Origin: an uncultured delta proteobacterium
GTDB lineage: Bacteria; Myxococcota; Myxococcia; Myxococcales; Anaeromyxobacteraceae
NCBI GenBank assembly: GCA_963814585.1
Contig: CAWFDF010000011.1
Span: forward strand, 32,001 to 96,000
DNA: 64,000 nt
Direction: 5' to 3'
The first letter of the stretch is position 1, and each line of letters begins with the position of its first letter. This document shows positions 1 to 64,000 of the stretch, piece by piece. A program made the position numbers and the translations under genes. The notes beneath the pieces were generated by a model that saw nothing but the letters and a program-made list of their open reading frames with translations, did not search any database and had not been told where the DNA came from.

Positions 1-167
1 CCTGACGGTACGGCGTGGCCGCGGGCCTGTCAACGAGCCGCCGGACGGGAGCTCCACTCCGGCCCGGCGCCGCTCCACGCGCCGTCACCCACACCCATGG
101 TGCGGGTGCTGCGGACCGGCCGCGGTGTCATGGGAACGAGGTACGAGGGCGAGGTGCGTGGGTGTAG

Positions 168-4564
<4,397 letters not shown>

Positions 4565-4788
4565 GCGCGCGGCACCGACCGCAGGGGCCGTCCGTCCGGC
4601 CAGCCCCCCGACCGCGCTTCGAGGTGCGCGGGCGACCGCCAGCGACCGTTCGCGCCCCGCGCCGCCCGTGAAGTTGCGGCCCGCGAGCGGCGCGTGGTAC
4701 GGCTCGCCTCCTGCACGCCGTCCGCGCCTCGCGGCCGGCGCCTCCCACGGCGGGCACCCGGCGGTTCGACTCCGCCGCCCGACGAGCC

Positions 4789-7494
4789 ATGACCGACGCC
4801 TCCCGGCGCGCCGCGCCGCCCCCCACCGCCACGCTCGACGACCTCATCCTCCTCGCCGAGAAGCCGACCCGGTACGTCGGCTGCGAGTTCGGCGCCGTGA
4901 AGAAGGACCTGGCCGCGGCGCGGGTCCGCTTCGCGCTGGGCTTCCCGGACACCTACGAGGTCGGCATGTCCAACCTCGGGTTCCGGCTCCTCTACCACCT
5001 GCTCAACGACCAGGCCGGCATCGCCTGCGAGCGGGTCTTCCTGCCCTGGCCGGACCTCGAGGCCCTGCTGCGCGGGCGAGGCCTGCCGCTCTTCACGCTC
5101 GAGTCGCGCGCCCCGGTCCGTGACTTCGACGTGCTCGGCCTCACCCTGCAGTTCGAGCTCTGCTACACCAGCGCGCTGGCGGTGCTCGACCTCTCCGGGA
5201 TCCCGCTGCTGGCCGCCGGTCGCGGCGACCAGGACCCCATCGTCCTCGGCGGCGGCCCCTGCGCCTACAACCCCGAGCCCATCGCCGACTTCTTCGACGC
5301 CTTCGCCGTGGGCGAGGGCGAGGAGGTGGCGGTGGAGATCGCCGAGGCCATCGCCGACTCCGGCTTCCGCCGCGGCGGCGCCACCCGGGCCCAGCTGCTG
5401 GAGCGGCTGGCCGGCATCCCCGGCGTCTACGTGCCGAGCTTCTTCGCGCCGCGCTACCACGCCGGATCGCGGGCCCTGGCCGGCATCGACGCGCTGCGCC
5501 CCGGGTACGAGCGCGTCGAGCGGCGGGTCATGCCCGACCTCGACACGCTCCCGACCAGCGCCTACACCAACCCCATGGTGCCGTTCATGGCGACGGTGCA
5601 CGATCGGCTCCCGGTCGAGCTGCAGCGGGGCTGCACGCGCGGCTGCCGCTTCTGCCAGGTGGGGATGATCACCCGGCCCACCCGCCAGCGCAGCCCGGCC
5701 AGGGTGCTGGAGCTGGCCGAGACCGGCCTGCGCGCCTCGGGCTACGAGGAGGTGGGGCTGCTCTCGCTCTCCTCCGGCGACTACGCCTGCCTCGACCCGC
5801 TGCTCGACGACTTCATCGGCCGCTACGAGGGCGAGAAGATCGCCATGTCGCTGCCGTCGCTGCGCACCGAGACCATGTCGGACTCGCTGGCCGAGAAGAT
5901 TGGCCGCATCCGCAAGACCGGCTTCACGCTGGCGCCCGAGGCGGCCACCGAGCGGATGCGCGCCGTCATCAACAAGGGGAACCACGAGGCGGACCTGCTC
6001 CAGGCGGTCGAGTCGATCTTCAAGAACGGCTGGTCGCTGCTCAAGCTCTACTTCATGATCGGCCTGCCCGAGGAGCGCGACGAGGACGTGGTGGCGATCG
6101 CCGCGCTGGCCCAGAAGTGCCTGGCGGCGGCCCGTCGCGTGCTGCCCAAGGGGCAGGGCTCGGCCGCCATCCACCTCGGCGCCTCGACCTTCGTGCCCAA
6201 GCCCTTCACGCCCTTCCAGTGGGAGCCCATGATCCGGCCGGAGGAGACCCGGCGCCGGCAGGCGCTGGTCACGGCGGCGCTGGGCGGGCGCGGCGGCGCC
6301 ATCCAGTTCAAGCCGCACGACTCGCGCCAGTCCTCCATCGAGGGGGCGCTGGCGCTCGGCGATCGGCGCGTCGGCACCGCGGTGCTCCACGCCTTCCGGG
6401 CCGGGCAGCGGCTCGACGGCTGGACCGAGTGGTTCGACGAGGGGCGCTGGCTGGCCGCCTTCGCCGAGTGCGAGCGGATCCACGGCGTCGGCATCGACTT
6501 CTTCGCCCACCGGCGGCGGCCGTTCGACGAGGTGCTGCCCTGGGACCGGATCGACTGCGGCGTCACCAAGGCCTACCTGCAGGAGCAGATGGAGGCGGCG
6601 CGGTCGCTGACCGAGGTGCCCGATTGCGTGCTGGCCCCGTGCACCGCCTGCGGCGCCTGCGACTTCAAGGTGGTGAAGAACCGGGTCTACGAGCCGAAGG
6701 ACTACGTCAAGGCGCCCGCCCTTCCGCCACGCCCGCCGGAGTCGCCGCTCCGGAGCCACGTCCGCATCCGCTACGCCAAGCTCGGGCGGCTGGTGGCGCT
6801 CTCCCACCTCGAGACCATGCACTCGCTGCTGCGGGCCTTCCGCCGGGCCGGGCTGCACATGGCCTACTCGCAGGGCTACCACCCGAAGCCGAAGATCTCC
6901 TTCGGGCCCGCCCTCTCGGTCGGCATCGAGAGCCGGGCCGAGCTGCTCGACCTGGAGCTGGTCGGGGAGGCCGACGAGGCCGATATCGCCCGGCGGGTGA
7001 CGACGGCGCTGCCGGAGGGGCTGAAGCTCCTCTCGGTCGAGCTGCTCCAGCCGGGTGAGCCATCGATCGGCGAGGCGCTCCGGGCCGTCCACTATGTCGC
7101 TGAATTCACTGATGTTTCATGGACCAGTGAACGACTCCGGGACAGGGTCGAGGCCTTCCTGGCGGCCGACTCGGCGGTGATCCAGCGGGTCAAGCCACCC
7201 AAGAACAAGGACCGGCGGCGCCACCAGCGGGTTGCAGGGACCGGGCAAAGAGAGATAAACCTCAAGGAAATCGTGACTCACCTCGGCGTCGAAGGGCCGA
7301 GCCGGGTCGCGTTCAGCTTGCGGGCGGATCCCTCGGGGAGCGCGCGTCCAGCCGAGGTGCTGGCGGCGGTCTTCGGCGAAGCAGGAAGGCCGCCCACGGG
7401 AGTACGACTTCTGAAGGAGGGCGTGAGCCTGGCGAAGACCGAGCGGACCGGACCCACGGGCCAGCCGCGCGCTCCTCGCTACCTCGACGCCTGA
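4789..7494 (+). CDS. TIGR03960-type radical SAM protein fused to a TIGR03936/DUF2344-type C-terminal domain
   Basis: FPDTYEVGMSNLG, CTRGCRFC (CxxxCxxC), TLAPEAAT, C-terminal CxxCGxC, then the linked domain SHLE…AYSQGYHPKPKISF. Confidence 0.88.
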   Translation: MTDASRRAAPPPTATLDDLILLAEKPTRYVGCEFGAVKKDLAAARVRFALGFPDTYEVGMSNLGFRLLYHLLNDQAGIACERVFLPWPDLEALLRGRGLPLFTLESRAPVRDFDVLGLTLQFELCYTSALAVLDLSGIPLLAAGRGDQDPIVLGGGPCAYNPEPIADFFDAFAVGEGEEVAVEIAEAIADSGFRRGGATRAQLLERLAGIPGVYVPSFFAPRYHAGSRALAGIDALRPGYERVERRVMPDLDTLPTSAYTNPMVPFMATVHDRLPVELQRGCTRGCRFCQVGMITRPTRQRSPARVLELAETGLRASGYEEVGLLSLSSGDYACLDPLLDDFIGRYEGEKIAMSLPSLRTETMSDSLAEKIGRIRKTGFTLAPEAATERMRAVINKGNHEADLLQAVESIFKNGWSLLKLYFMIGLPEERDEDVVAIAALAQKCLAAARRVLPKGQGSAAIHLGASTFVPKPFTPFQWEPMIRPEETRRRQALVTAALGGRGGAIQFKPHDSRQSSIEGALALGDRRVGTAVLHAFRAGQRLDGWTEWFDEGRWLAAFAECERIHGVGIDFFAHRRRPFDEVLPWDRIDCGVTKAYLQEQMEAARSLTEVPDCVLAPCTACGACDFKVVKNRVYEPKDYVKAPALPPRPPESPLRSHVRIRYAKLGRLVALSHLETMHSLLRAFRRAGLHMAYSQGYHPKPKISFGPALSVGIESRAELLDLELVGEADEADIARRVTTALPEGLKLLSVELLQPGEPSIGEALRAVHYVAEFTDVSWTSERLRDRVEAFLAADSAVIQRVKPPKNKDRRRHQRVAGTGQREINLKEIVTHLGVEGPSRVAFSLRADPSGSARPAEVLAAVFGEAGRPPTGVRLLKEGVSLAKTERTGPTGQPRAPRYLDA

Positions 7495-7701
7495 AGGTTT
7501 CGAGCTTCTCAACGATTCATGCCCCGGGACCGGGCCGCGGAACGCGCGGCCGCCCGGCGCGAAGGGTGGCGGATTCGTGAGCTTCTGCTCCGAACAAGAT
7601 CCGAAGGCTCCGGCGCCGCCGGGGACGCTTCGATCGCGGTTGGCCGATCCGGCCGACCTCGCTCCACTCGCGCCACCGGCCCGGGCTCACAGGGGTCCGC
7701 C

Positions 7702-10254
7702 ATGGCCGAGAACAAGAGCAGCCTCGTAATCAACGCCGCAGGCGCGGAGACCCGCGTCGCGCTGATCGAGAACGGGACGATCCACGAGTACTACCTCGAG
7801 CGAAAGCGCGAGAAGGGGATCGTCGGCAACATCTACAAGGGGCGCGTGGTCCGGGTCCTCCCGGGCATGCAGGCCGCCTTCGTCGACATCGGGCTGGAGA
7901 AGGCCGCCTTCCTCTACGTCGGCGACGTCTACGGCGATCCCGACTTCTCCGAGGAGTTCGAGCTGACCGAGGGCGAGCACCCCGTCGGCGCGCCGGAGGT
8001 CCCGACCGAGGAGGAGGCGGAGCAGCAGGAGCTGCGGGCCCAGGCCGAGGCCAGCGCGCCGCCCGCCGAGGGTGCGCTGCCCGAGGGCATGCCGGCCGGC
8101 GAAGGGGTCGCGCCCGCCGACGGAGCCGATGGGGCCACGTCCGAGCCCGTCGAGCCGCTGGCCTCGATGGAGCCGGGGGACGAGGCTCCGGCCGGCGAGG
8201 CGTTGCCGGCCCGGGAGGAGGCGCCAGCGAGCGAGCGGGCCGAGGCCGCCGAGCCCCTGGCAGGGGTCGAGCCCCTGGTCGAGGCCGCGCCGGAGGCCGG
8301 GGTCGCGCGGGCCGAGGCGAGCACCACCGAGCTGCCGCCGCCGCTGCCGCCGCTCCTTCCGGCCGCGCCCCGGGAGCCGCTGCCACCGCTCTCGGCGGAC
8401 GAGCTGGCCCTGATCGGGATCCCGACGCAGCCGCCCGAGGCGGCCGCCGTGACGGGCGAGGCCGGTGGCGTGGATGCCGCCGGCGTCGGGCCGGAGGCCG
8501 CCGCCGCCGGGACGTCCGCGCCGCAGGGCGAGGCGCCCGCCGCCGGCCAGATCGCGGCGCCGGCTCGCGAGGCGGCGCGAGAGGCTCGCGAGCCGAGGGG
8601 CGATCGCGAGGGGAAGGGCGAGCGCAAGGGACGTGACCGGGAGCGGAACGGCAAGGACCGAGGCCGCGGCGGGCATGGCCACGGCGGCCACCGCGAAGAG
8701 CGCAAGCCCAAGGAGATGAAGAACATCCAGGACCTGCTCAAGGAGGGGCAGGAGGTGATCGTCCAGGTCGCCAAGGACCCCATCGGCACCAAGGGCGCCC
8801 GCATCACCAGCCACATCTCGCTGCCGGGCCGGCACCTGGTCTTCATGCCGACGGTGGACCACATCGGGATCTCGCGCCGCATCGAGCGCGACGGCGAGCG
8901 GCGTCGCCTGCGCGAGATCGTCGACCGGATGCGCCCGGAGGGGACCGGCTTCATCGTCCGGACCGTGGCCGACGGCGTGGACGCCGAGAAGCTCGAGGCC
9001 GACATCCGCTTCCTCATCCAGGTCTGGAACGAGATCATCCGGACCAAGGACAAGGTGGGCGCCCCGGCGCTGCTGCACGGCGACCTCGACCTGATCCTGC
9101 GCGCCACCCGCGACCTCTTCACCTCCGAGGTCGGCAAGATGGTGATCGACGACCGCGACGAGTACGAGCGGATCCTGCGCTTCGTGCACGAGCAGGCGCC
9201 GCACCTCGAGTCGCAGATCGAGCTCTACACCGGCGAGGAGCCGGTGCTCGACGCCTACGGGATCGAGCAGGAGCTGAAGCGGGCCGGGCAGCGCAAGGTC
9301 TGGCTGAAGAGCGGCGGCTACATCATCATCGATCAGGCCGAGGCGCTCACCGCGGTGGACGTCAACTCGGGGCGCTACGTCGGCAAGAAGAGCCTCGAGG
9401 AGACCATCACCAAGATCAACGTCGAGGCGGCCAAGGAGATCGTCTACCAGCTCCGGCTGCGGAACATCGGCGGCATCATCATCATCGACTTCATCGACAT
9501 GGACAAGGCCCAGAACCGCGACAAGGTCTTCAAGTCCTTGCAGGAGGCGCTGGGGCGGGACAAGGCCAAGACCAACGTCCTCAAGATCTCCGAGCTGGGG
9601 CTGGTGGAGATGACCCGCAAGCGCGTCCGCGAGTCGACCACGCGGATGATGAACGAGCCGTGCAGCTACTGCGACGGCAAGGGGCACCTCAAGTCCAAGA
9701 TCACGGTGGCCTACGAGGTCTTCCGCGAGATCCGGCGCGAGTCGGCCCACTTCCAGGATCCGGTGCTGGTGGTCAACTGTCACCCCGAGGTGGCCAACAT
9801 CCTCCAGGGCGCGGAGCGCGACGAGCTGCGCTACCTGATGGACCGCTGCAACAAGACCATCCAGGTGAAGGCGCAGGGCAGCTACCACCAGGAGCAGTTC
9901 GACATCTACGGCCGCCACGAGCGGATCGAGCAGGGGCGCGACGGCGTGGGGAGCCCGGCGGGCGGCGGCGGGTCCGGAGCCAGCGGCGGTGGTGGCGGCG
10001 GCGAGCGGCACGACCGCGGTGGCGAGCGGCACGACCGCGGCGGTGAGCGGGGTGGCGACCGCGGCGGTGAGCGCGGCGGTCGCGATCGTGGTGGGCGTGG
10101 CCGGAATCGCGGTGGCCGTGGCGGGGGCGGAGGAGCTGGCGGCGGCGGTGGTGGTCGCGCAGAGAACCGCGCCGACCGGGGAAGCGAGAAGAGCGCCGAG
10201 AAGAGCGGCGAGGCCGCGCCCGCGCCGGCGACGGAAGGTGGCGAGAAGCCCTAG
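7702..10254 (+). CDS. Rne/Rng family ribonuclease with a long acidic insertion in S1 and an RGG-rich tail
   Basis: GNIYKGRV…PGMQAAFVDIG, AVDVNSG, RNIGGIIIIDFIDM, CSYCDGKG Zn link. Confidence 0.93.
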   Translation: MAENKSSLVINAAGAETRVALIENGTIHEYYLERKREKGIVGNIYKGRVVRVLPGMQAAFVDIGLEKAAFLYVGDVYGDPDFSEEFELTEGEHPVGAPEVPTEEEAEQQELRAQAEASAPPAEGALPEGMPAGEGVAPADGADGATSEPVEPLASMEPGDEAPAGEALPAREEAPASERAEAAEPLAGVEPLVEAAPEAGVARAEASTTELPPPLPPLLPAAPREPLPPLSADELALIGIPTQPPEAAAVTGEAGGVDAAGVGPEAAAAGTSAPQGEAPAAGQIAAPAREAAREAREPRGDREGKGERKGRDRERNGKDRGRGGHGHGGHREERKPKEMKNIQDLLKEGQEVIVQVAKDPIGTKGARITSHISLPGRHLVFMPTVDHIGISRRIERDGERRRLREIVDRMRPEGTGFIVRTVADGVDAEKLEADIRFLIQVWNEIIRTKDKVGAPALLHGDLDLILRATRDLFTSEVGKMVIDDRDEYERILRFVHEQAPHLESQIELYTGEEPVLDAYGIEQELKRAGQRKVWLKSGGYIIIDQAEALTAVDVNSGRYVGKKSLEETITKINVEAAKEIVYQLRLRNIGGIIIIDFIDMDKAQNRDKVFKSLQEALGRDKAKTNVLKISELGLVEMTRKRVRESTTRMMNEPCSYCDGKGHLKSKITVAYEVFREIRRESAHFQDPVLVVNCHPEVANILQGAERDELRYLMDRCNKTIQVKAQGSYHQEQFDIYGRHERIEQGRDGVGSPAGGGGSGASGGGGGGERHDRGGERHDRGGERGGDRGGERGGRDRGGRGRNRGGRGGGGGAGGGGGGRAENRADRGSEKSAEKSGEAAPAPATEGGEKP
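10000..10041 (+). repeat. In-frame 21-bp tandem repeat x2 (GGERHDR) in the RNase tail
   Basis: ggcgagcggcacgaccgcggt followed by ggcgagcggcacgaccgcggc. Confidence 0.85.
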
Positions 10255-10433
10255 TGCCGCGCCCCAGGCAAGATGCCTGCTGCGAGAGCCGATCCTCTCG
10301 CTGCGGCAGGCGGCCTCGTCGGTCCGCTGCTCAGCGTAGCGCTGCTACGCTTCCGCTGCTCCCTCCTCGGGCGCCAGCCTCGCTTCGGTCTCGGCTCTCT
10401 CGTCACGTCATCTTGCCTGGGGCGCGGCACTAG
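10251..10433. mobile_element. REPIN/MITE-like non-autonomous element, 183 bp, with perfect 25-bp terminal inverted repeats
   Basis: ctagtgccgcgccccaggcaagatg (10251-10275) and its exact reverse complement (10409-10433); internal hairpins; no ORF of note. Confidence 0.8.
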
Positions 10434-10595
10434 GCAGGCGAGCCATGGCGGAAGGGTCCGGGCAGCGTGCCGGGAGGGCCCAGCCGGCGCCCACGCGTTA
10501 TGCCCGTGGAACCCTTGCTGATTTCGGGATGTTCGGCTAGTCTCGCTCCACCCCAAAGCGGTCTGAAGGAGCTGGATCGCCAACGCGGAGCGCCG

Positions 10596-10922
10596 ATGCT
10601 GAAGTCGGATCTCATCAACATCCTCGTCGTGAAGCGCGGTGTGACCCAGAAGCAGGCGGAGTCCACCATCGAGACCATCTTCGACTCGATGAAGGACGCC
10701 CTCTGTCGCGGCGAGAACATCGAAATCCGCGGACTTGGCGCCTTCCACGTGAAGCACTACGAGGGCTACCAGGGCCGCAACCCGAAGACCGGCGAGGTCA
10801 TCCCGGTCAAGCCGAAGCGCGGCATCCTCTTCAGGACCGGCAAGGAGCTGCGCGACCGGGTCAACCTGGGCGAGGAGCCGGGCGGAGGATCCACGCCCCC
10901 GGCAGGCCCGGCTAGCGCCTAG
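10596..10922 (+). CDS. HU/IHF family DNA-binding protein
   Basis: MLKSDLI…IEIRGLGAF…GRNPKTGE…FRTGKELRDRVN. Confidence 0.93.
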   Translation: MLKSDLINILVVKRGVTQKQAESTIETIFDSMKDALCRGENIEIRGLGAFHVKHYEGYQGRNPKTGEVIPVKPKRGILFRTGKELRDRVNLGEEPGGGSTPPAGPASA

Positions 10923-10975
10923 CCCCCGTCCCGACCGGCCAGTCGCCTCCGAAGCGCCCGTGGACCGGGCGCTTT

Positions 10976-13058
10976 TCAAGCCGCCAGCTCGAGTCGCCCG
11001 ACCGGGCGGATCGGCTGATCCGCCGGCAGCTCGTCGTAGGCGAGCACCTGGAGCCTCGGCCAGCGCGGCGCCACCAGCAGCCGGACCGCGCGCCGCACGT
11101 CGCCGCTCGCCAGCAGGACCGGGCCGTCACCCGCCTCCCCCAGGGCCCGCTCCAGCGCCTCGAGCAGGCGAGCCGCCCGCGCCGGCTCGAGCGCAGGCCA
11201 CTCGCCCAGCATCGACTCCCGGACCGCCTGCTCGGCCCCAGGATCGAGGAGGAGCGCGGGGAGGGCGTGGCCGCCGCCGGCCCGGTGACCGATCTGGCGG
11301 CGGAGCGCCCGCCGTGCCGCCGCCGCGAGCACCGCGGCACCCCGGGCGCCGCCGCCTCCCTCCAGCAGCGACTCCAGGATGCTCCGGAGCGGCCGGATCG
11401 ACACGCCCTCCTCCAGCAGGCGGCGCAGGACCTCGGCCAGGAGCGCCGGCGCCACCTGCCGCGACACCTCGCGCACCAGGGCGGGGGCCTGCGACTCGAG
11501 TCCGTCGAGCAGCGCCTGGGCCTCCTGGACGCCCACCAGCAGGCCGGCGTTCCGCTCCAGCTCGGCGGCGCAGGCGGCGGCGATCCGCTCCAGGGGGCCG
11601 AGCAGCGGTCCGAGCGCCCGCGCCCGCGCCGCCTCCTGCTCCGACACCACGGCCGCCCTCCTCCCGCTGGCCGGCTCGAGCTCGGGCCGCATGGCGATCC
11701 CCGCCAGCGCCAGATCGTCGAGGGGAGCGAGCGAGAGCCGCTCGTCGAGCGAGACCTGGCCGCGCGCCGACGGGACGTCGTGGATCAGCAGGACCCACTG
11801 GCCGGGCTCCAGCGGGGCCTCGCGGATCAGGAGCGTCGGCGCCACGACGCCCAGCTCGCGCCAGAGCCGCTGGCGCAGCGCCGTGACCAGCTCGTGCACG
11901 AAGTCGTCCCGGCCGGCGCGGGCCAGGGCCAGGAGGTCGCCAGCCAGCTCCAGCACCACGGCGCCGGTCTCGTCACCGGGGATCGAGCCAACCCCGCCCG
12001 CGGCCTCACCGGCCACGCCGCGACCCGGCGCGCCCGGGACACCGTGGACGGGCAGCCTCCCCGGGAGGCGGCGCAGCCCGCGCCAGCACAGGGCACCGGC
12101 CACGACGGCGAGGACCAGGAACGGCGGGGCCGGAAGGCCGGGCGTCAGGGCGATGCCGCCGAGCAGCAGCGCCACCACCGCCAGCGCCCGGGGATCGCCG
12201 AGGAGCTGCCGTCCCACCTCGCTGCCGAGCCGCTCGGCGTCCTCCGCAGAGGCCACCCGCGTCACGGCCACGCCGGCGGCCACCGCCACCAGCAGCGCCG
12301 GCAGCTGCGCGGTGAGACCGTCGCCGACCGCCAGCAACACGGCTCGCTCCGCCGCCACGCCGAGGGGCCGGCCACGCAGCGTGAGCGCGACCAGTCCGCC
12401 CACGGCATTGACCAGCACGATGGCCACGCCGGCGATGGCGTCCCCCTTCACGAACTTGAGGGCGCCGTCCATGGCGCCGTAGAGCTGGCTCTCCCGCTCC
12501 AGGGCCCGGCGCCGCCGCGAGGCGCCCGCGCCGTCGATCAGCCCGGCCCGCAGGTCGGCGTCGATGGCCATCTGCTTGCCGGGGAGGGCGTCGAGCGTGA
12601 AGCGCGCCGCCACCTCCGCCACGCGCTCCGCGCCCTTGGCCACCACCAGGAGCTGGACCAGCGTGAGGATGGCGAAGACCACCGCACCGGCCACCGGGCT
12701 CCCCTGGACCACGACCCGGCCGAAGGCCTCGATGACCCGTCCTGCCTCACCCCGGGTCAGGACGAGCCGGGTCGACGAGACCGAGAGGGCCAGCCGCAGC
12801 AGGGTGGTGAGCAGCAGGATCGACGGGAAGCTCGCGAAGGCCAGCGCATCGCGGGACAGCAGCGTGACCACCAGCACCGTGGCGGCCAGCGCCAGCGAGA
12901 GCGCCAGGCCGGCGTCGAGCAGGGCGGGCGGGACTGGCGCCACCAGCATCACCACCAGGGCGACGACCGCCAGCGCGAAGCCGGCATCGCCGGTGCCGCG
13001 AAGCGCCGGCGTCGCCTGAACCGCGGAGGCGGTCGAGGAGGGGGCGGATCCAGCTCAA
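10976..13058 (-). CDS. sctV: Type III export apparatus SctV/FlhA (FHIPEP) family protein; start uncertain (TTG 13058 with a +1 frameshift, or GTG about 12955)
   Basis: FPSILLLTTLLRLAL, KGAERVAEVAARFTLDALPGKQMAIDADL, YGAMDGALKFVKGDAIA, LRRLLEEGVSIR. Confidence 0.9.
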
Positions 13059-14090
13059 GCGGAACCCGGGGCATGGAGGCCGTGAAGGTGGGCGAGCACC
13101 GCGGCGGCGGCGTCGTAGAGCTCCTCGGGGATCTCGTCGCCCACCTCGGCGAGGCGGTGGAGCGCGCGCGCCAGCGGTGGGTCGCGGACGACGGGCACCC
13201 CGGCGCGGCGGGCCTGCGAGCGGAGCCGCGCCGCGGCGCGCCCGGTGCCCTTCGCCAGCACGCGGGGGGCCTCACCCGAGCCGCGCACATGGTGAAGCGC
13301 CACGGCCACGTGGGTCGGGTTGACCACCAGGCAGGTGGCGCGGGCCAGCGGGGCCGCCTCGGCGAGGGCGCGATGGACGCGTCGCCGCTCCGCCTTGTGG
13401 CGCGGGTCGCCCTCGTCGTCCCTCGCCTCGCGGCGGACCTCGTGGCGCGACATGCGCAGCCGCCGCTGGTGGCGCCAGCGGACCAGCAGCCAGTCGGCGC
13501 CTCCGAGCAGCAGGAGCACGCCGGCCAGCCGCCATGCCAGCGGCCAGAGCAAGGCGGCCAGCGCCGGGCCGGGCGCCTCGGCCCGCGGCAGCCGGGCCAG
13601 CGCCGCGGCGGTGGCGCGCCAGCCGTGCAGCGCGGCGGCGATCACCAGCGTCGCCTTGAGCAGGCCGAGCCCGAGGGAGGCGAGCCTCGCCATGGAGAGG
13701 AGCCGGGCCAGGCCACGGACCGGATCGACCCGCTCCAGCCTCGGCGCCAGCGGCGCGAGGCTGCAGAGCCCGCCGGACTGCAGGGCGCCCGCGGCGAGGG
13801 CGGCGGCCAGGGCGGCCAGTCGCCGGGGGAGCGGCGAGGCGCAGCATCGCCAGCGCCGCGGAGAGGAGCGCGCCTCCCGGAGGCCGCTCCGCCCCGGCCG
13901 CGGCCAGCAGGCCGCCGCGGACCTCGCCGGCCAGGGCGCCGAACCACCACGGCCCGCAGGCGGCGAGGGCGGCGAGGCCGGCCAGCAGCGAGACCGCGCC
14001 GCTCAGCTCGCGCGAGATCGCCACCTCGCCGAGCCGCCTGGCCTCGGCCAGTCGCTTCGGCGTGGCCGGCTCGGTCCGGTCGCCGCTCAC
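13055..14090 (-). CDS. sctU: SctU/FlhB export switch protein; +1 frameshift near 13820
   Basis: N-terminal DRTEPATPKRLAEARRLGEV, MSRHEVRREARDDEGDP, NPTH autocleavage motif, PLARALH…EIPEELY. Confidence 0.88.
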
Positions 14091-14877
14091 GGGGACCCTC
14101 CGGGCGCGCCACGCCGGGGAGCCAGCGCCGGGAGCTCCCCGGCCAGCGCCACCAGCGGCCACCAGCCGCCCGGCGCCCGCCGAGGCGGCCAGCGCCATGG
14201 CCAGCAGCCCGAGCGAGGCGCGCGCCGGCTGGGTCAGCTCGGGGAGCTGGAGACCGGGGGCGACGCGCAGCACGGCCGCCACCGCCAGCTCGGCGGCGAG
14301 GACGCCGGCCACCGCCGGGGCCGCCACCGCCACCGCGGCGGTGAGCGCCATCGACGAGGCGCGCAGCGCCAGCTCGGCCACGGGCGCGGCGGCGAAGGGC
14401 GCACCGGCGGGGAGGGCCGCGAAGGAGGACAGCAGGCCGCGCACCACGAGCCGGAGCCCGCCGCCCAGCGCTGCCAGCACGACCAGCTGCTGCACCAGCA
14501 GGTCGCCCAGCGCCGTCTCCCGCTGCCGCAGGGGCGCCACGTGCAGCTCCGCCAGCGTGGCCCCGCGCGCCGGTGTCGGCCAGGCGACCCGCGGCGCGGG
14601 CCGCCTCGAGCGGGGCGGCCACCACCACCGCCAGCCCGGCGCCGAGCGCCAGCTCGCGCCAGGCCAGCGCGGCCAGCGCCATCCCCTCCGCCGCGATCGG
14701 CCGCGCCCCGCCCAGGAGCCAGGCTGCCGTCCCCAGGCCGGCCGCCAGCAGCAGCCGCAGCGGCGCCGGCGCCAGCGGCCCACCGAGGAAGGGCGAGAGG
14801 ACCGCCACGGGCACGAGCCGGAGCGCGTGGAGCAGCGGCGCGGCCAGCGCCTCGGGGGCGAGCGCGGGGCCGATCAC
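14087..14877 (-). CDS. sctT: SctT/FliR export protein; two +1 frameshifts (about 14570 and about 14160)
   Basis: Multi-TM protein assembled across three frames (LRLVPVAVLSPFLGG…, ELALG…AGRLAD…RG, AAPAVAGVLAAELAVAAVLRVAPGLQ); lies between sctS and sctU. Confidence 0.8.
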
Positions 14878-15140
14878 GGCATGCCCCCGGCCGCCAGCGC
14901 CAGCACCTCGGCGGCGAACCTCGCCAGCCGCGCGCCGATCCACGGGCCGGCCACGATGAGGGCACCGGTCACCGCGGCGATGCGCGGGACGGCGCCGAGG
15001 GCGTGCTCCTGGAGCTGGGTGGCCGCCTGGAGGAGCCCGGTGACCAGCCCGACCAGCAGCGCGGCGAGGAGCGGCGGCGCCGAGAGCAGGAGCGCCAGCA
15101 GCAGCGCCTCCCGGCCGAGGTGGAGGACGGTGGCCGTCAT
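14874..15140 (-). CDS. sctS: SctS/FliQ export protein
   Basis: 88 aa; LLVGLVTGLLQAATQLQEHAL signature. Confidence 0.9.
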   Translation of the reverse strand: MTATVLHLGREALLLALLLSAPPLLAALLVGLVTGLLQAATQLQEHALGAVPRIAAVTGALIVAGPWIGARLARFAAEVLALAAGGMP

Positions 15141-15814
15141 GGCGCCCCGGGCGCGTAGGCCAGCGCCAGGCCTCGAGCCAGCAGCCGCCAGCCGTCCACC
15201 GCCACCAGCAGGAGGAGCTTGAGCGGCAGCGATACCGAGGTCGGCGAGAGCTGGGTCAGGCCCAGCGCCAGCAGCACGTTGGCCACCACCAGGTCGACCA
15301 GCAGGAAGGGCAGGAAGACGAGGAAGCCGATGGTGAAGGCGCGACGCAGCTCCGAGACCATGAAGGCCGGCGCGAGCACCGCCAGGTCGTCGCCGCTCAC
15401 CTCCGCGGCCGGCGCCGCCGGCCGGAGCCGCCGGGCCAGGTCCAGGAAGGCCTCGCGGTCGTCGGCCCGGGCAAAGCGGGCGAGGAAGTCCTTGAGCGGC
15501 ACCGCGGCCCTGGCCCCGGCCGCCAGCGCGCCGGCGTCGCCCCCCGGAGGAGCGGACCGCGCCGCCACCCAGGCCGCCTCGCCCACCGGGGCCATCACTG
15601 CCAGCGTCAGGACCAGCGCCAGCCCGGTGACCGCCGTGGTGGGTGGCACCTGGGGAGCGCCCAGCGCGGAGCGGAGCACCGAGAGGACGACCGAGATCTT
15701 GAGGAAGGAGGTGAGCGTGACCAGCAGGACCGGCACCAGCGCGGTGGCGCCGAGCAGCAGGAGCCAGTCGGCGGGGCGGGCGGCCAGCGGGCCCGCGGGG
15801 AGCGAGGCGATCAC
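15137..15814 (-). CDS. sctR: SctR/FliP export protein
   Basis: TSFLKISVVLSVLRSALGAPQVPP, PAFMVSELRRAFTIGFLVFLPFLLVDLVVAN, SLPLKLLLLVAVDGW. Confidence 0.93.
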   Translation of the reverse strand: MIASLPAGPLAARPADWLLLLGATALVPVLLVTLTSFLKISVVLSVLRSALGAPQVPPTTAVTGLALVLTLAVMAPVGEAAWVAARSAPPGGDAGALAAGARAAVPLKDFLARFARADDREAFLDLARRLRPAAPAAEVSGDDLAVLAPAFMVSELRRAFTIGFLVFLPFLLVDLVVANVLLALGLTQLSPTSVSLPLKLLLLVAVDGWRLLARGLALAYAPGAP

Positions 15815-16155
15815 GGCTCGGGCTCCGGCCCCATCCACCCCGACTCGGCCAGCAACCGGACGCCGTCCCGCCCCACGCCGAGCAGCATGGGCCGGCCATC
15901 GAGCTCCACCAGCACCGCCGTGGCGTCGCGGGCCAGCGCGGCCCGGGCCAGCACGCGCAGCCTCGGCTGGGGCGCCTCGCCCGATCGGTGGCGGGCCAGC
16001 ACGACCACCGCGCCGAGTCCGAGGGCGACCAGGCCGGCGCGCGCCGCGATCGGTCCCGCCTCGCCCGGCAGGAGGGCCAGGACGCCGCAGCCGAGCGCGC
16101 CGGCGACGAGGAGGGCCACGGGCAGGACGCGAGGCCAGAGCGCGAGCTGGTTCAC
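15811..16155 (-). CDS. FliO-like membrane protein
   Basis: TM helices followed by LRVLARAALARDATAVLVELDGRPMLLGVG, a FliO-type beta motif; lies between the FliN-like and FliP-like genes as fliO does. Confidence 0.7.
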   Translation of the reverse strand: MNQLALWPRVLPVALLVAGALGCGVLALLPGEAGPIAARAGLVALGLGAVVVLARHRSGEAPQPRLRVLARAALARDATAVLVELDGRPMLLGVGRDGVRLLAESGWMGPEPEP

Positions 16156-17135
16156 GGCAGGACCTCCAGCGACAGAACCCGAACGCCGACCGCGCCGTCG
16201 ATCTCCACCAGCTCGCCGCGCCCGATGGGCCGCTCTCCGATCCGCAGGGTCACCAGGCCTCGCCGGTCGAGCTGGACCGGCAGGGCGGCGCCGGGGGCGA
16301 GCCGGGACAGGTCGTTCAGCGTCAGCGGGACCCGGGCCAGCTCCACATCGAGGAGGATTGGCACCTGCGCCAGGTGAGGCTCCATGGTGGTCGTCTCCAC
16401 GAGGAAGGCGCCGTCGGACACGGTTCCGAGGGCGGTGAAGCCGCCGGGGAAGACGAGGCGGTGGCGTCCTTCGGGCGGCGGATCGGCCAGCACCACGTCG
16501 CCCGGGGCCAACGCCCGCAGCTCCTCGGGAAGCAGCGGCGCCGTGCCCCCGCGGAGGGAGGCGAAGAGTGGGAAGGCCGGCAGCGGCTCGGCCAGCCCGG
16601 GCGGGTCGGCCAGCGCCAGGACCGCCGCCGGCGGGAGGAGCAGCCGGGCCCGTCCGCGCACCTCTCCGGCCGCCACGTCGAGGTCGATGGCCAGTGGTGA
16701 CGAGGGGGTCGGCGCGTCGCGCACCAGGCGGGGCGCGAGCCGCTCGCCGACCCGGTCGAGCCCTGCGGCGCCGTCGATGGCGGCAAGCACCAGCAGCTCC
16801 AGCGCCGACTCCTCCAGCGGCGTGAGGGCGGTGGCGCCGATCACCGGCTCACCGCCGCCCGAGAGCTGCGAGACCAGGCGAGCCACCAGTACGGGCTCCA
16901 CCTCGAGCAAGGCCGCGCCGGGGAGCGCGCCGAGCTCGATGGAGAGGCGAAGGAGCGGCCGGACCGGGGCTGCGGCCACCGGGCGGGCCCGGCCGGTGAG
17001 CGTCACCTCCACGCCGAGCACCTCGGCCATGGCGCGGGCCGCTGCGGCGGCCGCTTCGACGCCGGTGGCCCGAGCGCCCGGGTCGAGGGCGGCGAAGCCG
17101 CGTGAGAGGGAGGGGAGGTCGAAGGGGAGCGGCAT
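16152..17135 (-). CDS. sctQ: SctQ/FliM-FliN C-ring protein
   Basis: Two SPOA-like repeats; C-terminal VELARVPLTLNDLSRLAPGAALPV…IGRGELVEIDGAVGVRV. Confidence 0.88.
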   Translation of the reverse strand: MPLPFDLPSLSRGFAALDPGARATGVEAAAAAARAMAEVLGVEVTLTGRARPVAAAPVRPLLRLSIELGALPGAALLEVEPVLVARLVSQLSGGGEPVIGATALTPLEESALELLVLAAIDGAAGLDRVGERLAPRLVRDAPTPSSPLAIDLDVAAGEVRGRARLLLPPAAVLALADPPGLAEPLPAFPLFASLRGGTAPLLPEELRALAPGDVVLADPPPEGRHRLVFPGGFTALGTVSDGAFLVETTTMEPHLAQVPILLDVELARVPLTLNDLSRLAPGAALPVQLDRRGLVTLRIGERPIGRGELVEIDGAVGVRVLSLEVLP

Positions 17136-17182
17136 GGACCTGGAGTCTTCACGCGGCGTGCCGCGCACAACCGCCCGGGATC

Positions 17183-17509
17183 TCAGATCGAGCAGGCCAG
17201 GAGATCGGCCGCGGCCCGGACCGCCAGCCGATCCGCGGCCGTCCGGCCTCGACGCTCGAGCTCCAGCCGCCGGAGCAACGGGTGGGGCGGGCAGGGCGGG
17301 CTGGCGCCGGACCGGGCCTGCGTCCCAGGCTCGGCGAGGGAGGCCGCCAGCGCTGCCAGCCGGGCCCGGCGCGGGGCCGTGGCCAGGGCGCTGGCCTGCC
17401 TGGCAGCCTCCGAGCCACCGGGGCCTCCGAGGCGCCCGAGCAGGCGGACCGCCCGGGCCGGCGCCAGCGTCACGGCCAGGGCCACCAACCGGTGTCGCCC
17501 CGCGGTCAC
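17183..17509 (-). CDS. Small hypothetical protein in the T3SS cluster (in the sctK position)
   Basis: GTG overlaps the sctJ stop (GTGA); fills the gap between sctJ and sctQ. Confidence 0.5.
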   Translation of the reverse strand: MTAGRHRLVALAVTLAPARAVRLLGRLGGPGGSEAARQASALATAPRRARLAALAASLAEPGTQARSGASPPCPPHPLLRRLELERRGRTAADRLAVRAAADLLACSI

Positions 17510-18231
17510 CGGGCGACCCCAGCGCGCCCCCGGTCGCGCCAGGCCAGCGCCCCCAGGGCGCAGGCCGCCAGCGCCGCCACCCCGGCCAGCCACGGAGCGA
17601 GGCGCCAGGGTCTCGCCGCCGTCGCAGACCGTGCCGGCACCGCCTCGGCGATGACCACCGCCACCGCTTCGGGTGAGAGCCCCTCGGCCGCGCCGGCCAC
17701 CAGCGACCGCAGGCCCCCCTCGAGGTCGCGCAGCGAGGCACAGGCCGCCGGCCGGCACTTGACGAGGAGCGCCGCTCGCGGCGCGGTCCGCTGGCCCGGA
17801 TGGAGCGGATCCTCGGCCGGCAGCCCGAGGTGGACCCGCGCCTCGACCACACCGTCGAGGGCCTCGATGCTCCTCGCCAGCTCGCCGGAGAGGGCGTGGA
17901 GCCAGCGGGCCCGCTCCTCGACCGGCGTCGGGACCATGCCTCCCTGCCCGAACACCTCCCCCAGCCCTTGCGGCCGGGCACGAGGCAGCTGCCGGGCGGC
18001 CAGCACGCGGTGGGCGCGGCCCGCCTCGCCACGCCGCACGGTCACGGTCCAGGCCGCCTCGGTCCCCTCCTGCCGCGCCTTGCCGGCGGGCACCCCCTCC
18101 TCGTCGAGCGCCACCAGCACCTCGTTGGCCTGCCGCTCGGCGAGGTCGTGGAGCAGGGGCTCGTCACCGCAGCCGGCGAGGAGGGAGCCGACGGCGGCGA
18201 GCGAGAGGAACCGGAGCGGGGCGCAGGACAT
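17506..18231 (-). CDS. sctJ: SctJ/YscJ inner-membrane ring lipoprotein
   Basis: Lipobox LLAGC, LAERQANEVLVAL, GELARSIEALDGVVEARVH, C-terminal TM helix. Confidence 0.92.
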   Translation of the reverse strand: MSCAPLRFLSLAAVGSLLAGCGDEPLLHDLAERQANEVLVALDEEGVPAGKARQEGTEAAWTVTVRRGEAGRAHRVLAARQLPRARPQGLGEVFGQGGMVPTPVEERARWLHALSGELARSIEALDGVVEARVHLGLPAEDPLHPGQRTAPRAALLVKCRPAACASLRDLEGGLRSLVAGAAEGLSPEAVAVVIAEAVPARSATAARPWRLAPWLAGVAALAACALGALAWRDRGRAGVAR

Positions 18232-18240
18232 GACGGGGTC

Positions 18241-18585
18241 CTACACCTGGGCGTTGACCGCCTGCTTCACCGCCTGGACGCCGTGCTCCACCAGCTTGGA
18301 GGCCACGTCGAGCGTCTGCGTGAACCGGTAGGTGTCGGACTGCAGCGCCAGCAGTTCACCAGCCGTGAAGGTCCGGCCAGCGCGGGCGGCCTGCATCACG
18401 CGGTCGATGCGGGCCTGCGCGCTCTCCAGCGAGCCCAGGGCCTGGGCCAGCCGTGTCGCCGGGCCGGGCGGGCCTGGCGGCGGCGCGTGGGCGGCCAGGC
18501 TGACCTCGAAGCGCGCGCCCGCGGTGGGGCGCGGGGTGGTGCAGGGCGCGGCCACGGCGGCCGGAGCCACGGGCGGGACGGTCAC
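18241..18585 (-). CDS. Putative inner-rod protein (SctI/HrpB2-like)
   Basis: C-terminal ELLALQ…Y…LDVASKLVEHGVQAVKQAVNAQV resembles SctI C-termini; immediately upstream of sctJ. Confidence 0.6.
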   Translation of the reverse strand: MTVPPVAPAAVAAPCTTPRPTAGARFEVSLAAHAPPPGPPGPATRLAQALGSLESAQARIDRVMQAARAGRTFTAGELLALQSDTYRFTQTLDVASKLVEHGVQAVKQAVNAQV

Positions 18586-18594
18586 GGGCCCCTC

Positions 18595-19008
18595 CTAGTG
18601 GATGTTGCCGATGGCGGAGCGGGCGGTGTCGTGCTTCACGCGCATGACGTTGGAGAGCGTGGTGAACTCCCGGCTCTCCTGCTGCATCCGCTCCTGAAGC
18701 TGCAGGTAGTGCAGGTTCATGGCCTGCGCCTCCTGCTGCATGGCCCGGGTGGCCTCGAGCAGGTCACCGGGCGAGCCGGTGCCGCCGCTGGCGGCCCCGC
18801 TCACGGAGGTGGCGCTGCCCTTGAGGCCGGCGCGGACGGCTCCGGCCAGGACGTTGCCGAAGGGGACGGCGGGGGCGGCCAGCTCGACGGCGCCGACCAC
18901 CCCGGCGGCGAGGGTGCGGGTGGCCCCCTGCAGCGCCGCCTCGAAGCGGCCCGGCACGGTCTTGCGCTCGGTGCTGGGTGCGACGGTGATCGACTCGACT
19001 CGGCTCAT
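18595..19008 (-). CDS. Putative needle-subunit-like protein (SctF-like C-terminal helix hairpin)
   Basis: YLQLQERMQQESREFTTLSNVMRVKHDTARSAIGNIH resembles SctF C-termini; Shine-Dalgarno GGAGG upstream; first gene of the operon. Confidence 0.55.
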   Translation of the reverse strand: MSRVESITVAPSTERKTVPGRFEAALQGATRTLAAGVVGAVELAAPAVPFGNVLAGAVRAGLKGSATSVSGAASGGTGSPGDLLEATRAMQQEAQAMNLHYLQLQERMQQESREFTTLSNVMRVKHDTARSAIGNIH

Positions 19009-19033
19009 GGCGATTCCTCCCGGCCGGGCATGG

Positions 19034-19049
19034 AGCAACCGGCGTGCCC
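19034..19049 (-). promoter_or_regulatory. Sigma54 (RpoN) -24/-12 promoter of the T3SS operon
   Basis: Minus strand GGGCACGCCGGTTGCT = GG-N10-GC, close to the TGGCACGNNNNTTGCW consensus, just upstream of the SD and ATG 19008. Confidence 0.75.
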
Positions 19050-19202
19050 GGGAGGCTGTCGCGGAATCGCTGGAGAAGCGCCACGGAGGTCGAGGGGGAA
19101 TCGGCCGCCCGGCGGCCGATCGGGCCGGGCCACGGGCCGGAGCGCCGGAGCGATGATGGGCCCGCGTCGTGGCCCGAGCTGCGGGGCCAGGCGAAGTGGA
19201 CA

Positions 19203-19277
19203 GGGACGGCCTGGCTTGGACTACTCCGGGTCAGGGGGGATGCGGGACGGCCTGGCCTGAACGACTCCGGGTCAGGG
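19203..19277. repeat. Tandem 34-bp direct repeat (31/34 identical, period 41 bp), candidate enhancer-binding sites
   Basis: gggacggcctggcttggactactccgggtcaggg (19203-19236) and gggacggcctggcctgaacgactccgggtcaggg (19244-19277). Confidence 0.8.
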
Positions 19278-20948
19278 AATGGCCGGCGCCCCCTCGAGGC
19301 GCGGCTCGCTGGCCGCCTCGCGCAGGCCAGTCGTCCAGTCGATGGCGGCCGCCTGTGGGTTCCCGAAGGGGCGGGCCCGGAAGCGCAGAAGGTGGCCGCG
19401 GGCGCGGAGCGCGTCGGCGGTGGCGGCGTCGAGGCCGAAGGGCTCGACCACCACCTCGTCCGGCTGCCACTGGTGGTGGATGCGGGGCGCGCCGAGCGCC
19501 TGGTCGAGCGGCATGCCGTCGCCGAGGACGTGCATGATCACCTGGGCCACGGTGGAGGGGATGGTGGCGCCGCCCGGCGCCCCCACCGCCAGCACGGCGC
19601 GCCCCGCGGCGTCGAAGACCAGCGTCGGCGCCATCGAGGAGAGCGGCCGCTTGCCCGGCGCCACCGAGTTGACGCCGGTGCCGACCAGGCCGAAGGCGTT
19701 GGGGACGCCCGGGGCGGCGTCGAAGTCGTCCATCTGGTCGTTGAGCAGCAGCCCGGTCCCCGGCACCACCAGGCAGGCGCCGAACCAGCCGTTGACCGTG
19801 GTCGTGAGCGAGACGGCGTTGCCGTCGGCGTCGACCACCGAGACGTGCGAGGTGTGCTGGCCGCCCGGCGCCTCCGGCGAGGGCGGCGCGATGGCCGAAG
19901 ACGGCGTGGCCCGCTCCCCCACCTCGGCCCGGACCCGCCTGGCCCAGTCCGGGCTGGTGAGCTCGGCCGCCGCGGCGTCGGCGGAGGGGAGGAAGGCCGG
20001 GTCGGCGAAGCGGCCGGCCCGCTGGGCGAAGAGCCGGCGCTCCACCTCGACCAGGGCGTGGAGCTGGCCGGCCGGCCGGTAGCCCTGGGCTGCCGTGAAG
20101 TCACCGTCGAGCGCCTGCAGCAACCCGATGACGATGGCGCCGCCGGCCGATGGAGGCGGGAAGGAGGCCACGCGGTGGCCGCGGAAGGTCCCGGTGAGCG
20201 GCGTCCGCTCCACCGTCCGGTAGGCGGCCAGGTCGGCGGCGGTGAGCAGGCCGCCGCGCGCCCGCACCGCGGCCACCAGCTGCCGGGCCAGCGGGCCGCG
20301 GTAGAGCGCCTCGGGATCCCGGCCGAGCAGCCGGAGCGTGCGGGCCAGCTCGGGGCGGCGGAGCGAGTCACCGGGGCGGCGCGGCACGCGCGCGCCGGCC
20401 TCGCCGGGGACCAGGAACTCGGCGGCCGCGGCGGCGTCGCCGCGCAGGCACTCCAGCCGATCCCCGGCGGCCAGCGCGTGGTACGGGCCCACCTGGAACC
20501 CCCGCTCCGCGAGCCTGGCGGCCGGCTCGGCGAGCCTGGCGAGGGCGAGCCGACCGAAGCGGCGGGCCAGCTCGGCGTAGCCCTTCACCGCGCCCGGCAC
20601 CGCCACCGCGAGGCCGCCCTCGGTCGAGCGCCCGGGGGCCGGCCGTCCGGCCTCGAGGAACATGTCGCGGGAGGCCGCCGCGGGCGCCACCTCGCGGAAG
20701 TCGAGCGCCAGCAGCCGCCGCTCCTTCGCCAACCAGACCAGCGCGAAGCCGCCGCCGCCCAGGCCGGAGCTCTCGTTCTGCACCACCGAGAGGGCCAGCG
20801 CGGCGGCCACCGCGGCGTCGACGGCGTTGCCGCCGGCGCGGAGCGCCTCGGCGCCGGCGGCGCTGGCGAGCGGGTGGGCGGTGGCGACGGCCCCGCGCGG
20901 CGAGGCGGCGGTCCCGGCGAGGAGGAGGGCGAGCAGGCAGCCGTTCAT
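19272..20948 (-). CDS. ggt: Gamma-glutamyltransferase
   Basis: GGNAVDAAVA, SGLGGGGF, DFRE, nucleophile HTSHVSVVD, LNDQMDDF, RPLSSMAP; signal peptide. Confidence 0.95.
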   Translation of the reverse strand: MNGCLLALLLAGTAASPRGAVATAHPLASAAGAEALRAGGNAVDAAVAAALALSVVQNESSGLGGGGFALVWLAKERRLLALDFREVAPAAASRDMFLEAGRPAPGRSTEGGLAVAVPGAVKGYAELARRFGRLALARLAEPAARLAERGFQVGPYHALAAGDRLECLRGDAAAAAEFLVPGEAGARVPRRPGDSLRRPELARTLRLLGRDPEALYRGPLARQLVAAVRARGGLLTAADLAAYRTVERTPLTGTFRGHRVASFPPPSAGGAIVIGLLQALDGDFTAAQGYRPAGQLHALVEVERRLFAQRAGRFADPAFLPSADAAAAELTSPDWARRVRAEVGERATPSSAIAPPSPEAPGGQHTSHVSVVDADGNAVSLTTTVNGWFGACLVVPGTGLLLNDQMDDFDAAPGVPNAFGLVGTGVNSVAPGKRPLSSMAPTLVFDAAGRAVLAVGAPGGATIPSTVAQVIMHVLGDGMPLDQALGAPRIHHQWQPDEVVVEPFGLDAATADALRARGHLLRFRARPFGNPQAAAIDWTTGLREAASEPRLEGAPAIP

Positions 20949-20981
20949 GGGGGAGAGCCTGCCGCGATCGGGGGGTGAGCG

Positions 20982-21080
20982 CCAGTGCCCCGACCCAGGC
21001 AGGATGACGTGACGAGGCCGCCTGCCGCAGCGAGAGGATCGGCTCTCGCACGAGGCATCTTGCCTGGGTCTGGACACTAC
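20982..21080 (-). mobile_element. Second, shorter and diverged copy of the REPIN/MITE-like element
   Basis: Reverse complement gtagtgtccagacccaggcaagatgcctcgtgcgagagccgatcctctcgctgcggcaggcggcctcgtcacgtcatcctgcctggg… matches 10251-10433 minus its central segment. Confidence 0.8.
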
Positions 21081-21120
21081 GCCGTGGTCGTCCCCACCGG
21101 ACGCTTCGCGCTCGAGGGAG

Positions 21121-21897
21121 GTGACCGGAGCGACCAGGGAGCTTGCGCCAATCCCGATCAGCGGCGAGGCTGCCCGGGTGAGCGTGCTCGTCGCCCTCGT
21201 CTCCTACGGCCTCGCCGCGGTGGTGATCTCCCTCACCTTCCCGGTGGCGCTGCTGCTCCGGCTCGCCACCTTCCCCTTCGACCGCCACCGGCTGCTGGTG
21301 GGATGGTCGCTGGTCTGGCTGGGCCGGTTCTTCATCCGCACCTCGCCCCTCTGGGACGTGACGGTGGAGGGGACCCTGCCGGCGCCGCCCCTGACCTACG
21401 TGGTGGTGCCCAACCACCAGTCGCTGGTGGACGCGCTGGCGGTGGCCTGCCTGCCCGCCAACCTGAAGTGGATCGGCAAGCGCTCGGCCTTCCAGCTTCC
21501 CTGGCTGGGCTGGGCCTTCAGCCTGGCCGGCTACGTGCCGGTGCTGCGCGGGGAGCGGGCCGATGGCCGCCGGGCGCTGGCCCGGCTGCGCCGCTACCTG
21601 GCCGAGGGGGTCCCGGTGGGCCTCTTCGCCGAGGGGACGCGCAGCCGCGACGGGCAGCTCAAGGACTTCAAGGCCGGGCCGTTCAAGCTCGCCGTCGAGG
21701 CGGGCGTGCCGGTCATCCCGGTGGCCATCTCCGGGGCGGGCGCGGCCATGCCGGCCGACCAGGCCTGGATCCGCCCCTCCCGCATCACCGTCCGCATCCT
21801 CGAGCCCATCCCGACCACCGGGATGACGGTGCAGGACGTCGAGCGGCTGCGGGCCGAGGTGCGCCAGCGGCTGCTCGACGCGGTGGAGCCCAGGTAG
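21121..21897 (+). CDS. 1-acyl-sn-glycerol-3-phosphate (lysophospholipid) acyltransferase
   Basis: NHQSLVD and FAEGTRS motifs. Confidence 0.9.
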   Translation: MTGATRELAPIPISGEAARVSVLVALVSYGLAAVVISLTFPVALLLRLATFPFDRHRLLVGWSLVWLGRFFIRTSPLWDVTVEGTLPAPPLTYVVVPNHQSLVDALAVACLPANLKWIGKRSAFQLPWLGWAFSLAGYVPVLRGERADGRRALARLRRYLAEGVPVGLFAEGTRSRDGQLKDFKAGPFKLAVEAGVPVIPVAISGAGAAMPADQAWIRPSRITVRILEPIPTTGMTVQDVERLRAEVRQRLLDAVEPR

Positions 21898-22114
21898 GAT
21901 CGCGAGCCCGGGTATGATCGCGCGCCCGGGAGGCAGGGTCGGGGCGGGCGCGGGACGGGAGCCGTGCCGGGCGGGCGGCCCGCAGGAGGACGGGGACGCC
22001 GCTGGCCGACGCGCCACGCCCCGGGTGGCGTAGGATGCGCGGGAAGCCGGGCCGCTGGACCGGGAACGACCAGGCCCGAGGGCGCCGGCGAGCCAGGACG
22101 CACGGGGAGGGAAC

Positions 22115-22531
22115 ATGATCAGCTGGAAGCCGTCCATGGCGGTGGGGATCGACGAGATCGACGAGCAGCACCAGGAGATCATCCGCCGCGCCGGCCAGTT
22201 CCTCGAGAGCCTCGCCGACCGGTCCCGCCAGGACACCGGGATCCTGCTCTCCTACCTGCGCAACTACTGCGTGACGCACTTCGGCGCGGAGGAGGCCTGG
22301 ATGCGCGAGTCGGCCTACCCGGGCCGGGCCGACCACCAGAAGGAGCACGACGCCTTCATCAAGAAGCTGATGGCGCTCAGCGCCGAGCACGAGAAGAAGC
22401 GCGGCCCGGGCCTGAAGGCGGACCAGGTGGCCGTGGTGCTGGAGGAGTGGCTCACCGCGCACGTGGCCGGCTCCGACATCGCGCTGGCCAAGCACCTGCG
22501 GGCCCACGGCCTGCCGGCCCGCCCGGCGTGA
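22115..22531 (+). CDS. Single-domain bacteriohemerythrin
   Basis: IDEQH, HFGAEE, HQKEH, HVAGSD di-iron ligand set. Confidence 0.93.
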   Translation: MISWKPSMAVGIDEIDEQHQEIIRRAGQFLESLADRSRQDTGILLSYLRNYCVTHFGAEEAWMRESAYPGRADHQKEHDAFIKKLMALSAEHEKKRGPGLKADQVAVVLEEWLTAHVAGSDIALAKHLRAHGLPARPA

Positions 22532-22562
22532 GCCCGCGGCGGCCGGGATCGGGGGCGCGGCA

Positions 22563-23678
22563 CTAAGTGACCGCCGCCCCGAAGAGCCGCCCCACCGCGT
22601 AGGTGATGCCGGCCGCCAGCGCCGCCAGCCCCACCATCCGGCCCGCCGAGCGCCAGATGCTGGTGCCGGAGAGGAAGCCCACGAAGCCGCCCACCCCGCC
22701 CAGCACGCCGAAGGCCAGCGCGGTGGAGGCGACCACCGCCGGCGTGCCGGAGGTGAGCAGGAAGGGGACGAGCGGCACGGTGGCGCCGATGGCGAACATC
22801 ACGAACGAGGAGCCGGCGGCGCCCAGCGGCGAGCCGAGGTCCTCGGGGTCGAGCCCCAGCTCCTCGCGCACCAGCGTATCGGCCGCCTGCTCCGGGTTCT
22901 TGAGCAGCTCGGCGGCGACCCGCGAGGCCTGCTCGGTGGAGAGCCCCTTCTGCTTGAAGATGAGCGCCAGCTCGGCGGCCTCCTCCTCCGGCGCCTCCTC
23001 GATCTCGCGCCGCTCCAGCGCCACCTGGCGCGTCAGCAGGTCGCGCTGGCTGGCCACCGAGGAGTACTCGCCGGCCGCCATGGAGAAGGCGCCGGCCAGC
23101 AGCCCGGCGAAGCCGGTCACCATCACGGTGTGCGGCTCGGCTCCGGCGCCGGCCACGCCGAGGATGAGCGAGAGGTTGGAGAGCAGGCCGTCGTTCATGC
23201 CGAAGATGGCGGCGCGGATCGAGCCGGCCCGGCCGCTGCTCCCGTGCCAGCGCTCGCGCACGGCGATGAGGGCGCGGGCGTCGCGGGTCTGGCCGTCGCC
23301 CATCCCGGCCAGCACCACCCGGTGGGCCCGCTCCTCGTCGGCGATGGCCGAGGCGTCGCCGCCCTGGGCGTCGTACTTGTCGGCGTCACCGGCCTCGGCG
23401 TCGAGGATCATGGGCACCACCGCCTCGCTGCCGAGCCGGCGCGCCAGCCAGATGAGGGCGCGGATTCGCGAGGACGGGCGGTCTGGCGGCAGGGCCACCC
23501 CCTCCTTCTCCAGCTTCCGGATCCAGATCTCGGCGTGGCGCCGCTCCGCCTCGGCCAGCTCGGTGAAGCTCCGGGCCTTGGCCGCGTCCTTCTCGTACCT
23601 GGCCATCCCCTCGTAGAGCGCGGCGCCGTCGCGCTCGTCGACGAGGTTCTGCAGCCAGAGGTCGGTGCGGGGATTCAT
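22563..23678 (-). CDS. VIT1/CCC1 metal transporter with N-terminal ferritin/rubrerythrin-like domain
   Basis: AEAERRHAE and EERAH in the N-domain; IFGMNDGL and [13 protein letters not shown] motifs. Confidence 0.9.
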
Positions 23679-23848
23679 GTGGAGAATCTAGCTTGACGCT
23701 GCTCAGTCCGGCACGCAAATGTCCCCTGTCCACGGCCGGGTCCGACACGGCGGGGCCCCCCCCAAGAGGCCCGGCCCGGGCCCCCGGCCAGGCCGTAGGA
23801 TGCGGAGAACCAGGCGGGCGCCGCTCCTCGGCGCGACGGAGTCGGCGG

Positions 23849-24944
<1,096 letters not shown>

Positions 24945-24963
24945 CCCTCACGGAGACCTCCCC

Positions 24964-26175
24964 ATGCGCAAGCTCACGCTCCTCCTCCTCACCGCCGCGC
25001 TGGCCCTGCCGGGCCTGGCCGCGGCGCAGGGCGCCAGGCTGGTGGTCTGGCACGCCTACCGCGGCGGCGAGAAGGCCGCCTTCGAGAAGGTGATCGCCGC
25101 CTACAACGCCCGCCCCGGCACCAAGGTCAAGGTGGATCCGCTGGCCGTCCCCTTCGACGCCTTCGCCGACAAGGTCTCGGCGGCGGTGCCGCGCGGCAAG
25201 GGGCCGGACGTCTTCATCTACGCCCAGGATCGGATGGGGGGCTGGATCGAGGCCGGCAACACCGTCGAGCCCATCGACTTCTTCGTCGATGACGCCCTCA
25301 AGAAGAGGTTCATCCCCACCACCGTCGAGGCGCTCACCTACCGCGGCAACCTCTGGGGCCTGCCGCTCGACTACAAGGTCATCACCCTCATCTACAACAA
25401 GAAGCTGCTGGCCAGCCCCCCGAAGACCACCGCCGAGCTCACCAGGGTCGGGCAGTCGCTCACCAACAAGGCGGCCGGCAAGTTCGGCCTGGCCTGGGCC
25501 TACAACGACTTCTACTACGTGGCCTCGCTCCTCAACGGCAACGGCGGCGCGGTCTTCGGCCCCGGCACCCGGCCGACGCTCAACGCCCCGGCCAACGTCA
25601 AGGGGATGGAGCAGCTGCAGGCCTGGAACAAGGCCGGCTTCATGCCGGCCGAGCCGTCGGTGGCGCTCATCACCTCGCTCTTCAACGAGGGGAAGGCGGC
25701 CATGGTCTTCTCCGGCCCCTGGTTCCTCGGCGAGATCGCGCCGGGCGTCGACTACGGGCTGGCGCCGCTGCCCGCCATCAGCGAGGCGGGCGGGCAGCCC
25801 ATGCGGCCCTGGATGACGGTGGAGGGCGTCTTCATCGCGGCGCCGTCGAAGCAGAAGGAGGCGGCCTTCGAGTTCGTGAAGTACCTGACCGACGTCGAGG
25901 CGGCCCGGGTGCTGGCGCTGGAGGGGCGCTTCACCCCGGCGGTGAAGGCGGTCTACGACGACCCCGCGGTGGCCCGGGACGCCCAGATCTCCTCGTTCAG
26001 GAGGCAGGTGGAGGTGGCGGTGCCCATGCCGAACGTGCCCGAGATGACCATGGTCTGGTCGCCGGCCACCACCGCCCTCAACAAGATCAACGCCGGGGCC
26101 TCGCCCCGGGACGCCCTCGACGTCGCCCAGAAGGCCGTCGAGAAGGACGTCGCCGGGCTGCGCAAGGGCAAGTAG
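24964..26175 (+). CDS. malE: Maltodextrin-binding periplasmic protein
   Basis: Signal peptide, [32 protein letters not shown]alE-like motifs. Confidence 0.88.
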
Positions 26176-28114
26176 GTGGCCGCGACCCCTCCACGGCGCC
26201 TGCGCTTCGTCCTCGGCCTGGCGCTGGCCCTGGCGCTGGGGCTCGGCGGCGGATCGCTGGCCCTGCGCAGCGAGCGGTCCAGCCTGCTCGAGGAGCTGCA
26301 GGTGCGGCGCGGGATCTCCACGCTGCTGGCGCTGGAGGCGCTGGTGACGCGCGCCGGCGCGGCCTCGCGCGACCTGGTGGCCGCCTGGCAGGCCGGCCAG
26401 CCGGCCGGCACCGAGGCGCGGGTGCTGCGCCTCCAGGGGACCAGCCTGGAGGCCTCCACCGCGCCGCAGGACGTCGGCGAGCGGGCCGCGCCGCGCCGGC
26501 TCGGGCGCGAGGAGAAGCCGCTCTTCGACCGCGCCCAGCGGCTGCGCGCCGCCGTGGCCGGCAACCGCGAGGGCGGGGCCGCCAAGCCCGAGGTGGAGGT
26601 CGAGTGGCTGCCGGGCGGAGGCCTGCGCCTGGCGGCGCCGCTGGAGGAGGACGGGCAGGTGGTGGGGATGGTGCAGCTCGACCTGCCGGCCGCGCCGGCG
26701 CCGGCGCCGCTCCCCTGGTGGCCGCCGCTGGCGGTGGGCTCGGCCGTGCTGGCGCTCTTCGCGCTGCTGGTGGGGCAGCTGCCGGCCCGGGCCTGGCTGT
26801 ACGGGCTGGTCGCGGCCCTCTTCTTCGCCGCCGGGCACGCGGCGGTGGGCGCCCGGGAGGTGAATCACCTGGTGGGGGGCTACCGCATCGCGCAGGTGGC
26901 GCTGCAGGCCCATGTCGCCGGGCTGGGGCGCGAGGCGGCCGCGCTGCTGGCGGCGCGGGGGCTCCCGCCCGGGGCGCCGCTGGCCGAGGGGCGCTGGGAC
27001 GCCGACCTGCGGCGCCGGCCGCGCGGGCTGCTCGACGACCAGGGCGTGCTGCAGGAGGCGCAGGCCGTCGCCGACGCGAGGAAGGCCCGGGGGGACGCCG
27101 TGGGCGCGGTGGTGGCCGCCGGGCTGGTGGGGCTGCTGGCGCTGGTGCTGGTCGGGGCCGGGCTGGCGCGGCGGTTCGGGCGGGCGCTGGTGGTCCACCG
27201 CCAGGCCTACCGCTACGTCGCGCCGGCCATGATCGGCACCACCGTGCTGGTCTTCTTCCCGTTCGTCTACGGCATCGCGCTCAGCTTCACGAGCTCCAAC
27301 ATCTACAACACCGCCGCGCCGCTCACCGAGCTCTGGGTCGGCCTGCGCAACTACGGGGCCATCCTCTCCGACTTCGGCATCGCCCGGCGTGGGGCGGACG
27401 GCACGCTGATCTGGAACTACCTCAACTTCTACTGGACCTTCCTCTTCACGGTGGTCTGGACCATCGCCAACGTGGCCTTCGGCGTCAGCTTCGGCCTGCT
27501 GCTGGCGCTGGTGCTCAACACCAAGGGGCTGGCCTTCCGGCCCATCTACCGGGTGCTGCTGATCCTGCCCTGGGCCATGCCCAACTACATCACCGCGCTC
27601 ATCTGGCGGGGGATGTTCCACCGCCAGTTCGGGGTGGTGAACCAGGCCATGGCGATGGTCGGGCTCGAGCCCATCTCCTGGTTCGACACGCCCGTTCACC
27701 TCCTTCCTCACCGCCTACGCCACCAACGGCTGGCTCAGCTTCCCGTTCATGATGGTGGTCTCGCTGGGCGCCCTGCAGTCGATCCCGGCCGACCTCTACG
27801 AGGCGGCCCGCGTCGACGGCGCCACCCGCTGGCAGCAGTTCACCGCCATCACGCTGCCCTCGCTCAAGCCGGCGCTGGTCCCGGCGGTGATCCTCTCGGT
27901 GGTCTGGACCTTCAACATGTTCAACATCATCTTCCTGGTGACCGGCGGCGAGCCCAACGGCGCCACCGAGATCCTCATCACGCAGGCCTACAAGTTCGCC
28001 TTCCAGAAGTACCAGTACGGCTACGCGGCGGCCTACGCGACCATCATCTTCGGCATCCTGCTGGTCTACGGGAACGTCCAGAACCGGGTCACCAAGGCCA
28101 CGGAGGGTGTCTAG
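26176..28114 (+). CDS. malF: Maltodextrin ABC permease MalF-like with a large N-terminal extension; +1 frameshift about 27692
   Basis: LLILPWAMP, EAA loop (LYEAARVDGA), FNMFNII; an extra C in GCCCG splits the frames. Confidence 0.88.
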
Positions 28115-29002
28115 ATGGCGGCGACCGGCGCACGCGAGGAGAAGGTGCCGCACGGGCTGCTCCACGCCTTCCTGGTGCTGGTGGTTCTCTACACCGTCTA
28201 CCCGGTGCTCTGGGTCATCACCATCGCCTTCTCCGGGAAGCAGAGCCTGGCCATCGCCGACCTGCCGGCCGATCCCGGCTTCCTCGACCGGCTCCGCGCC
28301 GTCACCCCGTGGCCGGCCCAGTGGTCGGCGGCCAACTTCGTCTCGGTCTTCGGCGACCAGCCCTTCGCCCGCTGGGTGCTGAACAGCCTGGCGGTCTCGG
28401 TGGCCACCACGCTGGTGGGGGTCTTCCTCTCCTGCACCGCGGCCTACGCCTTCTCCCGCTTCAAGTTCCCGGGGCGGCGGGCCGGCATGATGGCCTTCCT
28501 GGTGTCGCAGATGTTCCCGGGCGTGCTCACCCTCATCCCGCTCTACATCATCATCGTGCAGTGGCTGGGGCTGGGCTCGACGCGGCTCGGCCTGATCATC
28601 GTCTACGCCACCACCTCGATCCCCTTCTCGGTCTGGATGCTGAAGGGTTACTTCGACACCATCCCCAAGGAGCTGGAGGAGGCGGCCATCATCGAGGGGG
28701 CCGGCCCGGGGATGATCTTCTGGCGCATCGTGCTGCCGCTGGCGCTGCCGGCCATCGCCATCACGGCGCTCTTCTCCTTCATGACCGCCTGGAACGAGTT
28801 CATCCTGGCCGCCACCTTCATGGACCAGGAGGAGATGTACACGGCGCCGGTGGCCCTGCGCTTCTTCGTGGGCGGCTTTCAGCAGCAGTGGGGCTTCTTC
28901 GCCGCCGGGTCGATCATCGTCTCCATCCCGGTGGTGCTGCTCTTCCTCTACCTGCAGAAGTACCTGGTGGGCGGCCTCACCGCCGGCAGCGTCAAGGGGT
29001 AG
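28115..29002 (+). CDS. malG: Maltodextrin ABC permease MalG-like
   Basis: SQMFP, KGYFDTIPKELEEAAIIEG, GLTAGSVKG. Confidence 0.92.
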   Translation: MAATGAREEKVPHGLLHAFLVLVVLYTVYPVLWVITIAFSGKQSLAIADLPADPGFLDRLRAVTPWPAQWSAANFVSVFGDQPFARWVLNSLAVSVATTLVGVFLSCTAAYAFSRFKFPGRRAGMMAFLVSQMFPGVLTLIPLYIIIVQWLGLGSTRLGLIIVYATTSIPFSVWMLKGYFDTIPKELEEAAIIEGAGPGMIFWRIVLPLALPAIAITALFSFMTAWNEFILAATFMDQEEMYTAPVALRFFVGGFQQQWGFFAAGSIIVSIPVVLLFLYLQKYLVGGLTAGSVKG

Positions 29003-30251
29003 ACGGCCCTGGCGCAGGCGCCGGGCCGGGGGCGGGCGAGGTGGCCGGAGGGGCCGGTGGGGGCGGGCCCGGGGCCGTCGCGGGGGGGTCGAAGCGGACG
29101 CGCGCGCCGGCGGTGACCTGCCCGGCTCCCTCGACCACGCTGGCCACCGCCCCCTGGTCCAGCACCTGCACCACCACCAGGCGGGCCACCGGCTCGCCCC
29201 GGGGCCCCAGCACCTGGCCGAGCTGCATGGGCTGGAGCTCCTTCACCGGACCGGCCACGGTGACCATGGAGCCGGAGACGTCGACCACCGTGAAGGGGGC
29301 CTTCGAGGGCGCGGCAGGCGCGGCGTCCTGCGAGGGGCGCGGCGCCGGCGCCGGCCCGGGCGGCCGGGCGTAGACGAAGGGGACCTGGGCCCACGTCCCG
29401 CCCGCCGTCCGGTAGGAGCCCAGCACCTCGCCCTGGTCGACGCCGGCCGGCAGGAGCACGTCCACCACGCGCGGGAAGGCGTCTCCCGGGGGGGCGCCGC
29501 CGAAGGTCCAGGCCTCGCGCAGCGAGAGGACGGGCATGGTGAAGGCGTCGGCCTCGAAGCCGCCGGTGAGCCGGTCGACGGCCTTGAGGTTCCGCTCCCA
29601 GGTGGCCCCGGAGACGTGGACCGAGTAGCCCCAGTCCGAGGTGGGGAGGCCGCCCAGCTGGTCGGCCGGGATGCGGGCGACCAGGGTCCGCCCCCGCAGC
29701 TGCAGCCGGTCCGGGAAGATCATCCTGCGGGAGGCGGCGGGGAGGGCCCAGGCGGTCACCTCCTCGGCGAGGCCCGGCTGCGGCGTGAGGATCACCGCCC
29801 GCTTCCAGGTGCGCCCGCCGGCGAAGGCGACGCGGCGGCCGGGCACGCAGGCGGTGTGGCCCTCCGGCGAGTCCGGGTCGGTGTCGAGGTAGATGTCGAC
29901 GTTCTGCAGGTAGAGGTTGTTCCAGAGGCGGGCCGGCGTGGAGTTGAGCCGGTGGAGGTCCTGCGGCACCCGGATGTCGGCGCCCAGCGTGACCTCGAAG
30001 AGGACGTCGTCGCCGTCCACCAGCACGGCGAGGCGCCGCAGGTCGAAGTCGCCGGGCTGGAACTGGGTGTCGCCGGGCGGCTCGTAGCTGCCGGGGCCCC
30101 GGGCGTCGTCGCGGGCGTCCTCGAAGGCGGCCACCAGGCGCGGTCCGGCGCGGGCCGGTTCACCCGGGCCGGTCGCGGTGCCGGGGGCGGCGCAGCCGAG
30201 CGCGGCGGCAAGGGACGCGGACGCCAGCACGAGGAGGGTGGTGCCACGCAT
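28992..30251 (-). CDS. Lipoprotein with glucodextranase C-terminal DOMON-like domain, Pro linker and C-terminal beta domain
   Basis: Lipobox ALGC; DARDDARGPGSYEPP…GDFDL…QNVDIYLD motif. Confidence 0.75.
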   Translation of the reverse strand: MRGTTLLVLASASLAAALGCAAPGTATGPGEPARAGPRLVAAFEDARDDARGPGSYEPPGDTQFQPGDFDLRRLAVLVDGDDVLFEVTLGADIRVPQDLHRLNSTPARLWNNLYLQNVDIYLDTDPDSPEGHTACVPGRRVAFAGGRTWKRAVILTPQPGLAEEVTAWALPAASRRMIFPDRLQLRGRTLVARIPADQLGGLPTSDWGYSVHVSGATWERNLKAVDRLTGGFEADAFTMPVLSLREAWTFGGAPPGDAFPRVVDVLLPAGVDQGEVLGSYRTAGGTWAQVPFVYARPPGPAPAPRPSQDAAPAAPSKAPFTVVDVSGSMVTVAGPVKELQPMQLGQVLGPRGEPVARLVVVQVLDQGAVASVVEGAGQVTAGARVRFDPPATAPGPPPPAPPATSPAPGPAPAPGPSTP

Positions 30252-30319
30252 GGGGACTCCGGACAAGAAGAGGGCCGGCGGGAGATTGCCCCGCCGGCCC
30301 AGGATACGGCGGATGTGGA

Positions 30320-31309
30320 TCAGTTGCAGGTGGTGGCAGGAGCGATTGGCGGGGCGACGACGTAGGTGTTCAGGTCGCCGGCCGCCTGCTTCACGACGGT
30401 GGCCGGCGTCCAGGCGGCAGCGCCGCTGAGCTTGGTGGCCGCGGTCACGCCCGTGGTCGGGGGGCCGCCGGTGCCGACCTTGTACTCCTTGGAGGTCGTG
30501 CCGTCGGCCGCGTAGAAGACGAAGACGAACTGCGGGCTGGCACAGGAGCCGAGCAGGCCGGTGTGGTAAAGCTGGTTGCCCGCGCCCGCGGCGGCCGAGA
30601 GGGTGAAGCTGTAGACACCGCCGGCGGCGGTGGTGGCGACCTCGTACCAGCCCCACCCCGACCCCTTCACCTTGATGCCACCGGCGAAGTCCCAGGGCGC
30701 CGGCGTGCAGGGCGCCGGTGAGCAGGTGTTCGGCTCCAGGTTGGCGGTGTCGAGGGTGAGCTGCAGGTCGGTGGTGCCGAACGTGTCGAGCACCAGGGGG
30801 GAGGCGGTGATGGCGGCCGTGGCGCCCGCCGCGACGGCGAAGGTGCCGTTGGAGCCCTTCCAGATCCAGCCGTCGCCGAAGGCGTGGTCGATCATGCCGT
30901 ACTCGTAGGTGGTCGTCCCGCTGGCCGGCGGGTAGACGAAGATGGTGGCGCCGAACACGCCGTCGCCGGCGGCCTCGCCGGCCCCTTCGTGGCCACCCGC
31001 GGTCCACGGGCCATCGTCGTAGAGCGGGGCGTGCGGGCCGTTGCCGCCGTTCCAGTCGCCGGCGTGGAAGGCCACCCGGGTGACGGCGTCATACATGAAC
31101 GAGCCCTTCCACTGGGCCTCGCCGGCCTTGTAGACGTCGTTCGGGTCGGTCATCGAGATGGAGACCGGGACGGTGCAGGGGGGGATCTTGTTGGTCTGCC
31201 AGGCCGAGGCCTTGCAGTTGGGGTCGGCATACGGCGTGGTGTCGGTTTCGTCGCTGCAGGCCACCAGGCCGAGCGAGGCCAGGGCGGCGAGTACCAGGAT
31301 GCGCTTCAT
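30320..31309 (-). CDS. Surface lipoprotein with choice-of-anchor-X/CBM-like domain(s)
   Basis: MKRILVLAALASLGLVAC lipobox; PLYDDGP…AGDGVFG motif; Trp/Cys-rich. Confidence 0.65.
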   Translation of the reverse strand: MKRILVLAALASLGLVACSDETDTTPYADPNCKASAWQTNKIPPCTVPVSISMTDPNDVYKAGEAQWKGSFMYDAVTRVAFHAGDWNGGNGPHAPLYDDGPWTAGGHEGAGEAAGDGVFGATIFVYPPASGTTTYEYGMIDHAFGDGWIWKGSNGTFAVAAGATAAITASPLVLDTFGTTDLQLTLDTANLEPNTCSPAPCTPAPWDFAGGIKVKGSGWGWYEVATTAAGGVYSFTLSAAAGAGNQLYHTGLLGSCASPQFVFVFYAADGTTSKEYKVGTGGPPTTGVTAATKLSGAAAWTPATVVKQAAGDLNTYVVAPPIAPATTCN

Positions 31310-31366
31310 GGGGTGCTGCTCCTTTCGACTTCGAGGACGCCCGGTCACCGACCCGGGCGCTGGTGG

Positions 31367-32767
31367 TCATGGGCCCGTGCAAGCCACGGTGAGGGGCCCC
31401 ACGGACGTCGGCGTGTGCCAGGTTGAAGCGCACAGGCACATGCTGGCGTCCGCGAACTTCTGCTCGTGGACCTCCGGCGCGCCGCACTGCCCGCCGTGCA
31501 GGTCGGTGGTCCAGGTGATGACGTTGCCGGACAGGCTGCCGTTGAGGTTGGCCTTGTCCTTGTTGGTGGCCTCGTCGCCGAAGACGTCGCGGCGGTAGAC
31601 GAAGTTGTCGCCGCCCACGTCGACGACCTCGAGGAGCCGGGAGTTGCCGGGCCACTCCTCGCTGCCGGTCCAGGGGGCGCCGCGGGTTCCCCACGTGTAC
31701 TTGTAGCCGAGGCGGATGCCGCGCGGCATGTCGACGGTGAGGGTCCAGACGTTGTCGTTGGCCTTCTCGTCGCCGTTGGTGCCGTCGTCGTACATGGGGA
31801 TGGTGTTGGGGACGCCGTTGCCGAGCGGCAGGGCCCACTGCGGCTCCTGGTTCGGGGAGTCGGCGTGGATCCAGCCCACGAAGAACATCTGCTTGCCGGG
31901 CTTGTCGGTGGCCCACTTGAAGCGGTTCACCACCCCGCAGTTGCCGTCCTGCCCGCCGGGTCGGAAGTCGGCCGTGAAGAGGACGCGGACCCGGGCCGGA
32001 TCCCCGCAGCCGTCCGGCTGGTAGAGCTGGGCCACCGCCGCCAGCTGGGCGTCGAAGTCGCCGCTGGTGGACTCCCGGACGCCGTCGCCGTCGTAGTCGA
32101 GCGGGTTCTGGAGGAGGAAGTTGGCGCCGAGCGGGCTGGCGGTCACCGCCCAGGAGCCGTTCAGCACCGGGATCCCGAAGAAGTCGGGATCGAGGGCGGT
32201 CGAGGCGGTGTTGCTGCGGGTCAGGACCCGCTCCACCATGGCCAGCAGCAGCTGGGCCGGCGTGCCGGCGGTGGCCATGTCGCGACGGATGAGGGTGCGG
32301 GTGCCGTTGCTGACCCCGTCGCCGACGTAGGCCGGCGGGTTGAGCTGCGCGAACTTCTTCCCCTCGGCGCTCAGCCAGGCCTCGACGATGAGCGTCTCGG
32401 TGACGTTGGCGGCGTCGAGGTCGACCTGGCTGGCCGTCGACTCCTCCCCCACCTCGGGGACCAGCGCCCGCCAGACGGTGTTGCCGCCGCGGGCCTGGAC
32501 CCGCAGGAACGAGTAGCCGGCCGAGGGGAGCCGGGCCTGGTAGCTGGGTGGGGCCCCGCCGGCCTCCAGCCAGAAGGGGGCGACGGCGTTGCCGTCGCCG
32601 TCGAGCACCACCAGCTGCGCCGGCGTGACGCCGTCGTAGGCCGCGCCGGTGATGGTGGAGGCCGGCCGATCGTAGGGCTGGTGGGCCAGGCCGGAGAAGA
32701 GGTTCTCGAGCCCGCAGCCGGTGAGGGCCGAGAGCAGGACGATGCCGACGGGAATGAGTGTGCGCAT
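31367..32767 (-). CDS. Lipoprotein with C-terminal CBM20-like/choice-of-anchor-X domain
   Basis: Lipobox LTGC; FVGW…LGNGVPN…MYDDGTNGDEKANDNVWTLTVDMPRGIRLGYKY. Confidence 0.65.
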   Translation of the reverse strand: MRTLIPVGIVLLSALTGCGLENLFSGLAHQPYDRPASTITGAAYDGVTPAQLVVLDGDGNAVAPFWLEAGGAPPSYQARLPSAGYSFLRVQARGGNTVWRALVPEVGEESTASQVDLDAANVTETLIVEAWLSAEGKKFAQLNPPAYVGDGVSNGTRTLIRRDMATAGTPAQLLLAMVERVLTRSNTASTALDPDFFGIPVLNGSWAVTASPLGANFLLQNPLDYDGDGVRESTSGDFDAQLAAVAQLYQPDGCGDPARVRVLFTADFRPGGQDGNCGVVNRFKWATDKPGKQMFFVGWIHADSPNQEPQWALPLGNGVPNTIPMYDDGTNGDEKANDNVWTLTVDMPRGIRLGYKYTWGTRGAPWTGSEEWPGNSRLLEVVDVGGDNFVYRRDVFGDEATNKDKANLNGSLSGNVITWTTDLHGGQCGAPEVHEQKFADASMCLCASTWHTPTSVGPLTVACTGP

Positions 32768-34743
32768 CACCACGCCACCTCGAACGTCGCCTTGGACCGC
32801 CAGACGTTCCACACCTGGTTGTAGTTGGCCGCCGGATCGCGGAGCAGATCCTTGTGGAAGTACTCGATCATGTAGCTGAGGTTCGCGCCGCCGAAGAGGT
32901 AGGTGAGGCCGCCGCGCGCGGTGTGACGCTTGGTGTCGTCGTCGTAGTAGCCGCCGGTCTGGGAGCCGACCCGGTTGGCCTCCGTCCACGAGGAGTACTC
33001 GTACCCCAGCGTGGTCTTGAGCTCGTTGGTGGGCTGCAGCGCCAGGACGCCGTAGACCAGGAAGGCGTCGCCGACGTAGTCGTCGCCGGTGGGGTCCTTG
33101 GCGGTGGCGCCGGGGGGGACGTAGTTCTTGTTGCGGCCGTCGACGTCGTGGACGTACTTGACCTTGGCGAGCACGGAGGCGCCCGACCAGAAGGGCAGGG
33201 CGTACTGGGCATTGAGGACGCCGAGGTAGGTGGAGCGGTCCTGGAACTCGGCGTAGACGCTGCGGGGGTCCTTGCCGCGGGCGTAGACGTTGGCGTAGTC
33301 GGCGGCGGCGGTGAAGGCGGTCGTGTCGGTGAACCCGTTGGTGTAGAGGAAGTCCGGGTACTGGTTCTTGGTGTCGCGCCCCTGGGCGTTGGTGGCGTAG
33401 CCGATGAAGGTCCCCTCGGCGGTCAGCTTGAGCGGGCCGGAGACGTACTCGAGCAGCGCGGTGGCGCCCTGCCAGCCGATGCACGACTCGTACCAGGGCT
33501 CGTCGAAGTCCTGGAACTCGTTGGCGATGTTGAGGGTGGGCAGCTGGCCGCCGCGGGTGAAGCCGCCGGTGATGATGCCGTCGGTGAGCAGCACGTCGGC
33601 CTCGCGGCGCGAGCCCATCACGGCGTTGTACTCGGCGCCGATGTAGAAGCCCTCGACCTTGAGCGAGAGGCCGAACTGGAACGGGTCGATGAACTCCACC
33701 AGCGCCTTGGCGGCGAAGTCGTTGGAGGCGACCGGGTTGCCCTGCGCGTCGGTCTTGAAGACCACCGGCGAGAACCCCTGCCCGTTGGTCACCTGGTTGG
33801 TGGCGTACTCCGGGTTGACGTCGTTGGAGGAGTAGGCCACCAGCCCCGAGACCGCGATCCAGTCCATCGAGGACGGGTTCCAGGCGCCGTCGAGGGTGAC
33901 GTTGATGCCGCGGAAGCGGGAGTCGAGCTGCACCGAGTGGTCGGCCCCACGGGCGGCGGAGGCGTCCCCGGTGAGCATGGGGCTGTACTTGTCGGCCTCC
34001 CAGTCCTGGATCACGCTGCCGATCAGCTTGAAGCGCAGGTCGTCGGTGGGCCGGCTCTCCAGCTTGAGGGCGAAGGCCCAGTCGGTGCCGTAGAGGTAGG
34101 CCTTCGGGTCGTTGTAGGAGAGGCCGGTCTGCCAGCCCGGGCCGGCCCAGAGCTTGGGGAGGGCCATGGCGCCGGTGGCGTAGGTCAGCCTCCCGCCCGA
34201 GAGCGCCTCGCCCTCGACGAAGAGGCCGGTGCCGTTGTCGCGGTCGATGTAGCGGGCCTTGCCGATGGTCCACTCGTTCCACATCGAGTAGTCGGTGGAG
34301 CCGATGGTGATCCACTTCACGGTGGGGATGGGCGGCGCCGCCCTCACCCAGGCCCCGCGCAGCTTGATGTAGGCGGCGTGGTTCATGCCCAGGCTCTCGC
34401 CCGAGGTGTCGTAGACGCCCGGCTTCAGGTCGCCGTTCTCCCACCAGTCCTGCCACATCATGCCCCAGCGGCTCTGCAGCCGGACGCCGGCGGTGACCCT
34501 GGGGCTGATCTTCCCCTTGATCAGCAGCTCGAACTCGGTGCAGGCGCCGTTGTGGCCCTGGATGTTGTCCACCCAGAACGGGTTGGACATGGACAGGCAG
34601 CCCTGGGTGTTGTCGTTCTGGTACATGTACTTCGTGTAGATCTTGCCGCTCAGGTCGAAGGCGCCCATGTCGGCGCGCGCCAGCGGCGCCGCCAGCAGGA
34701 GCAGGACCGCGATCAGGGCACTCTGGAGTGGTGACCTCGTCAT
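32767..34743 (-). CDS. Putative outer-membrane beta-barrel protein (about 658 aa)
   Basis: Signal peptide ending ARA; alternating amphipathic strands; C-terminal ATFEVAW aromatic terminus. Confidence 0.7.
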   Translation of the reverse strand: MTRSPLQSALIAVLLLLAAPLARADMGAFDLSGKIYTKYMYQNDNTQGCLSMSNPFWVDNIQGHNGACTEFELLIKGKISPRVTAGVRLQSRWGMMWQDWWENGDLKPGVYDTSGESLGMNHAAYIKLRGAWVRAAPPIPTVKWITIGSTDYSMWNEWTIGKARYIDRDNGTGLFVEGEALSGGRLTYATGAMALPKLWAGPGWQTGLSYNDPKAYLYGTDWAFALKLESRPTDDLRFKLIGSVIQDWEADKYSPMLTGDASAARGADHSVQLDSRFRGINVTLDGAWNPSSMDWIAVSGLVAYSSNDVNPEYATNQVTNGQGFSPVVFKTDAQGNPVASNDFAAKALVEFIDPFQFGLSLKVEGFYIGAEYNAVMGSRREADVLLTDGIITGGFTRGGQLPTLNIANEFQDFDEPWYESCIGWQGATALLEYVSGPLKLTAEGTFIGYATNAQGRDTKNQYPDFLYTNGFTDTTAFTAAADYANVYARGKDPRSVYAEFQDRSTYLGVLNAQYALPFWSGASVLAKVKYVHDVDGRNKNYVPPGATAKDPTGDDYVGDAFLVYGVLALQPTNELKTTLGYEYSSWTEANRVGSQTGGYYDDDTKRHTARGGLTYLFGGANLSYMIEYFHKDLLRDPAANYNQVWNVWRSKATFEVAW

Positions 34744-34751
34744 GGTGACCT

Positions 34752-35621
34752 TCACTTGGCGCAGGGGTAGACCAGCGGGACCACGGCCAGGTCCTCGGGC
34801 TTCACCGCGGTGGTGGCCGCCTTGTTGAACTTCGAGAGGAGCTCGTACTGCTTCGCGGCCGGATCGCCACCGGGCGGCACGAGGAGGTCGACGACGTGCG
34901 GGTCGTTGTCGAAGTCGGTGCCGCCGCCGAAGCGGTGCTGCCCCTCGAACTCGTTGACCTTGCGGGTGAGCAGGTCGGTCTTGTCGGGGAAGCCCTCGTT
35001 CGACTGCATGAGCACCTGGTAGCCCCAGCCGGCCTGCGGCGGGCCACCCAGCGCCTTGACGTCGACCACGGCGATGAGCGTCCGTCCCTGGGCCCGGGTC
35101 ACCTTGGGGACGATGATGCGATCCTTCCACTGCGGGCACTTCGAGTCGATCTCGGAGTTCACCCGGGTCGGCCCCTGCGGCGAGATGATGACCACCTTGT
35201 CCCAGGCCTGGTCCTCGGCGAAGCGCACGTTGAAGCCGGGCAGGCCGGCGGTGACGCCGCTCCCCTTGGCGTGGTCGGTGTCGAGGTGGATGGCCGCCAT
35301 CTGCACCGAGAAGCCGTTGCCGCCCCAGGCGGCGCTGTCCCACGGGTCCTCGATGCGCGACTTGACCGTGACCCTGAACTCGACGGTGTCGCCGGTCGGG
35401 ACCACCTCGAGCTCGGTGATGTCGAAGGAGCCGGGCCGGTAGACGGCGTCGGTCGGGTAGAGGTAGTTGCCCGGCCCCTTGTCGTCGCCGGCCGGGTCGG
35501 GGAACTTGAAGCCGCTCTTGGCGGTGCAGGCCACCGCGGGGTCGGCGGCCAGGGCGGCCAGCGGCGCCAGCAGGGCGGCCAGCGCGACGGCAGAGAGCAA
35601 GCGAACGGGCGACGTGGTCAT
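34752..35621 (-). CDS. Secreted stand-alone glucodextranase DOMON-like domain protein
   Basis: Signal peptide; DPAGDDKGPGNYLYPTD…GSFDI…NGFSVQ…IHLD. Confidence 0.8.
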   Translation of the reverse strand: MTTSPVRLLSAVALAALLAPLAALAADPAVACTAKSGFKFPDPAGDDKGPGNYLYPTDAVYRPGSFDITELEVVPTGDTVEFRVTVKSRIEDPWDSAAWGGNGFSVQMAAIHLDTDHAKGSGVTAGLPGFNVRFAEDQAWDKVVIISPQGPTRVNSEIDSKCPQWKDRIIVPKVTRAQGRTLIAVVDVKALGGPPQAGWGYQVLMQSNEGFPDKTDLLTRKVNEFEGQHRFGGGTDFDNDPHVVDLLVPPGGDPAAKQYELLSKFNKAATTAVKPEDLAVVPLVYPCAK

Positions 35622-35646
35622 GTCGGGGTCTCCGTGAGCTTCGGGT

Positions 35647-37311
35647 TCAGTCCAGCGACAGGAAGGCGAACGATGAGGCGTTGAGGCCGGGGACGGAGAT
35701 GCTGCTGGCGGTGCCGGTCGGCGTGCCGCCGAGGCCGCCGTCGAGCAGGACCGCGGGGGTCCCGCCGACCCCGACCGTGAAGGCGCCGCTGGCGGCCTTG
35801 GCGAAGTTGGCGACGAAGAGGACTCGCTTCCCTTCCCAGGTCCGGAGCTGGGCGAAGGCGCCGTTCCCGCCGCCGGTGGGCGCCAGGCGGGTGGCCCCGC
35901 CGCGGGCCAGCGGCGGCTGGGCGTGGCGCAGCTTGATGAGGTTGCGGAACAGGTTGTAGAGCGAGGCCGGGTCGGCCCGCTGCGTCTCCAGCTCGACACC
36001 GGCCGGCTCCGTGGGCGGGGCGTAGGCATCGAACCAGGTCGTGGTCCCGGTGGTGAACCCGTGGTAGCCGCCGGTCGACGTGGTCCAGCGATAGGGCGTG
36101 CGCTTGCCCGGGTCGCCGGAGCTCCCCTGGCCGCGCATGCCGAGCTCGTCGCCGTAGTAGAGGAAGGGGGTGCCGGGCATGGCCAGCAGCGTGGCGGCCG
36201 CCACCCGGGCCTCCGGGGAGTTCCAGCCCAGCAGGCCGATGCCCCTGCCGGTGTCGTGGTTGGAGAGGAAGGGGGCCTCGAAGCCGCGGTCCTTCGAGTC
36301 GAGCGCGGCGGCGAAGCGGTCCACCATGGTGCTGAGCTCGGAGGCCCGGCCCAGCTGGGCCGCGTTGAGGATGGCGTCGTTCAGGCCGAAGGAGAAGGCC
36401 AGCTGCACCTCCGTGCCCGCGGCGGCGCCCTCGCCGTGGTAGCTGGCCGTCAACTCGGGCGCCGCCCAGGCCTCGGCCACCAGCAGCGCGTCGGGGTACT
36501 GGGCCTGGAGGGCCGCCCGGGTCCGCTGCAGGAAGGCGTGGGTCTCCGGCTGGTCCACCTGGCCGCCGGAGCCGTTCTCGACGAAGTAGCGGACGGCGTC
36601 GAGCCGGAAGCCGGCCACCCCGCGCGCCAGCCAGAACTTCATCGAGTCGACCAGCTCGGCCTCGACGGCGGCGTTGCGCAGGTCGAGGTCCGGCATGCTG
36701 GCGTCGAAGACGGCGTAGTAGTAGCCGGTCGGCCCGCCGAAGCGGAAGGCGCGGCCGGTCCCCACCGGGCTCAGCCAGCCCGGATCGGTCGGGCTCCAGA
36801 CGTACCAGGCGCGCTTCGCCGAGGTGGTGGACGTGGCCGAGTCCTGGAACCAGGGGTGCTGCGACGAGGAGTGGTTGAGCACCATGTCGAGCAGGACCCT
36901 GATGTTCCGCCTGCGGGCCTCGGCGACGAAGGCGTCGAAGTCGGCCAGCGTTCCGTACTGCGGGTTGATGGCCCGGTAGTCCCTGACGTCGTAGCCGTGG
37001 TAGCTGGGGGAGGGGAAGACCGGCATGAGCCAGACGAAGTCGACGCCGAGCGAGTTGGTGCTGGCGGCCGGGGCGCCGTCGTTCAGCTCGGGCAGCTTTG
37101 CGGTCAGACCCTTCAGGTCGCCGATGCCGTCGCCGTCGGAGTCGGCGAAGCTGCGGACGAAGATCTCGTAGCCGACCTGGTTGCGCCACCAGCCCGAGGT
37201 GTTGGGGGTGATGGGCGGGGCCGCTGGCGTGCTGGAGCCGCCGCAGGCCGTCCCCAGGAGCGCGGCGCAGAGGAGGCCGGCGCTCCGTCCCGTGAGGAGC
37301 GGCGCCCTCAT
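35647..37311 (-). CDS. GH13 alpha-amylase family lipoprotein
   Basis: Lipobox GTAC; SFADSDGDGIGDLKG, YHGYD, GFRLDAV (nucleophile), AEAW, FLSNHD. Confidence 0.93.
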   Translation of the reverse strand: MRAPLLTGRSAGLLCAALLGTACGGSSTPAAPPITPNTSGWWRNQVGYEIFVRSFADSDGDGIGDLKGLTAKLPELNDGAPAASTNSLGVDFVWLMPVFPSPSYHGYDVRDYRAINPQYGTLADFDAFVAEARRRNIRVLLDMVLNHSSSQHPWFQDSATSTTSAKRAWYVWSPTDPGWLSPVGTGRAFRFGGPTGYYYAVFDASMPDLDLRNAAVEAELVDSMKFWLARGVAGFRLDAVRYFVENGSGGQVDQPETHAFLQRTRAALQAQYPDALLVAEAWAAPELTASYHGEGAAAGTEVQLAFSFGLNDAILNAAQLGRASELSTMVDRFAAALDSKDRGFEAPFLSNHDTGRGIGLLGWNSPEARVAAATLLAMPGTPFLYYGDELGMRGQGSSGDPGKRTPYRWTTSTGGYHGFTTGTTTWFDAYAPPTEPAGVELETQRADPASLYNLFRNLIKLRHAQPPLARGGATRLAPTGGGNGAFAQLRTWEGKRVLFVANFAKAASGAFTVGVGGTPAVLLDGGLGGTPTGTASSISVPGLNASSFAFLSLD

Positions 37312-37407
37312 CGCTGGCCTCCGGTCACGCGCTTCGGTCCAGGCGCCATTCGCCTCCCCTGAATCACCGGCCGCGCCTCGCGCCGGCCGGTCTGCCTTTC
37401 CAGCAGA

Positions 37408-37434
37408 ATTAATTCGGAGTATGGTCGAACTGAT
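37408..37434. promoter_or_regulatory. Candidate ROK-repressor operator (imperfect palindrome)
   Basis: ATTAATTCG-N9-CGAACTGAT in an unusually AT-rich divergent intergenic region. Confidence 0.5.
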
Positions 37435-37641
37435 GTTCAGGGACCAGACCAAAGTGTTCCTACCACCTGGCGCCCCTGGGTGTATCGCTGCCGAAAGCCA
37501 CAGACCCAAAGTGCACGGGTTCGAGTCCGAGGCCATGAGTGACGATGAAAGCACAGTAGAATCGGTCACTTGTCTCTCTGCTCTCCAGGGGACGTCGGGT
37601 GGAGGCGCCTTCGTCGTGACGGTCGGACGGGGTAGTCCTTA

Positions 37642-38889
37642 GTGATGGCGGGCTCCCAGCGCATGCTGAAGCGGCTCAACCGGAGAGCCATCGTCCGTCA
37701 CCTCAAGTCAAGGCCGGGCCTGGTCCGGGGCCAGCTGGCGGAGCTCACCGGCCTCGCCGAGTCCACCGTCTCGGTCCTGGTCGGGGAGTTGATCGCCGAG
37801 GGGTGGATCCGGCAGGCCGGCTCCTTGGGCACCGGGGCCGTGGGGCGCCGGGCGCAGTCGCTCGAGGTCGATCCGACCCGGCTCACCCTGCTCGGGGCCG
37901 AGGTGGGCGACGACTTCCTCAACGTCGTCGCCTGTGGCCTGCAGGGCGAGGTCCTCTTCTCGAGGACCGTCGACTACCGTCACGTCGAGCTGGGCCGGTC
38001 GATCGGCGACGTGGCCGACCTCATCATGGTGGCCCGCGCCGCCGTCCTGGCCCGCCACCGCAAGGTGCTCGGCGTCGGCGTCGGCGTGCCGGGCATGGTG
38101 GGGAGCGACGGCTTCCTGCGGCTGGCCCCGAGCATCGGCTGGCGCGAGGTCCCGTTCGGCGAGCTGCTCGCCGGCGCCCTCCGGGACCGGCGCGGCGCCG
38201 GCCTGCCGGTCACCGTGCTCAACGACGCCAACGCCGCGGCCCTGAGCGAGTACGTCTTCGGCGCCAGCCCCACCCTCGGCACCCTGGTCTTCCTCAGCCT
38301 CGGCTACGGCATCGGGGCCGGGATCATGCTGGACGACCGGCTCCACGTCGGCCACGACGGCCTCGCCGGCGAGGTGGGCCACGCCGTCGTCAAGCCCGGG
38401 GGCGCCCCCTGCGCCTGCGGTCGGCGCGGCTGCGTCGAGACCATCCTCTCGCAGAAGGTGATCAGCCGGAAGGCCACCGGCCGCGAGGAGCCGGTCCTCC
38501 ACGTGGCCGAGCTGGTCGCCATGCTGGAGCGCGGCGACGCCACGCTGAGGAAGGTGGTCCGCGAGGCGGGCGAGCAGCTCGGCCAGGTGCTCCAGAACCT
38601 GGTGGTGACCATCAACCCCGAGCTGGTCATCCTCGGTGGGCCACTCAGCCGACTGCAGGGGCTGGTCGACGTCGCCATCGACCAGCTGAAGCGGCTGGAG
38701 GGCGAGCTGCCCTACCACCACGCCGAGGTCCGGGTCTGCCGCTTCGGCCTCGACGCCGCGGCGGTGGGCGCGGCCGCCAGCGTGCTCCACCAGGCCATCC
38801 ACCCCCCGGTCAGGTCGCTGGCGGCCATCGACCCGGCCGAGCGCGACATGGCGCCGCGGCCCGGCATCGGCCGGCCCCTTCCCTTATGA
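37642..38889 (+). CDS. ROK family transcriptional repressor
   Basis: N-terminal HTH, GVGVPG, NDANAAALSE, GEVGH, CACGRRGCVE. Confidence 0.93.
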   Translation: MMAGSQRMLKRLNRRAIVRHLKSRPGLVRGQLAELTGLAESTVSVLVGELIAEGWIRQAGSLGTGAVGRRAQSLEVDPTRLTLLGAEVGDDFLNVVACGLQGEVLFSRTVDYRHVELGRSIGDVADLIMVARAAVLARHRKVLGVGVGVPGMVGSDGFLRLAPSIGWREVPFGELLAGALRDRRGAGLPVTVLNDANAAALSEYVFGASPTLGTLVFLSLGYGIGAGIMLDDRLHVGHDGLAGEVGHAVVKPGGAPCACGRRGCVETILSQKVISRKATGREEPVLHVAELVAMLERGDATLRKVVREAGEQLGQVLQNLVVTINPELVILGGPLSRLQGLVDVAIDQLKRLEGELPYHHAEVRVCRFGLDAAAVGAAASVLHQAIHPPVRSLAAIDPAERDMAPRPGIGRPLPL

Positions 38890-38929
38890 TCGACGCCGTC
38901 CAACCGCCTCACGCCCAGAGGACCGCCCC

Positions 38930-41900
38930 GTGACCATGCCCCGCCTCGCCGTCAACGCGCACCCAGCGCGCGCCCTCCTCGCCGTCGGCCTCGTCACCCT
39001 CGCCGGCGCCTGCTCCAGCTCATCCTCCTCCCCGGGCGCCGATCTCTCCGCGTGCGACGGGAACGTCATGGTGACGCTGAACGCCGTGGCGGTGGCGCCA
39101 GGCCCCGTCTGCGACCCCACCAAGCCCACCACGCTCAAGATCCACTACCACCGCGACGACGGGGACTACGCCGGCTGGGGCCTCCACGTCTGGACGCTGG
39201 TCCCGTCGGCGTCCGGGGCGCCGGTGGTGACGGAGACCGCCTGGGCCAGCCCGCTGGCCCAGGCGGGCACCGACGCCTTCGGCGTCTACTTCCAGCCGGC
39301 GGTGCTCGCCTCGAGCGGCACCGTCGGCTACATCTTCCACAAGGGCGACACCAAGGACCTTCCCGACGACCAGAGCTACGCGCTGAAGTGCGGCGACAAC
39401 GAGATCTGGCGCCTCTCCGGCGACACCGCCACCTACCTGACCGCGCCGCCGACGGGTGGCGTGAAGGACATCGCCACCGTCCGGGTCCACTACCGCCGCT
39501 TCGACGGCGCCTTTGACCAGTGGGGCCTGCACCTCTTTGCCGCCGGCGGAATCGACCCCGCCAGGCTGCCCGGCCTGACGCTCAACGACTGGAGCAGCCC
39601 GGTGCCCTTCAGCGCCATGCCCGGATACGCCGCCAGCGCTGACGGCTCCGAGGTGACCTTCGACATCCCGGTGCTCAACCCCGTAGGCGACGCCACCCGC
39701 ACCGCCCTCACCTTCGTGATCCACGGTATGCCGTCCAACCCGAACGGCGGGGTGGACAACAAGGACGGCCGGAGCGGCGACATCGTGGTGAACTACGCGC
39801 GCCTCACCGTGGCCGCGCAGGTGGGCGAAGTCTGGCTGGCGCAGGAGGACAGCAGCGTCTACTCCGTGGTGCCCGACCTGCGCAGCGCCTCGACCACCGA
39901 CGCGCGAGCCGTCTGGCTGACGAGGCAGCTGATCAAGTGGCCCAAGGTGGACGGGACCGGCGCTTTCAAGCTCTACCGGTCGGCCACCGCCCGGCTGCTC
40001 GCGCCCAAGGACGCCAAGGTGACCGGCGCCGACGGCGCGCTCACGCTCGACGTCTTCACCGGGACCATCCCGCCCGACGTGGCGACGCGCTTCAAGTACG
40101 TCTCGGGCGGCGTGGTGCTGTCGCTGAGGGCGGCCGACCTGGCCGGGATCGCGACGATGCTCAGGGACCAGCTGGTGCTGGTGCAGGAGGACGGGGCCGG
40201 CCTGGTCCAGAACGCCACCACCCTGCAGGTGGCCGGGGCGCTCGACGACCTCTATGCGGCGGCCAACGCGGCCACCGCCGACCTCGGCGCCAGCCCGGCC
40301 GCGGGGCAGACCGCCTTCAAGCTCTGGGCGCCGACGGCGCGCAAGGTTTCGCTCTGCACCTACGACACCGGGGCCGGTGGCGCCACCGCGCTCGACGCCA
40401 TGACCTTCGACGCCGCCACCGGCACCTGGAGCGTGGCCAGGCCGGGCGACTTCTCCGGCAAGTACTATCGCTACGTGGTGGAGGTCTTCGCCCGCGGCGT
40501 GGGCATGGTGCGCAACCTGGTGACCGACCCGTACTCAGTCAGCCTCACCACCGACTCGAAGCGCAGCTACGTGGCCGACCTGTCGGCGACGCGGCTCCGC
40601 CCGGCAGGCTGGGACACCGCGCCGTCGCCGCCCCAGCCCGGAGCCCAGACCGACCTCGCCATCTACGAGCTGCACGTCCGCGACTTCTCGATCAACGACG
40701 CCAGCGTGCCGCTGGCGCACCGAGGCAGGTACCTGGCCTTCACCGACGCCACCTCCGACGGCATGAAGCACCTGAAGGCGCTGGCCACGGCCGGGGTGAC
40801 CGACATCCACCTGCTGCCGGTCTTCGACCTCGCCACCGTCAAGGAGAACCCGGCGGACCGGGTCGACCTGACCTCGCCGTTCGCCGACCTGTGCGCCAGG
40901 TCGCCCGTGCCCATCGCCGCCTCCCGCTGCGCCCCGTTCGCGGGCAAGACCGTGGGCGAGGCCCTGGCCACCTTCGGGCCGGCCGCCACGCAGCAGCAGG
41001 AGTTCGTGGGCTACATGGCCGAGCTCGACGGCTTCAACTGGGGCTACGACCCGTTCCACTACACCGCGCCCGAGGGGAGCTACGCCAGCGATGCCGCCGA
41101 CGGCGCCACCCGGGTGCTGGAGTTCCGGCAGATGGTGATGGGGCTGCACCAGGCCGGCCTGCGGGTCGGCATGGACGTGGTCTACAACCACACCACCGCC
41201 CACGGGCAGGGCGAGAAGTCGGTGCTGGACCGGATCGTGCCGGGCTACTACCACCGGCTCGACGCCGCCGGCGCGGTGACCAAGTCCACCTGCTGCAGCA
41301 ACACCGCCACCGAGAACGCCATGATGGCCAAGCTGATGAGCGACTCGGTGCTGACCTGGGCCACCCAGTACCGGATCGACTCCTTCCGCTTCGACCTGAT
41401 GGGCCACCAGCCGCGCTCGGTGATGGAGGCCATCAAGGCCCGGCTCAGGGCGGCGACCGGACGTGACATCCACCTCCTCGGCGAGGGCTGGAACTTCGAG
41501 GAGGTCAAGGACGGGGCCCGCTTCGTCCAGGCCTCGCAGCTCTCGCTCAACGGCTCGGGCATCGCCACCTTCAGCGACCGCGCCCGCGACCGGATCCGCG
41601 GCGGCGGCCCGTTCGACAGCGGTGCCAGCCTGGTGGCGAACCAGGGCTACGTCAACGGCCTCTCCTACGATCCCAACGCCAGCGGCCCGACCGGGGCCGC
41701 CGCGGTCAACGCCCTGGCCGCAGCCGCCGACATGGTCCGCGTCGGGCTGGCCGGCTCGATCCGCGACTACCCGCTCACCGCCTGGGATGGCACCGCCACC
41801 ACGCTGCAGGCCGTCGACTACAACGGCCAGCCGGCTGGCTACGTCACCTCGCCCGACGAGGTGGTCAACTACGTCGAGAACCACGACAACCAGACCTTCT

Positions 41901-42601
41901 TCGACATCAACGTCTACAAGGCACCGCTCGGCACCTCGATGGACGACCGGGTCCGGATCCAGCTGCTGGGCGTGGCGCTCAACGCCGTCAGCCAGGGGAT
42001 CGCCTACTACCACGCCGGCATCGACACGCTCCGCAGCAAGTCGATGGACCAGGACAGCTACAACTCCGGCGACTGGTTCAACCGGCTCGACTGGACCTAC
42101 TCCGGCAACAACTTCGGCGTGGGCTCGCCGGTCCAGGGCAAGAACGGGAACAACTGGTCGATCATCCAGCCGCTCCTCGCCAACCCGACGCTCCGCCCGG
42201 ATGCCGCGGCCATCGCCTTCGCCCGCGACGGCTTCCGCGACCTGCTGGCCATCCGCCAGAGCTCCACGCTCTTCCGGCTCCGGACCGCGGACGACGTGAA
42301 GGCCCGGCTCACCTTCCCCAACAGCGGCCCGGGGCAGCTGGCCACGGTGATGGCGGGGCACCTCGACGGCAGCGGTTACGCCGGCGCCGGCTTCCAGGAG
42401 GTGCTCTACCTGGTCAACGTCGACAAGGTGGCCCACGACCTCACGCTGGCCGGCCAGGCCGGCAAGGCCTGGGTGCTCCATCCGGTGCAGGCCGCGGCCA
42501 GCGCCGCCGACCAGCGGCCCCGCACGGCGGCGGCCTTCGCCTCCGGCACCGGCACCTTCACCGTGCCGCCCCGCACGGCCGTGGTCTACGTCGTCAACTG
42601 A
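38930..42601 (+). CDS. Pullulanase-type alpha-1,6-glucosidase lipoprotein (GH13) with two N-terminal CBM41/PUD-like domains
   Basis: Lipobox LAGAC; two HYxRxDG…WGLH domains; NWGYDP, FRFDLMG, GEGW, YVENHD. Confidence 0.93.
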
Positions 42602-42613
42602 GCTCGATCCGCT

Positions 42614-42642
42614 CCCTGGCGGCGTCCCCACCGCCGCCAGGG
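42614..42642 (+). terminator. GC hairpin after the pullulanase gene (no U-tract)
   Basis: ccctggcggcg…cgccgccaggg perfect stem, followed by a lone element end ctagtgccgcgccccagg (42643-42660). Confidence 0.5.
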
Positions 42643-42767
42643 CTAGTGCCGCGCCCCAGGCCGCACCGGCGGGCCGGCCGGTTCCCGCCCCCCGCGCCGC
42701 CGTCGGGCCGCTCGCCTCCCGGCGGCCGGATGCGGTATGAAAACGGGCCCCTCCGCGAGGACCGCCC

Positions 42768-44132
42768 GTGAAGACGCTCGTGACCACCGCCCCCGACTTC
42801 GCCGACGCCTGGCGCGCCCGCTGCGCGCGCGGCTCGGACGAGGACGAGGCCCCGGTGCGGGAGGCGGCCGCGCGCGTGGTGGCCGACGTCCGGGCCCGGG
42901 GCGACGCGGCGCTGCTCGACTACACGGCCCGCTGGGATCGCTGGGTGCCGGCCTCGGCCGCCGCCCTGGCGCTGGGCCCCGCCGACTTCGCCGCCGCCTG
43001 GCGCGGCCTCCCCGACGCCGGCCGGAGGGCGCTGCAGCTGGCCGCCGATCGGGTCCGCGCCTTCCACGAGCGCGAGCGCGACGCCGAGGTGCCGGCCTTC
43101 ACCGACGCGCTGGGCGCCCGGCTGGCCCAGCTCACCCACCCGCTGGCCCGCGTCGGCCTGTACGTGCCGGGCGGCACCGCCCGCTATCCGTCCTCGGTGC
43201 TGATGACCGCCATCCCGGCCCGCGTCGCCGGCGTGCCCGAGGTGGTGGTGACCACGCCCGGCCTGCACGCCACCGGCGCGGTCGACGGCTGGACGCTGGC
43301 CGCCTGCCACGTCAGCCGGGTCTCCCGCCTCTTCAAGGTGGGTGGGGCCCAGGCGGTGGCGGCGCTGGCCTACGGCACCGCCACCGTGCCGGCGGTCGAC
43401 AAGATCTGCGGCCCCGGCAACGCCTACGTGGCGGCCGCCAAGCGGCTGGTCTTCGGGCAGGTGGACATCGACATGATCGCCGGCCCCAGCGAGATCCTGG
43501 TGCTGGCCGACGCCGGGGCCATGGCCGAGGAGGTGGCGGCCGACCTGCTGGCCCAGGCCGAGCACGACGTCCGTGCCGTCGCCGTGCTGGTGACGCCGTC
43601 GAGGGCGCTGGCGGCGGCGGTCGGCCTCGAGGTGGAGCGCCAGCTGGCCGGCCTGCCGCGCCGGGAGATCGCCGGCCGCGCCATCGCCGAGCGGGGCGCC
43701 GTGGTGGTGACCCGGTCCCTGGCCGAGGCGGTCCGCCTCGCCGACCAGTTCGCGCCCGAGCACCTCGCCGTCCACGCCGCCGGGGCGCGGAAGCTGCTGC
43801 CCAGGCTGTCTCGCGCCGGCGCCGTCTTCGTGGGCGCCTCCACGCCCGAGGCGGTGGGCGACTACCTGGCCGGCCCGAGCCACGTGCTCCCCACCGCCGG
43901 CACCGCTCGCTTCGCCTCGCCGCTCTCGGTGGCCACCTTCCGGCGCCGCCAGAGCGTGCTCGAGTTCACGCCGCGGGCGCTGGCCGCGGTGGCGCCGGCG
44001 GTCGAGGCGCTGGCGGGGGCCGAGGGGCTGGAGGGCCACTGGCGGGCGGTGCGGGTGAGGGTCGAGGGGAGGCGGATCAAGCCTGCGAGGCGGGTCAAGC
44101 GGTCGAGCTCGAAGCGCCGAGGGAGGACCTGA
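42768..44132 (+). CDS. hisD: Histidinol dehydrogenase
   Basis: GLYVPGG, KICGPGN, IDMIAGPSE, QAEHD, PEHL. Confidence 0.95.
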   Translation: MKTLVTTAPDFADAWRARCARGSDEDEAPVREAAARVVADVRARGDAALLDYTARWDRWVPASAAALALGPADFAAAWRGLPDAGRRALQLAADRVRAFHERERDAEVPAFTDALGARLAQLTHPLARVGLYVPGGTARYPSSVLMTAIPARVAGVPEVVVTTPGLHATGAVDGWTLAACHVSRVSRLFKVGGAQAVAALAYGTATVPAVDKICGPGNAYVAAAKRLVFGQVDIDMIAGPSEILVLADAGAMAEEVAADLLAQAEHDVRAVAVLVTPSRALAAAVGLEVERQLAGLPRREIAGRAIAERGAVVVTRSLAEAVRLADQFAPEHLAVHAAGARKLLPRLSRAGAVFVGASTPEAVGDYLAGPSHVLPTAGTARFASPLSVATFRRRQSVLEFTPRALAAVAPAVEALAGAEGLEGHWRAVRVRVEGRRIKPARRVKRSSSKRRGRT

Positions 44133-44770
44133 TGGCGGCCAGGAAGGCGAAGTCGGTGTCGACGCCGAAGTCGAACCCGAAGTCGAAGCCGGGGCAGGGC
44201 CGGATCGCCCGCAAGACGAAGGAGACCGACGTGGCGGTGACGCTGGCGCTCGGCGGCGTCGAGTGCCGGACCGCGACCGGCCTGCCGTTCTTCGATCACA
44301 TGCTGGCGCAGCTGTCCCGCCACGGAGGCCTCTCGCTGCGGGTCAGGGCGCGCGGCGACCTCGAGGTCGACGCCCACCACACCGTCGAGGACGTCGGCAT
44401 CGCCATCGGCGAGGCGCTGCGCGCGGCGCTGGGCGACAAGGCCGGGCTGGCCCGCTACGGCCACGCCGTGGTGCCGCTCGACGAGGCGCTGGTGGAGGCG
44501 GTCGTCGACCTCTCCGGCCGGCCGCACCTCACCTTCAACGCCCACCTGCCGAGCGGGAAGAAGTTCATCGGCGGCTACGACGTGGATCTCACCCAGGACT
44601 TCCTGCAGGCCCTCTGCAACCACGCCCGGATCTGCCTCCACGTCAACGTGCGCTACGGGCGGAACCTCCACCACGTCGTCGAGGCCACCTTCAAGGCGGT
44701 GGCCCGCGCGCTGCGCGCCGCCACGGTGCGCGAGGGGACGGCCCTGCCCTCGACCAAGGGCGTGCTGTGA
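44132..44770 (+). CDS. hisB: Imidazoleglycerol-phosphate dehydratase
   Basis: FFDHML, DAHHTVED, NLHHVVEATFKA. Confidence 0.96.
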   Translation: MAARKAKSVSTPKSNPKSKPGQGRIARKTKETDVAVTLALGGVECRTATGLPFFDHMLAQLSRHGGLSLRVRARGDLEVDAHHTVEDVGIAIGEALRAALGDKAGLARYGHAVVPLDEALVEAVVDLSGRPHLTFNAHLPSGKKFIGGYDVDLTQDFLQALCNHARICLHVNVRYGRNLHHVVEATFKAVARALRAATVREGTALPSTKGVL

Positions 44771-44801
44771 AGGCGAGGCCCATGCCCGCGAGAGCCGCGC
44801 C

Positions 44802-45413
44802 GTGAGCCTGCCGGGCACCGTCGCCCTCGTCGACTACGGCGCCGGCAACCTGCGCTCGGTGGAGAACGCGCTGCGCGAGGTCGGGGCCCGGGTGGTGGTG
44901 ACGCGAGACCCGGCCGCGGTGCGCGCCGCCGACCGGGTGGTGGTCCCCGGGCAGGGGGCCATGCCGGCCTGCGCCGAGGCCATGCGCGGCAGCGGCGTCG
45001 AGGCGGCCCTGCGCGAGGTGATCGCCCGCGGCACGCCGGTGCTGGGCATCTGCGTCGGCCTGCAGATCCTCTTCACCGACGGGGAGGAGGCGGGGGGGGC
45101 GCGGGGGCTCGGCCTGGTGCCCGGCACCGTGCGCAGGCTCCCCGCCGAGGTGCGGCTGCCCCACATCGGCTGGTCGAGGCTGAGCGCGGCCGGGCCGCTC
45201 CACCCGATCTTCGCGCCGCTCGACGGGAAGTACGTCTACTTCGCCCACAGCTACGCCGCCCCGGCCGACGCCCCCGGCACCCAGCTCACCGCCACCCACG
45301 GCCGGCCCTTCTGCGCCGGGCTGGCGCGCGGCCACCTCTTCGCGGTCCAGTTCCACCCGGAGAAGAGCCAGCAGGTCGGGCTCGACTTCCTGCGCCGCTT
45401 CGTGGGGCTCTAG
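44802..45413 (+). CDS. hisH: IGP synthase glutaminase subunit
   Basis: DYGAGN, GICVG, QFHPEKS. Confidence 0.96.
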
Positions 45414-46139
45414 ATGCTGGTGATCCCGGCCATCGATCTCATGGGGGGCGAGGCGGTCCGCCTGCAGAAGGGGGACTTCGCCACCAAGCAGGTCTACTCG
45501 CGCCACCCGGCCGAGGAGGCCGAGAAGTTCGCCGCCGCCGGCGCCACGCTGCTCCACGTCGTCGACCTCGACGGGGCCAGGGCCGGCTGGCCGGTCAACC
45601 TCTCCACGGTGGCCGAGCTCTGCGCCGTGAAGGGGCTCGAGGTCGAGCTGGGCGGGGGCCTGCGGACGCTCCCCGACATCGAGAAGGTGCTGGCGCTGGG
45701 GGTCTCGGCGGTGGTGCTGGGCACCGCGGCGGTGGAGCGGCTGGACCTGGTCCGGCAGGCCTGCGAGAGGTTCCCGGGCCGGGTCCGCTGCGGCATCGAC
45801 GCCCGCCACGGCGAGGTGAAGGTGGCCGGCTGGCTGGAGGGCTCCGGCCTCAGGGCCGCCGAGGTGGCGCGGCGGGTCAAGGAGGCCGGCGTGACGCTGG
45901 TCGAGTACACCGACGTGGCCCGCGACGGCATGTTCACCGGCGTCGACGCCGCCGGCGCGGCGGCGCTGCAGGCCGAGGCGGGGGTGCCGGTGGTGGCCTC
46001 CGGCGGCGTGGCCGGCCTCGACGACATCCGGGCCTGCCTGGCCGCCGGCGTGGCCGGGGTCATCGTCGGCAAGGCGCTCTACGAGGGGCGCTTCAAGCTG
46101 GCCGACGCGGTGGCGCTGGCGGCCGGGAAGGGTGCCTAG
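45414..46139 (+). CDS. hisA: ProFAR isomerase
   Basis: [23 protein letters not shown]. Confidence 0.96.
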
Positions 46140-46144
46140 CCGAC

Positions 46145-46912
46145 ATGCCCGCCAAGCGGATCATCCCCTGCCTCGACGTCAAGGACGGGCGCGTCGTCAA
46201 GGGGGTCAAGTTCCAGAACCTGCGCGACGCCGGCGACCCGGTCGAGGCGGCCGCCCGCTACGACGCCCAGGGGGCCGACGAGATCACCTACCTCGACATC
46301 GCCGCCACGCTGGAGAACCGCGGCACGCTCCTCGACCTGGTGAGCCGGACCGCGGCCCGGGTCTTCGCCCCGCTCACCGTGGGCGGCGGGGTGCGCAGCG
46401 AGGCCGACTTCGTGGCGCTGCTGCGCGCCGGGGCCGACAAGGTGAGCGTCAACTCCTCGGCGGTGAAGGACCCGGGCCTGGTGGACCGGCTCTCCGCCCT
46501 CGCCGGGGCGCAGGCGCTGGTGGTGGCGGTCGACGTCAAGCGCCGGCCTCGCCTGGAGGGGCGCGCGCAGGAGTGGGAGGTCCACGTGGCCGGCGGCTCG
46601 AGGCCGACCGGGCGCGAGGGGCTGGCCTGGATCCGCGAGGTGGCCGACCGCGGCGCCGGCGAGCTGCTGCTCACCTCGATGGACCGCGACGGTACGCAGG
46701 CCGGCTACGACCTCGAGCTGCTGGAGCGGGTGGCCGCGGCGGTGCGCATCCCGGTCATCGCCTCGGGCGGGGTGGGGACCCTGGCCCACCTCGCCGAGGG
46801 GCTGCGCTTCGCCGACGCGGCGCTGGCCGCCTCGATCTTCCACGACGGCACGCACACGGTCGGCGAGGCCAAGAGGTACCTGCTGGAGCGTGGCGTGGAG
46901 GTGCGGCCATGA
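46145..46912 (+). CDS. hisF: IGP synthase cyclase subunit
   Basis: [30 protein letters not shown]. Confidence 0.96.
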
Positions 46913-47400
46913 GTGGAGCGACGGCGCAGGCGGCCCTGCTGGGGCTGGTCAGGTTCGACGAGCGGGGGCTGGTGCCGGTGGTGACCCAGGAGGCCGACGG
47001 CACGGTGCTGATGCTGGCCTGGGCCAGCCGGGAGGCGCTGGCCCGGACCCTCGCCACCGGGCGCGGCACCTACTGGTCGCGCAGCCGCAAGGCCCTCTGG
47101 CGCAAGGGGGACACCTCCGGCCACGTCCAGGAGGTCCTCTCGGTCTCGGTGGACTGCGACGGCGACGCCGTGCTCTACGTGGTCCGGCAGTCCGGGCCGG
47201 CCTGCCACACCGGGGAGCGGAGCTGCTTCCACACCACCCAGGAGATCACATGGCCGACGAGCGGTTCCTCGCGACCCTCTGGAAGACCATCGAAGCGCGC
47301 CGCGACGACCCGGCCGCCTTCGAGAGCTACACCCGCAAGCTCCTCGCGGCCCCGGCCAAGGCCCGCCGCAAGGTCATCGAGGAGGCCTACGAGGTCGTAG
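46909..47400 (+). CDS. hisI: Phosphoribosyl-AMP cyclohydrolase (conserved part ends about 47235; frame runs on into hisE)
   Basis: YWSRSR…KGDTSG…DCDGD…[10 protein letters not shown]. Confidence 0.9.
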
Positions 47401-47576
47401 AGGCCCAGCAGGGGCTCCTGGCCGGCCAGGACACCGCCGAGCACGTGGCGCTGGAGGCGGCCGACCTCGTCTACCACCTGTTCGTGGTGCTGGCCTCGGC
47501 GGGGGTCACCCCCGGGCAGGTCTACGAGGTGCTGGAGCGCCGCCACGGGCCGGGCCAGCCGCCCCGAAGTCCTTGA
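47250..47576 (+). CDS. hisE: Phosphoribosyl-ATP diphosphatase
   Basis: SYT…KVIEEAYEV…[12 protein letters not shown] upstream of ATG 47250. Confidence 0.9.
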
Positions 47577-47601
47577 CAAGTTGGCGAATTCTTTCTAAGT
47601 C
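47573..47601 (+). promoter_or_regulatory. Sigma70-type promoter of the rpsU operon
   Basis: TTGACA-17 bp-TAAGTC in an AT-rich patch. Confidence 0.65.
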
Positions 47602-47702
47602 CCCCGTTCCAACCGTGCGCTTGAGCCGGGTGCCCCAGGGCATCCGGCTTTGCGCTTTCGTGAGCCCCTCACGAAGCCAATCCGAAAGGTCCGAGGCGAA
47701 GA

Positions 47703-47897
47703 ATGACCGGAGTGCGTGTCAAGGAAGGCGAGTCCTTCGAGAACGCGATGAAGCGCTTCAAGAAGCAGTGCGAGAAGGCCGGCATCCTCTCGGAGATCCG
47801 CAAGCGCGAGCACTACGAGAAGCCGAGCGTGAAGCGCAAGAAGAAGGCGCTGGCCGCCAAGAAGCGCGCCATGAAGAAGTCGCGGAAGTCCTACTAG
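47703..47897 (+). CDS. rpsU: 30S ribosomal protein S21
   Basis: [12 protein letters not shown]…KREHYEKPS. Confidence 0.97.
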
Positions 47898-47929
47898 GCC
47901 GCGCGCCGCCGCACCACCCGGGCCCACCC

Positions 47930-48379
47930 ATGGCGCTCAAGGATCAGCTCGACTCGGACCTGAAGGCGTCGATGCGCGAGAAGGACGCGGTGAGGCTCTC
48001 CGTGGTCCGGATGCTCAAGAGCGCCATCAAGTACCGCGAGATCGAGGCCATGAAGCCGCTCGACGAGCCCGGGGTGCTGCAGGTGGTCTCGGGCGAGATC
48101 AAGCGGCACAAGGACTCCATCGAGCAGTACCGGGCCGGGAACCGGCCGGAGCTGGTGGAGCAGGAGGAGGCCGAGCTGGCCATCCTCCTCCGCTACCTGC
48201 CGGCGCAGCTCGGCGAGGCGGAGCTGAAGTCGCTGGTCGAGGCGGCGGTGGTGAAGACCGGCGCGGCCGGCCCGCGCGACATGGGGACGGTGATGAAGGC
48301 GCTCCTGCCGGACGTGCAGGGCAAGGCCGATGGCAAGCTGGTCTCCGAGCTGGTGAAGGCTCGCCTCTCGGGGAAGTGA
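47930..48379 (+). CDS. GatB/YqeY domain protein
   Basis: MALKDQLDSDLKASM…DMGTVMK…GKADGK; conserved position after rpsU. Confidence 0.92.
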   Translation: MALKDQLDSDLKASMREKDAVRLSVVRMLKSAIKYREIEAMKPLDEPGVLQVVSGEIKRHKDSIEQYRAGNRPELVEQEEAELAILLRYLPAQLGEAELKSLVEAAVVKTGAAGPRDMGTVMKALLPDVQGKADGKLVSELVKARLSGK

Positions 48380-48394
48380 CCGGGAGGGGAACAC

Positions 48395-50278
48395 CTGATC
48401 CCCGACGAGGTCATCGAGGAGATCAAGGCCCGCGTGGACGTGGTGGCGCTGATCGGCCGCCACGTCGAGCTGAAGCGGGCTGGCCGGACGTGGCGGGGCT
48501 GCTGTCCCTTCCACGGGGAGCGGACGCCGAGCTTCCACGTCTACACCGAGGACAAGCACTACAAGTGCTACGGGTGCGGCGAGTACGGCAACGTCTTCAC
48601 GTTCCTGCAGAAGCTGCAGGGCAAGGAGTTTCCCGAGGTGGTGCGCGAGCTGGCCGCCGAGGTGGGGATCGAGATCCCCGAGGCCGACGCGCAGGAGACG
48701 GCCGAGGCGCAGCGCCGCCGCAAGGAGCGGAACGAGCTCCAGGCCGCCTGCGACGCGGCGGCCCGCTACTGGGCGGCGCGGCTGGCCAGCAGCTGGGGCC
48801 AGCCGGCGCGGGCCTACCTGGCGTCGCGAGGCGTGGCCGAGGAGCAGGCCAGGGCGTTCCGCCTGGGGGTGGCGGCGCCGGGCTGGGACGACCTGCTGCC
48901 GCGGTTGAAGGAGAAGGGGATCGGTGAGGCGGCGGTGAGGAAGGCCGGGTTGCTGGTCGAGAAGGAGGACGGCCGGAGCTACGACCGCTTCCGGGGACGG
49001 CTGATGTTCCCAATCTCCGGGCTCGACGGGCAGGTGATCGGGTTCGGGGCGAGGGCCATGGGCGAGGAGAAGGGTGCCAAGTACATCAACACCCCGGAGA
49101 CCCCGCTCTACAAGAAGAGCCGGGTGCTCTACGGGCTGGACCTGGCGCGCGAGGCGATCCGGAAGACCCGGACCGCGGTGCTGGTGGAGGGCTACTTCGA
49201 CGTGATCGGATTGCACCAGGCGGGCGTGAAGAACGCCGTGGCGGTCTGCGGCACGGCGCTGACGCCGGAGCACGTGGAGCTGCTGAAGCGCTGCGACTGC
49301 CGCGAGGTCACCGTCCTGTTCGACGGCGACCTGGCCGGCCTGGCCGCGCCCGGCAAGGCCGCGGCCGCGCTCTTCCCCTCCGGGCTGGCCGGCAAGGTGG
49401 CCCTGCTCCCGGCCGGTGAGGCCAAGCTGGACCCCGACGACTTCGCCCGCGCCCACGGCAAGGCCGGGGTCGACGCCCTGCTGGCCGCCGCCCTGCCGCT
49501 CTCGCAGTTCCTCATCGATCGGGCCGTGGAGAAGACCTGCGGCGCCGAGCCGAGGACGGCGGCGCTGGAGGCCAAGCTGGCCGCGGTGGCCGAGCTGGCG
49601 CCGCTCACCAGGCTGGCGCCCGAGGGGCTGGCGCGCGGCGTCTTCGAGGAGGCGGTGGCCCGGAAGCTCGATCTCGATCTCGAGGCGCTGCGGCGGGAGC
49701 TGGCCGGGGCGCGGCCGGCGCGGGCCGAGGAGCCGCCGGCCGAGGCCGATCGACCCCCGGAGCAGATCGCCTGGCGGCGTGACCGCCGGCCGGGCCAGGC
49801 CTCCCCGGGTCCTGTGGCCTCCCAGCGGGTCCAGGCGGTGCTGCCCGGGCCGGCCGTGGATGCGCTCAGCCTGCTCATCGCCTACGGGGACCTGGCCCCG
49901 GCGGCCGCCGAGGAGAACCTCCCGGCGCTGCTGCCGGCCGGACCGCTGGCCGAGCTGGCCCGGGACCTGATCCGGGGGCCGATGACGCGGGAGGCGGCGC
50001 TGGCCCGGCTGGCCGAGGCCGCCGAGCCGCTGCGCCGGCGGGTCGAGGCCTTGACCGGCCCGGGGGGCGTGGAGCGTGGCGTGGCCGAGCCGCTGCTGCG
50101 GCGCGCCGCCATCAAGGCCGCCATCGCGGTGGTGGTGGCCCGCCAGGAGCAGTGCAACGCCCGCATCGCCAGGGGTGGCTCGCCGGTCGCCGAGGACCTT
50201 CGCGTCGAGGCCGAGGTGGCGATGCGGCGCCGGGCCGAGCTGGAGAGGCGGTTGCGGGGGCTGGAGAGCGGCGGCTGA
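48395..50278 (+). CDS. dnaG: DNA primase (probable CTG start at 48395)
   Basis: CPFH…CYGC Zn finger, DRFRGRLMFP, KYINTPET, VEGYFDV, FDGD TOPRIM. Confidence 0.95.
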   Translation: MIPDEVIEEIKARVDVVALIGRHVELKRAGRTWRGCCPFHGERTPSFHVYTEDKHYKCYGCGEYGNVFTFLQKLQGKEFPEVVRELAAEVGIEIPEADAQETAEAQRRRKERNELQAACDAAARYWAARLASSWGQPARAYLASRGVAEEQARAFRLGVAAPGWDDLLPRLKEKGIGEAAVRKAGLLVEKEDGRSYDRFRGRLMFPISGLDGQVIGFGARAMGEEKGAKYINTPETPLYKKSRVLYGLDLAREAIRKTRTAVLVEGYFDVIGLHQAGVKNAVAVCGTALTPEHVELLKRCDCREVTVLFDGDLAGLAAPGKAAAALFPSGLAGKVALLPAGEAKLDPDDFARAHGKAGVDALLAAALPLSQFLIDRAVEKTCGAEPRTAALEAKLAAVAELAPLTRLAPEGLARGVFEEAVARKLDLDLEALRRELAGARPARAEEPPAEADRPPEQIAWRRDRRPGQASPGPVASQRVQAVLPGPAVDALSLLIAYGDLAPAAAEENLPALLPAGPLAELARDLIRGPMTREAALARLAEAAEPLRRRVEALTGPGGVERGVAEPLLRRAAIKAAIAVVVARQEQCNARIARGGSPVAEDLRVEAEVAMRRRAELERRLRGLESGG

Positions 50279-50380
50279 CCGGGCCGGGACCCCACCGGCG
50301 CGAAGGATGACCGGGCCAGGTTCCAGGCCCGCGGTTAGTGATCACGGGAGCTGCACCGAAGTCCAAGGAGTCGAGAGATC

Positions 50381-52657
<2,277 letters not shown>

Positions 52658-52701
52658 TCGCCGAGGAAAGTGGTACGACCGACCTGCCAGGCGCGCGGCT
52701 C

Positions 52702-52773
52702 GGGCCCATAGCTCAACGGCAGAGCCATCGGCTCATAACCGACCCGATCCAGGTTCAAATCCTGGTGGGCCCA
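52702..52773 (+). tRNA. tRNA with CAT anticodon, probably tRNA-Ile2 (lysidine) rather than Met; CCA not encoded
   Basis: Acceptor GGGCCCA/TGGGCCC, anticodon loop CTCATAA, T-loop GGTTCAAATCC; position downstream of rpoD as for ileX. Confidence 0.9.
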
Positions 52774-52809
52774 CATCACCGAGTCACCGATCACGCGAGG
52801 AGAGACGCC

Positions 52810-53553
52810 TTGTCGTTGCGAGAGAAGTTGAGGGTGCTGGAGGAGCTGCAGCAGATCGACCTCGACGCCCACCAGGCGCGGATCGGGCTGGAGGCCATCC
52901 CGGCCGAGCGGGCCAAGGTGGAGGCCCGCGTCAAGGCGGCCCGCAAGGCCTACGACGACCAGAAGGCCAGGCTGGAGGCCAACGAGCGGGAGCGGCGCCA
53001 GGTCGACACGCTGCTGGGCATGGACCGCGACAAGGTGAAGAAGTGGGAAGGGCGGCTCGGCGAGATCAAGACGCCACGGGAGTACGCCGCCATGTCGCGC
53101 GAGATCGACATCGCCAGGAAGTCGAACGAGACCCAGAGCGAGCAGGCCAAGGTGCTGGCCGCCGCCGCCATCGAGATCAGGATCGCGCTCGAGGACGGCG
53201 GCGAGGCGCTGGCCGAGGTCGAGGACGCCGCCCAGGTCGCCACCGCCAGGCTGGACCAGGCCACCGCCGAGGCCGAGGCCACGCTGGCCGCGCTGGCGGC
53301 CCGCCGGGCCACCGCGGCGACGCTGGTCGACGCCGGCCTGCTCGCCAAGTACGAGAACATCCGCAAGCGCCGGGCCGGCGTGGCCGTGGCCGCGGTGGTC
53401 GGATCGACCTGCAAGGGCTGCCACCGCAACATCCCGCCCCAGCTCTCCATCGTCCTGCAGCGGGCCAACACCATCGAGACCTGCCCCAGCTGCCACCGGA
53501 TCATCTACTCGCACGACGCCGTCAACCCGCCGGCGCCGCCGCCCCCGGCCTAG
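52810..53553 (+). CDS. Coiled-coil plus C4 zinc-ribbon protein (DUF164-like)
   Basis: TTG start with SD; LQQID coiled coil; CKGC…CPSCHRI. Confidence 0.88.
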   Translation: MSLREKLRVLEELQQIDLDAHQARIGLEAIPAERAKVEARVKAARKAYDDQKARLEANERERRQVDTLLGMDRDKVKKWEGRLGEIKTPREYAAMSREIDIARKSNETQSEQAKVLAAAAIEIRIALEDGGEALAEVEDAAQVATARLDQATAEAEATLAALAARRATAATLVDAGLLAKYENIRKRRAGVAVAAVVGSTCKGCHRNIPPQLSIVLQRANTIETCPSCHRIIYSHDAVNPPAPPPPA

Positions 53554-53561
53554 CGGCGCCC

Positions 53562-54335
53562 ATGGCCAAGTCCGTCCTCGCCGACCTGCTGCGCTTCATC
53601 GCCGCCAACGAGGACCTGCCTCGCTCGCTGGCCCGCTATCCCGGCCACACCCGCGACACGCTGGGCAAGGTCCTCGACGCCGCCGCCGACCGCATCGAGG
53701 CGCTCGACGCCGACGCCCCGGCGCCGGCCGCCTCCGGCGCGGGGAAGGGGCTCAAGGTCCGCAAGGGCAGCGAGGTGGAGCGGGCCGCGGCCCGGGCCGC
53801 CGAGGAGCTGCAGGAGTCGATGGAGCTCTCCAAGGCCGAGCGGGAGGCGCGCCGCCGCGAGCGGGCCGCCGCCTCGGTCGAGGCCGAGCGGCAGGAGGTG
53901 GCGGCCGCCGAGCAGGCCGCCCCGGCCCGCCCGGCCCGCACCCGGCTCTACTGCGACGGCGCGGCGCGCGGCAACCCCGGCCCGGCCGGCGCCGGCGCGG
54001 TGATCGTCAACCCGGCCGGGCACATCGTGGCCAAGATCGGCAAGTTCCTCGGCGAGGAGACCAACAACGTCGCCGAGTACATGGGGCTGATCCTGGGGCT
54101 GAAGCGGGCCCGGGCCATGGGGATCAAGGAGCTCGAGGTGCTGGCCGATTCCGAGCTGGTGGTGAGGCAGCTGAGCGGCCAGTACGCCGTGAAGGCCGAG
54201 CACCTGCAGCCGCTCCACGCCGAGGCGGTGGCCCTGCTCAAGGGCTTCGACCAGATCGAGGTCCGCCACATCCCGCGCGAGGAGAACGGCCAGGCCGACG
54301 CCATGTCCAACCGGGCCATCGACGAGCGGTTGTAG
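53562..54335 (+). CDS. rnhA: Ribonuclease HI family protein with N-terminal extension
   Basis: YCDGAARGNPG, TNNVAEY, DSELVV, HIPREEN…AD. Confidence 0.9.
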   Translation: MAKSVLADLLRFIAANEDLPRSLARYPGHTRDTLGKVLDAAADRIEALDADAPAPAASGAGKGLKVRKGSEVERAAARAAEELQESMELSKAEREARRRERAAASVEAERQEVAAAEQAAPARPARTRLYCDGAARGNPGPAGAGAVIVNPAGHIVAKIGKFLGEETNNVAEYMGLILGLKRARAMGIKELEVLADSELVVRQLSGQYAVKAEHLQPLHAEAVALLKGFDQIEVRHIPREENGQADAMSNRAIDERL

Positions 54336-54346
54336 GACGGCGCGCC

Positions 54347-54940
54347 TCAGCGTCCCGCCGCCTCCAGCTCGTAGAACCGGAGGCCGGCCCGGCGGGCGGC
54401 CCAGAGCCCCGCCCCGACCTGCACGAAGTGGGGCGCGAGCCGGCGGCGGTACCAGGCCCCGGGGCGGGCGTGGATGGCGGTGTCGGTCCGATCCGGGTCG
54501 ACCACCTCGGCCAGGTCGCGGCGGGTGACGGCCTCGAGGTAGAGCAGGCCGCGGCACATGGCGCCGAGGTTGTCGACGGCGGCCCCCGCCGCCTCGCCGT
54601 CGAGGTACGGCAGCACCCCCTGGCAGACCACCAGGTCGTACCGCTCCCGCGAGCGCCAGCGGCCGATGTCGCGACGCTCGTGGCCGTAGCGGGCGCAGGC
54701 GAACGGAGAGACGTCGGTGGAGCGGTAGCGGACGGCGGGGCGGTGGCGCCGGAACCAGTCGCGCCAGAGCCCCGGGCCGGCGCCGACGTCGAGCACCGAG
54801 GCGAGCTCCACGCCCAGCCACCCGGCCAGCCCCACCACGCCGCTCGCCAGGCGTCCGACCTCCGCCGCGGAGTGGACCCGGGTCCCGGCCTGGTAGTGGC
54901 GCTGGTAGTAGTCGGCGTCGAAGCGGCGCGAGGCGGTCAT
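54347..54940 (-). CDS. Class I SAM-dependent methyltransferase
   Basis: VLDVGAGPG motif I; YDLVVCQGVLPY. Confidence 0.85.
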   Translation of the reverse strand: MTASRRFDADYYQRHYQAGTRVHSAAEVGRLASGVVGLAGWLGVELASVLDVGAGPGLWRDWFRRHRPAVRYRSTDVSPFACARYGHERRDIGRWRSRERYDLVVCQGVLPYLDGEAAGAAVDNLGAMCRGLLYLEAVTRRDLAEVVDPDRTDTAIHARPGAWYRRRLAPHFVQVGAGLWAARRAGLRFYELEAAGR

Positions 54941-54998
54941 GGGGCGGGGAGGAGACCACGCCGCGGCGTGCTCCGCAACGCCGCAGGGTCCATGGCCG

Positions 54999-55655
54999 TC
55001 AGCGGATGGCGCCGATGGTCCCGGCCACGGCGATGTAGTGGCAGATGGCGGCGGCGATCACCAGCACGTGGAAGACCTCGTGGTACCCGAAGACGCGCGG
55101 GCTGGGGTCGGGGAAGCGGGTGGCGTAGACCACCGCGCCCAGCGTGTAGGCGAGGCCGCCGGCGCCGAGCAGCCCGACCCCGCTCCAGCCGATGGCGGCC
55201 AGCATGGACGGGAAGGTCGGGACGATGGCCCAGCCCAGGGCCACGGTGAGCAGCGCCATGAGCCACTTGGGGGCCAGCGGCCAGAGCACGGAGAGGACCA
55301 TCCCCGCCAGCGCCCCGCTCCAGACCACCAGCAGCAGCGGGCGCCCGGTCTCCGGCGGCAGCAGCAGGCAGAACGGCGTGTAGGTGCCGGCGATGAGCAT
55401 GAAGATGGCGGCGTGGTCGAGCCGGCGCATGAGGAGCCGGGCGCGATCGCCCCAGCGCGGCCGGTGGTAGAGCGCCGAGATGGAGAACTGGGCGGTGAGC
55501 GCGACCCCGTAGACGGCGGCGGCGAGGGCGCTGCGCAGGCCGGTCGAGGCGTTGACGAGGGCGATCCCCCCGGCGACGGCGAAGGCGGCGGCGATCTCGT
55601 GCGACACGCCGCGGAGCAGCGGCTTCTGGCGGGGCGGGGAGGCGACCGTGGACAT
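54999..55655 (-). CDS. Hemolysin III/PAQR family membrane protein
   Basis: SALYH, RRLDHAAIF…AGTYTP, GYHEVFH. Confidence 0.92.
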   Translation of the reverse strand: MSTVASPPRQKPLLRGVSHEIAAAFAVAGGIALVNASTGLRSALAAAVYGVALTAQFSISALYHRPRWGDRARLLMRRLDHAAIFMLIAGTYTPFCLLLPPETGRPLLLVVWSGALAGMVLSVLWPLAPKWLMALLTVALGWAIVPTFPSMLAAIGWSGVGLLGAGGLAYTLGAVVYATRFPDPSPRVFGYHEVFHVLVIAAAICHYIAVAGTIGAIR

Positions 55656-55776
55656 GCCCCCATGCTCGCCCGGCTGCGTCATGGCGCGGTCACGGCGAGC
55701 GCGACCGCCCCGGCCCGGGTGGGGTGCCGCTCCGCGCACGCCGGGATCGATCGTCGCAGGGGGACGGGGCGCGGCA

Positions 55777-56346
55777 CTACAGCGCCGACTCGTGCTTCGA
55801 GGCGGTCTTGACCAGCTCGGCCCGATCTTCGGCCCGTTCGGCGGCCTGCTCGGCCTTCAGCTTCTTCATGCGGCGGCGGATGAGCTCCCGCTTCAGCGAG
55901 GAGAGGTGGTCGACGAAGACCTTGCCCTGCAGGTGATCGCACTCGTGCTGCACGGCGATCGACAGGAGCTCGGCGCACTCCAGCTCGAACGGCCGGCCGT
56001 CACGCCCCAGCGCCCGGACCCAGACCTTGTCGGCCCGCTCCACGTCCTCGGCCTCGCCGGGGATGGAGAGGCAGCCCTCGGTGTAGACGCGCGTGCCCTC
56101 GGCCTTGACGATCTCCGGGTTGACCAGGTGGAGCAGCTTCTGCCCCTCCTGCCGCGGCGAGACGTCGATGACGATGACCCGCTGCAGGACACCCACCTGC
56201 GGCGCGGCCAGGCCGACGCCGTCGGCGGCGTACATGGTCTCGGCCATGTCGTCGAGGAGGCGGCGGATGGAGTCGTCGACCCGCTCGACCGGCTGGGCGA
56301 TCTGCTTGAGGACGGGGTCGGGCCAGATGACGATGTCGCGGACCAT
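55777..56346 (-). CDS. def: Peptide deformylase
   Basis: GVGLAAPQ, EGCLS, QHECDHL. Confidence 0.97.
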   Translation of the reverse strand: MVRDIVIWPDPVLKQIAQPVERVDDSIRRLLDDMAETMYAADGVGLAAPQVGVLQRVIVIDVSPRQEGQKLLHLVNPEIVKAEGTRVYTEGCLSIPGEAEDVERADKVWVRALGRDGRPFELECAELLSIAVQHECDHLQGKVFVDHLSSLKRELIRRRMKKLKAEQAAERAEDRAELVKTASKHESAL

Positions 56347-56441
56347 GCGGAATCCCTCGGTCAGGGCGACCGGTGTTCTAACCCGGGCCGACCCCCGACG
56401 CACGAGATCCCGCCCAGGCGGATCCCGCCCGGCGGCGACGG

Positions 56442-58799
56442 TCAGTCGGAGAGGCCGCGCTGGTACTCCTCGCGCAGCAGCGGGTCGGCCAGGACCTCCC
56501 GGGCGTCGGCCACCACCCGGCGGATCTCCTCCAGCCGCGCCGGCAGCCCCTCCTCCTGGTGGCCGCCGAACCGCTCCGGCTGGAACTCGGCGGTGAGCCG
56601 CCCGGCGGCGGCCCGGACCTCGTGCGGCGTGGCCAGCCGGCCGAGGCCGAGGATGGTGAAGTAGTCGGCGCGCCGGACCTGCTCCAGCTTCTCCCTGACG
56701 CGGGCCAGGTCGATGCCGGCCGAGACCTGCGCGGCCGGCCGGCCGGCCTGCACCACCTTGACGCCGAGGGCGCCGACCAGCACCAGCGCCGAGAGCAGCT
56801 GCCGGGTCGAGAGGGCGTCGAGCGGGCTGGCGGCCAGCACCTCGTCGAGCGTGCGCAGGCCGTCGGCGCGGGCCAGGGCGCGCCGCTCCTCCGGCAGGAG
56901 CCCCAGCTCCTCGTCGGTGGGGCCGCCCTGGACCGGCGTCACCAGCGTCCCCGGGCCGCCGAGGATGGCCTCGGTGCGGGGCGCCAGCCAGCGGCGTCGG
57001 ACGCCCTCGACCGCCAGCGCCAGCGGCGGACGATCGAGCGCGATCCGCTCGTCGGCCGGGACCGGATCGGCGACCCATCGGTAGCGGGCGTTGGCTTCGG
57101 CGAACATGCCGTAGACCACCTCCTCGGTCCGGGCCCGCACCAGGCCGGTCAGCTCGCCGGGCTTCAGGTAGCCGCGGTCGACCAGCAGGACCGCGGCCCG
57201 CCGGGAGGCCAGGCCGGCGACGGCCCCGGCCGCCTGCCGGTGCTGGTCCCGGGTGAGCAGCCCGAGCCGCAGCGCCACCTCGTCGAGCCGCTCGCCGGCG
57301 GCGTTGCTGGTGGCGCCGACCACGCGGCCGTCCTCGAACCAGAGCGAGCGGGCGGCGTCGCCCGCCACGTCGAGCCGGCCGGCGGCGCGGGCCTTCCAGG
57401 CCACCGCCAGCAGGCGCGCCATGGGGAGATCGTCGAGGTGCCCGCCACGCAGCTCGGCGGGCGGGGGCTCGAGGGCGGCGCGGCCCCAGGTCGGCTCGGC
57501 GGCCGGCTCCGCCGCCGGAGGCGTCGCCTCGGTCGGGGCGCGGCGGGAGAGGGCGCGCCGGCGTGCCGACGCCTGCGCCGGATCGACCGGGGGGACGTCG
57601 GCGAAGAAGGGCGCCGGTGCCCCGGCGGCGGCCGGTGCCGGCGGCTCGCGCTCGTCGTCGGCACGCGCCAGGGCCGCCTCGGCGGCGGCGCGGCGGGCCG
57701 CCTCGGCCTCGGCGCGGGTCCGCAACTCCTCGAGCACGGTGCTGGCGCGAGCTTCGGCCTCGGCGGCGGCCCGGCTGGCGGCGGCCTGGAGCTCGGCCTG
57801 CCGGGTCGCCTCGGCGTGGCCGGCCTGCCGCTCCAGCGCGGCCTGCTCGTGGGCGGTGGCCCGCTCGATGACGGTGTGCAGCTCCTCGTCGTGCCGGCGC
57901 CGGTCGGCCTCGAGCTGCTCGCGGAGTCGCTGCAGGTCCTCCTCCAGCGTCCGGCGCGCAGCCATCTCCTCGGCGTGGATGCGCTCCCAGTCGGGCGTGG
58001 GCACCAGCGGGGCGGCCGGGGGCGGGTCGAGGGGCTGCGGAACGGGCTGCGGTGGAGGCGACGCAGGCGGTGGCCCGGGCGGTGGCGCGGCCGGGGGCTC
58101 CAGGTCGAGGTCGAGGTCGGGCACCACGGGGAGGTCGAACAGCAATCCGGCCCCCTGCGTCTCGACGGCAGGCGCTCCGGCGGGCGGCGGCGGAGTCCCA
58201 CCCGCGCCGCCGGGCGGCTCCAGCTCGAAGAGGGCGTCGAGCCCCGCGGCGGCCTCGGCCGGGGCGGGCGGTGACGGGCTCGCGCCGCCGGCGCTGTCCG
58301 GCGCCCGCGATCCGCCGCGCAGCTCGCGGGCCCGGGCCAGGAGCGCATCGGCGGCCGCCTTCCGGGCCCGGGCCGGATCGCTCGGGCCGCTCCGCCGCTC
58401 CATGGAGCCGGGGAGCGCCGGGGACGAGACCCGCCGCTCGAAGTGGCGCGGGGCCGGGGGGCCGGAGAGCGTGCTCTTGACGTGCTCGGCCAGGCTGGCC
58501 GGATCGAACGGGCGCGGCAGCTGCACCGCCCGCTCCGGCGCGCCGGGGGCCTCGCCGAGGATGATGATGGGGATGCCTCGCGTCGCCTCGTCGTCGTCGA
58601 GCAGCCGCAGCGAGGCGAGCGCCTGGCCGCCCTCGCAGGTGGCGCCGACCAGGAGCAGGTCGGGGCGCGCCTGGCCGATGGAGGCGAGCGCATCAGACCC
58701 GTTGGTGGCGAGCAACGGCGCGTGGCCCGAGCGCGAAAGCACCCGCTTGACCGCGGAGATCTCGGAGATGTCGTCGTCGACGAGGAGGAGGCGTGCCAC
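56442..58799 (-). CDS. Pseudo-receiver / Pro-rich and coiled-coil linker / DUF4388-like / degenerate J-domain protein
   Basis: LLLVDDD…PDLLLVG N-terminus; LWFEDGRVVGA DUF4388-like segment; C-terminal DYFTILGL…FQPERF. Confidence 0.7.
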   Translation of the reverse strand: MARLLLVDDDISEISAVKRVLSRSGHAPLLATNGSDALASIGQARPDLLLVGATCEGGQALASLRLLDDDEATRGIPIIILGEAPGAPERAVQLPRPFDPASLAEHVKSTLSGPPAPRHFERRVSSPALPGSMERRSGPSDPARARKAAADALLARARELRGGSRAPDSAGGASPSPPAPAEAAAGLDALFELEPPGGAGGTPPPPAGAPAVETQGAGLLFDLPVVPDLDLDLEPPAAPPPGPPPASPPPQPVPQPLDPPPAAPLVPTPDWERIHAEEMAARRTLEEDLQRLREQLEADRRRHDEELHTVIERATAHEQAALERQAGHAEATRQAELQAAASRAAAEAEARASTVLEELRTRAEAEAARRAAAEAALARADDEREPPAPAAAGAPAPFFADVPPVDPAQASARRRALSRRAPTEATPPAAEPAAEPTWGRAALEPPPAELRGGHLDDLPMARLLAVAWKARAAGRLDVAGDAARSLWFEDGRVVGATSNAAGERLDEVALRLGLLTRDQHRQAAGAVAGLASRRAAVLLVDRGYLKPGELTGLVRARTEEVVYGMFAEANARYRWVADPVPADERIALDRPPLALAVEGVRRRWLAPRTEAILGGPGTLVTPVQGGPTDEELGLLPEERRALARADGLRTLDEVLAASPLDALSTRQLLSALVLVGALGVKVVQAGRPAAQVSAGIDLARVREKLEQVRRADYFTILGLGRLATPHEVRAAAGRLTAEFQPERFGGHQEEGLPARLEEIRRVVADAREVLADPLLREEYQRGLSD

Positions 58800-58900
58800 G
58801 CTCGGTGGATGATGGATCGGCCCCGATGGGGGGGCAAGCTCACGCACCGGCGGTTCGCCGAGGCGGCCCGCGGCAGGCGCGCCGCCGATATCGGCACGCG

Positions 58901-61107
58901 CTACATCATGGAGTAGGGATCCATGTCGAACCGGATGCTGGCGCCGCCCGGCGGCCGGTGGGCCACCTGGGCCAGGGCCCGGTGGATCCTCATGAGCGGG
59001 GGGTTGCTGGCGGCGCGGAAGAGCAGGTGCCAGCGGCTCTTCCCGCGGATCCGCTCGATGGCGGCCGGCGCCGGCCCAATCAGCGCGGTCCCCGGCCCCA
59101 GTGCCGGGCGGGCGGCCTCGGCCAGCGCCTCGGCCGTCCGGCGGGCGCCCTGCTCCGACCCCTCGACGCGGACCGCCATGAGCCGGGCGAAAGGCGGGTA
59201 GGCGAGCGCCCGGCGGTGCGCCAGCTCCTCCTCGGCGAAGCCGAGGTAGTCGTGCTGCACCGAGCGGGCCACGGCCGGGGTGGTGGGGTTGTAGGTCTGG
59301 ATCAGCACGCGGCCGGCGTCGGCGCCGCGCCCGGCCCGGCCGGCCACCTGCGCCAGCAGCTGGAAGGTCCGCTCGGCGGCGCGGAAGTCGGGCAGCGCCA
59401 GCGAGGTGTCGGCCAGGACCACGCCGACCAGCGTGACGCCCGGGGAAGTCGTGGCCCTTCGAGACCATCTGGGTCCCGACCAGGACGTCGAGCTCGCGCC
59501 GCGCGAAGCGGGCCAGCACCGCGGCGGTGTCGCCCGCGCCGGTCACGGCGTCGCGATCGAGCCGGCCGACCCGCGCCGCGGGCAGGAGCCGCCGGCACGC
59601 CTCCTCGACCTGCTCGGTGCCGAAGCCGAGCCCGAAGCGGGACCCGCCGCAGGGACAGCGCGCCGCCATCGGCTCGCTCCGGCCGCAGTAGTGGCACAGC
59701 AGCACGCCGCGACGGGCGTGATGGGTGAGCGAGACCGAGCAGTCGGGGCACCGGGCCTCCGCCCCGCAGGCCTCGCACAGCACCAACGTCTGGTAGCCGC
59801 GCCGGTTGAGGAAGAGGATGGCCTGCTGCCCGGCGGCCAGCGTCCCGGCCAGCGCCTCCTGAAGCTCGGCCGAGAGCAGCGCGGGCGGCTCGCCGCGGCG
59901 AGCCCGCGGGCGGCCGGCCAGGTCGATCAGCTCGACCGCCGGCATGGGGCGGTCGTCGACGCGGACCGGCAAGGAGAGGAGCCGGTAGCGGCCGCGCCGG
60001 GCGTTCTCCAGCGACTCCAGCGAGGGGGTGGCCGATGCCGAGCAGCACCACCGCGTCCTCGAGCCGGCCGCGCACCACCGCGAGATCGCGGGCGTGGTAG
60101 GGCGGCCCGTCCTCCTGCTTGAAGCTCGGCTCGTGCTCCTCGTCCACCACGATCACGGCCAGGTCCTCCACCGGCGCGAAGATGGCGCTGCGCACCCCCA
60201 CGCAGATGCGCGCCTCGCCGCGGCGCAGCCGCAGCCACTCGGCGTGGCGCTCGGCGTCGGAGAGGCCGGAGTGGAGCAGCGCCACCTGGTCGCCGAAGCG
60301 GGCGCGGAAGCGGCCGGAGAGCTGGGGCGTGAGCGCGATCTCGGGGACCAGCACCAGCGCCCCATGGCCGGCGGCCCGGGCCTCGGCGATGGCCCGCAGG
60401 TAGACCTCGGTCTTGCCCGAGCCGGTGACGCCGTGGAGCAGGAAGGTGGCGAAGGCGCCGAAGGCGCCGGTCACCTCGGCAAGCGCCGCGGCCTGGTCGC
60501 CGGTCAGCGTCACCACCCGGTCCTGGGCCGGCAGGATGCCGCGCTCCACCACCGGCGTCTCGGCGTCGATCACGGCGAGGCCGCGCTTCACCAGCTGGGT
60601 CAGCGCGCCCCGACCGGCCGGGAACGCGGCCCTCAGCTCCTCCACCGTGATCCGGCCGCGGGCCAGCAGGTACTCGAGCACGGCGCGCTGGGCCCGGGCC
60701 CGTCCCAGTGACGCCAGGGCGTCAGCGGCCCCGGGGACGGGAGCGGCGTACTCGACCCGCCGCCGGTCCGGGCCGGCGGCGCCGCCGCGGGTGTTCAGGC
60801 CCGGGGGCAGCGCGGCCCGGAGCAGCTCGCCAGGCGGGACCAGGTAGTAGGACTCGGCCCAGCGGAGCAGCTCCACCAGCCGCGGCGTGAACGGGGGGAA
60901 GGCGTCGAGCACCGCCGCGACGTCGCGCAGCTCGAACCCCGGCGGCGGCGCCGCCGGGAACCCGACCACGTAGCCGGTGGCTCGCGGGCTGCGGCCGAAC
61001 GGGACCGCCACCCGCTGGCCGAGCGACACCTCCCCGGCCAGCGCCGCCGGCACCCGGTAGGTGAAGGTGCCGCGCACGGCGGCGGCGACGGCGACCTCGA
61101 CGAGCAC
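58901..61107 (-). CDS. priA: Primosomal protein N' (replication restart helicase); two +1 frameshifts (about 60036 and 59440)
   Basis: GVTGSGKTEVY, DEEH, CxxC clusters, GTQM…KGHDFP, QVAGRAGR across three frames. Confidence 0.93.
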
Positions 61108-61172
61108 CGGCGGACTCTACCAGCCGCGTCTCACGGGGGGCGGGCCACGGCGGCCACGGGGCCGACCGGGGA

Positions 61173-61919
61173 TCAGAAGAGGGCGTCGGCCAGCCGCGGA
61201 TTGGCGGTGGTCTTCTCGGTGTTGAACCGGACCAGCAGCTCCGGCCCCTGCCAGACCTCGATGGAGCGAGGGATCCGGTCGGCGCCGACCGCCGAGGCCC
61301 AGTCGAGCAGGCGCAGGTCGTAGGTCACGCCGCGCTCGACCACCAGCAGCCGCAGCGGCATCCAGGTCTCCTTGTCGATGAGCGCGAGCGGAGGTCCCTT
61401 CGGGTCGACGAGCCTCCCTCCCAGCACCCAGGCCAGCCTCCCGTTGAACCGCCCCAGCGAGACCTCGTCGAGCCTGACGCCGCGCCTCACCAGGCCGTCG
61501 CCCAGCGCCTGGCCCTCGGCGGCCGGGGACCAGGCCAGCAGCGTGGCCAGCCCGCGGACCAGGGCCGCCACCGCCGGCTGCTGCTCCAGCCCGACCCGGC
61601 CGGCCAGCCGCTCGTCCCTCACCATGGCGGCGGGGCGCTCGCCGGCGGCCACGTCGGCCAGCACCAGCTCCAGCCGCGCCCGGCCCGGTGTCTTCAGGAG
61701 CAGCCGCGCCGTGGTGGTGGGCGGCACGCCTCCCGGCAGCGCCGCGCCGCGCAGCTCGAGCGCGCCGATCGCCTCCACGGCGTTCAGCTCCAGCGCCGCA
61801 CGGGCTTCCGCCGCCTTGCGCAGGATGGCGGTGGCGGGCAGCAGGTAGGCCGCCGCCGGGACCGCCGCGAGGAGCCCGGCCGCGACGGCGACGGCGACCG
61901 TGGCCCGGCGGTGGGTCAC
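61173..61919 (-). CDS. Secreted protein, possibly LolA-like fold
   Basis: Signal peptide; beta-rich; C-terminal NPRLADALF; GTG overlaps the galU stop. Confidence 0.5.
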   Translation of the reverse strand: MTHRRATVAVAVAAGLLAAVPAAAYLLPATAILRKAAEARAALELNAVEAIGALELRGAALPGGVPPTTTARLLLKTPGRARLELVLADVAAGERPAAMVRDERLAGRVGLEQQPAVAALVRGLATLLAWSPAAEGQALGDGLVRRGVRLDEVSLGRFNGRLAWVLGGRLVDPKGPPLALIDKETWMPLRLLVVERGVTYDLRLLDWASAVGADRIPRSIEVWQGPELLVRFNTEKTTANPRLADALF

Positions 61920-62779
61920 AGCAGGTCCCCGAGGTACTGGCGCAGCGGGCCGGCCAGCTCGGGCCGCTTCAGGGCGAAGGCGATGTTGGCCTTCAGGTAG
62001 CCGAGCCGATCGCCGGCGTCGTAGCGCTGCCCCTCGAACCGGTAGCCGAGGAGCCCCTCCTCCTTCGCCAGCATCGCCAGCGCGTCGGTCAGCTGGATCT
62101 CGCCGCCCACGCCCGGCTTCACCTGCTCGAGCAGCTCGAAGATGCGGGGCGGCAGCACGTAGCGGCCGATGACGGCGAGGTTGGAGGGCGGGTTCGCCTT
62201 GGGCTTCTCGACCAGCCGGTCGATCCGCGTGGTGCGGGCGTCGAGCGCGGTGCCGGCGGCGATGCCGTACATCGAGGTCTCCTCGGGGGGCACCTCCATG
62301 AGCGCGATGGTCCCGAGGCCGTGCCGCTCCCAGCAGTCGGCCAGTTGCCGCGTGGCCGGCACCGCGGCGTCGATGATGTCGTCGCCCAGCATGACCACGA
62401 ACGGCTCGTCGCCCACCAGCGCCTTGGCGCAGAGCACGGCGTGGCCGAGTCCGAGCGGTTCCTGCTGCCGCACCGTCACCACCCGCGCCATCTGGGCGAT
62501 GCGCCGCATCTCCTGGCGCAGCGCGGTCTTGCCGGTCCGCTCCAGGTTGGCCTCCAGCTCGGCGGCGATGTCGAAGTGATCGACGATCGAGTCCTTGCCG
62601 CGGGCGCAGATGAGGATCACGTCGCGGACGCCGGCCGCCACGGCCTCCTCGACGATGTACTGGATGGTGGGCGTGTCGACGATGGGGAGCAGCTCCTTGG
62701 GCACCGCCTTGGTGGCGGGGAGGAAGCGGGTCCCCAGGCCGGCGGCGGGGATGACCGCCTTGCGGATGGGCTTCGACAT
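61916..62779 (-). CDS. galU: UTP-glucose-1-phosphate uridylyltransferase
   Basis: KAVIPAAGLGTRFLPATKAVPKE, LGLGHA, VEKP, GEIQLTD. Confidence 0.96.
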   Translation of the reverse strand: MSKPIRKAVIPAAGLGTRFLPATKAVPKELLPIVDTPTIQYIVEEAVAAGVRDVILICARGKDSIVDHFDIAAELEANLERTGKTALRQEMRRIAQMARVVTVRQQEPLGLGHAVLCAKALVGDEPFVVMLGDDIIDAAVPATRQLADCWERHGLGTIALMEVPPEETSMYGIAAGTALDARTTRIDRLVEKPKANPPSNLAVIGRYVLPPRIFELLEQVKPGVGGEIQLTDALAMLAKEEGLLGYRFEGQRYDAGDRLGYLKANIAFALKRPELAGPLRQYLGDLL

Positions 62780-62831
62780 GGCGGCAGTCTAGCATCCTTG
62801 CGCCCGGCCCCTCCCGGGCTATCCTCGCCGC

Positions 62832-63710
62832 GTGCCCAGCCGCCTGCTCCGCTCCGCCCTTGCCGCCGCCACGCTGGCGCTGCTCGTCGCGGCGCCCCCC
62901 GCGCTCGCCGGCGAGCCGCCTCCGCCGGGCGGGCTCTTCGACCTGGTGGGGGCCCGGGCCCTGGGGAGCAGCGCCGCCACCGCCGGCATCAACGGCAGCG
63001 AGGCGATCTTCGTCAATCCCGGCGCCATCGGGGTCCGCACCGGCTACGTGGCCGAGACCCTCGGCGTGAACGAGCGGCGCGGCTCGCAGACCACCGCGCG
63101 CTACCTCGGCGTGGTGGTGGTGGACGCGGTGAGCGCGCCGGTGGCCACAGCCTTCGCCTTCCTCTCCTCGATGGAAGGCGACGCCAAGGGCAAGATCTAC
63201 TGCCTCGCGTTCAGCGGACCGCTCACCCAGAACTTCCACGTCGGCGTCCAGGGGCGCTACCTGAAGCTCGGGGGTCCCGAGCCCATCGACGCCATCACCG
63301 CCGACGCCGGCATCAGCTGGGACGTGTCGAGCTACGTCACCCTGGGCGTGGCGGGCTTCAACCTGATCCCCACCAACCACGACCTGACGCTCCCCCAGGG
63401 CATGGGGGCGGGGCTGGCGATCGGCTCCGATACCTTCATCCGGGTGCTGGGAGACTGGCGCGGCACCTTCCTGCCCGGCGGCGAGACCGCCAACCGCTAC
63501 GCCGCCGGCGTGGTGGGGCTGGTGGGGGGGATGGTGGCGCTGCGCGCCGGCTGGACCAGCGACGAGCTGCTGGGCACCTCGTGGTGGTCGGGCGGAGTCG
63601 GGGTCATCTCCCCCGACGGCTTCGCGCTCGACTTCGGCTACAAGCAGTCGATCGACGCCTCCTCGGCGCGCGAGATGGCGCTGTCGTTCCGGTACTTCCC
63701 GCCGCAGTAG
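62832..63710 (+). CDS. Putative outer-membrane beta-barrel (FadL/PorV-like N-terminus)
   Basis: Signal peptide, GARALG and AIFVNPG motifs, amphipathic strands ending SFRYF. Confidence 0.55.
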   Translation: MPSRLLRSALAAATLALLVAAPPALAGEPPPPGGLFDLVGARALGSSAATAGINGSEAIFVNPGAIGVRTGYVAETLGVNERRGSQTTARYLGVVVVDAVSAPVATAFAFLSSMEGDAKGKIYCLAFSGPLTQNFHVGVQGRYLKLGGPEPIDAITADAGISWDVSSYVTLGVAGFNLIPTNHDLTLPQGMGAGLAIGSDTFIRVLGDWRGTFLPGGETANRYAAGVVGLVGGMVALRAGWTSDELLGTSWWSGGVGVISPDGFALDFGYKQSIDASSAREMALSFRYFPPQ

Positions 63711-63729
63711 GCCGGAGGCCGCGGCCGGG

Positions 63730-64000
63730 TCAGTCCTCGGCGGCGCCCGGCGCGCCGTGGAGGCGCACCACCACCAGGGCCAGCCTCGCGTTGGCGGCGG
63801 CGTCGCCCTGGAACTCGACGCCGACGCGCCGGTCCTGGCGCAGCGCGTGCTGGACCACGCACCAGGCGGCCGGGCGCCCCGGGAGGTCGGGGAAGCGCAG
63901 CTGGGCCCGCGCGCCGGGCTCGAGCGGCTCGTCCAGCTCGAGCAGGGCGCCGCCCTCCGAGACGTCGCAGACCCGGACGTGGAGGGTGCCGAGGTCGACG
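63730..64000 (-). CDS. PilZ domain protein, 3' part (runs off the window)
   Basis: Minus-strand translation …VRVCDVSEGGALLE…VGVEF… with the DxSxxG motif; stop TGA at 63730-63732. Confidence 0.7.
   Translation of the reverse strand, partial: VDLGTLHVRVCDVSEGGALLELDEPLEPGARAQLRFPDLPGRPAAWCVVQHALRQDRRVGVEFQGDAAANARLALVVVRLHGAPGAAED

Follow-up and report, generated by a model that had tools for sequence, protein, structure and literature searches.

The type III export genes in the 64,000-nucleotide window analysed here, from an Anaeromyxobacteraceae-like genome, probably form the membrane core of a single machine encoded by three loci. Locus A is the gene cluster in the window, locus B an unlinked sctL-sctN-sctO module, and locus C a pair made up of a chaperone gene and a paralog of the gene that heads locus A. 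We consider it very probable that the three loci would work together, judging from their gene content, orthology, intactness, purifying selection, co-occurrence and promoter motifs. Locus A itself belongs to a known kind of cluster whose role is still unexplained; the unlinked parts and the needle-like reading of its first gene are what the present analysis adds.

The cluster in the window

Positions 10976-19008 hold 11 tightly overlapping genes, all on the minus strand and bounded by an HU/IHF-family gene and ggt, in the order orf1, sctI, sctJ, orf4, sctQ, fliO-like, sctR, sctS, sctT, sctU and sctV (Table 1). This layout, including the NPTH motif of sctU, had been described in an earlier note on the same DNA and was borne out, and its statement that sctN, sctL, sctO, sctD, sctC, translocator and flagellar genes are missing holds for the cluster. 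The HU/IHF-family gene is treated here as a conserved neighbour of the system, kept beside 50 of 54 complete short loci.

Table 1. Features of locus A and its surroundings in the window.
Feature	Position	Strand	Size	Matches and remarks
sctV, export gate	10976..13058	-		PF00771 E 1.7e-176; FHIPEP charged motifs intact
sctU	13055..14090	-	about 344 aa in relatives	PF01312; TIGR01404 scores above flhB; NPTH intact
sctT	14087..14877	-	about 262 aa in close relatives	PF01311, split over two frames here
sctS	14874..15140	-	88 aa	PF01313 E 1.5e-23
sctR	15137..15814	-	225 aa	PF00813 E 1e-59; NF009438 E 4e-70
fliO-like, export-gate assembly chaperone	15811..16155	-	114 aa	PF04347 E 1e-7
sctQ, C-ring protein	16152..17135	-	327 aa	TIGR02551 E 1e-21; FliMN_C E 9e-16
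orf4, truncated SctK/FliG-like adaptor	17183..17509	-	108 aa	profile of 33 homologs
sctJ, inner-membrane ring lipoprotein	17506..18231	-	241 aa	TIGR02544 E 1e-40 vs FliF 3e-11; lipobox motif
sctI-like, inner rod subunit	18241..18585	-	114 aa	PF17001 E 0.0057, weak; long-locus ortholog E 0.00088
orf1, candidate needle/filament subunit	18595..19008	-	137 aa	HrpA_pilin E 0.013, weak
sigma54-type -24/-12 promoter motif	19034..19048	-		26 nt upstream of orf1
HU/IHF-family gene, convergent neighbour	10596..10922	+		PF00216

When the orf4 profile was run against 1,515 ORFs, the top three were N-termini of K proteins of the long locus (E 1e-4 to 1e-3), and one long-locus K protein matched by this profile itself matches FliG_C (E 1e-5). 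SctQ retained its SPOA domain, which recruits SctL in known systems. In SctR, the methionine-gasket loop was replaced by Leu-Thr-Gln, a variant present in 21 of 22 Anaeromyxobacteraceae matches. SctV scored 578 bits with TIGR01399 (hrcV) versus 501 with FlhA.

The SctV/SctR phylogeny that the earlier note had proposed as a check set the short clade apart from the long, flagellar and injectisome clades. Support in the SctR tree was 94 for the short clade, 97 for the long clade and 100 for FliP, and the short clade of SctV had an SH-aLRT of 100 in a tree built without flagellar rows and without two intended rows lost to a score filter. Both proteins grouped with the short locus of M. xanthus AM003. 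Judged from sequence, locus A is the 'short' Myxococcales non-flagellar T3SS, T3SS(2). This system was described in 2012 (Abby and Rocha, PMC3459982), listed there in supplement file 2 for four Anaeromyxobacter genomes, and corresponds to MXAN_5643-5654 in M. xanthus (PMC10196010). The published short system has the same gene order, the same SctV/SctR clade and no secretin. In the passages of PMC3459982 considered here, SctF is reported as lost, whereas a needle-like gene heads the locus here; the ATPase is counted among the core genes, while that of the present genome is unlinked and of the long-locus type, an arrangement that Figure 5 of the same paper may show. The third, chaperone-substrate locus and the sigma54 motifs are not mentioned in these passages.

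Unlinked loci, promoter motifs and missing parts

The genome contained one export gate and one SctN, the latter encoded in a single, intact sctL-sctN-sctO module at 114918-117249 of contig C8, behind rpoC and a sigma70-family gene. The Walker A, catalytic Glu and Arg-finger motifs of SctN matched, and Walker B was also read. In the tree, SctN was sister to the long-locus SctN (support 97/96) and outside flagellar FliI. The module was syntenic in all 12 relatives examined. The search for an unlinked sctN that the earlier note had suggested was thus successful, and its alternative that the cluster borrows its ATPase from another locus was supported. Its terms 'minimal', 'self-contained' and 'without ATPase' fit locus A alone and fail for the system, as this module and the chaperone gene with the orf1 paralog both sit on C8.

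None of the 54 complete short loci contained sctN or sctL. By hand count, two SctR and only one SctN were present in 44 of the 53 Myxococcaceae genomes with matches (43 of 52 without the unpublished genome G148). As most Myxococcaceae have two gates and one ATPase, it is probable that the short gate draws on the ATPase of the long locus. A hand count of 58 Anaeromyxobacteraceae genomes found both the short gate and the non-flagellar ATPase in 42 and neither in 10; the six with only one of the two were all assemblies of 210-600 contigs. The complete genome of A. oryzae carried the same three loci. In another genome (G074), only sctL-sctN-sctO was left between the usual flanks of the long locus, and the short gate was present. 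An AU test did not reject a single clade for all orphan ATPases (p 0.073), so independent retention of the ATPase module after loss of the long locus is suggestive only. The Anaeromyxobacteraceae SctN branches were long in the tree, which could mean relaxed selection.

Locus C, at C8:364729-366131 between ruvX and infA, encodes a SycD/LcrH-like chaperone and a 324-aa paralog of orf1 ending in the same putative needle-type helix, and was syntenic in 23 of 23 relatives examined. In Myxococcaceae, the proteins of this locus gave matches to the translocator families NolX/HrpK (E 3e-7 to 3e-3). The two genes are a candidate translocator-chaperone pair.

Sigma54-type motifs were detected at all three loci, compared with a baseline of 20 in 1,358 genes, and rpoN was present in the genome. 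The strict pattern, written after sight of the motif in the window, was present at 38 of the 43 Anaeromyxobacteraceae loci, where shuffling predicts 0.2, and before none of 29 Myxococcaceae short loci. Upstream of sctL, the first pattern was found in three of 14 Anaeromyxobacteraceae rows. The same motif precedes radC in this genome (kept in 8 of 12 rows) and three further genes, which we take from their sequences to be comF-, comM- and ssb-like. With dprA at 0/12 and comEC at 1/12, the link to competence was mixed.

No dedicated SctC/secretin or SctD was found in the genome; as its completeness is 91.7%, sctD or a secretin may be unassembled. The three secretins detected were GspD in the T2SS operon, PilQ after pilMNOP, and one in a segment of 41% GC. 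The secretin-less character of myxobacterial T3SSs stated in the earlier note was in this sense confirmed, and the search it advised for a secretin or a Tad (Kil) cluster elsewhere returned neither a dedicated secretin nor a Tad marker. RcpC, found in three of five genomes searched, was not found in this genome or in another one (G012). A TadB/C-type gene was not found in this genome either, T2SSF matches falling only in the gsp and pil clusters. The genome gave no full-length match to the K, P or FHA protein of the long locus; 11 FHA-domain matches were rejected as the last of these, none being full-length, and a TPR gene at 116.9 kb of contig C14, which encodes a general TPR protein and has unrelated neighbours, was set aside. 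SctP, a gatekeeper and a classical translocon were not found, and no effector was identified.

The first gene and the needle question

Myxobacterial T3SSs are called needleless or without SctF in passages of several papers (PMC3459982, PMC12075869, PMC10433427, PMC10849154). An orf1-like gene heads both short and long loci, and its product combines a conserved N-terminal hydrophobic segment, a Gly/Ser linker and a C-terminal helix that appears to be of the SctF/HrpA/HrpF type. Among 142 homologs, 12 matched T3SS_needle_F, 13 HrpF and 10 HrpA, all below cut-off, with E 6e-4 as the best PF09392 match; none passed a curated needle-family cut-off, orf1 reaching 16.6 bits versus 25 for HrpA. The AF2 model of orf1 showed a single long helix of 57 residues (80-136) and not a hairpin.

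The long loci additionally contain small needle-like genes of 72-74 aa, often in tandem and in up to three copies, and the model of a 73-aa product consisted of helix 3-29, a turn and helix 32-72. The hhalign comparison of orf1 with these small proteins gave a probability of 96.6, and the profile of the small proteins matched 7y6c_F, a solved needle fragment (E 0.0009); orf1 is linked to EsaG only indirectly, through them. Other comparisons were negative: the orf1 family profile against SctF and SctI of Photobacterium and the gene at the HrpA position of Pantoea, PDB profile searches with orf1 alignments, which returned nothing relevant, and searches of the small proteins against Pfam and NCBIfam or, for two of them singly, against PDB, which yielded no needle match. 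Fold searches with the orf1 and 73-aa models returned only generic helical matches and were not discriminating. Taken together, orf1 and the small long-locus genes pose a weak and indirect challenge to the 'needleless' label, and the chance that orf1 polymerises appears about even.

Related systems, alternative readings and a proposed machine

The long T3SS* of M. xanthus shares with the present system its ancestry, the orf1-like head gene, SctI, SctJ, SctQ, the FliO-like protein, the gate and the SctN lineage, although its gate falls in a separate clade. Compared with it, the window lacks FHA/SctD, a FliK-like SctP, a second domain in SctU and a linked sctLNO, as well as several of the TPR chaperones and the needle-like small genes that stand in tandem, and no Tad/Kil marker was found in the genome. 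The link to predation concerns the long locus, mxan_2434-2464 (PMC12075869, in the part considered); the implication in prey killing drawn on by the earlier note belongs there, as the gate in the window is in the short clade and not that of T3SS*. A Ysc-type injectisome, represented by that of a Photobacterium plasmid, has the gate, ring, rod and ATPase complex in common, and the gene order of the long locus, with small ORF, orf1-like, TPR and ORF before I, J, K and L, parallels the Ysc order sctE-F-G-H-I-J-K-L. In contrast to this type, FliO is kept here, SctC, SctD, SctP, gatekeeper and classical translocon were not found, and orf1 is longer than SctF, with no direct match to the Vibrio-type protein.

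The assembly carries frame breaks in sctT (twice inside and at the 3' end; indels near 14569, 14156, 14126 and 14101), in sctU (near 13822) and at the 5' end of sctV (near 12995), four genes' worth of breaks that might point to a decaying pseudogene block. These frameshifts are assembly errors: the extra bases are missing from near-identical (about 99%) short-read contigs, the three genes are unbroken in relatives, and in the same assembly single-copy rpoC has five frame changes and rho on contig C11 is also broken. With dN/dS of 0.16-0.30 for locus A genes and 0.16-0.41 overall, all three loci appear to be under purifying selection. Decay is thus extremely improbable, and the case named in the earlier note as speaking against its reading, confirmation of the frameshifts by reads together with decay, is contradicted by the short-read contigs. 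We give equally little credence to a remnant flagellar export apparatus. The FliO-like gene, FliG-related orf4, FliJ-like SctO and FliM-like features of SctQ are indeed reminiscent of flagella; flagellar systems, however, have FliF in place of SctJ and possess flagellin, which was not found in the genome, SctR and SctN lie outside the flagellar clades of the same order, and in relatives a full flagellar cluster exists in addition to this system and apart from it. The absence of flagellin, the single export gate and the position of SctR outside the FliP clade agree with the non-flagellar assignment in the earlier note.

It is also improbable that the short gate is ATPase-free, acting as a proton-driven periplasmic exporter of one or two substrates, with sctL-sctN-sctO as an independent leftover of a lost long locus. 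Such a gate would suit the complete short loci without sctN, the truncated orf4 and the faster SctN evolution in Anaeromyxobacteraceae, and flagellar gates are capable of ATPase-independent export. The module is nevertheless intact and under purifying selection where the short gate is the only gate, the presence or absence of the two agrees in 52 of 58 Anaeromyxobacteraceae genomes, and the SctL-recruiting domain of SctQ is kept. It seems unlikely as well that the system kills or lyses on contact in the manner of T3SS*, perhaps under joint regulation with genes for DNA uptake. The ancestry and ATPase in common with the long locus, the NolX/HrpK matches at locus C and the sigma54 motifs before radC and the comF-, comM- and ssb-like genes would favour it; against it stand the searches for RcpC and TadB/C-type genes, which found none in this genome, the near absence of the motif at dprA and comEC, the lack of an identified effector, and statements in PMC10196010, in the part considered, that T3SS(2) is not involved in prey killing (citing Thiery 2022) and is down-regulated during predation.

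In our best reading, this is a T3SS encoded in three loci that has no secretin of its own and assembles a short rod or filament from its own substrates. SctR, SctS, SctT, SctU and SctV would form the gate inside the SctJ ring, the FliO-like chaperone would assemble it, and the SctQ ring would be attached via the orf4 adaptor. SctL-SctN-SctO from locus B, inherited from the long locus, would dock on SctQ and load substrates, with export driven by proton motive force through SctV. Upon sigma54 activation, SctI and orf1 would be exported and would span the periplasm with a short rod and filament; the locus C protein would follow, as an extension or tip of the filament or as a protein that inserts into a membrane. 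As no SctD, SctC or SctP was found, export would end in the periplasm or at the outer membrane unless the machine borrows a channel. We infer the destination of the substrates and the role of the system, and tentatively favour, at somewhat less than even confidence, a function in the cell envelope or in cell contact that is distinct from the Kil-dependent lysis of prey. A wider proposal seems to us evenly balanced: the orf1-type head gene, the 72-74-aa genes and the locus C protein may be one needle-helix family building a secretin-independent filament, so that myxobacterial T3SSs would not be needleless after all, and one ATPase module may serve two gates and be kept after loss of the long gate, leaving Anaeromyxobacteraceae with a sigma54-controlled three-locus machine in which orf1 is the only short filament subunit.

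The export route is named as an open question in a passage of a review (PMC10433427), and the candidate filament subunits, the translocator-chaperone pair and the common ATPase give concrete handles on it. These candidates matter as well for the flagellum-to-injectisome scenario, in which SctF is assumed to have been lost in the myxobacterial lineage. Anaeromyxobacter with only the short gate would offer a clean model, having a single gate and a single ATPase besides two proteins with a putative needle-type helix.

The window cluster and its reading frames

Three-frame translation of 10800-19300 and family scans identified 11 overlapping minus-strand genes between a convergent HU/IHF-family gene and, upstream on the other side, ggt, and the window SctU carried the NPTH motif, as an earlier note had read. 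Injectisome models scored higher than flagellar ones for SctJ, SctU and SctV, the exception being SctS, for which the FliQ model scored slightly higher. The phylogeny proposed in that note placed the window proteins, in quick trees, with the short non-flagellar loci (T3SS(2)) of M. xanthus AM003 and others (SctV, SH-aLRT 100; SctR, 94), apart from the long loci (T3SS*). The window cluster belongs to an already described family of unknown function. That it is a flagellar remnant is very improbable; SctR was also apart from flagellar FliP, and neither flagellin nor, by tblastn with the cluster proteins, a second export gate was found in the source genome G000 (4.34 Mb, 91.7% complete). The orf1 motif picked out 188 loci, and of the 80 best, 54 were complete short loci (J, Q, R, U and V present); the HU gene closed 50 of these, and sctN or sctL occurred in none.

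As the named relatives of the source are Anaeromyxobacter and Anaeromyxobacteraceae, we infer that genome family f1 is Anaeromyxobacteraceae, and f6 Myxococcaceae. The SctR gasket loop of f1 lacked its methionines, one variant accounting for 21/22 matches, which may alter sealing. Anaeromyxobacteraceae carry Leu-Thr-Gln in this loop, the short loci of Myxococcaceae mostly Met-Gln-Thr and long loci Met-His-Met (6/6). Long-locus SctU had NPDH/NPEH in place of NPTH. Some short loci (L049, L111, L120, L135, L138) contained insertions of approximately 2-7 kb between sctJ and sctQ.

Alignment with five relatives located single-base insertions in the assembled sctT, sctU and 5' end of sctV. The relatives' genes were mostly intact (sctT approximately 256-263, sctU 343-347, sctV 670-710 codons), with a break of its own in sctT of G002. 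Short-read contigs (approximately 99% identical), which may stem from the source population itself or from a closely related strain, lacked the extra base at 12995, 13822, 14126, 14156 and 14569 and had one base added behind 14101, each difference being seen in 2 to 4 of four runs from one study. The single-copy rpoC carried five frame changes in the same assembly. Against G012, dN/dS was 0.26 for ggt and ranged from 0.16 to 0.30 over seven cluster genes. The breaks are errors of the assembly, and a decaying pseudogene block, which the note had considered should reads confirm the frameshifts, is hardly credible. Two nearly identical rho N-termini, possibly an assembly duplication or chimera, were also present; the copy on C11, which lies a short way upstream of the window, was broken by a frameshift.

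Features of the window, of G000 contigs (C) and of loci in relatives' genomes (L)
Feature	Location	Strand	Match
orf1, cluster head	18595-19008	-	
Then in order sctI-like, sctJ, orf4, sctQ, fliO-like, sctR, sctS, sctT, sctU, sctV	sctV to 10976	-	
sctR	15137-15814	-	
Sigma54-type motif upstream of orf1	19048-19034	-	
Direct repeat after ggt, possibly REP-like	19234-19275		
Similar short sequences near gene ends (ORF translations), possibly REP-like	10250-10400; 20985-21040		
rho N-termini	C4:84.7-86.2 kb; C11:30.6-32.1 kb		
sctL-sctN-sctO (locus B)	C8:114918-117249		FliH E 2.5e-17; TIGR02546 E 2e-170; FliJ E 5e-11
144-aa membrane protein	C8:114470-114904		
324-aa protein ending in orf1-type helix (locus C)	C8:365157-366131		profile E 1.4e-7
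41% GC segment	C13:144000-150000		
Motif at radC, comF-, comM-, ssb-like genes, gspC	C4:233704; C4:605690; C12:438525; C11:103245; C4:88547		
72-74-aa needle-like genes	L200:2053-5051; L201:9897-11029; L244:2252-4891; L228:2081-2299; L231:315-536		
DUF1521 protein	L200:2608-3690; L228:5870-6997; L244:2740-3912		PF07481 E 1.7e-12 (L200)
Long-locus sigma factor gene	L055:5956-6852; L243:5104-5808		
NolX/HrpK-like protein with chaperone	L229:2998-4956; L233:2693-4681		

Unlinked ATPase and chaperone-substrate loci

The headline of a self-contained cluster without ATPase proved wrong at the genome level: the search for an unlinked sctN found an sctL-sctN-sctO module (locus B), and a chaperone-substrate pair (locus C) lies on the same contig. 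Locus B follows rpoC and a sigma70-family gene, an order (rpoC-sigma-sctN) kept in 12/12 fetched f1 regions. A membrane protein of no known family is encoded convergently to sctO in 12/12 fetched relatives. In a 27-row tree, the orphan f1 SctN grouped together (100/98); their sister group was long-locus SctN (97/96), and flagellar FliI lay apart. Co-occurrence was counted by hand from SctR and SctN searches over 151 genomes, whose kin are not independent. Both queries matched in 53/57 f6 genomes, with two SctR and one SctN in 44 of the 53 (43/52 without unpublished G148), three and two in 3, one and one in 5, and two and two in 1. Among the f1 genomes, where score served to tell flagellar from non-flagellar matches, the short gate and a non-flagellar ATPase occurred together in 42/58 genomes and neither in 10/58; the ATPase alone (5/58) or the gate alone (1/58) was found only in assemblies of 210-600 contigs. 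SctN/FliI gave one match in each of five named genomes, and complete A. oryzae Red232 carried the three loci at 3.87, 6.24 and 5.90 Mb. Genome G074 had a short gate and only L-N-O left between genes that flank long loci, its SctN being nested within long-locus SctN (100/99). Because the AU test did not reject a single orphan-ATPase clade (p 0.073), these sequences are only suggestive of independent retention.

Among 41,129 ORF ends, orf1 and the locus C protein alone stood out with the orf1-type helix profile. The TPR gene overlapping the locus C gene had SycD/LcrH as its best NCBIfam match (E 3e-7, below cut-off). The locus C protein was matched in 23/24 f1 genomes, and the chaperone gene adjoined it in 23/23 loci. 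The ruvX-substrate-chaperone arrangement also occurred in M. xanthus AM003 and P. fallax, whose longer substrates matched NolX (E 2e-5 and, above cut-off, 3e-7) and the HrpK1/HrpF translocator (E 8e-4; 3e-3). This unlinked NolX/HrpK-like protein, which comes with a SycD-like chaperone and is encoded in neither T3SS cluster, is a candidate translocator.

Promoter motifs and a possible outer membrane exit

The motif upstream of orf1 matches the sigma54 consensus in the consulted part of PMC12316311. With a pattern composed after the motif was sighted in the window, it was found at 38/43 f1 loci (0.2 expected); by the strict pattern it preceded 0/29 Myxococcaceae short loci, and it was also absent before 7 long-locus heads. 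A looser motif lay upstream of locus C in 19/22 rows (1.3 expected), the rows taking in G000 and one genome counted twice. The motif also lay 86-87 nt upstream of sctL in G000 and three congeners, the first pattern recovering it in only 3/14 rows. The baseline was 20 of 1,358 genes by the loose pattern and 3 by the strict one, and rpoN was found in G000. The same motif precedes radC, comF-, comM- and ssb-like genes and gspC (see table); that at radC was kept in 8/12 rows, and dprA and comEC do not keep it.

The search for an unlinked secretin or sctD turned up three secretins in G000 (PilQ, a GspD encoded within a T2SS operon, and a third one); long-locus FHA/SctD, K and P proteins had no full-length match there. 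The third secretin lies with GspE-like genes in a 41% GC segment (genome, 73%) that looks like foreign DNA or binning contamination. RcpC, sought as a Tad (Kil) marker, was not found in G000. As gspC has the sigma54-type motif, the short T3SS could possibly borrow the T2SS exit.

Needle-like genes and a probable three-locus machine

According to the consulted parts of PMC3459982 (Abby and Rocha), Myxo systems come in a short and a long form, four Anaeromyxobacter genomes are listed with one each, and SctF, secretin and translocon are absent. Homologs of orf1 (2,669 clusters with an E limit of 0.001) head short and long loci alike; the commonest Pfam matches among 142 of them (E up to 0.1) were HrpF (13), T3SS_needle_F (12), HrpA (10) and SrfA (10), and the M. 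xanthus long-locus head gene weakly matched PF09392 and TIGR02105. Long loci carry, at their distal end by TPR chaperones, needle-like genes of 72-74 aa in up to three near-identical copies (three in G036 and G029, two in G079, at least one in G042 and G043; none in G000, at 4.34 Mb and 91.7% complete), and their gene order parallels the sctE-F-G-H-I-J-K-L order of the Ysc injectisome. The orf1-type C-terminus profile matched the G029 copies (E 7e-10), those of G036 only at 0.27 and those of G079 not at 0.5; hhalign against five small proteins gave a probability of 96.6. One small protein (E 0.0067) and a six-row profile (E 0.0009) matched PDB 7y6c_F; 7Y6C is EscE-EsaG(33-73)-EsaH in the consulted part of PMC9426511, and this 43-residue chain, labeled co-chaperone in the entry, is presumably the needle protein EsaG. 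In the ESM Atlas, PF09392 was carried by 13-32% of members of the 73-aa protein's neighbours and by 11% in one neighbour cluster of orf1. Predicted models gave a helix-turn-helix for the 73-aa protein and one long helix for the orf1 C-terminus, and fold searches with them were not discriminating. Neither family passed needle family cut-offs, comparisons with Vibrio-type SctF were negative, and the remaining PDB searches gave no match. Long loci also encode a DUF1521 protein, a candidate T3SS* substrate with a domain known from self-cleaving proteins secreted by T3SSs, such as NopE1, and, between head genes and sctI, a sigma factor that reads as FliA-like.

Loci A (the window gate cluster), B and C probably constitute one machine, its steps beyond gene content and co-occurrence being inferred. 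Export driven by proton motive force is established for T3SSs, and the SctV motifs are conserved. SctRSTU and SctV would use this force to export across the inner membrane, and SctL-N-O would dock on SctQ anchored via orf4, a truncated K/FliG-like adaptor. A short rod and filament would be built from SctI and orf1, to be followed by the chaperoned product of locus C. Against this three-locus machine, a killing or competence-linked role appears unlikely; the long locus is the predation system in the parts consulted of PMC12075869, PMC10433427 and PMC10849154, and T3SS(2) is reported in that of PMC10196010 as down-regulated with prey and without a role in killing. ATPase-independent export, which the bare short loci would suit and the accompanying ATPase would not, is slightly less likely still.

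In the literature searched, we met neither the shared ATPase nor the third locus, and on needle homologs in myxobacterial T3SSs only statements of their absence. The shared ATPase, the third locus and the needle-like genes make the myxobacterial T3SS export route testable.
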